Below, one piece after another: positions 1-64,000 of a stretch of 64,000 nt of DNA. The DNA lies in assembly GCF_963676685.1 (NCBI RefSeq), contig NC_092345.1, positions 4,836,001 through 4,900,000 of the forward strand, in the 5' to 3' direction. The DNA comes from Mytilus edulis (lineage: Eukaryota). Below the pieces are notes generated by a model. That model was not told where the DNA came from and searched no databases. It was given only the letters and a program-made list of their open reading frames with translations. A program made the translations under genes and the position numbers. How positions within the stretch are numbered: the first letter of the stretch is position 1; each line of letters opens with the position of its first letter.

Positions 1-179
1 TATATGATGAGTTTCTTTACAACCACTGGGTCAATGCCATTGCTGGTGGAGATTTAAATCCCCGAGGGTATCACCAGCCCAGTATAGTCAGCAACTTGTG
101 TTGACTTAAGTTATCATTGATATGTTCATAATTATAAATTAACTGTTAACAAAACTTTGAATTTTTGAAATACTTATTA

Positions 180-325
180 TAAAAAAGAAGATGTGGTATG
201 ATTGCAAATGAGACAACTCTCCAAAAGAGACCAAAATGACACACAAATTAACAACTATAGGTCACCGTACGGCCTCAAACAATGAGCAAAGCCCATACTG
301 CATAGTCATCTATAAAAGGCCACGA
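180..325 (+). repeat. Dispersed SINE-like repeat (AAGAAGATGTGGTATGATTGC.AATGAGACAACT...) nested in the hammerhead repeat
   Basis: Related copies or fragments at ~2490, 7055, 41120, 43230, 47280, 49830 and 63515. Confidence 0.75.
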
Positions 326-448
326 AGCCTTTTCTACCTCAGGAATAGATTATCTTAGCTGTATTTGGCAAAACTTTTAGGAATTTGTAGTCCTCAATGC
401 TCTTCAACTTCGTGCTTTATTGGGCCTTTTTAACACATTTTGATTCGA

Positions 449-492
449 GCGTCACTGATGAGTCTTTTGTAGACGAAACATGCGTCTGGCGT
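449..492 (+). ncRNA. Minimal type I hammerhead ribozyme (retrozyme-like repeat)
   Basis: GCGTCA-CTGATGA-GTCT-tttgt-AGAC-GAAA-catgcGTC-TGGCGT. Intact CUGAUGA/GAAA core, stem II GTCT/AGAC, stem I GCGUCA/UGGCGU, GUC cleavage triplet at 484-486. Confidence 0.8.
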
Positions 493-699
493 AAATATAA
501 AATTTCAATCCTGGTATCTATGATGAGTTTATTAACACATATTTATATGTGTAACAAGAGTCAAAATACATAGTCATATTTATGGTTACTACTACAAAAC
601 GATGTTAACATATAATCATATTAATTAAATTATTTCAACTAATTTCTTAATAATGCAGAGATAAGTTTTTAAGAACCTTGATATTGCAAAATGAAAGCA

Positions 700-2400
700 G
701 TCCTTTCATTTTTTCAACTCATTGATAAATGCTGTAATATTCTAAAATATGTATTTTTCTTATATTTTTAACAATATCAGACTGGCACTCAAATAAGTGG
801 TGAAACTCATTTCAAATCGACAAGGAGCAGATATGACACTGCCTTTCATCTCTAGGAATACCATTCAATCTTGCTGATTCAATTGGTATCTTAAGGTTAC
901 AGCATCGCAATATATTGTAATATTTTTACAATCTGCAGATGACCTAAGCCAAAGTCGATTATGAAAAGACGGTAGTTTCCCCCCTCAATGAGTTTTGGAT
1001 TTGGGAGTGCCACTTTTCGATGAACTAATCTGTTAATCTTTGATGAATATAACTTTTGTCTAAAACGTTGATTATTCTTCATGGACTGTAAAATTTCGTT
1101 GATGAAAACATTTGGTCTCTATGACATTTCGCATATATAAATTTGTCAAAACTCTTAATAATTTCTTTTTTTAACCTTATCCAGTCCTCCAATGGCGATG
1201 AATTGCCAATCTTTTGATTTGTTTTCCAACCTAGTCTTCTTCGAGCTATATGTTTATAATCATTTCATTTCCTCTTTCAGAAATCAAGTAAAGATAATAC
1301 GAATACTTCACCAAGATAGCAGTTAAAAAAAAACAGGCACCCCAAACTCCTAAAAGACTTTTATGTTGGGAAATACACAGGAGACACCCCAGTGACAATA
1401 CAAAACCCGAGGTCGCGAACACCCCTTTCAAACTGAAACAACTTAGGTTTGATTTGCAGAACCTGTGTTGAATTTTGTTCGACATTTTTTCAGGTAAGAA
1501 GACAAACGGAATTAACTTAAGACACCAAATTCAAAATCTATATTTCCCGATTTTACGATTGTATGTCAACGATTAATGTACTTTAGTTGTGCACTGTTAA
1601 AGGACGAGAAGAAATCAAGACACACAACTCTTCTCAAGGCGCTTCTCATATTTCGAAGTAATGCTGATGTCAGTAAATGTTGCATAAAAGGTATTTAATT
1701 AAAATGAGATGTACAGGTCCAGACGTTCACTGACTTATATACATTAATTGTATTACTATTATGTAAAATGAACCTCCTCAGTTAATTGTATTACTATTAT
1801 GTAAAATGAACCTCCTCAGTTAATTGGATAGAAGAGGGAAACTTTAGCAACAATCTATTCATCTATTATATCTTTTTTTCTTGCTTTATTTAACATATAC
1901 ACTATCATTTTAAGTGCATATAATTTATTGTTATGATTAAGTTTGTTCTGTGTTTGTGCGTTAATGACAATGATCCAGATTTTGGATGTTATATCGATAA
2001 AATCTTTGACTCTGACTTTGCAAAGAGCAGCAAAGAAAAACTGTTAATCTTTATATTTTTAATTAATCTTTGACTTTTAATTAATCTTTGACTTTTAATT
2101 AATCTTTGACTTTTAATTATATTTGTCATCAAATACCGTTGGTAATTAAAAGGCCGATAGAATTACACAAAGAATATAATGACAATGTTTCCAGGAATGA
2201 ATCGTATACCTTTGTTACACATTATTCCTTGAACAGGTGCTCTAATTATGTAAGTTTCTTTTGTTTTCTAGTTGTACATATCACTGTGGCTTTTGTTGAA
2301 AATTTTACTGCTCTAACTTATAAAATTAAGCAGTATATATTGATCTTTACGCCAGGGCAAAATTTTACTTGTTGCAAGATATGTTTTTGTAAAATTAAAA
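700..2400 (-). mobile_element. Decayed non-LTR retrotransposon ORF2 remnant (duplicated at ~7550-9120)
   Basis: Minus strand ~780-900 translates as NLKIPIESARLNGIPRDERQCHICSLSI*NEFHHLFECQ, the C-terminal CCHC knuckle region of LINE ORF2, with a stop codon. Upstream boundary is approximate. Confidence 0.65.
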
Positions 2401-5400
2401 ACTTTAATTGATTGATTGTTTGCTGCTTAACGTGTAGTGGTTTAAATCTTCATTGTATGTTATGCATCCATATAAATAGACATAGGACGATATGTGGCAT
2501 GAGTGCCAATGAGACAACTCTCGTGTTGTATTTGGTAATGACACCTTTGTACTCATACAAGCTCAAGGTCATTATAAATTCAATTTGTTGTTGTTTGCTT
2601 ATGTAGTGTCAAAGGTTTCCTTGAAAACAATATGTTGATTCTTTTTTATTTCCTGCCTGATTCAACACGTCAACACGTCAAGGACAATTTTCAGCTTTAC
2701 ATACTGTATAATCATGATAATCACATTCTGAAAACCCTAAGTGACCACATCATGCTCATATATATCTAGTCGCTTATTTATCTGTAGTTTTAATAATCAT
2801 TATAATCCGAACTGTTCAATTCGCAGATAATGCTAGCATAAGACTTGGCATGCAATCGCTGGATTACTAATAAATATAAAGATATGGTAAGATTGCCAAT
2901 GAAACACTGTTCCACCAGAGAGCAGACCGAATGACGTACATGATTTACAACTATAGGTCAATTGCCTTATGTACTAAAGGTGAAGGTTTAACCCTTGGTC
3001 TGGTATAAGGTAAGTCTTTTAATGGCTTTAAATATATAGCCAAGCACCTAGAATAATGGGGATATAACATATAGTACTGTACCACTGCTCAGAGTCCGAC
3101 TTCCATGTCAAAGTAGGGAAAAAAAACACGTCTTTCTGTAGTTAATATGATACATTATATATATAGATTATAACATGGCATTTTTTTTTATATCATACCT
3201 CTTATCAGCCCGAGAGCCGATAGGCTCGAGGGATGATTTTGACCATGGGCTGATAACGGGTCTGATATGAAAGACATGCAATGTTCTTTTTATTCTATTC
3301 TATTCTATCATATATTTCAGCAGAAGACACAGGGACACTATTTTTTAAACCTTTGAAAAAATGCATTTGTTGTAATATTTGTTTTGCATTTTTTTATAGT
3401 ATATTTCCCTGATTTTGATATTTTTTTTTATCCCAACTGTGTTATGTTTTACACATGTAACCATTGAGAAGAATTTTTCGGCAAATTCCGAATGACGTCG
3501 AAATGTCATGCGATAACGTTATGTACAGAAAAGCATGTGATAATAACCGGAAGCAGTTGATATGAAACAGAAGCAGTTGATATAAACCGGAAGCAGTTGA
3601 TAACAAAAGTCATATCACACGGCTAAAGAAAATCATCAAATTTAATGAATAAATACATGTACAAACTAGTTTTATGATAAAACATACTTTCATACACATT
3701 GCACGTAATATTTGCCGCTGGACTTAAACATTAATGGATATCCATACAATTGATTTCATTTTACTACTAGGACAACCATACTATAACATTTAATACAGAA
3801 CAAGAAATCTCGTTTCTGTGCCGTTATCATTTTTGGAAAATTTGAAGTCTATAACAAACACGAGTATCTATAACAAACACGAGTACAGTTTTCCTTAATT
3901 TTCTGCTTCTTTCTATCGGTCAGTGTGCTGTCTGTTCTTTGACTTTTGAATTCAATTGCACCTAGTTGTTAATTTCCTAACAGGTGAACCCATGATTTTC
4001 ATTTGATTTTGAGTAGAAAATAAATTGTATTGTTCCTTTAACTAGTAGATATTCGTTATAATTACATTTTGAGATACGTTTGTCACATTTTGTCTCATTG
4101 ACAAGCATTTCATATTTGATTCATTCCTAAGGAAACTTTTTAACCTTTGTAGATTTAAACTTATAAAACCATTTATTTTGAGACTTAGTTTTACCATTAA
4201 ACAACGTTTTACACTGCAACATGCCCGACTTATTCTCCTCTTTAAATAACGTCATCCTTTAAGCCGGATAAATTGAAAAAAGGTTAGTGACAAAGAAGGT
4301 CATGTGTTTACTATTTACTACGAGTATTGACACGACGTGGCATACAAACAAGTTGAGGAAAAACGACCTTTGATATTATAAAAAATGTGTAAACGTGGCA
4401 TTGTTTATTCAGTGGATTTTTACAATGTAAATTTTATCTTCGAGATGGAATAAATATATGAACATAATGGGTATTGAATATTAATTTATTAGTAATCAAG
4501 GTGAAAACCAAAGCAAAAATACAGGAAGAAAGAAACATCTCATATTACATGAAAACTGTCGGATATTTAAAGTCCAAAAACATGAATAATTTATCCTGTG
4601 ATTGAAACATCTTTGTCACATGAGAATTAGTTCCGAGTTTATAAATGACATCAGTGTCCATTGTGTTATAAACCCTATATTTACTATTCAGAATTCAACG
4701 AAACAAAATATCACATATATTGTGATTTCTGAAATCGATAAACAATGGGGTTATCCAAATATAGATTTAAACAGTATCAATTGGAATAATGTTTTTATAC
4801 TTTATAAATACTTTTCTTATAACATTTGTTTGAACACCTAGTATCAAATTTAATGCAGAAATCATTATTAGCATTTAAAATCTTGATGTCGCCTTAAAGG
4901 TGTCCAGTCTATGCTACACCACGCAGAAGCGCATTAAGTGTTCTTGAACATATTTGAAATATTTGCCACTCACTTGACACATAGTAAACAACTAGCCCAA
5001 GATGGCATTAATGTACAAAAATAACGATTTATTATCTTCAATTGTAGTTTCAAGAACCAGTTTTAATACAAACTTGAGGATGTTAAAGTCATTTTTTTGG
5101 TGTTCAAATTACCATGGTAATCCTAATGAAGTTCGAGATGACATTTCTAGATCCCTCCCCTTCTCACAAAAGAAATGTTGCATTAGAATAGAGAGTTACG
5201 TTAAGTAACAAGAACTATAACTCTAACGAAAAATAATTGTCAGGAAAGCAAGATTTATCTACCCTTAGAGTATGTAGGTGCATGTAAATGTCTCTAACTT
5301 TTTATTATACTATAAGCGAGATAATCATTAGAATTGTTTTTTGTAAAAATAGGGACAAGAAGAATACATATTTGATCTTTTACTGATTTTGGTCATTTAC

Positions 5401-6268
5401 TTTAAATAGTACGTTATATGTCATAATGCTCCCATTAAATTAATAAATATACATCAATTCTGACCAGTGAAGGTATTTTAATTCACGAAAAGAGAATTAC
5501 GGATATTTCTCAGTCGAATATGGGGTTTGCTTGTTATTAAAGACTGATCGGTGTCCTTTAGTTCAGAAATACGCGTAATTTGGACTCAGATCAAAATAGT
5601 TAGATATAAAAAAAAAGTAAAAAGTTGAAGAGCGTTGAGGATAAAAAAAAATCCAAAAAGTTTTGCCAAATATGGCTAAGTTAATGGAGGCAAATTTCTC
5701 GCATCAGCACCATAGTCATTAGTTTCAACATGATACGAATTTACTCGACAATCCCAGAGTCTTAAAACCGGTAACTGACAGCTGAGATTTAACATTTTGC
5801 GTGATTTCTTTTGATCAACACATCAAATACAAGTCAGTTTATCTTGCATGTTGATATTTACAAAATGTCAAATGTTGGTAGACGAAATCGGACAGAAACA
5901 GGAACAGAAATATAGCATTTCTAATTTAGCTCCACATTTAAAGTTACGGTTTTTAATACAAGTCATGTTTAAATATTTCTTTCTATGCTCCAAAATCGTC
6001 ATTCAAAATCGTCATCTACTCAAACGAAAATGAGAACAAAAGAATTAACTTACTTTTTCTCCACATATAACAATATTGTCTCTTTACATTTTTATAAACC
6101 TGTCAGTTAATTTAATCAATAACCAAATATTGTTAGTATATACATAAGATATGTACTTTCACCATACCCAGGTTTGTAATATATATAGACAAGCATAGAA
6201 TATTGTAAACGATGTTTACTGTTATGAAGAATATGTTACATGTTTTTCATACGCAAGATCAATCGAAA

Positions 6269-6668
6269 TCACACAGCCTGAATAAGAAATCCCGAGAACG
6301 TTGATAATGTATATCCACCATTAATAGTATTGGAACCCCAAATTGATTCCGTCTTGCACCACACATCATCTCCTGTGTTCAGCTGAAGAACGACAGAAGC
6401 CGTTCCTCTGAGAAACAAGTTAGTATTTCCATCCATAAACGTAACGGCCACTGGTTCGTTATTTTTCATTATGCGAACATGAAGGTTATGACAGGTGGAC
6501 TGAGGAACGGCTGTTATTTCTACTGCAAAATGATACAACCCTGGTATGGGTGAAACAAATATTCCATTTCGTGAATTATAATTGTTCCCAATGTTCAAAA
6601 TCGAGTGATCAAAAACGATGTGGACATTATTGGCTGGGTTAACAATATTATTTGATACTTCTGCCACA
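6269..6668 (-). pseudogene. C1q-domain exon, copy A; 5'-truncated by the duplication breakpoint (native splice acceptor lost)
   Basis: Open 132-codon gC1q domain (IVFD..LNIGNNYN..G.F..PIPGLYHF...LQL..GDDVW...STFSGFLI). Upstream of GTG GCA the sequence no longer matches the TTTCAG acceptor of copies B/C/D, and an in-frame TAA lies 3 codons upstream. Confidence 0.8.
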
Positions 6669-6806
6669 TGGTGTTAACAATGCAAAGATTTTGACCTTTG
6701 AGATAAAGGTGGAAATATACCCACTTTTTCCAATGGTATTTCTTAATCCGCTTTTCAACAATAATAATAATAATATACTTTATTTTGAAACACTCAGACG
6801 ATTCGA

Positions 6807-6850
6807 GCTTCACTGATCAGTCTTTTGTAGACGAAACGCGCGTCTGTCGT
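6807..6850 (+). ncRNA. Degenerate hammerhead ribozyme copy
   Basis: Same motif as 449-492, but the core reads CTGATCA (conserved G8 changed) and stem I is mismatched. Confidence 0.6.
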
Positions 6851-7315
6851 AAATATAAAATTTCAATCCTGGTATATATGATGAGTTTATTTACAACCAC
6901 TGGGTCAATGCTATTGCTGGTGGAGATATAAACCCCGAGGGTATCAGCAGCCCAGTATAGTCAGCAACTTGTGTTGACTTAAGTTATCATTGATATGTTC
7001 ATAATTATAAATTAACTGTTAACAAAACTTTGAATTTTTGAAATACTTATTATAAAAAAGAAGATGTGGTATGATTGCAAATGAGACAACTCGCCACAAG
7101 AGACCAAAATGACACACAAATTAACAACTATAGGTCACCGTACGGCCTCCAACAATGAGCAAAGCTGCATAGTCATCTATAAAAGGCCACGAAGCCTTTT
7201 CTACCTCAGGAATAGATTACCTTAGCTATATTTGGCAAAACTTTTAGAAATTTGTAGTCCGCAATGCCCTTCAACTTCGTACTTTATTGGGCCTTTTTAA
7301 CACATTTTGATTCGA

Positions 7316-7359
7316 GCGTCACTGATGAGTCTTTTGTAGACGAAACACGCGTCTGGCGT
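7316..7359 (+). ncRNA. Minimal type I hammerhead ribozyme
   Basis: GCGTCA-CTGATGA-GTCT-tttgt-AGAC-GAAA-cacgcGTC-TGGCGT; intact core. Confidence 0.8.
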
Positions 7360-10300
7360 AAATATAAAATTTCAATCCTGGTATCTATGATGAGTTTATT
7401 TACACATATTTATATGTGTAACAAGAGTCAAAATACATAGTCATATTTATGGTTACTACTAAACGATGTTAACATATAATCATATTAATTAAAATATTTC
7501 ATCTAATTTCTTAATAATGCAGAGATAAGTTTTTAAGAACCTTGATATTGCAAAATGAAAGCAGTGCTTTCATTTTTTTCAACTCATGGATAAATGCTGT
7601 AATATTCTAAAATATGTATTTTTCTTATATTTTTAACAATATCAGACTGGCATTCAAATAAGTGGTAAAACTCATTTCAAATCGACAAGGAGCAGATATG
7701 ACACTGCCTTTCATCTCTAGGAATACCATTCAATCTTGCTGATTCAATTGGTATCTTAAGGTTACAGCATCGCAATATATTGTAATATTTTTACGATCTG
7801 CAGATGAGCTAAGCCAAAGTCGATTATGAAAAGACGGTAGTTTTCCCCCTCAATGAGTTTTGGATTTGGGAGTGCCACTTTTGGATGAAATAATCTGTTA
7901 ATCTTTGATGAATATAACTTTTGTCTAAAACGTTGATTATTCTTCATGGACTGTAAAATTTCGTTGATGAAAACATTTGGTCTCTATGACATTTCGCATA
8001 TATTAATTTGTCAAAACTCTTAATAATTGCTTTTTTAACCTTATCCAGTCCTCCAATGGCGATGAATTGCCAATCTTTTGATTTGTTTTCCAACCTAGTC
8101 TTCTTCGAGCTATATGTTTATAATTATTTCATTTCCTTTTTCAGAAATCAAGTAAAGATAATACGAATACTTCACCAAGATAGCAGTTAAAAAAACAGGC
8201 ACGCCAAACTCCTAAAAGACTTTTATGTTGGGAAATACACAGGAGACATCCCAGTGACAATACAAAACCCGATGTCGCGAACACCCCCTTCAAACTGAAA
8301 CAACTTAGGTTTGATTTTCAGAACCTGTGTTGAATTTTGTTCGACATTTTTCAGGTAAGAAGACAAACGGTATTAACTTAAGACATCAAATTCAAAATCT
8401 ATATTTCCCGATTTTACGATTGTATGTCAACGATTAATGTACTTTAGTTGTGCACTGTTAAAGGACGAGAAGAATTCAAGACACACAACTCTTCTCAAGG
8501 CGCTTCTCATATTTAGAAGTAACGCTTATGTCAGTAAATGTTGCATGAAAGGTATTTAATTAAAATGAGATGTAGAGGTCCAGACGTTCACTGACTTATA
8601 TACATTAATTGTATTACTATTATGTAAAATGAACCTCCTCAGTTAATTGTATTACTATTATGTAAAATGAACCTCCTCAGTTAATTGGATAGAAGAGGGA
8701 AACTTTAGCAACAATCTATTCATCTATTATATGTTTTTTTCTTGCTTTATTTAACATATACACTATCATTTTATGTACACATAATTGATTGTTATGATTA
8801 AGTTTGTTCTGTGTTTGTGCGTTAATGACAATGATCCAGATTTTGGATGTTATATCGATAAAATCTTTGACTTTGACTTTGCAAAGAGCAGCAAAGAAAA
8901 ACTGTTAATCTTTATATTTTTAATTAATCTTTGACTTTTAATTATATCTGTCATCAGATATTGATTTTCATTACCGTTGGTAATTAAAAGGCCGATAGAA
9001 TTACACAAAGAATATAATGACAATGTTTCCAGGAATGAATCGTATACCTTTGTTACACAATATTCCTTGAATAGGTGCTCTAATTGTGTGAGTTTCTTTT
9101 GTTTTCTGGTTGGATATCTCACTGTGGCTTTTGTTTTCTGGTTGTATATCTCACTGTGGCTTTTGTTGCAGATTTTACTTTAATTGATTGATTGTTTGCT
9201 GCTTAACGTGTAGTGGTTTAAATCTTCATTGTATGTTATGCATCCATATACATAGACATAGGACGATGTGGCATGAGTGCCAATGAGACAACTCTCATGT
9301 TGTATTTGGTAATGACACCTTTGTACTCATACAAGCTCAAGATCATTATAAATTCAATTTGTTGTTGTTTGCTTATGTAGTGTCAAAGGTTTCCTTGAAA
9401 ACAATATGTTGATTCTTTTTTATTTTCTGCCTGATTCAACACGCCAAGGACAATTTTCAGCTTTACATACTGTATAATCATGATCATCACATTTTGAAAA
9501 CCCTAAGTGACCACATCATGCTCATATATCTAGTCGCTTATTTATCTGTAGTTTTAATAATCATTATAATCCGAACTGTTCAATTCGCAGATAATGCTAG
9601 CATAAGACTTGGCATGCAATCGCTGGATTGCTAATAAATATAAAGATATAGTAAGATTGCCAATGGAACACTGTTCCACCAGAGAGCAGACCGAATGACG
9701 TACATGATTTACTACTATAGGTCAATTGCCTTATGTACTAAAGGTGAAGGTTAAACCCTTGGTCTGGTATAAGGTAAGTCTTTCAATGGCTTTAAATATA
9801 TAGTACTGTACCACTGCCCAGAGTCTGACTTCCATGTCAAAGTAGGAAAAAAAAACACGTCTTTCTGTGGTTAATATGATAACGTTATACTTTATATATA
9901 GATTATAACATGGCATTTTTTTTTATATCTGACCCCTTATCAGCCCTAGTCATGATATCAGGCCGAGAGCCGATATGAAAGACATGTAATGTTCTTTTTA
10001 TTCTATTCTATTCTATCATATATTTCAGCAGAAGACACAGGGACAAAAACTTTTTTTTAAACCTTTGAAAAAATGCATTTGTTGTAATATTTGTTTTGCA
10101 TTTTTTATAGTATATTTCCCTAATTTTTTTTATCCCAACTGTGTTATGTTTTACACATGTAACCATTGAGAAGAATATTTCGAAATTTGCCGAATGACGT
10201 CGAAATGTCATGCGATAACTTTATGTACAGAAAAGCATGTGATAATAACCGGAAGCAGTTGATATGAAACAGAAGCAGTTGATAACAAAAGTCATATCAC

Positions 10301-11818
10301 ACGGCTAAAATCATCAAATTTAATGATTAAATACATGTACAAACTAGTTTTATGATAAAACATACTTTCATACACATTGCACGTGATATTTGCCGCTGGA
10401 CTTAAACATTAATGGATATCCATACAATTGATTTCATTTTACTACTAGGACAACCATACTATAACATTTAATACAGAACAAGAAATCTCGTTTCTGTGCC
10501 GTTATCATTTTGGACAATTTGAAGTCTATAACAAACACGAGTACAGTTTTCCTTAATTTTCTGCTTCTTTCTATCGATCAGTGTGCTGTCTGTTCTTTGA
10601 ATTTTGAATTCAATTGCACCTAGTTGTTAATTTCCTAACAGGTGAACCCATGATTTTCATTTGATTTGGAGTAGAAAATCAATTGTATTGTTCCTTTAAC
10701 TAGTAGATATTCGTTATAATTACATTTTGAGATATTTTTTGTCACATTTTGTCTCATTGACAAGCATGTCATATTTGATTCATTCCACTTCATCCTTCCT
10801 AAGGAGACTTTTTAACCTTTGTAGATTTAATCTAATAAAACCATTTATTTTGAGACTGCAACATGCCCGACTTATTCTCCTCTTTAAATAACGTCATCCT
10901 TTAAGCCGGATAAATTGAAAAAAAGGTTAGTGACAAAGTAGGTCATATGTTTACTATTTACTACGAGTATTGACACCACGTGGCATACAAACAAGTTGAG
11001 GAAAAATGACCTTTGATATGATAAAAAAGTGTAAACGTGGCATTGTTTATTCAGTGGATTTTTACAATTTTACACTGTAAATTTTATCTTCGAGATGGAA
11101 TAAATATATGAACACAATGGGTATTGAATATTAATTTATTAGTAATCAAGGTGAAAACCAAAGCAAAAATACAGGAAGAAAGAAACATCTCATATTACAT
11201 GAAAACTGTCGGATATTTAAAGTACAAAAACATGAATAATTTATCCTGTGATTGAAACATCTTTGTCACATGAGAATTAGTTCTGAGTTTATAAATGACA
11301 TCAGTGTCCATTGTGTTATAAACCCTATATTTACTATTCAGAATTCAACGAAACAAAATATCACATATATTGTGATTTCTGAAATCGATAAACAATGGGG
11401 TTATGAAGTTCGAGATGACATTTCTAGATCCCTCCCCTTCTCACAAAAGAAATGTTGCATTAGAATAGAGAGTTACGTTAAGTAACAAGAACTATAACTC
11501 TAACGAAAGATAATTGTCAGGAAAGCAAGATTTATCTACCCTTAGAGTATGTAGGTGCATGTAAATGTCTCTAACTTTTTATTATAATATAAGCGAGATA
11601 ATCATTAGAATTTTTTTTTGTAAAAATAGGGACAAGAAGAATACATATTTGATCTTTTACTGATTTTGGTCATTTACTTTAAATAGTACGTTATATGTCA
11701 TAATGCTCCCTTTTAATTAATAAATATACATCAATTCTGACCAGTGAAGGTATTTTAATTCACGAAAAGAGAATTACGGATATTTCTCAGTCGAATATGG
11801 GGTTTGCTTGTTATTAAA

Positions 11819-12254
11819 GGTGGCACGGTAGTATTTCCTGGCCCATAGGGATAATGATAGCCTTTTTAAAATTTTCACCACTTTCTAACACTGCAAAAAA
11901 TTCTACATTCACAGTTAACTGAAGTACTTTCATTTTACTATTTAGAAATGAATTTGAATATGTATCATGACCGTTTACTTTTTTTGCTATATTTAAATAC
12001 CTAAGGCCACTAGTGTTTTTAGGTCTTTTATGGTGCAGTGAATACAAAATTTCAAAAAATTCTCAAAAATTCATTTTCATCTGTATGTAAAATTATTTCA
12101 TATTTTTCTACACCTGATTCATCCCTCAGTTTGGGAAAATAAGATCAGTTGATACTGTATTTTTTGTCCAAACGCACTGTTTAGATACATTAACCTAAGT
12201 AGGGTACACAAAAGAGCAACCTAAATTCTGGAATGCAAATACTACCGTGCCACC
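11819..12254. mobile_element. Non-autonomous DNA transposon (MITE), Kolobok-like ends
   Basis: Terminal inverted repeats (TIRs) GGTGGCACGGTAGTATTT / AAATACTACCGTGCCACC flanked by a TAAA duplication. The empty site tatTAAAgactg is present in unit 1 at ~5538. Confidence 0.9.
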
Positions 12255-12816
12255 TAAAGACTGATCGGTGTCCTTTAGTTCAGAAATACGCGTAATTTGG
12301 ACTCAGATCAAAATAGTTAGATACAAAAAAAAAAAGTAAAAAGTTGAAGAGCGTTGAGGATAAAAAAAAATCCAAAAAGTTTTGCCAGATATGGCTTAGT
12401 TAATGGAGGCAAATTTCTCGCATCAGCACCATAGTCATTAGTTTCAACATAATACGAATTTACTCGACAATCCCAGAGTCTTAAAACCGGTAACTGACAG
12501 CTGAGATTTAACATTTTGCGTGATTTCTTTTGATCAACACATCAAATACAAGTCAGTTTATCTTGCATGTTGATATTTACAAAATGTCAAATATTGCTAG
12601 ACGAAATCGGAGAGAAACAGGAACTGAAATATAGCATTTCTAATTTAGCTCCACATTTAAAGTTACGGTTTTTAGTACAAGTCATGTTTAAAAATTTCTT
12701 TCTATGCTCCAAAATCCTCATTCTTCTCAAACGAAAATGAGGACAAAAGAATTAACTTACTTTTTCTCCACATATAATAATATTATATCTTTACATTGTT
12801 ATAAACCTGTCAGTTA

Positions 12817-13245
12817 AGCACAAGTCACACTGTCACGTTTTACTACGTTTTAAAATGCTACGTTTCAACTACATTTTGAATAAAAATGTCCCGTTTTTTT
12901 TAAAGCTAGGTTCCACTAGGTTTGTGCTACGTTTTTATCACGTTTTGCTACGAATAAGTACGTGTAGACCCACGTTTCCACCACGCATTGATACGTTTCG
13001 ATACGTAGTAAGTACGTTTTGTTACGTTCTGCTAAGCTTTGATACCTATTTACTGTACTAGGTTTCTACTTCGTTTCAATTTTCGCTACGTTTGTTGTTG
13101 AATTTTCAAAACGTACGGGGCATGTCCTGTTTTGAACAAAGGATCACTACGTTTCGATACGCTTCGTTACATATATTCCCGTTTCGCTACGCTTTCAAAA
13201 CGTAGTACAACGTAGCTCTTGAAACGTGACAGTGTGACTTGGGCT
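12817..13245. mobile_element. MITE, PIF/Harbinger-like (3-bp TTA TSD)
   Basis: TIRs AGCACAAGTCACACTGTCACGTTT / AAACGTGACAGTGTGACTTGGGCT, TTA on both sides, many internal TACGTTT motifs. Absent from unit 1. Confidence 0.9.
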
Positions 13246-13333
13246 TTAATCAATTACCAAATCTTGCTAGTATATATACATAAGATATGTTCTTTTACCA
13301 TACCCAGGTTTGTAATATATAGACAGTCATAGA

Positions 13334-13549
13334 TTTCATTATGCGAACATGAAGGACATGACCGGTGGACTGCGGAAGGGCTGTTATTTCTACTGCAAAA
13401 TGATACAACCCTGGTATGGGTGCAACAAATACTCCATTTCGTGAATTATAATTGTCCCCAATGTTCAAAATCGAGTGATCAAAAACGATATGGACATTAT
13501 TTAACAATATTATTTGATACTTCTGCCACAAAAGCTAATATCTTCTTTT
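13334..13549 (-). pseudogene. C1q-domain exon, copy B (half exon, frameshifted)
   Basis: Retains the acceptor (AG at 13550-13551). Has an 8-bp deletion near 13500 and lacks everything after HVRIMK, joining directly to 3' flank sequence. Confidence 0.88.
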
Positions 13550-13591
13550 CTGAAAGATAAATGAACCTTCATTATTCATGAGTTAAAGAAT

Positions 13592-13975
13592 GTTAAAACT
13601 ATAGAATGAAATTCAAAACAGTGTGGCTGTGGCCATTGATTGACACATTAAATTCATCCATTGACTGGGACAATGTACGTGAACGTTTGTCTGTAACGAC
13701 CACTTTTCACGACGTACCTACGATAGACATTTAAACTGTGTGGTTACCAAAGGTTTCTTAACGCCTTTAATTATAAAATAATTCGAAAAAATAAACAGGA
13801 ATAACCTTTATGTTTTGATTTATATAATTGATATAAATCAAAACATCGTGTTATTTCTGATTAATTTTTCGAATTACTTTATTAAGGTGTTGAAAACCTT
13901 TGGTGGCCCCATAGTTTAAGTGTCTTTAAAAAGAACATAGTGAGCAGTGGTCGTTACATACAAACGTTCACCTAA
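13592..13975. mobile_element. Foldback/MITE-like element with a long imperfect palindrome (13679-13971)
   Basis: GTGAACGTTTGTCTGTAACGACCACT at 13679 pairs with AGTGGTCGTTACATACAAACGTTCAC ending at 13971. Inner arms (accaaaggttt/aaacctttggt, taattcgaaaaa/tttttcgaatta) also pair. Confidence 0.75.
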
Positions 13976-14005
13976 ATTTTTTTTCATACGCAAGATCGAT
14001 CGAAA

Positions 14006-14424
14006 TCACACAGCCTGAATAAGAAATCCCGAGAACGTTGATAATGTAGATCCACCATTAATAATATTGGAACCCCAAATAGATTCCGTCTTGCACCACA
14101 CATCATCTCCTGTGTTCAGCTGTAGAACGACGGAAGCCGTTCCTCTGAGAAACAGGTTAGTATTTCCATCCATAAACGTAACGGCCACTGGTTCGTTATT
14201 TTTCATTATGCGAACATGAAGGACATGACCGGTGGACTGCGGAAGGGCTGTTATTTCTACTGCAAAATGATACAACCCTGGTATGGGTGCAACAGATACT
14301 CCATTTCGTGAATTATAATTGTTCCCAATGTTCAAAATCGAGTGATCAAAAACGATATGGACATTATTGGCTGGGTTAACAATATTATTTGATACTTCTG
14401 CCACAAAAGCTAATATCTTCTTTT
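14006..14424 (-). CDS. C1qDC gene copy C, exon 2 (globular C1q domain)
   Basis: Phase-1 acceptor ttcatttatctttcAG at 14425-14426. 419-bp exon (E)KKILAFVAEVSNN...STFSGFLIQAV*, the same length as exon 2 of the intact paralog. Functional status is doubtful (stop in exon 1; F>S change in the G-x-F-x-A-P motif). Confidence 0.8.
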
Positions 14425-15730
14425 CTGAAAGATAAATGAACCTTCATTATTCATGAGTTAAAGAATCTACAAGGTAGAAATAAGAAATCATTAATTAGAA
14501 TTATTGTAGAACAACAAACTACATCTACTTAGCGGCAGTTATTGCGACAGCTTAAAGCAAATGTCACTCTTTTGAAGGAACTATATGGGGTGTTATATAG
14601 GTATAGGAAGATGTGGTATGCATGTATAACAGACTTAAATTTGAATGTTAAATCTCAGACTAACAGGTCATATGAAACCAATGGTTTCTTTTTACGGATG
14701 TTCATCGTTTGAAAGTACCAATAGATGAATATGCGGCTGACCCGAAGAAAGATTGGTTGGACCGTAATTTTGAAAAACTCAAAACTTTTCAAATGATAAA
14801 ATAAAAAAGTATACCAAAAAAACATAGGAAGTCTTCTAGCGACTCGTACACTGACATCATTGAACACGTGTTGTTAATACATATGTAACGTCAAAATTGG
14901 CACATTTCTTGAATCATTATCCAGTTGACTGTTTCAGAATGTAATGCATTCTGGGTTATATTTGCACAGAAGTGTGCACCACAACGTTCGATCAGTTGAC
15001 ATCTTGTTTGACAATGGATGTTCAACCAATAAATTGAAGTTATTTTCAATTTGTGGACATGCAAAATGGAATTACTTTATATTTTAAGTTAATTAAAACT
15101 ATAATTAATGTGTTTCGTATCAACAACGTCTCCAGGTGTTTCAACATATTACGAATTTACTCATCAATCTCTGAGTTTTAAATCCAGGTTCTTCCTTTAA
15201 GATAATGGAGCTACATATCGATATGGCAAGGCATTTGGTATAGATTTTTGCTCTTTTTCTTAAAGTATTCGCTTGATATGGGCTTTCTGTTAATATTTAT
15301 AGCAAACAGCAGATTCTGGCATGTTGATGCGAAAAATGTCAAATGCTGCTTGAAGAAACCGAAAGGAACGCGGGAACTAAAATATGACATCTAGTTCTAA
15401 CCGGATAGGATGAAAGCACGACGACCAAAGGAAATTCAAATCTCTCTGAAAACGAGGGCTGGACTAGTGTAACCCAGAATACAATAGTAGATGTTGAGAT
15501 CTCTCTTTATAACAATTTGATATCACCAAATTCAAATCAATCGATAACTATGTAAATTCTCCAAATTTAAAATTTATTCCGTTTGAAAGACAAATATTTT
15601 AAATAAATATTTAAGTATTGTTTGCGCAAAGATCTCATTAGGATGACACTACTCTGTTGTACAAATTTATCCCGAAAACTTTCATTGAAATTCAATAAAT
15701 TAAATAAATCCGTATATATTCCTTATTCAT

Positions 15731-18351
15731 TATTATACATTATTATTATACAATATTTATATAGCGCATTATATAATTTGAAAAATTACCCTAAGCGCTT
15801 AACATGAATAAACAAAAAATAAGATACATAAGGTAAAAGTAAAATATACAATCACATAAATACAATTTCTGAGCAGTGGCGTGTAAAATGAAAACATTGA
15901 TTGTCGGTTTTAAAAATAGAATAATATAAAAGAATGTACAACTCACACAAAAAATATCAAAAATTTAAAATTAATCAAAATGAAAGAAAAGTAAAAAGTT
16001 TCAAAAAATAAAAATGAGTTAAGAAAAATTTAAAATTTCCTCTGTATAAATTTAAAATAATGATTATCATTAAACCACAGTGACTCAAGTATTAAAAAAT
16101 ATTAAGTAAAAGTTCACAATACAATCAACTGGTAAAACAAATTGTTCATAAATTTAAAAATTTACAAAAAATCAATGAAAGCACTTCGGAAAAAATATGT
16201 CTTAAGATCCTTTTTAAAAACGTCAAGAGATTGTTCATTTCGTAAGGATGAAGGTAAGCTGTTCCAAAGAGTTGGTGCGGCAATATCGAACCGTCGTTCA
16301 CCATAGCGTTTTGTCCTAACATCGTTTGGTAGTCGTAACAGCATGCTTTTCTCCGATCGCAAGGCTCTACCAGGTTTGTAATGTTCAACTAATTCCTGTA
16401 GGTATGATGGTGCCCTGCCATGAATTGCTTTAAAAATGTACAGCAGGAGTTTGTACTGACAACGAAAATGAACCGGTAACCAGTGCAATGAAATGAGAAC
16501 AGGTGTTATTGAATCGTATTTTCTCTTGCGCGTTATTAGCCGTGCTGCTGTATTTTGCACACGCTGTAGTTTTGTTATTACACAGCTATTTGTTCCGTAT
16601 AACAGCGCATTACCATAATCTAGTCGTGATGTAACGAGTGAGCACACGAGAGTCTTACATGCCTCATCTGTAATCAGGGATCTAATGCGACCAATATTTC
16701 GTATCTGATGAAAACATGCTTTTGTCGTTGCACTAGCTTGTTGTTCCATGCTGAGTGTTTTGTCAAAATAAAATCCAAGATTTTTCACACAAGAAGCATC
16801 AGTCAATATAGTTCCATCGAATGTTAGTTGGAAACTGGATAGTTGCTTTAGTTGTTGTTTTGGTGCAAACACAATTAATTCGGTTTTGTCTTGGTTTAAT
16901 TTAAGCATGTTGATACTCATCCATGCACTGATATCCGACAAACAGTTCTCAAGACGATTAGAGAGGTCCGACCAGTCTCCAAGAGGTTTAATGACTTGAT
17001 ACACTTGCGTGTCGTCAGCGTATGAATGGTAAGACATCCCATGTCGCCTGCAAATTTCTCCGACTGGTTTGGCAAACATACAGAAAAGTTTTGGTCCCAA
17101 CACAGAGCCTTGTGGTACACCAAAGCCGAGTCTGATATCATCCGATTGTACCGATCCGATAGAAACACGCTGAGTTCTATCTGTCAAATATGATTTCAAC
17201 CACAACAGTGCCTCATCAGTTATCCCAAATGAAAACTCTAAACGATTGAGAAGTATTGTATGGTCGATAGTGTCAAATGCAGCAGATAAGTCAAGCATAA
17301 GCAAGACGACACAACAGTTATTATCAAGTGCGCACACAATATCATTATGGACGCGCAAGAGAGCGGTTTCCGTAGAATGGTAGGCACGATACGCTGACTG
17401 AACATGATCATAGAGAGAATAAGACGTGATGTGATTCTCAAAACGAGTGGCAACGACTTTCTCATTTATCTTAGATATGAATGGTAAATTTGAGACCGGC
17501 CGATAGTTTTTTAACACTTCTTTGTCTAAACTCGGTTTTTTCAATAGTGGTCTCACTACCGCTTGTTTAAAAGGCGTTGGAACACACATTTCCGATATCG
17601 ATCTGTTGACTATATTTGTAATAGCTGGTAACAAGTAGTCCAAGCATTGTTTTAGAAGTTGGGTTGGTAATGGATCGAGTTCACATGACTTTGTTGGAGA
17701 CGCTAGGATTATTTTCCGTATTTCTTCATTGGATGCTGATGACAGTGATGTTAGTTGATTACCTTCAAATTTAATGTCAGCTCTCATAGGATTACTGTCA
17801 CTTGAGGAGGTGTTTGTTGTTGACAGGCTGTCACGAATTATACTTATCTTCCCAACAAAGAATTCACAAAACTTGTCGGCAAGTAACTTGTCATCCTCAT
17901 GCTCGGGTAGAAATATTTCTCTTTTATTTCCCATCAAATCATTAGTCAAGCGATGCAGTTGTTTTTGATCGTGTCCAATTTCGGAAACTTTACTGGAGAA
18001 ATAGTCTTTCTTGCATTTTATAAGAAGTTGGTTTGTTGTAATGCAAGACTCTCGGAACATTTGACGATGAATAGTCAGTTTCGTTTTCCGCATACGTCGT
18101 TCTGCTTTGCGGCGGTTTCTTTTAGCGACACGGAGGTCGTCTGTATACCACTCGGTATTAGGTCGTAGTATTAAGTTTTTAGATATTAATGGTGCATGTT
18201 TATCAAGTATGGAACTAAGCTCAGTAGAATATAAGTTCACCAAGTCTTCAAGAGGTCTTTCTTGATTCTGAAAAATTTCCGAATTGACCAAATCGTGAAT
18301 TATATCATCTGTACTGATATTACGCAGTTTTCGATAAGTCACTTCTTTGCG
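15731..18351 (-). mobile_element. 5'-truncated LINE (L2/CR1 group) with an open reverse transcriptase ORF
   Basis: RT motifs [49 protein letters not shown]; no endonuclease domain. The 3' end AAGCGCTTAG...GCGCTATATAAAT plus a (TAA)n-like tail is typical of L2. ATGAA lies on both flanks (15726-15730, 18352-18356). Confidence 0.95.
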
Positions 18352-18450
18352 TTCATCTTTACTAGTCTTACCTTTAGTCATGTCTGCCTCTAATGCACTA
18401 ACTTTAGATTGACGTGCATTGAACTCCGTCTTGTCTGCCTCTAATGCCAT
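16162..18450 (-). CDS. Chimeric ORF: C1qDC coiled-coil tail + unspliced donor + LINE reverse transcriptase (762 aa)
   Basis: Uninterrupted ORF. The first 26 aa are C1qDC exon-1 repeat sequence; GKTSKD comes from the splice junction and intron; the remainder is LINE ORF2. Confidence 0.75.
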
Positions 18451-18879
18451 AACTTAAGATTGAAGTGCATTGAACTCCGTCTTGTCTGCCTCTAATGCAC
18501 CAACTTTAGATTGAAGTGCATTGAACTCCATCTTGTCTGCCTCTAATGCACTAACTTTAGATTGAAGAACATTGAATTCAGTTTTGTCTGCCTCTAATGC
18601 ACTAACTTTAGATTGAAGTGCATTGAAATCAGTCTTGTCTGCCTCTAATGCACTAACTTTAGATTGAAGAGCATTGAATTCAGTCTTGTCTGCCTCTAAT
18701 GCACTAACTTTAGATTGAAGAGCATTGAATTCAGATTTAAGTACATTGAACGCAGATTTAATTGCATTGAATTCACTCTTAGAAACATGTGATCCATTTA
18801 TATTTTCCAGTAGAAATAAATGTGCCTGTTTGAAGATGAATCCTGGAATTATTAGCAAAAGTAGATTTATGCTGCACAT
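18372..18879 (-). CDS. C1qDC gene copy C, exon 1 (signal peptide-like N-terminus + expanded coiled coil; internal TAA at 18454-18456)
   Basis: Hydrophobic N-terminus [16 protein letters not shown]. Homologous to 41913-42072 ([17 protein letters not shown]). Phase-1 donor G|GTAAG at 18372/18371. Confidence 0.85.
18376..18732 (-). repeat. Coding minisatellite, 7 x 51 bp ([17 protein letters not shown])
   Basis: Seven in-frame units counted directly. The paralog has one unit. Confidence 0.95.
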
Positions 18880-18966
18880 TTCGGGCTCTGTTTTATCTTA
18901 CTCTCTCAGGTTGTTTTATCAATAAAAGACTCGTATCTGATAAATTGAGATGTCAAAGTAATTTAG

Positions 18967-18989
18967 AATGCATCAACACAGGAATTACT
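18967..18989. promoter_or_regulatory. Conserved upstream block shared by both C1qDC promoters
   Basis: AATGCATCAACACAGGAATTACT is identical at 18967-18989 and 42175-42197, about 90-125 bp upstream of each ATG, with TGATAA nearby in both. Confidence 0.55.
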
Positions 18990-19156
18990 ATAAATTAAAA
19001 AGTGGGTTAAAGATAAAACGTTTCTGTCGATTTTTTAGTTATACAAAAAGGCATAAATACTGTGCATATGACATATAAAAATTAAATGACAATAACCACT
19101 CGTATATGAGAAGAAATTGATTTTCAAATACGGCGTCTTGTGATAAAGGTAGTATA

Positions 19157-20640
19157 CTATGGCAAGCCGTTCTCGTCAAAACTATGTTTAAACCCTTTTT
19201 TCGAAAAAATTACACAATGAGATTAAAAAACCTAAAATAACACATTGAGAAATCGAAATTACACACTGAGATTTTAAAATTACACACTGAGATTAAAAAA
19301 AATGAAAAACACACACTAAGAAATTAAAATTACACACTGAGATTTTAAAAAGACACACTGAGATTAAACAAATTGAAAAACACACACTGAGAATTGTTAA
19401 TTACACACTGAGATTTCAAAAATACAAGTTGTTAGTCTTGTATTATTTTAATTTTAGTTTCTTGTGTACAATTTGGAAATTAGTATAGCGTTCATTATCA
19501 CTGAACTAGTATATATTTGTTTAGGGGCCAGATGAAGGACGCCTCCGGGTGCGGGAATGTTTCGCTACATTGAAGACCTGTTGGTGACCTTCTGCTGTTG
19601 TTTTTTTCTATGGTCGGGTTGTTGTCTCTTTGGCACATTCCCCATTTCCATTCTCAATTTTACATTGAGATTAATATGCAAATTACTAATGAATATTCAT
19701 GAGATGATTAATTCAACAGATTAATATCATGGTCTCTAGAACTCTTGTCATTATAATGAAATGCGGTTCCTTCAACCAACGTTCATAATAAATTTCAAGA
19801 CTTAAGATCGTTTTTTGCTAACTCATATTCATAAGTTATTTGTCAATATAATTCAGATTAATATTATTGCTAACGGTGTATCGGGATTGTTTGCTTAAAA
19901 CTGTTTAAGCATAAGTCTTTTTCAAAAGTCTTTCAACTGTTACACTGATTTCGCAAGGTAATCTTTTATATTTTTGTTGTTACGTTTATATGTTATAATA
20001 GACACTTGGGTAAACATGTCATTGCATTGTTTGTCTTTTTGTAGATTGTTCCGATGATTTCTTATAATTGTAATAAAGTTTTCAACATTTTGTTATATCA
20101 GAGACATATAATACATGTCTCTGGTTATATTTTGTAATGAGAGTAAGTGGGTATTTTTCTTGTTCTATCGTTCTTTAACGTTGTATTGCTAATGTATTTT
20201 ATAAAACATTTGGCACCAGATTGAAGGACTAACGAGTTATGTCCCCTAGTTGTTTTAAGCTTGTAATATATTAAGATTACGTATGCTAATTAGATATGTG
20301 CACATAAAAAGTGCGCACAAATCTCAGTGTGTAGTTTCAAATTCTCAGTGTGTAATTTAAAATTCTCAGTGTGTGTTTTTCAGTTTATTTCATCTCAGTG
20401 TGTCTTTTTGAAATCTCAGTGTGTAATTTTCAATTCCCAGTATGTAATTTTCAATTCTCAGTGTGTGTTTTTCATTTTTCGTAATCTCAGTGCGTTTCTA
20501 TGAAATATCAGTGTGTAATTTCTTATTCTCAGTGTGTGTTTTTAGGTTTTTAAATCTCAGTATGTTTTTTTAAAATTCTCAGTGTGTAAAATTTTCGAAA
20601 AATGTTTAAACATAGTTTTGACGAGAACGGCTTGCCATAG
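19157..20640. mobile_element. Non-autonomous TIR transposon with subterminal ~20-bp repeat arrays
   Basis: Perfect 37-bp TIR CTATGGCAAGCCGTTCTCGTCAAAACTATGTTTAAAC, TA(TA) flanks, TACACACTGAGA arrays at 19210-19420 mirrored at 20320-20590. A dispersed repeat (~19430-19660, related copy ~37540-37780) is nested inside. Confidence 0.92.
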
Positions 20641-21488
20641 TATACCAACTATAATTAATCTCAAGTATAAAACTGACAAACATTGAAACGTATATAAATG
20701 ATTCGTATATATTTAAAATAAAGGTATTCACCATTGTATAATTCGTCACACCATTCATCCATCCGTTACACCAATTTTAATTCGTCACACCAATTGTTAT
20801 TTACCATTGTATCATATGTCACACCACTTAATCAACCGTCACACCATTTTTAAACCGTCATACCATTATGATGTTATTTTCAGTGGTAAATGTGAGGCAT
20901 ATGATAGAATTTAAAAAAAAAGTGTCTGACAAAAGTAGTGACAGTGACACAGTCGAGAATTTTGACATTACCGACTGTGATTTATCATTGTGGTTTTAAT
21001 TGCATCGAGTACGACAACGGGTGCCACTGGCGGAGCAAGAACTGCTATCTCGTCGGAGCACCCAAAGTGTATTGTGAATGTTTCTTTTCATCATTTGTTT
21101 TTGCCATTTCTCATGTTACTAAGTTTGGATAGTTTACTTCTCTGTAGAGAGTTAAATCAGGGAAGTGAAACCCCTGATTTGCGACTATTGGTGGAAATTA
21201 TTTACAAAATGGGAATATAGGGAAAGTTATATGGCATTGCCTCAAACTGGCTATAACTTAATGCGTGCAACTGCATAAAGTATGATGCACAAATTGTTAC
21301 TGTGATGAGAGATTAGCCAGGGTTACTCTTCACAATTTTTATTTGTACTTTAAGCATGATATCACGAAGCGTCATAACCCCTGTAAATTGAGGCAAGTGT
21401 TTAATGCAGTGTCAGCATGTAATGCATTCTGGGTAATATTTTCAAAAGCATGCACCACAACATCGATGAGTTGAAAACGTTCAACCAA

Positions 21489-22346
21489 TGTAACGTGTTT
21501 GGCTTATAAACTATATGTTCGTATCCGTTTTCACAGAATCTGAGATACTCCAATATCAATCTTTTAATTAACTCGAAAACCTAACTACAACTTGGAGGCT
21601 TTCCTTAAAAACTACAAGACCAGTATTTAAACTTTGAAACTTAATAAAGAAATAATAATATTCACACAAATAACTGTATATCAAAAAGTAGCCTGAAAAC
21701 TATAACCTCAATTTATCCTTGATCCTTTCACTGACTCCGAGGTCCCAACTGATTTGACAAACAATTATATTAAACTTAATTAAGAACAATCTTCAAAAAA
21801 ATCATAGGTTTCCGAAACACCTAGTTCTGAGACACCCAGTCTCTAAAACACCTAGTCCTGAAATGACTAGTCTCTGAAGCACCTAAGTTACCAGATTATT
21901 ACAAGCTATCTGTTCGAGGGACTGCGACCATTCCCAAGGGAAATTACAGTTTCGGAACAACGCGGTAGCTTGCAATAATTGTAATACCTTTAAAAACCGC
22001 TTGCTTCAAAACTACAACGCTTTCAACTCAACTAGGTTTATAAACTTACTTTCCAGCTTCAAATTTCAATTCTTCAATTCCTTCAGAAGCGATTATTATC
22101 CGTCGACAGCCAGATTACAAATGACAAAAAAAACACAATGAATCGGTGTCTTTATATACCAAGAGCGCGGACCTCGAAGAGAGCACCCTAGTAACAATTA
22201 ACGCGTCTCATAACAACCAAGGATAAAAGAATGATTTCATATGCATTTATCGTTAACGCATTGTCCAAACGGGTAATTTATTATAGATAACAATTAAACG
22301 ATAAACTATAGATATTGTCTTATGCCTAAACTGCATTTTTGTCACA
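21489..22346 (-). repeat. 3' LTR (858 bp)
   Basis: Matches 28749-29606 with two substitutions seen. Preceded on the minus strand by the purine-rich GGAGGCGTGGGTAA (22347-22360). Confidence 0.97.
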
Positions 22347-22673
22347 TTACCCACGCCTCCGATTTCATGCGTCCTCGCATGACTAACATACTTTTATTTC
22401 CTATTTGTATATACACAAAGCAACTGCAAAAGAATAAGTTTTAAATGTCCCTAACAAATTTTGCCTCTGCAGCGGCCCCAAGGAGCCTACTCTTAACGAA
22501 ATCTGCAGGAGGGGTCTTTTACATGCACAGGGCGAGACATGTTCCTGTACATGGGGCCTCGGATTTAACGTCCCCATCCGACGGACTCGCATATTGTATA
22601 TAAAACTCTGCATGAAATAATATATATTTTTTTTTTATTACTGTTTTTGCTGCCTGCAATAACAGATCAAAGT

Positions 22674-23555
22674 TTAATCATAAGAAAGAAATTCTTCAAA
22701 CACTGTCTCTTTAATCTCTCTGTTGTTCTCAACATATCTGGTAACGGTCTTGATATATTTTCTGTGTTTTAATCCTTCGACCTGTACAGCCTTATCTTGA
22801 AAAGTACTGTCAATTTCTCTCTTGTTCTTTCCATTTTCACTAGTCACCTGCGACTCAGACTTTGTCTCCTCTGAATGTTCTTCTGGTTCTGGTTCAGTTT
22901 CACTTTTACTGTTTAAATCTGGACTGTGAACTTTTCCATCTATTTCTTGCTTGTTCGATGACTCTTTCAATAGTGCAAGTAACTTCTCTTTTTTTGGAGC
23001 CAACACTTTATCTGGTCTGGTTGGCTTTCTTGTGATTCTCCCCTCCAGACAAACTTTATCACAAATCTTAGCTGTTTCAGGCGGATTTTTATCCTTTTCT
23101 GGTCCCGGACTGACATTTTCATCATCGATGCTTTCTCCACCTGAGATGTCTCCTATCAGGTTTTTTAACTCTCCGGGATCGGAAAACTCTTTTCCACTTC
23201 CTGAGGAGGATTCACTGTCATCAGAAAATGAATCTGACTCATCTGAACTGTTATCTTTTTCCTTGGATTGAACATTCTGTTCTTTCTTTTCTTCCTGTTT
23301 ATCAAGAGGTACCTCAACTACTTTAACATCTTCATGTTGATGATACTTTTTCATATGACGTGCATAATATACCTTCTTCTTGAACATTTGGTTGCACTGG
23401 TAGCAGGTCAATCTACTCTTGTCTTGTGCACATGTTAAAACATGATTTTTCAGCTTATCAGTGTCGCTGTATTCCTCCTTGCATAATGGACAAGTTTCTT
23501 TCATAACTAGCATCACTTGCTTTGTCAGTCTTGGTGTTGTCTTTGTTTTAACCAT
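22674..23555 (-). CDS. Retrotransposon ORF3 (env position): C2HC + C2H2 zinc fingers and an acidic/Ser-rich disordered region, 293 aa
   Basis: C-x2-C-x12-H-x3-C and C-x2-C-x12-H-x4-H motifs. No signal peptide or transmembrane segment. Acceptor ttttaatgttttgtAG lies 3 nt before the ATG. Confidence 0.85.
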   Translation of the reverse strand: MVKTKTTPRLTKQVMLVMKETCPLCKEEYSDTDKLKNHVLTCAQDKSRLTCYQCNQMFKKKVYYARHMKKYHQHEDVKVVEVPLDKQEEKKEQNVQSKEKDNSSDESDSFSDDSESSSGSGKEFSDPGELKNLIGDISGGESIDDENVSPGPEKDKNPPETAKICDKVCLEGRITRKPTRPDKVLAPKKEKLLALLKESSNKQEIDGKVHSPDLNSKSETEPEPEEHSEETKSESQVTSENGKNKREIDSTFQDKAVQVEGLKHRKYIKTVTRYVENNREIKETVFEEFLSYD

Positions 23556-23683
23556 TACCTACAAAACATTAAAATATACATTATAATTTTCGATCCTCTT
23601 CGAAACACATTTTTTTTTAAATTTATTTACATATATATATATATATCAAATATATACAACATTCTGTAGAATACAACTTAATT

Positions 23684-26267
23684 CTATCCAAAATCACAAA
23701 TGAAGTCCTGGTATCGCTCAGGACGTTTTACTTCGCGTCTGGGGCGAATGTTGTCTCTTAAAGAAACATCAGTAAACTCATCAGTATGTTTATCAATCTC
23801 GTTTTCGACATCTTCTATTACTCGATCATTTATAACTAAATCAACGTCTTCTTCTCTTAACATTTGTGAGATTTTTTTCTTAATCCTATCACAATGGATA
23901 ACTTGTGGCTTGCCACTTCTGCCACAATTAACCTCATATAACACATTAGACATTTTCCTCAAAATTGTAAAAGGGCCCCTCCAAAATGATGTTAGCTTAG
24001 AGGAACACCCTATCTTTTTCTGTGGGAAAAATATATATACTTCATCCCCTTCTTCAAATTTTCGCCAGGATAATTTCTTGTCATGATATGTTTTCTGTCT
24101 AAGTATGGCTTGTTTTATATGTCCCCTTACAAATGTGTGAGCATCTTCTATACGTTCTTTAAGTTCCCATACCCACTGATTAGTAGGAACTGGTTTCACA
24201 CTCGTAGGCATGCAATAAATTAAGTCAAGGGGCATTGTTGTCTCACGACCAAGCATGAGTAAGTTCGGAGTCGTACCTGTTGTTTCATGCTCAGCGGCTC
24301 GGTAAGCCATCATTACATATGGCAAATGCACATCCCAATCTCTATGATGCTCATGAACGTATGAACTGAGCATAACTTCTAGGGTTTGGTTGAATCTCTC
24401 TACCATACCATCTGATTTAGGATGGTATGGAGTAGTTCTTGTTTTGTCAATTTCTAAGAGGTTACACATCTCCGAAAACAACTTGCTCTCATACTGTAAT
24501 CCTTGATCTGAATGAATCGTATATGGTATTCCAAATCGAGCCACAACTTCCTCAACGAGTATCTTTGCCACAGTTCATGGGAACTCCTGATTGAACAACC
24601 TGCATGGGAGCACGTTTCTTTTGCAAAGGCCGCTTACGTCTGGTACATTTATCACAGCCTGCAACATATCTCCGTACATCATCTTGTTGACCAGGCCAAT
24701 AAAATCTCTGTCTTATTTTACCTAACGTTTTGGTGACTCCCAAGTGTCCTGATGTTCGGACATCATGACAATATTCAAGAATTTTTCGTCTTTCACACAA
24801 AGGTACAACAGCCTGACAGTATGTAATATTTGTACTTCCTATTTCCCAAGTCCTACATACCAGCTCATTCTCGATACAGAGTCGGTTGAACTGACTCCAA
24901 AGACTTCGCATGAAATAACTGCCACAAACTTCTTCCCAGGATGGTCTTTCACCCTTTTCTAGCCATTCTCTGACCTTACTTATATTTGTATCGGCATTCT
25001 GAGCTTCCTGGATCTCAGTAATAACACTGACTTTGTTGGATTCATTTATATTTTTAGATTGAATGTTCTGTGAATAACCAACCGCTGTGTCTTTCTCTAT
25101 ATTACAATGATTGCATTGCTTGCATGGCAGGCGACTTAAAAAATCAGCATTATTATGTTTGACACCTGGTCGATGTTCAATTTCCATATCGTAAGAAAAC
25201 AACACCTCCAACCACCTCGCCATCTGTCCTTCGGGATTTTTGAAATTTAGGAGCCAGCGAAGTGAACTGTGGTCTGTACGAATTTTAAACTTTTTGCCGT
25301 AAAGATAGTTTTTGTAATACTTTGAGAAGTGAACCACTGCAAGCAGTTCTTTTCTTGTAACTCAGTACTTGCGCTCTGATTTCGTCAAACTTCTGCTACC
25401 ATATGCAATAACTTTTTCTGTATCGTCTTGAATCTGCGAAAGTACAGCACCAATGGCTGTTCCACTAGCATCTGTGTCAAGTATGAACGGTTTTGTAAAA
25501 TCGGGATGAGCAAGGACTGGGGCTGTGGTGAGACACATTTTAAGTTTTAAGAAAGCTTCATTGCATTCATGCGACCAATCGTACTTTTTATTTTTTTCAG
25601 TAAGTTTGTGTAAAGGTTTAGCAATAGCTGCAAAACCCTCTACAAATCTTCTGTAGTAACTACAGAATCCTAAAAATGATCTTACATCAGAAACATTTGA
25701 TGGTGTTGGCCAGTTTTGAACAATTTCTAGTTTCTTTTTATCTGTAGCAACACCATCCTCAGAAATAATGTGCCCTAAGTATTCTACTTCAGTAGCAAAC
25801 AAAGTACATTTTCGGGGTTTAAGTTTCAAATTAGCAGATCGCAATCTGTCAAAAACGGTAGCTAGATTTTTCAACATGTCTTCAAAGCTTTTTGCAAAAA
25901 CAATTATATCGTCTAGGTATATCAAGCATAACTCCCATTGCAACCCTGCTAATACCATCTCCATCAGACGCTCAAAAGTTGCTGGTGCGTTACATAATCC
26001 AAAAGGGAGTACTCTGAACTGAAACAACCCTTTTCTTGTAGCAAATGCAGTTTTGAACCGATCTGATGCTTCAACCTCTACCTGCCAGTATCCAGAGCAA
26101 AGGTCTAGCGTAGAAAACAACTTCGCACCCGACAGCTGTTCTAGTGAATCATCAATTCTAGGTAGAGGATATGCGTCCTTAACTGTCGAGCTGTTGAGCA
26201 TGCGATAGTCCACACAAAATCGCGTAGAACCATCTTTTTTCTTACTAAAACTACCCCTGAAGCCCAA
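23684..26267 (-). pseudogene. Gypsy pol (RT, RNase H, integrase) with a frameshift, a stop and an internal deletion
   Basis: RT YLDD; RNase H DTDAS; integrase HHCC region and HSDQG...VERFN. Lesions: one A missing near 26238, TGA at 25362-25364 within SERKY*VTRKELLA, and a deletion near 24578 removing the start of the integrase core. Confidence 0.92.
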
Positions 26268-28549
26268 GGGCTGCTTGAATGCTCAATGATGCCCTTTTCT
26301 AACATGTCATCAATTGTTTTATCAACCTCAGGCTGTAAATGAAAAGGTATACGTCTTGGAGGTTCTTTATGTGGCATGTTTTCATGCGTATTAATGCTGT
26401 GTTTAACAACAGTCGTCCGGCCCAAGTCGGAATCAGATTCTGAAAATACATCTGAATATTTAGAAAGAAAATTTTTAACCAATTCCCTTTTATTCTCTGG
26501 CATATTTTTAACTGTGTCTTTATACAATTGCTGCATATGTTTGGGTAGTGAGCTTTCAATCATTGTTTCACTAGGTTCTGATACTATTATCTCCTCGACT
26601 GGACTCAACTGTCCTACTATTGTACCTTCATGAATTGTTTGAGTTTCATCAGACAAATTCATAAACCTGAGTGGAACTTTCTCTTGATTCTTAACCAATA
26701 TTCTACCTAAAAGACCCTTATTTGTGTCTACAAACTCTTGTGTTGGTTCAACAATACCAACTTGTTGATTTGGTAGAACTGGACCTCTGACAGTGCCAGG
26801 TACCATAACTTCACTACGAGGAGGTAGTTGTACAGTTTGTGCTACTGATACGCGATAACAGCCTATCTGACCTTCAAAATGTAAACGCGTTTCTCGTCCG
26901 TTTACCCAAATACTACCTCTGGTAAGATTGATAACACAATCTTGATTTCTTTGAAAGTCTATTCCCAATATGCCATCTATTTGAAGGTCTGCTACTACAG
27001 CAATATTTGAACAAACATATCCATTTAATTCAATGTCAATAATAGTTTTCCCAAACAGAACTAAGGGAGAACCATTTGCAGTCAATATCTCTCTGTCCAT
27101 TGGTGACAGAACATGAGAATGCATACTGTCAAATATTTGTTTGGAAATAAGGGATACTGTCGCCCCTGTGTCTATAAGCATCTTTGCTTTACGACCATTG
27201 ACTTTAACCTCTATAAACATTCCAGCCTCATTTGCTAATTTGTTAACTCCTATTACACCGTTCTGTTTTTCATGTGAAACTTCGGCTCCGTTTTCGGAGT
27301 TTGGATGTCCCGTTTTCACACTACTTTCGGGACAATCTTTTTTGAAATGTCCAAATTTGCCACAGTTGAAGCATCCACGTTTCTTACGATTCTGGAATTG
27401 TGAATTACCTTTAAAAGGAAACCACCCTTTTCCCTGAGATATTTGCAAAGCTTTTACTTCTTGTTGCAGATCAGTCAAAGCTGTCTGTATGTTTTTAAGT
27501 AGCTCTACTGTTTTGTCGCTGGTGACAGTAGTGTCTACATCTGTATTTGTAGCTCTTAAATAACCTTTCCCTTCCTCCCGCTTTATTTCAGCCTTATTGA
27601 AAGCTTCTAGTTCAACAGCGTGCCGAACTGCGTCATTCAGGTCGGCAGGTCTAGCTTGTTTAATTCTAAGTCTCATGTCCACACTCATGAGCCCGTCTAT
27701 AAATTGCTCTTTAGCTAGAGTTTCCCTAACGTCATTTGGGGCTGTTGGATATGAAAGGTTCGCCAAGCGTCTTATGTCCTGACCTAATTCAGGAAGGCTT
27801 TCTGAAGCTTTTTGACGACGCTCCCGTAGTTGTGTTCGATACAACTCCGTTTGATTGGCAGGCGAAAATCTCTCTTCAAGAGACCTAACAAGTTCTATAA
27901 AAGTTTGTCTTTTATCTGTGGGTAGATTTCCTAGTACCCCCTGAGCTTGCCCCCTCAATGAAACTGCCAAATACAAACCCTTTTCTGTATCTGTCCATCC
28001 ATTTATACTTGAACAAGCTTCGAAATGAGATTTGTAATCTATCCATGAGCCCTGCCCATCAAACGTAGCGGGTTTTATGATATTTTTGTTTTTGTTGTCT
28101 CCCCTATATGCACCTAATTTGTCTTGTGGTTTTTGTAGACTTTTCTTTCGTCTCTCATTTACAAAATTTGTCTCAAGAACAGAATCTGAATAAGTTCTCA
28201 TTTCTGGTGTTAATTTTACAGAATCGGGAATATCTTTATTATGTATTTCAGGCCGTGGCATAACTTTTGTCTTAGCCCCTACCCCAACGTGTGTACTTTG
28301 GAGTATGTTGCTGCCTGTACCAGAGTCTGGGTCTGGAATTCTAGCAGAAGCAATTCCAGAGTCAGATTGTCTTGGACGTGTTGCTTGACTAATAGGAGTT
28401 GACTGAGCAAAGTCTGGGGTATTTTCAAAACTCTTATTTCTTAAGCACTCTATTTCCTTGTTTAATTTATCTAATTCCCTGGTCAAATTTCTTGTTTCGA
28501 CACTGTAAGGGTCATACAACATTTTATCTTCTCTGTATGCTCGGGACAT
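26141..28549 (-). CDS. Gypsy gag-protease ORF running into the RT N-terminus
   Basis: KPATFDG capsid start, CFNCGKFGHFKKDC knuckle, LIDTGA protease active site, GIIEHSSSPWAS RT start. Confidence 0.95.
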   Translation of the reverse strand: MSRAYREDKMLYDPYSVETRNLTRELDKLNKEIECLRNKSFENTPDFAQSTPISQATRPRQSDSGIASARIPDPDSGTGSNILQSTHVGVGAKTKVMPRPEIHNKDIPDSVKLTPEMRTYSDSVLETNFVNERRKKSLQKPQDKLGAYRGDNKNKNIIKPATFDGQGSWIDYKSHFEACSSINGWTDTEKGLYLAVSLRGQAQGVLGNLPTDKRQTFIELVRSLEERFSPANQTELYRTQLRERRQKASESLPELGQDIRRLANLSYPTAPNDVRETLAKEQFIDGLMSVDMRLRIKQARPADLNDAVRHAVELEAFNKAEIKREEGKGYLRATNTDVDTTVTSDKTVELLKNIQTALTDLQQEVKALQISQGKGWFPFKGNSQFQNRKKRGCFNCGKFGHFKKDCPESSVKTGHPNSENGAEVSHEKQNGVIGVNKLANEAGMFIEVKVNGRKAKMLIDTGATVSLISKQIFDSMHSHVLSPMDREILTANGSPLVLFGKTIIDIELNGYVCSNIAVVADLQIDGILGIDFQRNQDCVINLTRGSIWVNGRETRLHFEGQIGCYRVSVAQTVQLPPRSEVMVPGTVRGPVLPNQQVGIVEPTQEFVDTNKGLLGRILVKNQEKVPLRFMNLSDETQTIHEGTIVGQLSPVEEIIVSEPSETMIESSLPKHMQQLYKDTVKNMPENKRELVKNFLSKYSDVFSESDSDLGRTTVVKHSINTHENMPHKEPPRRIPFHLQPEVDKTIDDMLEKGIIEHSSSPWASGVVLVRKKMVLRDFVWTIACSTARQLRTHILYLELMIH

Positions 28550-28725
28550 ATTTTGAAGAATAATTTAACAAAAATAAACAATAAGTTTTCAAATATATTT
28601 TATTTAACAATCTGACAATCAATGTATTTACAAAACAGTGTGTTGCTTCTTGCAAGTAATGACAAATAGGAAATAATGACAATAAAACAATGTGATTATT
28701 TACATATAATACTGAAGTTTCTCAG

Positions 28726-28744
28726 ATCCCACCGCTGCTAACCA
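28726..28744 (-). other. Primer binding site, tRNA-Leu-like
   Basis: TGGTTAGCAGCGGTGGGAT, 4 nt inside the 5' LTR, is near-complementary to the eukaryotic tRNA-Leu 3' end (...AUCCCACCGCUGCCACCA). Confidence 0.75.
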
Positions 28745-28748
28745 ATTT

Positions 28749-29606
28749 TGTAACGTGTTTGGCTTATAAACTATATGTTCGTATCCGTTTTCACAGAATC
28801 TGAGATACTCCAATATCAATCTTTTATTTAACTCGAAAACCTAACTACAACTTGGAGGCTTTCCTTAAAAACTACAAGACCAGTATTTAAACTTTGAAAC
28901 TTAATAAAGAAATAATAATATTCACACAAATAACTGTATATCAAAAAGTAGCCTGAAAACTATAACCTCAATTTATCCTTGATCCTTTCACTGACTCCGA
29001 GGTCCCAACTGATTTGACAAACAATTATATTAAACTTAATTAAGAACAATCTTCAAAAAAATCATAGGTTTCCGAAACACCTAGTTCTGAGACACCCAGT
29101 CTCTAAAACACCTAGTCCTGAAATGACTAGTCTCTGAAGCACCTAAGTTACCAGATTATTACAAGCTATCTGTTCGAGGGACTGCGACCATTCCCAAGGG
29201 AAATTACAGTTTCGGAACAACGCGGTAGCTTGCAATAATTGTAATACCTTTAAAAACCGCTTGCTTCAAAACTACAACGCTTTCAACTCAACTAGGTTTA
29301 TAAACTTACTTTCCAGCTTCAAATTTCAATTCTTCAATTCCTTCAGAAGCGATTATTATCCGTCGACAGCCAGATTACAAATGACAAAAAAAACACAATG
29401 AATCGGTGTCTTTATATACCAAGAGCGCGGACCTCGAAGAGAGCACCCTAGTAACAATTAACGCGTCTCATAACAACCAAGGATAAAAGAATGATTTCAT
29501 ATGCATTTATCGTTAACGCATTGTCCAAATGGGTAATTTATTATAGATAACAATTAAACGATAAACTATAGATATTGTCTTATGCCTAAACTGCATTTTT
29601 GTCACA
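28749..29606 (-). repeat. 5' LTR (858 bp)
   Basis: Minus strand has TATATAAA (29411-29418), a GTAAGT donor-like site (29304-29309) and AATAAA (28823-28828). Confidence 0.97.
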
Positions 29607-30170
29607 CCAATAACGTGACGTTATTTTCAATTTGAGGGTACGAACTATGAAACAACTTTCGATTTTGCAGTTAATTTCTACAGTATGGTACATATCAGCA
29701 ATGTTGTTTCAACATATTTTGAATTTGCTAAATAATCTGGTCAAGTCCAAGTCAAATAAAACTAGCAAAAATCCAAACTCCGAGGAAAAATCAAAACGGA
29801 AATTCATTAAAAAATACCTTATGATATTGCTGACTTAAAACAGGCATTTCCTCATGCATAAAGTGGTGAAATAAATTTCTTTAAACAACATTACGACAAA
29901 CAGCAACTCAAAACCCACTAAAACTAGGGTTGGACTTAGGTTCTCCTGAGGAGTAAGTTGTCCCTGTTCCTCTGGTGTTACCCGTCGTGTTATTTCTTTT
30001 AAAATACACTGAATATGAGATGATTACACATTACACACTAGAAGATTGGTGAATATACATGGTATCTTATCCACAATTTTATTCATTTGAAAATGCCTAT
30101 ACAAAGTCAGGAATATGACAGTCGTTGTCCATTCGTTTGATGTATTTGATCATTTGATTTTGCCAATTGA

Positions 30171-33100
30171 GTATAGGGACTTTCCGTTTTGAATTTTTTC
30201 TTATTTTACTTTTTAAAATCAGAAGAGCACAGGCATTCGGTTTTCTAGCTGACTTTTTGACATTGTTTTAATATTGTTTTCAGATTGTGTCATAGATCAA
30301 AATTTATTCGTTCAGTTTATGTTTACTTGTCTTTATTAATACCTGTTTGTATAATATGATTGTCACTGTAACTTTTTATTATAGTATAAGGGAGATAATC
30401 ATTTGAAGGAAAAAGCTAGAGTTTAACATTTTCCAGGATTTTAATCGGCAGGTGTAGCACGTTAACTTTGGAGCGCTGTGATTTGATGTAATGATAAAAC
30501 ATATTTTTATTTCTTATAACCGAATAACTGAAGTGCATATATTTACAATATCAATTTTGAAAAGTGACACATTTTTCTCATGTCAATGTCTTTATTTTTC
30601 GTGGTATTTTCATATTTCATGAGCGGTGTGAGAAAAATGTTTCTCGTCACTAAGGAAATATCTGTTCTCGCCAAATGAATAGTCGAAATTTAATTATGAC
30701 GTCCAAATTTCTTGGTTTCTTCTGAATTTTCATATTGTGACGTCTTTAAAAAATATAGGCGACCATGCCTGATGAAGTCGCATATAACACAACTTTCTGA
30801 AACTCAAGGAAAAAGAAGTAAAAAATCATTAGAGAAACAGATTCCACCACTGTAACTCGTGTTTTACGATATTTCTCCTCTCTCAACAGTTAAATTTTAA
30901 AAAGTTCGACAAGCCTTGCGCCTTATATAATAACAGTTAACTGTCTCGAGTGGAGATATATCGTAATTTTAAGTATGTTGTAGTGTAGGAATGTATATTT
31001 CCAAAACAGATTAATAAAGTACTAATATCACGTATTGCTGTTTTTCCAGGTTTGTATTAAAGTGTTAAATTAGAAAATTGTAAGTATTGTCGACTAGGGA
31101 GGAAAAATACTACATATAATGATATACCGTTTTCTCGAGACAAAAAAATATTACAACTCATATCAGACCCCAACAAACAAATAGGGGAAAGCTGAAATCA
31201 TATTTGATCTTTAAATAATTTGGTCATTCACTTTAAATAGTCCGTTTTTGGTAAAGTAGTTCCCCTTTTTAGCTCACCTGGCCCGAAGGGCCAAGTGAGC
31301 TTTTCCCATCACTTTGCGTCCGGCGTCCGTCGTCGTTAACTTTTACAAAAATCTTCTCCTCTCAAACTGCTGGGCCAAATTAAACTAAACTTGGCCACAA
31401 TCATCATTGGGGTATCTAGTTTAAAATATGTGTGACTTGACCCCGCCTACCAACCAAGATGGCCGCCATGGCTAAAAATAGAACATAGGGGTAAAATGCA
31501 GTTTTTGGCTTATAACTCAAAAACCAAAGCATTTTTCGCAAATCTGACATGGGGTAAAATTGTTTATCAGGTCAAGATCTATCTGCACTGATATTTTCAG
31601 ATGAATCAGACAATCCGTTGTTGGGTTGCTGCCCCTGAATATGTAATTTTAAGGAAATTTTGCTGTTTTTGGTTATTATCTTGAATACTATTATAGATAA
31701 AGATAAACTGTAAACAGCAATAATGTTCAGCAAAGTAAGATTTACAAATAAGTCAACATGATTGAAATGGTCAATTGACCCCTTTAGGAGTTATTGCCCT
31801 TTATAGTCATTTTTTAACCATTTTTCATAAATCTTAGTCATCTTTTAGAAAAATCTTCTCCTCTGAAACTACTGGGGCGGGCCAAATTAAACCAAACATG
31901 GCCACAATCATCATTGGGGTATCTTGTTTAAAAAATGTGTGGCGTGACCCTGCCAACCAACCAAGATGGCCACCATGGCTAAAAATAGAACATGGGGGTA
32001 AAATGCAGTTTTTGGCTTATAACTCAAAAACCAAAGCATTTAGAGCAAATCTGACTTGGGGAAAATTGTTCATCAGGTCAAAATTTATCTGCCCTGAAAT
32101 TTTCAGATGAATCGGATAACCTGTTGTTGGGTTGCTGCCCCTGAATTGGTAATTTTAAGGAAATTTTGCTGTTTTTGGTTATTATCTTGAATATTATTAT
32201 AGATAGAGATAAACTGTAAACAGCAATAATGTACAGCAAAGTAAGACCTAAAAAGAAGTCAACATGACCAAAATGGTCAATTGACCCCTTAGGAGTTATT
32301 GCCCTTTAAATAGTCATTTTTTTTTTAACAATTTTCACAAAATTTGTAAAATTTTACTAACATTTTCCACTGTAACTACTGGGTCAAGTTCATTATAGAT
32401 AGAGATAATTGTAAGCAGCAAGAATGTTCAGTAAAGTAAGATCCACAAACACATCACCATCACCAAACCACAATTTTGTCTTGAATCCATCTGTTTCCTT
32501 TGCTTAGTATTCACATAGAGTATAGGGACTTTCCGTTTTGAATTTTTTCTTATTTTACTTTTTAAAATCAGAAGAGCACAGGCATTCGGTTTTCTAGCTG
32601 ACTTTTTGACATTGTTTTAATATTGTTTTCAGATTGTGTCATAGATCAAATTTATTCGTTCAGTATATGTTTACTTGTCTTTATTAATACCTGTTTGTAT
32701 AATATGATTGTCACTGTAACTTTTTATTATAGTATAAGGGAGATAATCATTTGAAGGAAAAAGCTAGAGTTTAACATTTTCCAGGATTTTAATCGGCAGG
32801 TGTAGCACGTTAACTTTGGAGCGCTGTGATTTGATGTAATGATAAAATATATTTTTATTTCTTATAACCGAATAACTGAAGTGCATATATTTACAATATC
32901 AATTTTGAAAAGTGACACATTTTTCTCATGTCAATGTCTTTATTTTCTGTGGTATTTTCATATTTCATGAGCGGTGTGAGAAAAATGTTTCTCGTCACTA
33001 AGGAAATATCTGTTCTCGGCAAATGAATAGTCGAAATTTAATTATGACGTCCAAATTTCTTGGTTTCTTCTGAATTTTCATATTGTGACGTCTTTACAAA

Positions 33101-36100
33101 ATATAGGCGACCATGCCTGATGAAGTCGCATATAACACAACTTTCTGAAACTCATGGAAAAAGAAGTAAAAAATCATTAGAGAAACAGATTCCACCACTG
33201 TAACTCGTGTTTTACGATATTTCTTCTCTCTCAACAGTTAAATTTTAAAAAGTTCGACAAGCCTTGCGCCTTATATAATAACATTTAACTGTCTCGAGTG
33301 GAGATATATCGAAATTGTAAGTATGTTGTAGTGTAGGAATGTATATTTCCAAAACAGATTAATAAAGTACTAATATCACGTATTGCTGTTTTTCCAGGTT
33401 TGTATTAAAGTGTTAAATTAGAAAATTGTAAGTATTGGCGACTAGGGAGGAAAAATACTACATATAATGATATACCGTTTTCTCGAGACAAAAAAATATT
33501 ACAACTCATATCAGACCCCAACAAACAAATAGGGGAAAGCTGAAATCATATTTGATCTTTAAATAATTTGGTCATTCACTTTAAATAGTCCGTTTTTGGT
33601 AAAGTAGTTCCCCTTTTTAGCTCACCTGGCCCGAAGGGCCAAGTGAGCTTTTCCCATCACTTTGCGTCCGGCGTCCGTCGTCGTTAACTTTTACAAAAAT
33701 CCTCTCCTCTCAAACTGCTGGGCCAAATTAAACCAAACTTGGCCACAATCATCATTGGGGTATCTAGTTTAAAAAATGTGTGACTTGACCCCGCCTACCA
33801 ACCAAGATGGCCGCCATGGCTAAAAATAGAACATAGGGGTAAAATGCAGTTTTTGGCTTATAACTCAAAAACCAAAGCATTTTGCGCAAATCTGACATGG
33901 GGTAAAATTGTTTATCAGGTCAAGATCTATCTGCCCTGATAGTTTCAGATGAATCAGACAATCCGTTGTTGGGTTGCTGCCCCTGAATATGTAATTTTAA
34001 GGAAATTTTGCTGTTTTTGGTTATTATCTTGAATATTATAATAGATAGAGATAAACTGTAAACAGCAATAATGTACAGCAAAGTAAGACCTAAAAAGAAG
34101 TCAACATGACCAAAATGGTCAATTGACCCCTTAGGAGTTATTGCCCTTTAAATAGTCATTTTTTTTTAACAATTTTCACAAAATTTGTAAAATTTTACTA
34201 ACATTTTCCACTGTAACTACTGGGTCAAGTTCATTATAGATAGAGATAATTGTAAGCAGCAAGAATGTTCAGTAAAGTAAGATCCACAAACACATCACCA
34301 TCACCAAACCACAATTTTGTCTTGAATCCATCTGTGTCCTTTGTTTAGTATTCACATAGAGTATAGGGACTTTCCGTTTTGAATTTTTTCTTATTTTACT
34401 TTTTAAAATCAGAAGAGCACAGGCATTCGGTTTTCTAGCTGACTTTTTGACATTGTTTTAATATTGTTTTCAGATTGTGTCATAGATCAAATTTATTCGT
34501 TCAGTATATGTTTACTTGTCTTTATTAATACCTGTTTGTATAATATGATTGTCACTGTAACTTTTTATTATAGTATAAGGGAGATAATCATTTGAAGGAA
34601 AAAGCTAGAGTTTAACATTTTCCAGGATTTTAATCGGCAGGTGTAGCACGTTAACTTTGGAGCGCTGTGATTTGATGTAACGATAAAATATATTTTTATT
34701 TCTTATAACCGAATAACTGAAGTGCATATATTTACAATATCAATTTTGAAAAGTGACACAATTTTCTCATGTCAATGTCTTTATTTTTCGTGGTATTTTC
34801 ATATTTCATGAGCGGTGTGAGAAAAATGTTTCTCGTCACTAAGGAAATATCTGTTCTCGCCAAATGAATAGTCGAAATTTAATTATGACGTCCAAATTTC
34901 TTGGTTTCTTCTGAATTTTCATATTGTGACGTCTTTAAAAAATATAGGCGACCATGCCTGATGAAGTCGCATATAACACAACTTTCTGAAACTCAAGGAA
35001 AAAGAAGTAAAAAATCATTAGAGAAACAGATTCCACCACTGTAACTCGTGTTTTACGATATTTCTTCTCTCTCAACAGTTAAATTTTAAAAAGTTCGACA
35101 AGCCTTGCGCCTAATATAATAACATTTAACTGTCTCGAGTGGAGATATATCGAAATTGTAAGTATGTTGTAGTGTAGGAATGTATATTTCCAAAACAGAT
35201 TAATAAAGTACTAATATCACGTATTGCTGTTTTTCCAGGTTTGTATTAAAGTGTTAAATTAGAAAATTGTAAGTATTGTCGACTAGGGAGGGAAAATACT
35301 ACATATAATGATATACCGTTTTCTCGAGACAAAAAAATATTACAACTCATATCAGACCCCAACAAACAAATAGGGGAAAGCTGAAATCATATTTGATCTT
35401 TAAATAATTTGGTCATTCACTTTAAATAGTCCGTTTTTGGTAAAGTAGTTCCCCTTTTTAGCTCACCTGGCCCGTCGTCCGTCGTCGTTAACTTTTACAA
35501 AAATCTTCTCCTCTCAAACTGCTGGGCCAAATTAAACCAAACTTGGCCACAATCATCATTGGGGTATCTAGTTTAAAAAATGTGTGACTTGACCCCGCCT
35601 ACCAACCAAGATGGCCGCCATGGCTAAAAATAGAACATAGGGGTAAAATGCAGTTTTTGGCTTATAACTCAAAAACCAAAGCATTTTGCGCAAATCTGAC
35701 ATAGGTAAAATTGTTTATCAGGTCAAGATCTATCTGCCCTGATAGTTTCAGATGAATCAGACAATCCGTTGTTGGGTTGCTGCCCCTGAATATGTAATTT
35801 TAAGGAAATATTGCTGTTTTTGGTTATTATCTTGAATACTATTATAGATAGAGATAAACTGTAAACAGCAATAATGTTCAGCAAAGTAAGATTTACAAAT
35901 AAGTCAACATGATTGAAATGGTCAATTGACCCCTTTAGGAGTTATTGCCCTTTATAGTAATTTTTTAACCATTTTTCATAAATCTTAGTCATCTTTTAGA
36001 AAAATCTTCTCCTCTGAAACTACTGGGCCAAATTAAACCAAACATGGCCACAATCATCATTGGGGTATCTTGTTTAAAAAATGTGTGGCGTGACCCTGCC

Positions 36101-36663
36101 ACCCAACCAAGATGGCCACCATGACTAAAAATAGAAAATGGGGGTAAAATGCAGTTTTTGGCTTATAACTCAAAAACCAAAGCATTTAGAGCAAATCTGA
36201 CATGGGGAAAATTGTTCATCAGGTCAAAATTTATCTGCCCTGAAATTTTCAGATGAATCGGACAACCTGTTGTTGGGTTGCTGTCCCTGAATTGGTAATT
36301 TTAAGGAAATTTTGCTGTTTTTGGTTATTATCTTGAATATTAGTATAGATAGAGATAAACTGTAAACAGCAATAATGTACAGCAAAGTAAGACCTAAAAA
36401 GAAGTCAACATGACCAAAATGGTCAATTGACCCCTTAGGAGTTATTGCCCTTTATATAGTCATTTTTTTTAACAATTTTCACAAAATTTGTAAAATTTTA
36501 CTAACATTTTCCACTGTAGCTACTGGGTCAAGTTCATTATAGATAGAGATAATTGTAAGCAGCAAGAATGTTCAGTAAAGTAAGATCCACAAACACATCA
36601 CCATCACCAAACCACAATTTTGTCTTGAATCCATCTGTGTCCTTTGTTTAGTATTCACATAGA
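30171..36663. repeat. Tandem triplication (30171-32519, 32520-34360, 34361-36663)
   Basis: Each unit starts GTATAGGGACTTTCCGTTTTG and ends TTAGTATTCACATAGA. Each is ~1.1 kb of flank plus a Helentron-like element; unit 2 lacks one ~0.5-kb core. Confidence 0.95.
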
Positions 36664-36702
36664 CTAAGGTGAGCGACACAGGCTCTTTAGAGCCTCTAGT
36701 TT
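35457..36702 (+). mobile_element. Non-autonomous Helentron/HINE (DINE-1-like) element; 3'-less copies at 31268-32519 and 33615-34360
   Basis: 5' TTTAGCTCACCT, short GTC microsatellite, ~500-bp internal tandem cores, 3' AGGTGAGC subterminal inverted repeat followed by the hairpin GGCTCT-tt-AGAGCC and a T run. Confidence 0.8.
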
Positions 36703-38440
36703 AAAACTATAAATATGCATCAAACCTAACCAGTATAGCAAACCTTGTCGCTACCCATTTTCATTTCAACCTCGCAGTCCATGAAATACTGGTTTATTTA
36801 TTAGTAGTAAGACCTTCATTGAAAAGTGTAAAAATTAGAATACGAGGCTATCGAAATAATTGTTTCAAGGTATTTTCATCAAACATTTTGTTTCAGTTTC
36901 TGAAATAAGTTGTCTTTTAACCATGTTTGGAATAACTTTGCAAAGTTACACTATCAGATAAAACACTAATATCCGCTGGGAAAATTTAAGAAAAACGTTT
37001 CATTACATGTTTATCGGGTGATGACAAAATCTTACATAGCTGAAGTAAGAGTATAAACCTGAGACTCAAACTAAATTGTATGTCTCAACAAAGTACGTTA
37101 GACAGTACTTTCTTTAAAAAAAATCACGATTTGCAAGTTGAATAAGACAAATTTAATAGTATTCCATTGAGTCTAAGAATATTGTAAAAAAAATATATAT
37201 AAATGGACTAGTTTGTGACGTTATCAAATATTTGATTTGTGTTTCTTTTCGGTTGGTTATTTTTAAATGTTTTGAGGAATGGATTGTACACAATTTTCAT
37301 ATGATGACAATATAATCTTTCAATTGAGGTCTTGAGCTGGGATGTCACTAGCTGATTGTAGTCCTGTTCTAATTTGATGTATCATAACACCGGACTCAAA
37401 CCTCCTGTAAACTGAGGTTTACAGTGCGTTTTGCTTTGTGTTTGTTTAATCTACATTGGTTAAGAGATAGTGATGGTTGAGATCAGTTAAAAGATGTATA
37501 ACCCCCGCCGTATATGTGCGCCTGTCTAACGTAATATTTTTGTTAGTCTTTTATGTTGGATTAAATTTGGTTCATTACTACATGTTTCAGAGGTCAGTGT
37601 GACGTCCCATGTCGCTGAACTACTAAATGTTTTTGTTTAAGGGCCAGCAGAAGCCCGCCTCCGGGTGTGGAATTTTGTTGCTTTGTTGAAAACCAATCGG
37701 TGGTTTTGGACTGTTTTCCACTCTTTAGCTGGGTGTTGTCTTTTTGACACATTCCCCGTTTTCATACTGAATTCAATGAATTTAATATGTGTATTTGAAC
37801 GACGATGCCTTTGTAAATTATTTCATACTTAAATAGAATAATTATAATAAGTCAGTTAGTTGTTAATATTTGCTCCTCAAATCTTTTGGATTTTGGTGAA
37901 GGTAAATTTGCAGTACGTTATTCGTTTCGACCGGTTCAAATTTAATGCGTCTAATTTCAGAGACTTCTATTAATATGTTAACAATTACATTTACAACGAA
38001 ACGTGATAAGGGGACGGCTACTATATATGTGCTGGGGTGGTGGCGTTTGGGAAAAAGGGGGAGGGGGGTATAAAAAAAAGAGTTTTTGTACCTAAAAGAA
38101 CTGAAAAAAAATACGTTTCAACAAAAAAATTGTTAATGTATATGATTTGTCAAACAAAATACATGTAATAAATAAAACGTGTACAAAATTGATAATATTT
38201 TTTTACACGGCAATAATGGATAAATCTGTTGTAGAGTTGTCACTTGCTCAGACGTACTTATAAATATGATTATTTTCTGTGACTGTATCTTACATTAACT
38301 TGTAGGATCCTTTACTATAGATAATTTAGCTGATCTGTAAAAATAACATCCCTATGCTTATATCATGTACTGCAGTACGACGCTAGATTAAAACTGACGT
38401 GGAAAGGTAACACCCGACCACCGAAAGCTTAATTTTTATG

Positions 38441-38605
38441 ACCCAGGTGGACGTGTGGTCTAGCGGGACGGCTGCAGTGCAAGCGATTTGGTGTCACGAT
38501 ATCTCTGTAGCATGGGTTCGAATCCCGGCGAATAACAACAAATTTGCGAAAGCAATTTACAGATCTTACATTGTTGGGTTGATGTTTAGACGAGTTGTAT
38601 ATACA
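38441..38605 (+). mobile_element. tRNA-derived SINE-like element
   Basis: A box TGGTCTAGCGG (38456-38466) and B box GGTTCGAATCC (38515-38525). No clean cloverleaf. Lies between ~46-bp direct repeats (38217-38262, 38648-38693). Confidence 0.65.
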
Positions 38606-40122
38606 TAATGTACACAGCCATGTATCACCATCACTGTTGTGATCCGATGGATAAATCTGTTGTAGAGTTGTCACTGGCTCAGACGTACTTATATATAAAA
38701 ACGCCTAAAAAGTGTACAAAACAACACCAATAACATAAAAAGGAACTATAAATGTAATTATTTATAAATATTTCGGATAACAGATATCCTTCATCGGTAT
38801 GTATGATTGTGATGTTGAATGAATCAATTATCAGACTACTTAGATTACGCTGTTACAATCTTGAAATTTATACAATAAAAAAGTCAAACCGAACATCAGG
38901 TGAGACGCTTGCACAATTCTAAAAATTTGTTAAACAAGACATAGGTTATATGACTTATTACATCAGAGAGTTCAAATATAATAATAATGTGCGATATGAA
39001 CTAGCACAATTCTAAAGCTTTAACGGTATCGACAATTATGATGTTACAAGAGAAATTGCGTCAATAAGAATTCCAAATAAACAGCACTGAACGGTCTAAA
39101 CTTGTAAATATTTCAGATTTGACAACGGTAGTGTAGTTACATTATAGTCTGCGATGTTTAAAACAAACGGCCGTTAAAATATAATAATAAATTTTGACTG
39201 AAGTAAACTAGTTGAACGTGGTTTGGTACTTATACATCTCTCAAAAAATTAAGCAATTTAAATTGCGAAACGTACAGATAAGGAAATAGATAACATGTGA
39301 CATATACATTTATGACATGACAAAAAGAAAGTCGGATAGTTCCGGAACTTATTAATTTGTCTAATTGCTTATTGATTGAAACTGTAATCGAGGGTGAAGT
39401 ATCTTGTAGCTTTGTTCAGTTATACGTTTGTTAGGTGGTCTTTAGATTAATTAGTATAACCATATATAATAAGTTGTTCAATGTCCAGTTGACAGACAAG
39501 ACATTCCAACTGAGATTATTCTGATTGTCCTTCCTCATCCCATAAAAAGAGAAAAGAAAAGACAATAACAACTCTTTTAAATAAAGCAGTAAACAAAAAT
39601 GTCAAATGATATTAGAATTGAATCGATATCATGTTTTGTTTTATAAACGTTATTTTAAAATTGTAGAACTAAATTAGAAAATTTAGAAAATTTAGAAAAT
39701 CGTGTGGTACTTTTCTACTTTAACGAAATTGCAGACCAAATTATTAACTTTATTTGTCTCCACATATAAAAATAGTAACTTTTCACTTTTTTATGCACCG
39801 ATCAGTAAATTAATAACCGAATTGTGCTAGTAGACATATGTTAGATATGTACTCTTACAATACTCAGATTTGAAATAAATAAAATCAAGCATAGAACAAA
39901 TCACTATATTAACGATCCTGTAGTTTCCCTAATGTCAAACTTAAGTTAGGAATGCTGATCGAATTGACATAAAATTAAATGGAATAAAAAAAAAAAAATA
40001 GAAATATGTAAATGACAGTGACTTGTAACTTGATGCTTAAAACTATATCAAGCATGATGTAAAAGTTTTTTACTGCTATAAAAAATAAGCTACATTTTTT
40101 TTATACGAAAGAACCACCGAAA

Positions 40123-40541
40123 TCACACTGAGTGAATAAGAAATCCTGAGAACATTGAATATGTGTTCCCACCTACAATAGTATTTGAACCATTAACATC
40201 TTCCGTCTGGCACCACACATCATCTCCTGTGCTCAGTTGCAGAACGACGGAAGCCGTTCGTCTAAGATACTGATGGGTATTTGAATCCACAAACGTAATG
40301 GCAACTGCTTCCTTTTTTTTCATTATGCGAACATGAAGGCTATGGCCGGTTGACTGAGGAGGGGCTGTAATTTCTACTGCAAAATGGTATACTCCTGGTA
40401 AGGGCGCAACAAATATTCCATGTCGTGAATTATAATTGTTCCCTAAGTTCAATATCGGATGATCAAAAACAATATGAACATTATTTCCTGGGTTAACAAT
40501 ACTATTTGTTAACTCTGCTACAAAAGCTATGATCGTCTTTT
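40123..40541 (-). CDS. C1qDC gene copy D, exon 2 (globular C1q domain)
   Basis: Acceptor tatctttcAG (40542-40543), 419 bp, phase 1, complete gC1q motifs, ends SMFSGFLIHSV*. Confidence 0.93.
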
Positions 40542-41199
40542 CTGAAAGATACATGACATTTGTTTAATTAAAAGGTTACCGTCACAAACCATTTTTTAGA
40601 ATCATTAAACGTTGTGTTGTATATTATAAACAAATCATGTAAAAGTGGTTATAGGACAGCTTAAAACTACATTGATGTTGTCTACATTATTGGTGTTTCT
40701 TTGAAAAAAAGTGCATTCAAACTCTTTTTCTTCACAATGAAAAGTCATGTTTTGTATTTCATTCGAAAGGAAACAAATCAAAGAAATTAATAGAATAGGT
40801 GATATTGTGTTTGAGAACCGTCGAAATATAAGTTTATCTTACCTTCTTTTCATTTCTAGGAATATGATTGGTTAAAAGCGTCCGCGTGTAGACCGTGTAT
40901 ATATTCAATATGAGATTAGCAGGGAGGAGGCGGGGCGTATTTCAATTCACGGCTAGTAGTGAATATACCACTTTGACACTGTTTGATTGTTTAAATGTAT
41001 TGAAAATTCTGTTTAATATTGTTATATCAAGGTTGTTGATATTAAATTGTTATTGTTGGCATTAGTTTTGTTGTGCAGAACAATGGAAGTAGGTTGAAAT
41101 TGAACACTTTAATATAAAAATAAAAAGATGCAGTATGATTGCAAATGAGACAACTCTAGTCTAAATTCAACACATAAAGATAGTCGGTAAGATAAATTC

Positions 41200-41330
41200 G
41201 TTACATAGTGTGCTAGTGACCTAATACGATATCTACGGGGGTTAGTAAATTCCATATGCTTCGCTCTCACCCCATACGGAATTTACTGACCCCGTTTACA
41301 TCGTAATAGGTCACTACCACACTGTGTAAC
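41200..41330. repeat. Long palindrome (MITE-like) in the C1qDC D intron
   Basis: TTACATAGTGTGCTAGTGACCTAATACGAT pairs with ATCGTAATAGGTCACTACCACACTGTGTAA; the inner arms also pair. Confidence 0.75.
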
Positions 41331-41912
41331 TAATAAAATTATTCAATTGTTTAAAAAAAAACCAGTTAAGTATCATGGAGTATGAATGAATTTAGTGTAC
41401 TGTTTTTGAAGAAAACTGATGAAAAGCAGTTAATATTGGAGTATTGTTCTTGTCTGGATTGATATTTGTTAAACGCTTTTCCTTGGATGACGATGCATAA
41501 TTGAAATGTAAAATTGAACATGACACCAAACCTGGAACACCAGATAGGACAAAATAAACTTACAAAATGTGCTCCACCCCACCACATTCTAAATGTGTCG
41601 GTCTCAAGTATCGAACCTGCCAAGTCTTTTAAATATTGTTTTTTTTTTTCGTTTATTGTTTTGTCATAAATCAGGCCGTTGACATGTTTTGTTTATTTTG
41701 TTGTTGAAATCATGGTATTCTTTAGCAAGCTAAACGGTATTGGTTTTGCTCATTGTTGCCTTTTTTTGCTATATGTCATTTTTAGATCAGGTTGATATTT
41801 GTGGTCTTTATCACTCATAACACATTCCTATTTTAAACCGATAATTTTCATAGTTTTTTCCATTCAGATGCAATAAATACGTAAACGTTTTTACAACCTT
41901 TAATCATCTTAC

Positions 41913-42072
41913 CTTTAGTCATGTCTGCCCGTAGTGCACTTACTTCTGATTTAAGTGCATTGAATTCACTCTTAGAAACATATATGCTTTCTGTATTATC
42001 CAGTAGAAGCGAAAATGCATAATTAAAGACGGTTACTGAATACATTAGCCAAAGAAAACTCATTCTGCACAT
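41913..42072 (-). CDS. C1qDC gene copy D, exon 1 (signal peptide-like N-terminus + short coiled coil); spliced product 192 aa
   Basis: 160 bp, donor G|GTAAG, phase matches exon 2. Confidence 0.9.
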
Positions 42073-44255
42073 TTCAAGCCCTGTTTCTGTTGAATATTTT
42101 GAATATTTTACTTTATATGTAGTTGTTTAAGCAAATAACGACGTAAATGTGATAACGAGGTCAAAGATAATCAAAATGCATCAACACAGGAATTACTTCC
42201 TTAGCCCTACGATAAAAAGGTTTTTTTTTGTCGATATTCAAATCATACTTAAATTTTAAAATATATTCATCAAAAACATTTGGAAAAACTTGAAAATGGA
42301 AACTGGGAATGTGTCAAACAGACAACAACCCATCAAATCAAGTCAGGAATATGACAGTTGTTATCTATTCGTTTGGTGTGTTTGAGCTTTTATATTTGCC
42401 ATTTGAATAGGGACTTTCTGTTTTGAATTTTCCTCGGAGTTCGGTGTTTTTGTTATTTTACTTTTTATGCAATGTACTTGTATTCATTACCTAGTATAGA
42501 ACGAATAATATTTATAGTCTTTCATTCATACTTGACAGCAATATTTGGAAACAACGCTATAAGAACTGGTAATCACTTCACATGTTTAGAGCAATGTTAA
42601 GATTTTATTTATAATTCGTCAACGACAATGCCACCCTTTGAGCCGAAAAAACTAACAGCACCAGAATTCAAGCCGGTTTTGAACGAGTTGTCTTAAAATA
42701 TGCTATCTCTGAAATATTAACGAACTCATAGATCTAAATATACTTGTCTTTTATCATTCCCAGACTAAAACTATTGCATCCAATGTCTTAAATAAAACGA
42801 TCTTTGGTTGCAAAATCCTAGGAAACTATAGGTCTGTCTATCTTATTTTACAAGTTTGTAAAACAAAGCCTACTGAAGGTGCTTGTTCGTCATCAAAACA
42901 CAAAAAAGTCCTTTTTGACTTTTTTATGAAAACTTAAACAAAACTTTGATAGTGTTATTATGTATTGACAATGAACTTTAAATCTGAAGACTGTCTAAAA
43001 ATTGACTGATACTCGTATATAAAAGTCCACATATGGCCATCCCTTGATATTTTCCCGTCCGACTGAAAAATATTGCATTTACTTCGAAATATATATGTAT
43101 ACCATGTTAGAAGTTTGAGCATTGTTTTTCATTAGTTTCGATCGTTGATATAATCGAACATTTGATTTTGTGGACCTACACTTTATTAATCAACAATATT
43201 TTAAATTTGGATATAACGCGTCTTCTAATTGGCAATGAGACAACTATCCATAAAAGACCAAATAACACAGAAATTAACAGCTATAGGTTAACGTACGGCC
43301 TTTCAAAATGATCAAAGCCCAAACAGCATAGTTAGCTATAAAGACCCCCAAAAAACAAGTGTGTCACAATTCAAACGAGAAAACTAAAGGCCAAACTAAT
43401 GTACAAAAATAAAAGAACGAAAAACAAATATGTAAAACTCTGTAAATGAATATCGATATTAAATACTTCATTCGTGTTTGTAAACATATTGCTGATTATC
43501 TATTTTGCTTTTTGAAGTTTAATAATTTCTGATGTCTATCAATTCAAATTTGAATATGTTTAAGATAAAGACAGGTATAACCGCATTAAGATATTTTGAT
43601 AATAGGTACAGTAACTTTGAACTATATATTACTAGAAATAATTTTAGTTTGTTTCACCTTTCGTCAAGGCTTTTACCCTACCTTCAACTTTACCTTACAA
43701 TAAGTAAACAAGCACCTACATGTGACATAACCTTTATATCAATGGTTATCAAAAACTAAACTTATTTACATCAATATAGATAAATAGGGCGAAATGAATG
43801 GTAAGTCGTCATATTTCAACTTTTTAACAAAATTTTCAGTTTTAAGAGTTCTATTTTAATTGTTATACCATGTAAATATTTGATGATGCAAATGCTGTTT
43901 GTGTGTTCCGTAAAATATTGTATTTTGTTCAGTAATTACAATATGCAAAATAATTGGGGGTGTACATCATTTATTCATTTGAACCGAAAATGACAACTTT
44001 TTAAGTAGAGATTTAACCCAAGAGCGTGTACAACTTTTTGGAATTATAGAATTACTGATCGATTGCAGCATTATATTCCGAAAACAGGTTTATATTTATT
44101 TCATAATGGATATGTACTTCTTCTTTTTGACCATTGTACAATATGGACAAAAACAAGTAATTGACGTATGGAAAAAATGTTAAAACTACAAAAAAGGTCA
44201 GCCAGAATAATTCTGAACAAAGTATATGACACCGTCAAAAACTTTATTCAAACAA

Positions 44256-44692
44256 GACCACAATTGTCGTCCCTTGATTTTCGTTGTTCACAAATATAGT
44301 CCCTAGTGTTGACAGTGGGTTACTTGCCATTAATTTTTATACCCCTTCTAAATTTATTTCTCCATGTTTAATGCCTCCAATTGTAAGTAGGTGGGTGAAA
44401 TTACACTGTAAAAAAATTTGGGTCCAGAATTTTAAAGGAAAGTAGTGATTTGGTCCAGGTGGAAAAGGTTGAAAAATAGCACTTCGGACGCTGTCAAAAG
44501 ATTTCAAGACGCCCTAAAGATTAAATTGTCCATATTTTGAGTTAGAGACGATGAAGTTTGCTATAATTTTGATATAATTTGTTCTAAAAGTAGTACAACA
44601 CACTGTAAAAGTTTCTTTGAGAAAGCGCAGGTGGGATTTTTTTATTTTCATTTATGTTCTAAAAGAAATGCACTACGAAATAATTGTGGTCT
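44256..44692. mobile_element. Probable MITE
   Basis: Short terminal inverted match AGACCACAATT / AATTGTGGTCT. No TSD established. Confidence 0.5.
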
Positions 44693-45358
44693 CGGACAGT
44701 ATGTATGCATGTAAATGTATATATTATATTAATGTTATATTTTGAATTGTGTAGAGGGCACCAGGGGAGATTATTAGTGTACTAGCTGATTTAAACCTCT
44801 TTGAATAAATTAAGCATTTATTATAATTATTATTATATAATTCAAAAACAGAAAAATATACAACGAGTGGCCGAACAACACATTAATTCACGAATGCGCG
44901 TAGCGCATGAGTTAATTATCAGAGTTGTTCGGTCACGAGTTTAATAATATTCTCAATTTGAATTCTTTGATTAATTATTCTTTTTATTACATTTGCAAAT
45001 GATTTTTTTATGAAATTAAAGTAGAACATGTAAGGAACTTTATCTTTGTGTACGCATTCACAATGTGTTTCGATCCGACGTTATCGACGTCTGGATTACG
45101 TTTACTGTTGTATGACGTTAGGAGTGAAATATTTAGATTTGTTTCAAATGTGAAATTATTTGTTATTATTTCACTGAGAAATCTATGTAAATCATTGCAA
45201 CCAATGTAATAAAAACCAGCATCACAAAGTTGATAGTCATTAGAAATTTCGTCAACCTCATAAATCATAATAAATCATTGCAACATGTTTACAAACATCA
45301 ATGAAGTATGTAATATCAATAAACATCATCATAGATACCTGGATTAAATTTTGTTCTT

Positions 45359-45402
45359 ACGTCAGACGCGCGTTTTGTCTACAAAAGACTCACCAGTGAC
45401 GA
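45359..45402 (-). ncRNA. Degenerate hammerhead ribozyme copy
   Basis: Same family; the core is mutated (CTGGTGA, and AAAA instead of GAAA). Confidence 0.55.
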
Positions 45403-45574
45403 TTGAATCCAAAAAAGTTAATAGGACATATAAACTACGAAGTTGAAGAGCATTGTGAGGACCAAAATTCCTAATGGTTTTGCTAAATACAAACAATATT
45501 CATTTATAAAGTGTGCATTTCAGCTTGGGACCAGCAGATGAAACTATATTGAATATGTCTAAAATGCAAAAGAA

Positions 45575-48500
45575 ATGGTAGACCTTTCCGGATGTGGTAA
45601 ATTGAACGAAACTAATACGTACTCATATGAATTCATGCATACCTTTTTGCAAATTTCAGTATTTTTTCAAATATCATGATCATGTCCTTTCACTTAAAAA
45701 CCTACATCACAGTGCGTGCTTGCGTCTTAAAAATCACAGTGAACTTGAAATGTAGGTTTCTATCAAAACTAGATGCTTTACCTATATCTCGACTTTTTCT
45801 CTCTCTCACTATTGACACATATAGGAGATTTCAAACTTAAATTTACGAGAAGTGCAATGCTTAAAATTTTAATTTTCCAATAGTCAACTTCCCTTTTCTC
45901 GTCAGTAACATATCGTCTACTCCATCGATGAGTGTATACATAACTCAACTTTAACATAACGCTTTAGGATGTTGATATCAAGCAGGCTTCATTAACTGGG
46001 ATGCGTTTCTGATATGCATTTGTCTTCGCTTACAATCGACATCTGTTCGAAGTCTTACATCATTATGATCATGTCCTATTACAGATTGACCTCCATAATT
46101 TCCATTGCTGTCGACAAACCATGTACCACTTCTCTTCAAATTCATGCGATGATCTCAGGTTTTCTTAGTTTTTATTCGCATCTTTTTGTTGAATTACGAA
46201 ATTTGAACATAGGTTAACTGATGTTTCCACTAAATTATAAAACAATACATCTATTATGTTTTTTGTAAAGATATGCACACACATTTTGAGCTTTATTGTA
46301 TGCATTCTTCTGTTCCGTTTGCTATTCATTGTTATGATTTTTTTCTAATAATTCCCCTTTCCATTCTCAATTTGAATCCCTAAGCTTAACAATAATTTGA
46401 TTTTCAAATCTTGACTTCTTTTACTATCTACTCATCATTTAGAGGCAGAGTTCTTGCTGTTAATATGTTTCCAGAAATAGGTATATGCATTATTGATATA
46501 TATCCCATAGATTACACTTCTTTCAATTAATTTATATACAAATTATAAATAATTAACCAAAAAGTCGAAACAGCACGTTTCACTGGCTCTTTTTCGAATT
46601 GTGCTTTTGTATTAAACATTATCCGATTAAAATTTCTTTAAATTATTTCAAATATTCAATTGTGTCTTCTTTCCTCTGTTTTTGTTATATACATTGTTTA
46701 TTTAACAACAAGAATACCTTGTTGTAAGTATAATAGAATTTGATGCGACTGTTATACAAGTAGGAGGTCTAGCGCTATAAAAACAGGTTCAATCCACCAT
46801 TGTCTACATTTGGAAATGCCTGTACCAAGTCAGGGTAATGACAATTGTTGTCCATTCGTTTGATGTGTTTTATCATTGGATTTTGCCATTTGATTAGGGA
46901 CGTTCCGTTTTGAATTTTCCTCGGAGTTCAGTATTTTTGTGATTTTACTTTGTACACTTATTTCATTCCTTTTATTATTTCAGAATACGAATATAATGCA
47001 TCGTTTGAGATTAATGATGAAATAAAGCAGAAGTTTGATGAATATGGATATATATTAGTCAGGTACTTATATATATTTTAAAATAAACAAACCAAAATGT
47101 TAGTTGGAATTGCCAATGTCGTGCTACCGAATATTGAAAAAAAAGAACATGAATGGTTAAATTCACCAATTGGGTTACTTCTTCGGTTATAACGTTTTTT
47201 GTCGTTGAGCATTATTTGCATTTTTACAGGTAAACTCTTTTCTTTCGCTTATCTAACACATCATAATTATTTATAAATAAGAAGTGTGGTATGAGTGCCA
47301 ATAAGACATATCTTTTCCGAATTCACAATATGTTAAAAGTTAACAATAAAATGTCAAAGTACGGCATTTAACACAGAGTCTTGGCTCACACCGAATATCA
47401 AGCTCTAAAGGACCCCAAAATGACAAGTGTAAAACAAGAAAAACAACGGTTTATCATATATACAAACGAAAAAATGAGAACTACTGATGTACCATATCAA
47501 CTATTGACAACCATGCACTGCACTGACTTATGACAGGTGCAAACAAATGCAACACATACATGATTTTATATATTTCAAGTTTATAACTAAAATGCAACAA
47601 AAATATAATCAATCGTTGTATTTTGCAGGAAATTATTTGAGCCTGAAGTGATAAGTAGAGTAAAGGAAATGATACAGAGCAATGATCAGATGCTTAAGTA
47701 TAAGTGTGACGTACGTTAACCCAAAATCTGATCAATTTGAAAAAAATACACTGTTTATTTTGTGTACTGTCTACATTATTATTGCAAATACTTTGAAATA
47801 TTTAGAGTAAACTAGAACACACCCTTGATATAGCGGGTCCGTGACTGAATTTCCCCCTTATTGTTTGACATTACAATCGAAATTGATCTAGCAACACAAA
47901 ACACGCTCATAAATGTAATTGATAAACCACTTTATAGTTATGTTCTTCATCTGATAAGTTCTTCAATTATATTCGCCTTTATGGCATGATTTACCAGATA
48001 GAGAACACCTTTATACATGCACTATAAAAGATTCTAAACCTCAATTGACAATTTTTTCACACATATTCATGATCAAATAATTGGTTCTTATAACTAGAAT
48101 CTGAATTTAACATACCAAAATATGGACTTACTCATTTCTGCTAATAACATTGTTAATCAGCAACTTATCCAAAACGGATTGGTAGACTTCCCCAAATATT
48201 GCGGATATTCCTCTGCAGGGTATGACGTTGTGTTATTCTATTTATGATCTCAACTTTTTGGGTGGTTTCTTATACCTAAATATGGCATATACTATATTTT
48301 ATAAAAGTCTGTTAATCAGCAACCAATTACAAAACAGATTAACAGTATTCCAATAAACTAATTCTTACACTATTTGAATACATTTCCCAGCTAAATAAAC
48401 TCATCATAGATACCAGGATTAAATTTTAGTTTTTACGCCAGACACGCGTTTCGTCTACAAAAGACTCATCAGTGACGCTCGAATCCAAAAATGTTGAGGA

Positions 48501-51500
48501 CCAAAATTCCTTAAAGTTTTGCCAAATGCAGCTAAGGTTATCTATTCCTGAGGTAGAAAAGCATTAGTATAACGAGTAGCAATGGTCGAAAGAATATGTC
48601 AGATTAACGACAATCTCTCCATTCTTAAATTAAACAAGTCGTCAATCTTTAAGCACTTTTAAAACTTCACATTGTAACTTGATCAAAACAACCTTCCAAT
48701 GGTCATATATAAACATAACGTACACAAATGCATTTGTTGGAAAATTTGAAATACAATTTTTATTATAAAATTATATCTGATATGACATCCTCTTCATGCA
48801 ATCAGATTCCCGACAAAGATGGTCACGTGTCATCTATGATAGCTTGGAACCAAGCTGGAAATGACGTAAGCGGTATGATGGCAAGATGTGAAAAAGTTGT
48901 AAATCTGGTTGAAAAGGTAGGTTGTGATCTGTTCAAATGGTATATGTTGAAAAATGGTATGATCACATTTGTTTTTAATCGTCCGCTACATATCAAACTA
49001 ATAATCTTATCATTTAAAAGAAAACACTAGAAACGAATAAAGATTTGAGGAAAATTCGACCACAACATTTGTATTTTAGAGGTATTTTACATTTAGAGAA
49101 CTATACCTTTAGATATATCATCAAGATAGAATATTTGTTCCAACAGGAATAGATATTATGACAATGTTTATAACAAAGTTTCCATTGGAACTTCTGTTAG
49201 GCGAAACAAATATACGCTGACAGGCCGACATACACAAAACATAAAACAAAGTATGAATCAAAGCGTACCGCAAGTGATTAATATTTTCCTAACTCATGAA
49301 CAGCAATTATGTCGACGCCTTTCTTAGTACAATAGTGGTTAATGATAACAACGTGAACACAACAGTTTCGGAGTTTCAGTTTCAGATTCTCAATGTGGAG
49401 ACAAGTTGTCAGTTGTTTTAGATTTATGAGTTTGACTGTCCCTTTGGTATCTTTCGTCCCTCTTTTGTAAATACAGAGACGAATGACAACATTTATTCTA
49501 TACCTTATACTACAAGAAAGTTTTGTTGAAAATTTTTAATGAACAAATAAGACCGTTGGATTTTCCCGTTTGAATGGTTTTATACTATTTATATTTGAGA
49601 CCCTTTATAGCTTGCTGGTTGGACGATCGTACTTATGATATACTATTTTATAAAATGATAAAACTGGACAATCATCAAACTGGTGACATATTTAAAATAT
49701 GGATATGGCACCTGTACAGTCCACTTTCAGTTATTGGGAATTTGCGGAAAGTTTCCACTAAACCAGATACATTTAGTAGGCACAGAATGTGAAGGAATAA
49801 TATCCTTTGGGAAAGTTATATTTATAGATATAAGAAGATGTTCATGCCAATGAGACAACTCTTCATTCAAGTCACAATTTATAAAAGGAGTATACCATTA
49901 TAGGTCCAAGTACGCCTTTTTCAACTGATTTATATAATTTGTTATTATGTTGTGCTTTTACACCACTGTCTATTATAATGCAACAACGTTTGTAATTTTC
50001 ATTTTGATTGGATAACGTCACTTATTTACAGTACTGGATGTACGCGCAAGCGCAGATTGCATATGTCAGATTTTAAATACCTGTTTTAACTTCTGTCAGT
50101 TTCATTAGAATGGAGATAACAATATTGTATTTTAAGCTCCGACGGCATCAATTGGGGATTTGATGGTCGCAAATACCCGTTTACTGTCTCCGCTTACGAG
50201 TCGCCAGTAAACTTAATTTGCGACCATCAAATCCCCAATTGATGCCGTCGGAGATTAAAATACAATACAGTTATCTCCTAAATATTATGGGAAGGGTTTG
50301 GCGCCATCAAACAATTTAAACCCCGTCACATGTTATTCAGTAGCCTGTAGTTCAGTATTTGTTGTTGGTTCATGTCTTGCATGTCTAATTGTTTTGTTAT
50401 AACAAAGGCTTCTAATTTTCGCAACTGAGTTGTTTGATATGTCGGTTATAGATACGACCACACAGTATGCGTTGTTGAAGGCTACACAGTTGCTTATAAA
50501 TAACTAGACCACTTCAGTTGAACTTTGGTGGACAGTTGTCTCATTGGCCATTGTACCACATCTCCTTATTTTTACATAAGCAGATGTCTGCGTCAATGAA
50601 AACATCATTATGACAGCTTTCATTGTTATAAATTTGTGTTACTAAAGATCATTAAATTTTGAATAAATTATCTGCGTCGATATAACAATAGATTTGTTTT
50701 TCTTTTAGTGTCTCGGTGGAGAAGTGTACTTATACCATTCGAAGTTCACCATGAAGTGGCCAAAGAATGGAGCAGGTTTTCGCTGGCATCAGGACTATGG
50801 GTAAGTGAAATAAGCAAGCAGTGAATCAATTGTTATTGTGAATATGAAATTCATTATGACTGCACTCAGTTTGCCCCGCTGTATGTAGATAAATTTTATT
50901 GAGGGTATCTTTGCAGATACCATTCGTAAATAATAAAACTTGTATAGAGCACAAATATCTTATAGATGTCATAAAAAGGGAATCTGAAATACCTTTAAAT
51001 CGTGGCTTCTATTGACCATTATTTATATATTCATTTACAAATTACACATGAATAACAGAGAGGTGAAATATACCAACGGTATATTCACTCACAATTAAAA
51101 AACAAACTACCAATGCCAAGGCTAAAAACGTAAAAAAAAACCGACCAGAAGACAAACAATAATATTCAAAACATCAAAAAGAAAGCTAAGCTAAACACAA
51201 GCCCCCAAAAAAGTCGGAGTAGACATCATGTGTTCCGGACAGAAAAACAAATCCTGCTTCAAATGCGGCATCCGTTTTGTTACTACTGAAAAAAACCACT
51301 GAACATATTAATTTATATTGGATTGCTTAACACGTTATTGCAACTTATATTAATCCCTTTCCACTTTGCGGGTGCGAGTGCTTCCTTGTAGCGGCATTAG
51401 CCGATTCTTTTTAGAAATCTTACGTGTCTTTTACGTGTAAGAGATATGGCTCTCTCTTAACACGGGTCAGCCATTTATCGTCCACTTTTGACGGACTATT

Positions 51501-54500
51501 GTCGTTTCTAAAGACCATACCCGCAAATGAAGAACATACTCGCAAAAACACTGAAAATTTATAGTGAGTGTTTAAGACATCACCAAATCAACAAACAATC
51601 AGTCAGGCAAATGCACTTAAAAGTACTAGTATTACAATGTTACCAAAATCGAAAGACTGAAAAAAACTGACAAGATCAAATATCATTAATCAAAGGAAAA
51701 AAAGGTAAAACAAGTGCCATATTCCTGGCTTGGTACAGACATTTTCTGAAGAAAATGTTGGGTTACATCTGGGTTTGTAACCAGTAAATTCTGTTAATTG
51801 TATGACAGATGTTTACGGGTCCTTTATGTTAACAATTTTTGGTGAACAACCCGAACAGACATAAAAGATTAATATGACAATTATAAGGATCATAAACTGT
51901 GTAAAACATATGTACTTACCCAAAATCTTAGAACTTAAAATAGAAACACGTTGGCATGACAAAGAATAGACTAAAGTGTTACTATCATAAATCACACAGA
52001 CATTGGAAATAAAAAAACACACAAAAACACACCTAAAAATCAAAAGCAACCAGAACCCTTTAAATCAGAACTAGGGGCGATTCCAAAAGCTCCGGAAGTG
52101 TATTCTGCAAAAATGCTGGTCTATATTTGACATTGTATCCCTCTATACAGTATAATTAAGATACTTACAAATATCAAAGACAGAAACGCAATAGATGATT
52201 GACGAAACTTAAGCAAATAAAACGAGACGATCGTTTTTTTTGGGATGCACAACCTGATTCTAGCTTTAAATAAAACAAATAAGCAATGATCAAGTTTAAA
52301 AATTAATGAATATAGTCTGTATATTTCGTCTGAGGTTTCCACGCATGTAGAATCTGTCGGGAGTCGTCATCAAGTATTCGGATTTATAGATCGAATGTAT
52401 ACATGGAACAACCAAAAAACGTATCATAAGATAAATGTTTTCAATATTTTGATTTGCATTAAGGTAATCGATGCTGTGCTAAAGAGGACATTATTTAACT
52501 GAATACGCTAGAATATTCACAATTTACGATTTTTATTATCCTCTGATTATTTTATGTCAGCTATTGGTATGATTATGGAAATCTTTATCCTGATATGGGT
52601 ACATTCTTTGTTGCAATCGATGAGTGTACAGTCGAAAACGGATGCTTACAGGTAAGGCATTTGAAAACTCACGAGAGGTTTGTTTAATATGATGGTTGTA
52701 TACAAGTAGCAATCAATCTATTACTGAATTTCCACAATCCAGATAAAGAATATTGAAGTAAAACTCATAAAAGATATCATTATGTTTACCTTGGAAAATA
52801 CAATAACTCCAAAAGGAATGAAATGACTAGATCGACATCAAACTTGGATCATATTAAATGCATTCATGAAAATACACCCAATACGAATGGGGCAATACAT
52901 CAGATGCCTCGCTAACAAATATAAATCTGGTACCTATGATAACTATTTACAGAGAATGCCCCAATATCTGTATGAAAAAAAACACTAGTAACAACTTCTT
53001 GTATTTTAAGTGTCCGTAGATAATTTGTTCCAAACGAAGATTTCTATCACTTTTTAAGTACAATGCTTCCCCAAATGATCGTCATGATTTGACACAGTTC
53101 TAGTCTTACCTACTCTGCAGAGCCTAAGTATTTGTTTTTTTAAAGAATTACATGCTCTTTCTTGTAATTTCATTGGGATGGAAACACATCATACAAAAAA
53201 AGTAGTACAATCATCACCTTTATAACCGTTTACAATTACAAAAGTATTCAATTCTTATTAAAAGTTTTTATACAATCGTAAACTAACGAGTTATATTATA
53301 ATTTTTGAATGGCTATCCAATTTTGTCAGCCAATCGAAAGTACGGATTCTTATGAAACATGCATATAAGGCTATAATTGTTATTTTTTTTCACATGTTTT
53401 CAAAATAGTTTTTGTGTCTATGATTAGTCTAGCGTTCTTGTCATCGTTTGGCATACGTAATACATGATCATATTCAATTAGGGGAAATTTTTCTGCAAAG
53501 TACATCGACATGAAAATGGTACCCTATTGGAAAAGAAGGGTTAATGGTTAATAAATTTTGTCTTGAACAATTAAGGCAATAGAAGTAAAACGATGTTCAA
53601 AAGTCATTATTCGACAAGGCAAAGACAAATCAGGGTAACACACTAAAACTGACTTTAGATAACAACTGTCTGTTTCCTGACTTGGTACATGACATTCTAA
53701 GAAATAATGGTGGACATTTCAGAAAGTTGTTGCAATAGTTCCATAAACGTACAAAGAGCTGCAGGTTACTCTCTCTTTATCAGGTATATTTTGTAATGTC
53801 TAGTCATTGTGATAACTTATAAATTTTACATAATCAAACAGACCTCCGACCCTTGTAAATATAACTGCCAGACAGAAATAATCAATTTGACTATATTTCT
53901 GCATGACAAAGCACAGAAGGAAGAAAACGATTTTATATATACACTTGTCATACTATATATTTACAGCTTCTCCGTGGATCTCACAAATGTGGACGACTGG
54001 ATCACACTAAAGATGACGGACAATTCTCTCCCTCGAATGAAAGATTGGAATTCTTAAAAAAGATACTTCCTCTAGATGTTGTAGAAATGAAACCGGGTAA
54101 ATCATTATGTGATTATAAGAATTTGTACAAGAAGCAGAATAAAAGCAACTTATCTATTTCTATAAAACACAATCGATGACTTTTTTGCAACAAACGGAAT
54201 ATGTGGATGATGTTTTAAAAACGATGTGAAAAACATTGGGGCACAAGGACGTAAGATACCGAAGGGACTTTAAAAATGTTTGTGTTTGATTGTTACTGAT
54301 GAAGGTATATTCAGATCAGCGCTTAGGGAGTGGTAAAGTCGTTACTTAGTAATTGATCGATACTACTATTGCTGGATTGTTAGTACCCAGGGGGATTGTT
54401 AGTACCCGGGGGGATTGTTAGTACCCAGGGGGATTGTTAGTACCCAGGGGGATTGTTAGTACCCAGGGGGGTTGTAAGTATCTAGGGGGAATTGTTAGTA

Positions 54501-56284
54501 CCCAGGGTATCATCAACTCAGGAGTGAGTTCTTTGGTACCGATACGCTTATTGTACTTTAACTCACCGGTTGACACATTGTGAATTTCGTATAATAAAAC
54601 TAAGGTTCCAACTCCCTCAGGCAAGGTTGACATTTGAAATAACTTGGTAATAACTTGGTTAGAGTCCCTTATATCATACAACTTCTACGTTTCAAATTAT
54701 TGGGTTTCAGTGTTACTGATTTAGGTTTATTTAGACAATGCTTCTGGCTAAAGAGATTTATAAAGGTTTTTTTCATGTATAAATGTATCCCAAAGAAATG
54801 TAAAAATAAAAAGGAACACTCGACTACACAACAGCTGATTACTTTAGGTCCACTTTGTTCATATAGCTCCCCACTCATTCAAGTTTTTGTCAGTTGTTTT
54901 TGGTTTTGAGTGTTACTGATGAAAGTAAATGCACGAAAGACCCACGGACGCGCACAATTTGATAAATGTTGTTATCATCTGTTTAACCATGACTTGATAG
55001 TGCATTATGGTTTTATAGTCTTGTCATTTAAAAACAAATCTCTGTCTGTAGGTGATGCCGTTTTCTTTCATTGCAATGTCTTGCATATGAGTGAAATTAA
55101 CACAAGTGACAAACGCCGCATTGGGTTTCCAATATGTTACAACAGGGCAAGTAACAGTCCAACGAAGAAACACCACCACCCGCCTTACTCTCAGATTAGC
55201 AAGGTAATAATGTAAAGATCTATTAATACTAAAACTGTCGATCCTAAAAAAAATATATACCCGTTGTCTTTTAGAATGCATAGACATACTGTATGCTCGT
55301 TACAGACTAGTAAGCTCTTAATTGTAGTTTTTAAATGTGGCCAATTCTACGTTACGATGACCAATAGTCTACATCTGAGCAATATATTGTAAGATCACGT
55401 TTGGTTAAAATGCCTTATTCTTATATACAGTTAAACCTGTTTTAAGAGACCACTCATGGGAGAGCAAAACAGTCTTCTCATAAGACAGGTGGTCTTTTAA
55501 TACAGTTTCTATCCATAAGAAATGCACTACAGAGGGATCTTATATTAGTGGTACTATAACACAGGTTTTACTTAATACAGGTGGTCTCTTAAGCAGGTTT
55601 GACTTATTTTGTTGTTCTTTCTGTAAGCCTATGATAAATATAAAAGATAAAAAAGATCCTGCTGAAGACTTTGACATTTCCATGTCAGTAAACTAATTTT
55701 ATCACAGCTGTCCATTTAAGTGACTCTCATTACACAATCAAAGTTCTAATAAGCCTCAACTGATGTCATCCCTAGTAGTGGAAACTAAGAAAATAGTCGT
55801 GTTCAATTAGCGTGTCACAAATTTTTAACGACTCAAAAACTTCACGTCATTTTAACCATAATCACTTGATAAATTTTAACATGTTTTAACGGCTGTACTA
55901 TGCCACGCAGGACATGCAACTTGTTGGAGCACTGAAACATGAGTAGAAGCGAGGAAAGCTCATTTTACTATTTTTGTGTTGCGTTGATGTGTTTTTTTTC
56001 TCGTTTTGAACATTTAAGTATTCACCAACCTCTTTCATGTATAGTATGGTATCGTCCACTTTGGACAAATTGATACATTTATTCACCTTTAAACACACTT
56101 GGTCAGTAAAAATCTAACATGTAATTAATTGTACAACATTTTCGTATATTATTAGGTAGCAAATGAAGATTTATTTAACTGTACAAACATAACCGATATG
56201 ACTGGCAAGGATTTTATAGACCTATCTAATGCTGCAAAACTTAAGAGTCAGTTAACATCGTTTGGACAAAATGGTACAAATTAA
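45575..56284 (+). CDS. PhyH-family Fe(II)/2-oxoglutarate dioxygenase (ectoine hydroxylase / proline hydroxylase-like), ~295 aa. Exons: 45575-45596 (tentative), 46984-47062, 47629-47710, 48806-48916, 50709-50800, 52561-52651, 53967-54096, 55052-55203, 56156-56284
   Basis: All introns are GT-AG with matching phases. Motifs [29 protein letters not shown] (HxD), [35 protein letters not shown] at ~56306. Confidence 0.93.
48435..48478 (-). ncRNA. Minimal type I hammerhead ribozyme, intronic, antisense to the dioxygenase gene
   Basis: Minus strand GCGTCA-CTGATGA-GTCT-tttgt-AGAC-GAAA-cgcgtGTC-TGGCGT. Confidence 0.75.
50112..50278. repeat. Near-perfect hairpin (MITE-like) in a dioxygenase intron
   Basis: CTCCGACGGCATCAATTGGGGATTTGATGGTCGCAAAT has its exact reverse complement at ~50216-50253; the outer arms also pair. 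Confidence 0.88.
54375..54510. repeat. Minisatellite, ~20-bp unit GGATTGTTAGTACCCAGGGG x ~6.5
   Basis: Visible tandem array in the intron. Confidence 0.9.
55428..55586. mobile_element. Short Tc1/mariner-like MITE
   Basis: TA|CAGTTAAACCTGTTTTAAGAGACCAC pairs with GTGGTCTCTTAAGCAGGTTTGACT. Confidence 0.7.
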
Positions 56285-59169
56285 GAAGACACAAATATAC
56301 ATTAAAATAAAGATAAATACATTTTAACTTTTGGTAAACTTGCAGAATGGTACACAAGAGTGACTCCCCGTTGTACATAGTTTATCGAACATTTATTGAA
56401 TTGTAATCTCTAAATCAGTCAGAAATATTTACATTTGTATATGTTATTATTAGTATTATCACAACACGAATTGAAGACAGGTATTTATAGAAGGTCATGG
56501 AAATTGCAAGACGATCAACACAAAACGGTGTTTTCCATATCAAAGAGAAATATCAAAGGCAGGAGTTTGACACTTGTTTTCCATTCGTTTGATGTTTTTG
56601 AGCTTTTGATTTTGGCATTTGAAAAGACATTTTCCGTTTTGAATTTTGTATTTTAATTTATTGAACATTTTATCATACCGCAATTTTAGGTTTGTGTGGA
56701 GCAATATGCCGATATAGCGGTTTACAGTAGATGTAAATATGATAGATTTTTGTTTGTCCTCGACCAGTTTTTGGTGGTTATTTTGAGTCATTAGTTAATA
56801 AAGGTCCTATCAAATAGGTTGGTAGTTTTAATCATGTATTATGTCCTCGTACAGTCGTATTGTGTTGTCACATTCGAAACAATAGGCTATTATAATAAAT
56901 TCGCTATTGCTGCTTAATTTCCACAGTTACCGCTCTTTGTAGGACTTTATTAATGTATCTTATTTATTCTTACTTTTGTGTTTTAGTGATTATTGTTTTG
57001 TCAAGATCTTTCTTTCCTTTTTCCTTTTTTTACATCAGTCCAAAAGGATCATTCTTAGTCAAATCGGAAACACGAGATTTAAAATACGAGATTTGAAATG
57101 TGGATTTGGAATTCATTATCTTTATCTTTAGAACTGTCATTCAAATTCATTGGATTTGAAATTCAAGGTCCAATGAAACCAATAAAAGAAAACTTCCGGG
57201 TTACGATGCTATCAATGCCATTAATATGTGTTTATGAAATCGGTTTCGATTTGATTTATTAATTATCTGTAACTAAGAAGAACGGAGATCAAAAACCGTA
57301 CCGTGCATCGCCAACTTGGTATTTTTATTGATTGAAAAGAAGAAGATTTAACGAAATAAAGTGACTGGTGAAAAATAATGTTTATTCAATTCTTGAACCA
57401 ATGCATGTATTTATCGTAAACTAAGTCTTCTGTGCACGATTTTATCATTTGTTACACAAACATATCGTTCAATCGTCAATTGTTTTTCTCTCTGTCCGTT
57501 ATGATGTGAAAATATGGAGGCAAATTATTTATCGTGTTTTGAAGTCGAAGTTTACCGATTGTCACCTTATAGTAAACAATCAACAAATAAGTATGGATAT
57601 TGAGAACGTGTATAGCATGTACAATCAAATAATAGTTTATTTAAATGACAGATTCATGGGTATTGCGATCACCGGAGTTTAACGAGACGGGCCACTTTTA
57701 GGTCACACATACGGAAAATTTAAAGCAAGCAATTTAAAAAAGTCAACTTTATCTAAATGTGGACAAATCAAAGAATTTTCTACCGAAAAAAGTATATGTA
57801 CATGGGTTTTATTATGAAAGCTATCCATTTAGTTATAAAAAACATATACATCATTTGTTTTAAATTGAGGTTTCATATGACTTTAAATCATTCTTAATGA
57901 TCTTGACGATTTGTTTTTACCAACGCAAAAAATTATGAAACTTAGTATTTCATATTTGTTACCAGTTAATGGTTGAGACAGTTCTTAAATATAAAAGAAA
58001 ACCTATTTCGATGGTTGTTATGGTTTTGTAACTCATTTTATATCATCAATTTAATTAGATTCTTTTGATCTTGAAAAGGTTCTCATAAAAAAATAAATGA
58101 TACTAAATACTGTAAAGCCTTTTGAAATTTTAAAGTTTTCGATATTTATTGTTTCAGTGATAAACGAAAAGTCATGTAATCCCACGTAACAAATGTACAT
58201 GGTTTGTCAATGATATCATAGGTCCTTCGTGGCTCCAATGGACATGACATTGAACAGCAAATTTAGCATGTTTATCTATTGTAAAAAAAAATTCATAATA
58301 TCTAATAAAATTTGTAGATTTAGCTAACAAAGTCTTTATATTTGTATAAAGTAACATTCGTTTGGAATATTGTTTTAACGTTAGATAAGCTAAATTATAA
58401 AAAGCTTGTTAGTCACTCTCTGTGGTTAATACCAGATAACTCTGGTTAATTTTCCAATCAATCTATCATGAAGGGGAGATAAATATTTCCACTTTCATTT
58501 ATAGTCTTTTTCAAGAATGATGAACGGATCTTTTTTTGGTATTTAATAAACTACATTCGTACAGCAATGTCTTTGATAGACCAATAACAACACTTGAAAT
58601 CTATTGAATTGATACATTTCGTAATTATTCCAAAATTAAATCAGAAACCGATACTTAATTATAAAATAATGAACCTGTTAAAGGGAGACAATCCCACATT
58701 GACTTATTCGAATCTAAGCATAATACAAAGGAATGTCACTATTGCATACAAATGGCACATACATATGTTTAATTAACTGTGCATTCGTGCTCCACCTTCA
58801 ATAAAGATTCTTAATTATTATTATTACCAAAAGTTGTTAATCTATAGATAGTGAAGACTAATTTAAGCTAACCCAATGTAAAATATATTTCTTTGAAACT
58901 TTTTAAAACTTACTCAGAAAAATGCTCCAGCCACTTGACTTTCATAGCTCATAATTTTCGTTTTGACACAGTATTTTACTAAAGTAGTTAAAAAGATTAT
59001 TTGCTTCTCAAAGTGTAAGACGCAATAAAAATCGTATGCTTGCATCAACTTACCCAAACACAGATTTATTTAAGTCATGAACACTTCGACATAGTTTGTT
59101 TACCTTTATTAATACCAGCGGTATACTGCTGTTGCCTTTATTTATAAACAAATCACAAATACATGTTAA

Positions 59170-59760
59170 GATCCGACTAAATACCTATATCCTGATACCG
59201 TCAGGTAAATACGCTGAAATCTGAGTACTAACCTTATTGATAATGAATACCTAAGCTTCGCAAAATTCCGTTCAAACAACGGTACATTGCCGGCTCATGT
59301 ACATGTTCTAGGAAGGAATTATTTATAAGATTGCCAAAATGTGTTTCCAAAATTAAAGTGGGTATTATGAAATACTCTGAAACTGTTAACTTAATAGCGA
59401 ACAAAAATGTAAAATATACTACAACGAGAAAGAAGTGATCAGTATGCTTGAGTTTCTAATTGACAACATAGTTGTTGAATTGGGGGGTATAGTTTTCAAA
59501 CAAATTATCGGCATTTGTATGGGAAAGAACAGGGGGCCTCTCCTTTTTGAACTTCAAATGAGTAGGCATTCCTTCACACACTTGTCACAGCAACAAGATC
59601 AAATAAACAGGATCAATTTGACATTAAAATATATTGATAAGTTTTCTTATTAGGTTTCATTTATATAACCTCCACACTTCGGAATTCCTCCGCCTAATTT
59701 TGTCATACATGTACTCCGAGTTTGACTAAGAAGTAATCTCAGGACCAGAATCCAAAACAG
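59170..59760 (+). mobile_element. Decayed Penelope-like reverse transcriptase remnant
   Basis: MLEFLIDNIVVELGGIVFKQIIGICMGKN.GPLL and LKYID resemble the Penelope RT motifs Q..G.PMG and RYIDD. Related thumb-region fragments at ~45830-46010 and ~63190-63480. Confidence 0.7.
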
Positions 59761-61052
59761 ATAAGCAACAGTTCGAATGTCATAAATCGATTAAGAGCAA
59801 ACAAATCCGGGTTACAGACTAAGACCGAGAGAAACACAAATATAAGAGGAAAACAACAAAAAAGCAGAAACACTGATATAAAAAAAAACACAACAATAAA
59901 CGACAATGCAAAACACACAGAAACGTACTATAAGATGACAACTGCCATTTTACTCACTTGGTACAGGACATTTTAAGAAAAATGGTGGGTTGAATCTGGT
60001 TTTATTGCTAGCCAAACCTCGGGCTTTTATGGCAATGTTAAATATAATACTAAAATGAAAACATTTCATGACAGGAATACAGTACAAAAAAATGCAAGAA
60101 CTTTCAGGATAGAAAAATACACAAATAAACAAATAAACAATACAATAGAGTTTTTCGACATGCTTACCAAAAAATAAAAACGGACACGTAAAACAACAAA
60201 GGACAGCGCAGAACCACGACTGAATCAAACTTTATTAAACATCCCCAGTGTCTGAGCAGAAAGATGATGAACCAGTGGTATGTCAAAGAACGGCTCGTCT
60301 TTTATCTAAAAAATGTCCTCGGAAGATGCCAAGAATATTCTGTATCTACTTCACAAATAATACATAATGGTCTTGAAGTATCATTTCCAGATACTGGCGT
60401 TGTTTATCATCTTAATTACGCTTTATATCGTTCGTTTTATATATTTTGTATATGTTTAACCGTAACTGTTTAGTCCATGCTTTGTCATGTTCTTTTCACT
60501 TGGCTCGGTATTCAAGTATCCCGTAATTTGTTGTTCTTTGGACATTTTTAGTATTCTTTTAGTGTTTTGTTATGTCTCTAATAATGTCGATATGCCATTT
60601 ATTGTTTCTGTTGATATAGTTGTTTGTTTAATAGTGATTAAGGTTACAACACAATGTTGATTGCTGTAACCCATTTGTTTGTTTAAAATTTACCTAGAAT
60701 GTATGTTGTTTTGCTGAAATATTGACGTCAATACAACGGAATTCTCTGCAACTGTAAGAAAAGAGAGAGGTTCAGCTAGCTATAGAAACAGGTTAAAATC
60801 ACTATTATCTACAAAAGGAAATGGCTGTACCGATGCAGGATTATGATAGTTGTTTTTCATTCGTTTGATGTAGTTGAGCTTTTAATTTAGCCATTTGATA
60901 AGGGATTTTACGTTAATATTTTCCTTCGAGTACGTTTTTTTTAAAAACTTTTTAATGCATTGTCTCACCTTGTCCGTATTCAAGATTTAGTTTTGAATTT
61001 AATTTGATATCTATTGTATTTCAGTAATGCATTTCATAAGCATCCTAATAGT

Positions 61053-61521
61053 TATCAAAAGTACCAGGATTATAATTTAGTACGCCAGACGCGCGTTTCG
61101 TCTACATAAGACTCATCAGTGACGCTCATATCAAAATAGTTATAAAGCCAAACAATACAAAGTTGAAGAGCATAGAGGATCCAAAATTCCAAAAAGTTGT
61201 GCCAAATACGGCCAAGGTAATCTATTCCTGGGACAAGAAAATCCTTAGTTTTTCGAAAAATTCAAAGTTTTGTATCAGGAAATTTATAAAAATGATCACA
61301 TTATTGATATTCATGTCAACACCGAAGTGCTGACTACTGGGCTGGTGATACCATCGGGGACGAAACGTCCACCAGCAGTGGCATCGACCAGTGGTGTAAA
61401 TAGGTATCAAAAGTGCCAGGATTATAATTTAGTACGCCAGACGCGCGTTTCGTCTACATAAGACTCATCAGTGACGCTCATATCAAAATAGTTATAAAGC
61501 CAAAACAATACAAAGTTGAAG
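61053..61521 (-). mobile_element. Retrozyme-like repeat: 352-bp unit bounded by two intact hammerhead ribozymes (61082-61125 and 61434-61477)
   Basis: Both copies read GCGTCA-CTGATGA-GTCT-tatgt-AGAC-GAAA-CGCGCGTC-TGGCGT on the minus strand; spacing is 352 bp. Confidence 0.88.
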
Positions 61522-61582
61522 ATAAGATGATGATATAATCAGGGTTGAATTTAGTTAAATTCTTGTACTCGTCAGTCTCTTG

Positions 61583-62240
61583 TACAGTCAGGATTCTACT
61601 TCGTCAAAATTATCTTCCCATTACGCCAGTTCATTTTCCCAATCGTAGAAATGGAAGCCATTGTAGGGATGACGCGCTGCCAATTTTGTTCTTGGAAACC
61701 GATAAATTTATCCACATAGCACTATTACGATCCTTATTTGTCAGTTGTATTTTAAAAAGACAAATGTATCTACTAGCTAATGAGCATCAGTTAATGATCT
61801 TGTCTGCATTGATGATTCAACTTAAAAACTATTGTCTGATCGGTTGTCAGGTGGAATTTTCGAAAATTCTTAAATATTTAAAAAAAATCTAATTGAATAT
61901 ATCGTGAAAGGGCAGACTAAAAATTTTCAGTTGTTGAAGATTATAAACCCAATTTTTTTTTTCTTTTTTCAAAGATATGCATTTTCATCATCCAACTTAA
62001 CAGTCAGGATTTTACTTCGTCAAAATTATCTCCCCATTACGCCAGTTCATTTTCACAATCGTAAAAATGGAAGCCATTGTAGGGATAACGCGCTGCCAAT
62101 TTTGCTCTTTTTCAATTTTTGAAAACCGATAAATGTATCCACATAACACCATTACGATCCTTTAATGTGGAATTTTCGAAAATTCACAAACATTTAAAAA
62201 AAATACTAATTAATTATTACGTGGAAGGGCAGACTAGATT
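61583..62240. repeat. Local direct duplication (~61583-62000 vs ~62000-62320)
   Basis: ACAGTCAGGATT.TACTTCGTCAAAATTATCT... occurs twice; the ORF track shows the paired peptide TVRILLRQNYLPITPVHF. Confidence 0.85.
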
Positions 62241-63514
62241 TTTTTAGTGGTTGACTATAAACCCTAGTTATCACATTCAAAAATTATTTTTTTTCGAAGA
62301 CAATTTTCATCATCCAACTTGAAAGACTGTCGTCAAGTACTTTTAGTAAAAAAAAATAGCTATTCGAACACACCTACTCTGTTTTTGTGATTCATTAGAT
62401 AGGTATTTCACTTGACCCATATATTTCATCTTTTAGTAATGTGTTTTTTTATGTTATAAAGTCAACCTGAAGCTTTGATATATAAAATGATAGAATCTGA
62501 AGCGAGATGATGTATCAAATATTCTTGCTTTGTACGATTTCAAGATAAAATATTCAACTCAAACACACCCTAACATAAAAAGGTGCACTCGTTTTTCACT
62601 TTTTGATATAATTGTTACCCATTTGTGGATTTTTTCTTGAGTCACATAATGGAAGGGCAGACACGAAAATTACTGAACTAATAGATTCATATGTTCTCCG
62701 TCCGTGGTAATTAAAAAAAAAATCGGAGGTTATGCATTTTCTTCATCCATCTGCATAGATACCCATGTCGTCGACTTGATATCTAATTGTTCTGCATTAC
62801 TATGTAATAGATACATTGAAAACTTATGCAAATGTTGTTGTTTTTTTTTTTAAATAAAACACTTCGTAATTGAGAATAAAATTGTCGTTTTATTTGTTTC
62901 TTTTAACTTTTAAAATTTTTGTTACTATAGTAAACATTACAGTAAGCATTTATCGCCTTCTCTAACAAAGAGCTTCGATTCTTTTGTTCTATGTCAACTG
63001 GGTTTCCGTCTGTGTAGGAATATCATTTGTTTTAAAAAGCAGACCTGTGTGAACCGTGTGAATTAAATATAAGACCAGTGTGCGTGTTTTGTTTCAGATT
63101 CACGATCAATGAAAAAGGATACAACAAATACAGTTAAATCTGCCTCATAAGCTCATATCTTGACTTACATATGAAAATTTACAATCAGGGTCGGTTGTAA
63201 ACTAAACTTTACGACAAAACAGATGATTGCAGCTTCCCAAGTGCGAACTTTCAATTTCTTTTATGCAACATTTCAATAGCGCCTGCATACGGAGTATATT
63301 TCTTGCAGTTGATACAATATTTCAAGGCTTGTATTTCCTTACATGATTTTCTTAAAATAGGGTTGCTGTCCACAAGGGAGCTAACAAATCAAGGGTTCCA
63401 AGTGGTGATATTAAACCATTCATTTAATGACGCCATCACGAGTTGGTTAATCGCTATCAAATATCACTTTCACAGATGGTAGTGTATATATATTATTTTT
63501 TGTAACTACAATCT

Positions 63515-64000
63515 ATATAAAAAAGAAGATGTGGTATGATTGCCAATTTGACAACTCTCCACAAGAGACCAAATGTCACAGAAATAAACAACTATAGGTC
63601 ACCGTACGCCTTCAACAATGAGTAAAGTACATGCCATATAGTCAGCTATAAAAGACCCCAAGATGAATAATTTTAAACAATTCAAACGAGAAAACTAACT
63701 GCCGAATTAAAGTACCAATAAATGAACGAAAAACAAATATGTAAAACTCTATAAATGAACATTGATATTAAATGCTTCATGCATGTAAACATGTTGCTGT
63801 AATTTATTTTGTTTTATGGAGTATAATAATTTCTGATGTCTATCAATTCAAATTTTGATATTTCTAAGATAAAGAAATGTTTAAAAACATAAAGATATTT
63901 CGATAATAAGTATACTAACTTTGAACTATATATTACTACAAAGAATTTCAGTTTGTTTCACCTTTCGTCAAGGCTTTTATCCTACCTTCAACCCTACCTT
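63515..64000 (+). repeat. Diverged copy of 43220-43700
   Basis: Homology continues beyond the SINE-like part to CACCTTTCGTCAAGGCTTTTA.CCTACCTTCAAC at the window end. Confidence 0.85.

Follow-up and report, generated by a model that had tools for sequence, protein, structure and literature searches.

What does the zinc-finger reading frame in the env slot of a Mytilus edulis Gypsy retrotransposon encode, and what might it do for the element that carries it? The question arises from a 64,000-nucleotide stretch of contig NC_092345.1 (positions 4,836,001 to 4,900,000; hereafter the window), for which a sequence-only reading had proposed a dedicated nuclear accessory protein, expressed from a spliced RNA in the manner of env and possibly acting on chromatin or against silencing.

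A zinc-finger gene in the env slot

The window contains a complete element with the domain order gag-PR-RT-RH-INT and a 4-nt target duplication (Table 1). The element is young, and its sole full-length sister copy (L031) is 99% identical to it. Comparison with this copy confirmed the three lesions that had been noticed in pol, which is frameshifted near 26238, interrupted by a stop at 25362 and shortened by a 128-nt deletion near 24577; the contrast that had been drawn between a damaged pol and an intact third ORF (ORF3) is, however, at the level of chance, as none of five lesions across the two copies falls within ORF3 (P=0.43). The primer-binding site of sister lineages complements the 3' end of the host tRNA-Leu(AAG), and that of the window element is slightly different. 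Matches to the tRNA-Leu 3' end also occur in long tandem arrays with a spacing of ~1.3 kb (L145 and L150; G000:C2 near 53.8 Mb and C10 near 80.0 Mb), where the two loci that were checked are tRNA-Leu(AAG) genes. One mismatch between the LTRs (28828 versus 21568) lies in a candidate poly(A) signal, which reads AATAAA in the 5' LTR and ATTAAA in the 3' LTR; the ATTAAA form is also found in the LTRs of most relatives.

Table 1. Features of the Gypsy element and of ORF3, in window coordinates
Feature	Position	Strand	Details
Complete Ty3/Gypsy (Metaviridae) LTR retrotransposon	21489-29606	-	Paired LTRs, target duplication, tRNA primer-binding site, polypurine tract (PPT)
5' LTR	28749..29606	-	858 nt, TG...CA; 2 mismatches versus 3' LTR
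TATA box candidate	29411..29418	-	Kept in related non-autonomous LTRs
Candidate splice donor	29304..29312	-	AAA|GTAAGT at 29309
Primer-binding site	28727..28744	-	tRNA-Leu type; complementarity to host tRNA-Leu(AAG)
gag, protease and start of pol	26238..28549	-	Capsid-like, CCHC knuckle
RT, RNase H, integrase	23684..26237	-	Carries three lesions
Splice acceptor	23559..23575	-	Pyrimidine tract and TAG; exon start 23558
ORF3	22674..23555	-	293-aa accessory protein, between integrase and 3' LTR
H3-like N-terminal tail	23526..23552	-	aa 2-10; T3, K4, T6, R8 in H3 register
Finger 1, C2HC	23430..23492	-	aa 22-42; C-x2-C-x12-H-x3-C
Finger 2, C2H2	23340..23405	-	aa 51-72
Conserved [DN]PG motif	23154..23180	-	Inside acidic disordered tract; 24/29 relatives
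Conserved basic motif	23013..23042	-	GR-x-x-RK-x-T-x-P; 25/29 relatives
LC8/DYNLL-type motif	22776..22796	-	aa 254-260, VQV anchor; 19/29 relatives
Predicted C-terminal beta-hairpin	22680..22769	-	aa 263-292; AlphaFold
Conserved structured RNA	22458..22581	-	3' UTR, 124 nt; pseudoknot and hairpins
Purine-rich PPT region	22347..22381	-	Conserved, preceding 3' LTR
3' LTR	21489..22346	-	858 nt

ORF3 is an intact sense frame of 293 aa (ATG at 23555, stop at 22674-22676), and the tandem C2HC and C2H2 fingers, the acidic and Ser-rich tract (22 D/E and 15 S in aa 76-150) and the basic GRITRKPTRP patch (aa 172-181) are present as first described. Both fingers score below the curated Pfam cut-offs (24.6 bits versus 27 for the C2HC finger; 23.1 versus 25.2 for the C2H2 finger). 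Basic residues occupy helix positions -1 and +6 of finger 2, which are DNA-contact positions, in most relatives, and finger 1 is mostly without basic residues at such positions. Within the basic motif, R176 and P181 are near-invariant. The AlphaFold model consists of the two fingers, a long stretch of disorder in the middle and, at the C-terminus, a beta-hairpin block with pLDDT 74-90 across aa 261-290.

Errantivirus env-F occupies the same slot and is typically expressed from a spliced subgenomic transcript (PMC12992720, in part), but ORF3, unlike env-F, has no signal peptide, fusion peptide or transmembrane helix. With a maximum 19-residue hydropathy of 0.21, an envelope identity (env-F or retroviral env) was rejected, in agreement with the sequence-only reading. 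That reading did not recognise ORF3 as a described family either, and Pfam offered nothing but generic fingers. A search of the ESM Atlas returned generic C2H2 clusters, with no usable match for the finger-less part of the protein.

Distribution, loss and selection

Elements were chosen by integrase similarity alone, and 45 loci of the clade and 20 more distant loci were read; relationships were taken from a quick tree of own-genome integrases only, which included 62 of 65 rows (L088-L090 were omitted as too short). The clade comprises eight lineages, and ORF3 is present in at least one copy of seven of them. Whole or broken, it was found at 14 of the 45 clade loci and is lacking at the other 31, seven of which have no LTR pair and may be truncated. 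The L052 lineage lacks ORF3, derivatives of two further lineages have deleted it, and ORF3-less derivatives have arisen at least three times in the clade. Several of these copies retain uninterrupted gag-pol frames and LTRs that are 99-100% identical, which indicates that ORF3 is accessory and dispensable in cis. Absence or neutral decay of ORF3 in sister copies had been named beforehand as evidence that would speak against a dedicated gene. Absence is indeed widespread; in the tree it reads as repeated loss of an accessory gene and not as neutral decay.

ORF3 is under purifying selection. Four copy pairs yielded 31 synonymous and 25 non-synonymous changes (pooled pN/pS 0.22, p=2e-8) which, together with the occurrence in seven of eight lineages, upholds the idea of a conserved gene dedicated to this lineage. 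Two of five pairs appeared unconstrained in the initial comparison: L053/L054, where a ratio of 1.08 stems from a frameshifted tail and the first 238 codons contain no changes, and L095/L096, which encode a different type of ORF3 (ratio 0.84).

A profile search of 1.84 billion representatives recovered more than two dozen additional short proteins that have the complete architecture. Named relatives come from mussels and scallops (Mytilus, Pecten, Ylistrum), the nearest of them from Mytilus, and one record in a Pecten cluster places the family protein directly 3' of a Gypsy integrase. Long multi-finger proteins and those with fused or altered starts (P0003, P0010, P0012, P0049, P0124) were dropped before arriving at the 29 proteins counted here; 27 relatives share the architecture at 24-46% identity to the window protein. 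The NCBI record of one family member (P0102) is assigned to a 'Candidatus Thiodiazotropha' MAG and is probably host DNA in a symbiont assembly. Databases label ORF3 proteins as uncharacterised or as host genes with a C2H2 domain, a practice that would inflate counts of bivalve zinc-finger genes.

Beyond the clade, a finger-led ORF follows pol at 14 of the 20 loci with ~40% integrase identity, mostly behind an acceptor, so that the feature is general in this genome. A BTB_2 domain ends three of the 18 ORF3s scanned from distant clades (E 1e-7 to 2e-16). ORF3s with N-terminal fingers and a C-terminal BTB_2 of the KCTD type lie at L091:6579-7946, L097:7026-8075 and L101:6738-7928, with L100 as a remnant. 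Other finger-led types with varied C-terminal modules are encoded at L092, L093, L095, L096, L098, L099, L104, L105, L107, L109 and L110; these modules include coiled coils, an uncharacterised domain common to L093, L095 and L098, and TQT-like motifs in L093 and L095. At L102, L106 and L108 the pol frame extends ~860-1420 nt beyond the integrase core and there is no separate finger ORF.

Mollusc Gypsy elements have been classified into clades MolGy1-16, C, AB and CsRN1 (PMC6238403, in part). The word 'zinc' does not occur in the available portions of two mollusc TE surveys (PMC6238403, PMC10294476), nor does 'third ORF' in the available main text of the former, and the accessible passages of PMC12440569 and PMC11952523 mention other extra domains and ORFs only. 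Open literature, excluding Repbase, subscription papers and supplements, contained no description of the ORF3 family or of a retrotransposon-encoded H3 mimic; a prior database annotation of the family is possible. We conclude that ORF3 represents a real, conserved and apparently undescribed family of accessory genes.

Probable splicing and expression of ORF3

The acceptor that was proposed to feed ORF3 is present, with its AG at 23560-23559, 3 nt 5' of the ATG. The site has only 9 of 14 pyrimidines and owes its strength to its recurrence in relatives. Under a criterion of a pyrimidine tract plus YAG, 12 of 19 lineages have an acceptor no more than 10 nt from the ATG when the Met is chosen strictly and blind, versus 145 of 3893 background ATGs (3.7%); with the listed starts the figure is 15 of 19.

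On the 5' side, the TATATAAA that had been placed upstream of the donor was located at 29418. The consensus donor is likewise present, but its hexamer is not rare by chance: the probability of at least one GTAAGT per shuffled LTR is 0.36, and 0.06 within the 80 nt downstream of the TATA box. No other GTRAGT occurs in the element outside the 3' LTR (1 seen, 5.0 expected), and the candidate has the best U1 match, tied with five other sites; its position varies across lineages. Non-autonomous copies have an altered donor GT at 11 of 11 loci. The same comparison shows like differences at 51 of 251 nearby positions, includes one row that is not an LTR and draws on copies of shared ancestry. Given this background and shared ancestry, and the donor retained by the ORF3-less L072, we attach little weight to donor loss. 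LTRs of non-autonomous copies carry a further AATAAA just 5' of the position equivalent to the window donor. There is no ATG from the TATA box to the candidate donor in the window, and a spliced RNA would therefore start its protein at the Met of ORF3. In the env cases the upstream exon supplies coding letters (PMC12992720, in part), whereas the ORF3 ATG sits within the terminal exon.

Four NCBI gene models (P0002, P0003, P0178, P0009), all of them predictions, join upstream exons at the acceptor or its equivalent. Reads joining 29310 to 23558 had been suggested as a check, and no such junction between LTR and ORF3 was listed in four runs with thin coverage. Two raw RNA runs, of which 6% and 18% were read, yielded 31 and 7 element reads and zero depth over ORF3. 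Two sets of contigs, guessed to be RNA but possibly DNA, overlap the gene: X1 has a depth of 3-7 over 22589-23556 and zero in the next six bins, and X2 covers the 3' half of ORF3 only. A repeat at 23616-23659 cuts reads in the coverage of this region, and none of the sequence sets listed with ORF3 is recorded as RNA. The layout of an acceptor before the ATG recurs far above chance, and no junction was seen; judged from this layout, ORF3 is likely to be translated from a spliced subgenomic RNA.

Possible roles of the ORF3 protein

Histone H3 from the same genome starts MARTKQTARK, and the N-termini of seven lineages, picked by integrase similarity alone, all keep T3, K4, T6 and R8. Each of the seven matches host H3 residues 1-9 at four to six positions; the chance of this is 0.0019 for at least four matches and 0.00012 for at least five, figures that apply to one ancestral event and not to seven. 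Among internal 9-mers, 8 of 5886 reach four H3 matches. Among the non-redundant relatives whose start is clear, 27 in number, K4 is found in 27, T6 in 26, T3 in 25, R8 in 24 and K9 in 18. These figures are biased, since the motif was itself rewarded by the search profile and about eight rows are query members or near to them; one relative begins MANTKQTARK. Two proteins (P0013 and P0056) were excluded from these counts for a wrong choice of Met or a truncated start, and the probable start of P0013 has T, not K, at position 4. R2 occurs in none of the 27, which have N or K there, position 7 is P in 21, and the residue after the initiator Met is small (V, A or P) in all of them. The T-P-R-K of the tail could alternatively be read as a CDK site, or as a minor-groove/NLS motif. 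No H3-like start is seen in the ORF3s of more distant clades.

Host H3TMs are defined as iM-Z-R-X-K, with Arg at position 2 a defining residue; chromatin factors are over-represented among human proteins that have an H3-like N-terminus, and such proteins require removal of Met (PMC8166343, in part). ORF3, being without R2, fails this definition and yet, at the level of sequence, matches H3 at other positions. It resembles host H3TMs in its small residue after Met, K4 and disordered tail, and in that these are often found on zinc-finger proteins (PMC8166343, in part); unlike the R2-defined motifs, it keeps T3, T6, R8 and often K9 and is encoded by a transposon. Viral histone mimics are a further comparable class.

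A second feature is the LC8-type motif near the C-terminus. Of 29 relatives, 19 have the pattern [TVI]Q[TV] in their final 60 aa, versus 3.3 in shuffles (maximum 10), and the TQT-type anchor sits in a predicted disordered region. A complex model of ORF3 with host LC8 scored 0.44 versus 0.16 for the best control, with partner pLDDT 43-47; no fewer than 80% of contacts recur between model runs, and the partner pLDDT is 42 or higher. The pass mark for the 0.44 score was reached by 51 of 78 solved pairs and 2 of 108 mismatched pairs, and passing scores of 0.60 or below comprised five solved pairs plus all four passing mismatches out of 180; because LC8-peptide complexes have already been solved, the pass may reflect memory. 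The model lends weak support to binding of LC8 by ORF3. One LC8 client, ASCIZ, is a zinc-finger factor. Many peptides with the defined TQT anchor fail to bind LC8 (PMC6607443, in part). ORF3 is like the clients ASCIZ and Panoramix, a piRNA silencing factor that is dimerised by LC8 (PMC7861614, in part), in having a TQT-type motif in a disordered region of a putative nuclear regulator (PMC6607443; PMC7861614; PMC5963919, all in part), but these are host proteins, whereas ORF3 is transposon-encoded, has one motif and is only predicted to bind. In flies, LC8 is a part of piRNA-guided silencing.

The H3-like N-terminus and the LC8-type motif were missed by the sequence-only reading and add evidence for its chromatin interpretation. 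We favour, with a probability of about 45%, the reading that ORF3 is a trans-acting chromatin accessory factor that uses its H3-like tail. ORF3 would act in trans on the element's own chromatin and keep the LTR expressed. A short non-coding LTR exon would be joined to an acceptor lying 0-9 nt 5' of the ATG, which would place the tail exactly at the start of the protein, and the small residue after Met would permit removal of Met, as in H3. Dimerisation of the disordered C-terminal half by LC8 could give a binder of LTR DNA or nascent RNA with four fingers instead of two, and the T3-K4-x-T6-x-R8(-K9) tail may then engage, or serve as a decoy for, the host proteins that write, erase or read H3K4/K9 marks at the element. 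ORF3-less and non-autonomous copies might free-ride on protein from ORF3-bearing copies. Beyond the anatomy, each of these steps is our inference.

TE-encoded trans-acting anti-silencers do exist. VANC, of the Arabidopsis VANDAL DNA transposons, is likewise TE-encoded with a proposed trans action on the chromatin of its own family (PMC5735166, in part), but it has different domains, belongs to a plant DNA transposon and has been shown to cause sequence-specific loss of DNA methylation (PMC5735166, in part). Both an extra spliced ORF in the env slot (env-F, CERV) and TE anti-silencers (VANC) are already known. Counter-silencing by animal LTR retrotransposons is poorly known, the precedents that we found being a plant DNA-transposon anti-silencer and a nematode RNA-export factor. 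The ORF3 family offers short testable motifs (K4 in H3 register, the LC8 anchor and two fingers), and ORF3-bearing and ORF3-less sister elements coexist naturally in one genome. A broader proposal, possible but in our judgement doubtful, is that spliced zinc-finger genes in the env slot of animal Gypsy elements make up a large class that has been overlooked and that would form a modular chromatin counter-defence, in which a finger pair is combined with a swappable effector (an H3-tail mimic with LC8 motif, a BTB domain or a coiled coil). The version in this clade would be an H3 mimic that turns host H3K4/K9 machinery and LC8 to the element's advantage, with ORF3-less cheaters riding along.

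The main rival, though an unlikely one, is a factor like Rev or CERV, which would bind element RNA and let unspliced genomic RNA evade splicing and exit the nucleus. The CERV protein of C. elegans Cer1 provides a direct Gypsy-type precedent, being encoded in the env position, made from a spliced mRNA and required for export of genomic RNA (PMC10309623, in part). CERV has its N-terminal half in common with the Gag reading and contains H, M and G domains (PMC10309623, in part), whereas ORF3 appears to be one coding exon and combines a pair of classical fingers with an H3-like tail and an LC8 motif. Export would also suit the conserved structured RNA after ORF3, in which 89.5% of cells are paired and seven pairs show two-sided changes, exceeding all slid controls. 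This RNA is present in most lineages, among them the window element, L003, L053, L074, L082, L066 and L072, and is 95-100% identical in the 40 places scored, while the integrases of the lineages that carry it are ~60-68% identical; Rfam gave no match to it, with nothing under E 0.6, and it may resemble SINE central domains (V/Meta). Loss of ORF3 was accompanied by loss of its acceptor, and the copies concerned would then have no need of such a factor. However, the structure is retained in ORF3-less and non-autonomous copies and is missing from the ORF3-bearing L051 lineage, and export leaves the H3-register tail unexplained.

The chromatin reading has to accommodate the excess of ORF3-less over ORF3-bearing copies (31 versus 14 of 45), which speaks against an anti-silencing role and which a cost or repression fits equally. 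Together with the at least three origins of ORF3-less derivatives in the clade, this excess is consistent with a self-limiting repressor, whose unmethylated H3-like tail would recruit NuRD or a demethylase to the LTR and cap copy number. Unmethylated host H3 mimics, including those of the zinc-finger proteins SALL1, FOG1 and BCL11, bind NuRD (PMC8166343, in part). The tail of ORF3 is missing R2, however, and purifying selection on a self-repressor would presumably be hard to sustain when deletion mutants arise readily, and we consider this role quite unlikely.

ORF3 could also function in the particle or at integration, with an integrase-ORF3 or Gag-PR-ORF3 fusion tethering integration to chromatin. 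The four NCBI models noted above join integrase exons to ORF3, and P0167 reads pol into ORF3 in frame. Young non-autonomous copies with the structure LTR-gag-PR-(rear of ORF3 in frame)-LTR and without RT-RH-INT are abundant (L033-L035, L038-L050) and derive from at least two parent lineages; Gag-PR is fused in frame to ORF3 from finger 2 onward in two or more such families. Against this, the joined models are predictions, an in-frame outcome has a 1-in-3 chance per event and the pol stop lies 61-160 nt upstream of ORF3 in the six lineages measured; a fusion would also bury the tail, although the spacing of the tail from the N-terminus is conserved. We regard such a role as improbable. A further non-autonomous body, L137 (G000:C10 near 9.015 Mb), has a 3' UTR and LTR 99% identical to those of the window element; it is likely a recombinant and suggests co-packaging.

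Slightly more improbable still is a ubiquitin-linked adaptor that would remove or redirect a host restriction or silencing factor. Finger 1 has the spacing of NEMO and optineurin, UBZ fingers are among fold matches at Z ~3, and ORF3s of another clade end in BTB_2 domains. NEMO is the best single-finger PDB match for finger 1 of a hand-picked scallop member (E 0.001), but the matches of the window finger are weak (optineurin 0.055, NEMO 0.079) and tie with ordinary C2H2 and MOZ-type fingers, and the window ORF3 has no BTB. No NEMO chain was among the best 60 matches listed in a PDB search with the family profile, and a fold search with ORF3 residues 10-76 gave no match at Z >=5 (model pLDDT 57.8, pTM 0.20). 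A captured host fragment carried as a functionless passenger would fit the repeated loss of ORF3 and the lack of raw RNA reads on it, but is largely refuted by the pN/pS of 0.22, the motifs and architecture kept at such low identity across relatives, and the recurrent acceptors, and is barely credible.

Other repeats lie close to the element in the window. A 763-aa open frame with an RVT_1 domain at 16162-18453 (-) is probably a non-LTR retrotransposon, and a 51-nt tandem repeat at 18322-18783 overlaps its 5' end. A foldback or MITE-like element at 19144-20653 has 56-nt terminal inverted repeats and inverted arrays of a 21-nt unit, and positions 30166-34000 contain a local duplication, whose period is ~2348 nt, together with a sub-repeat of 506 nt.
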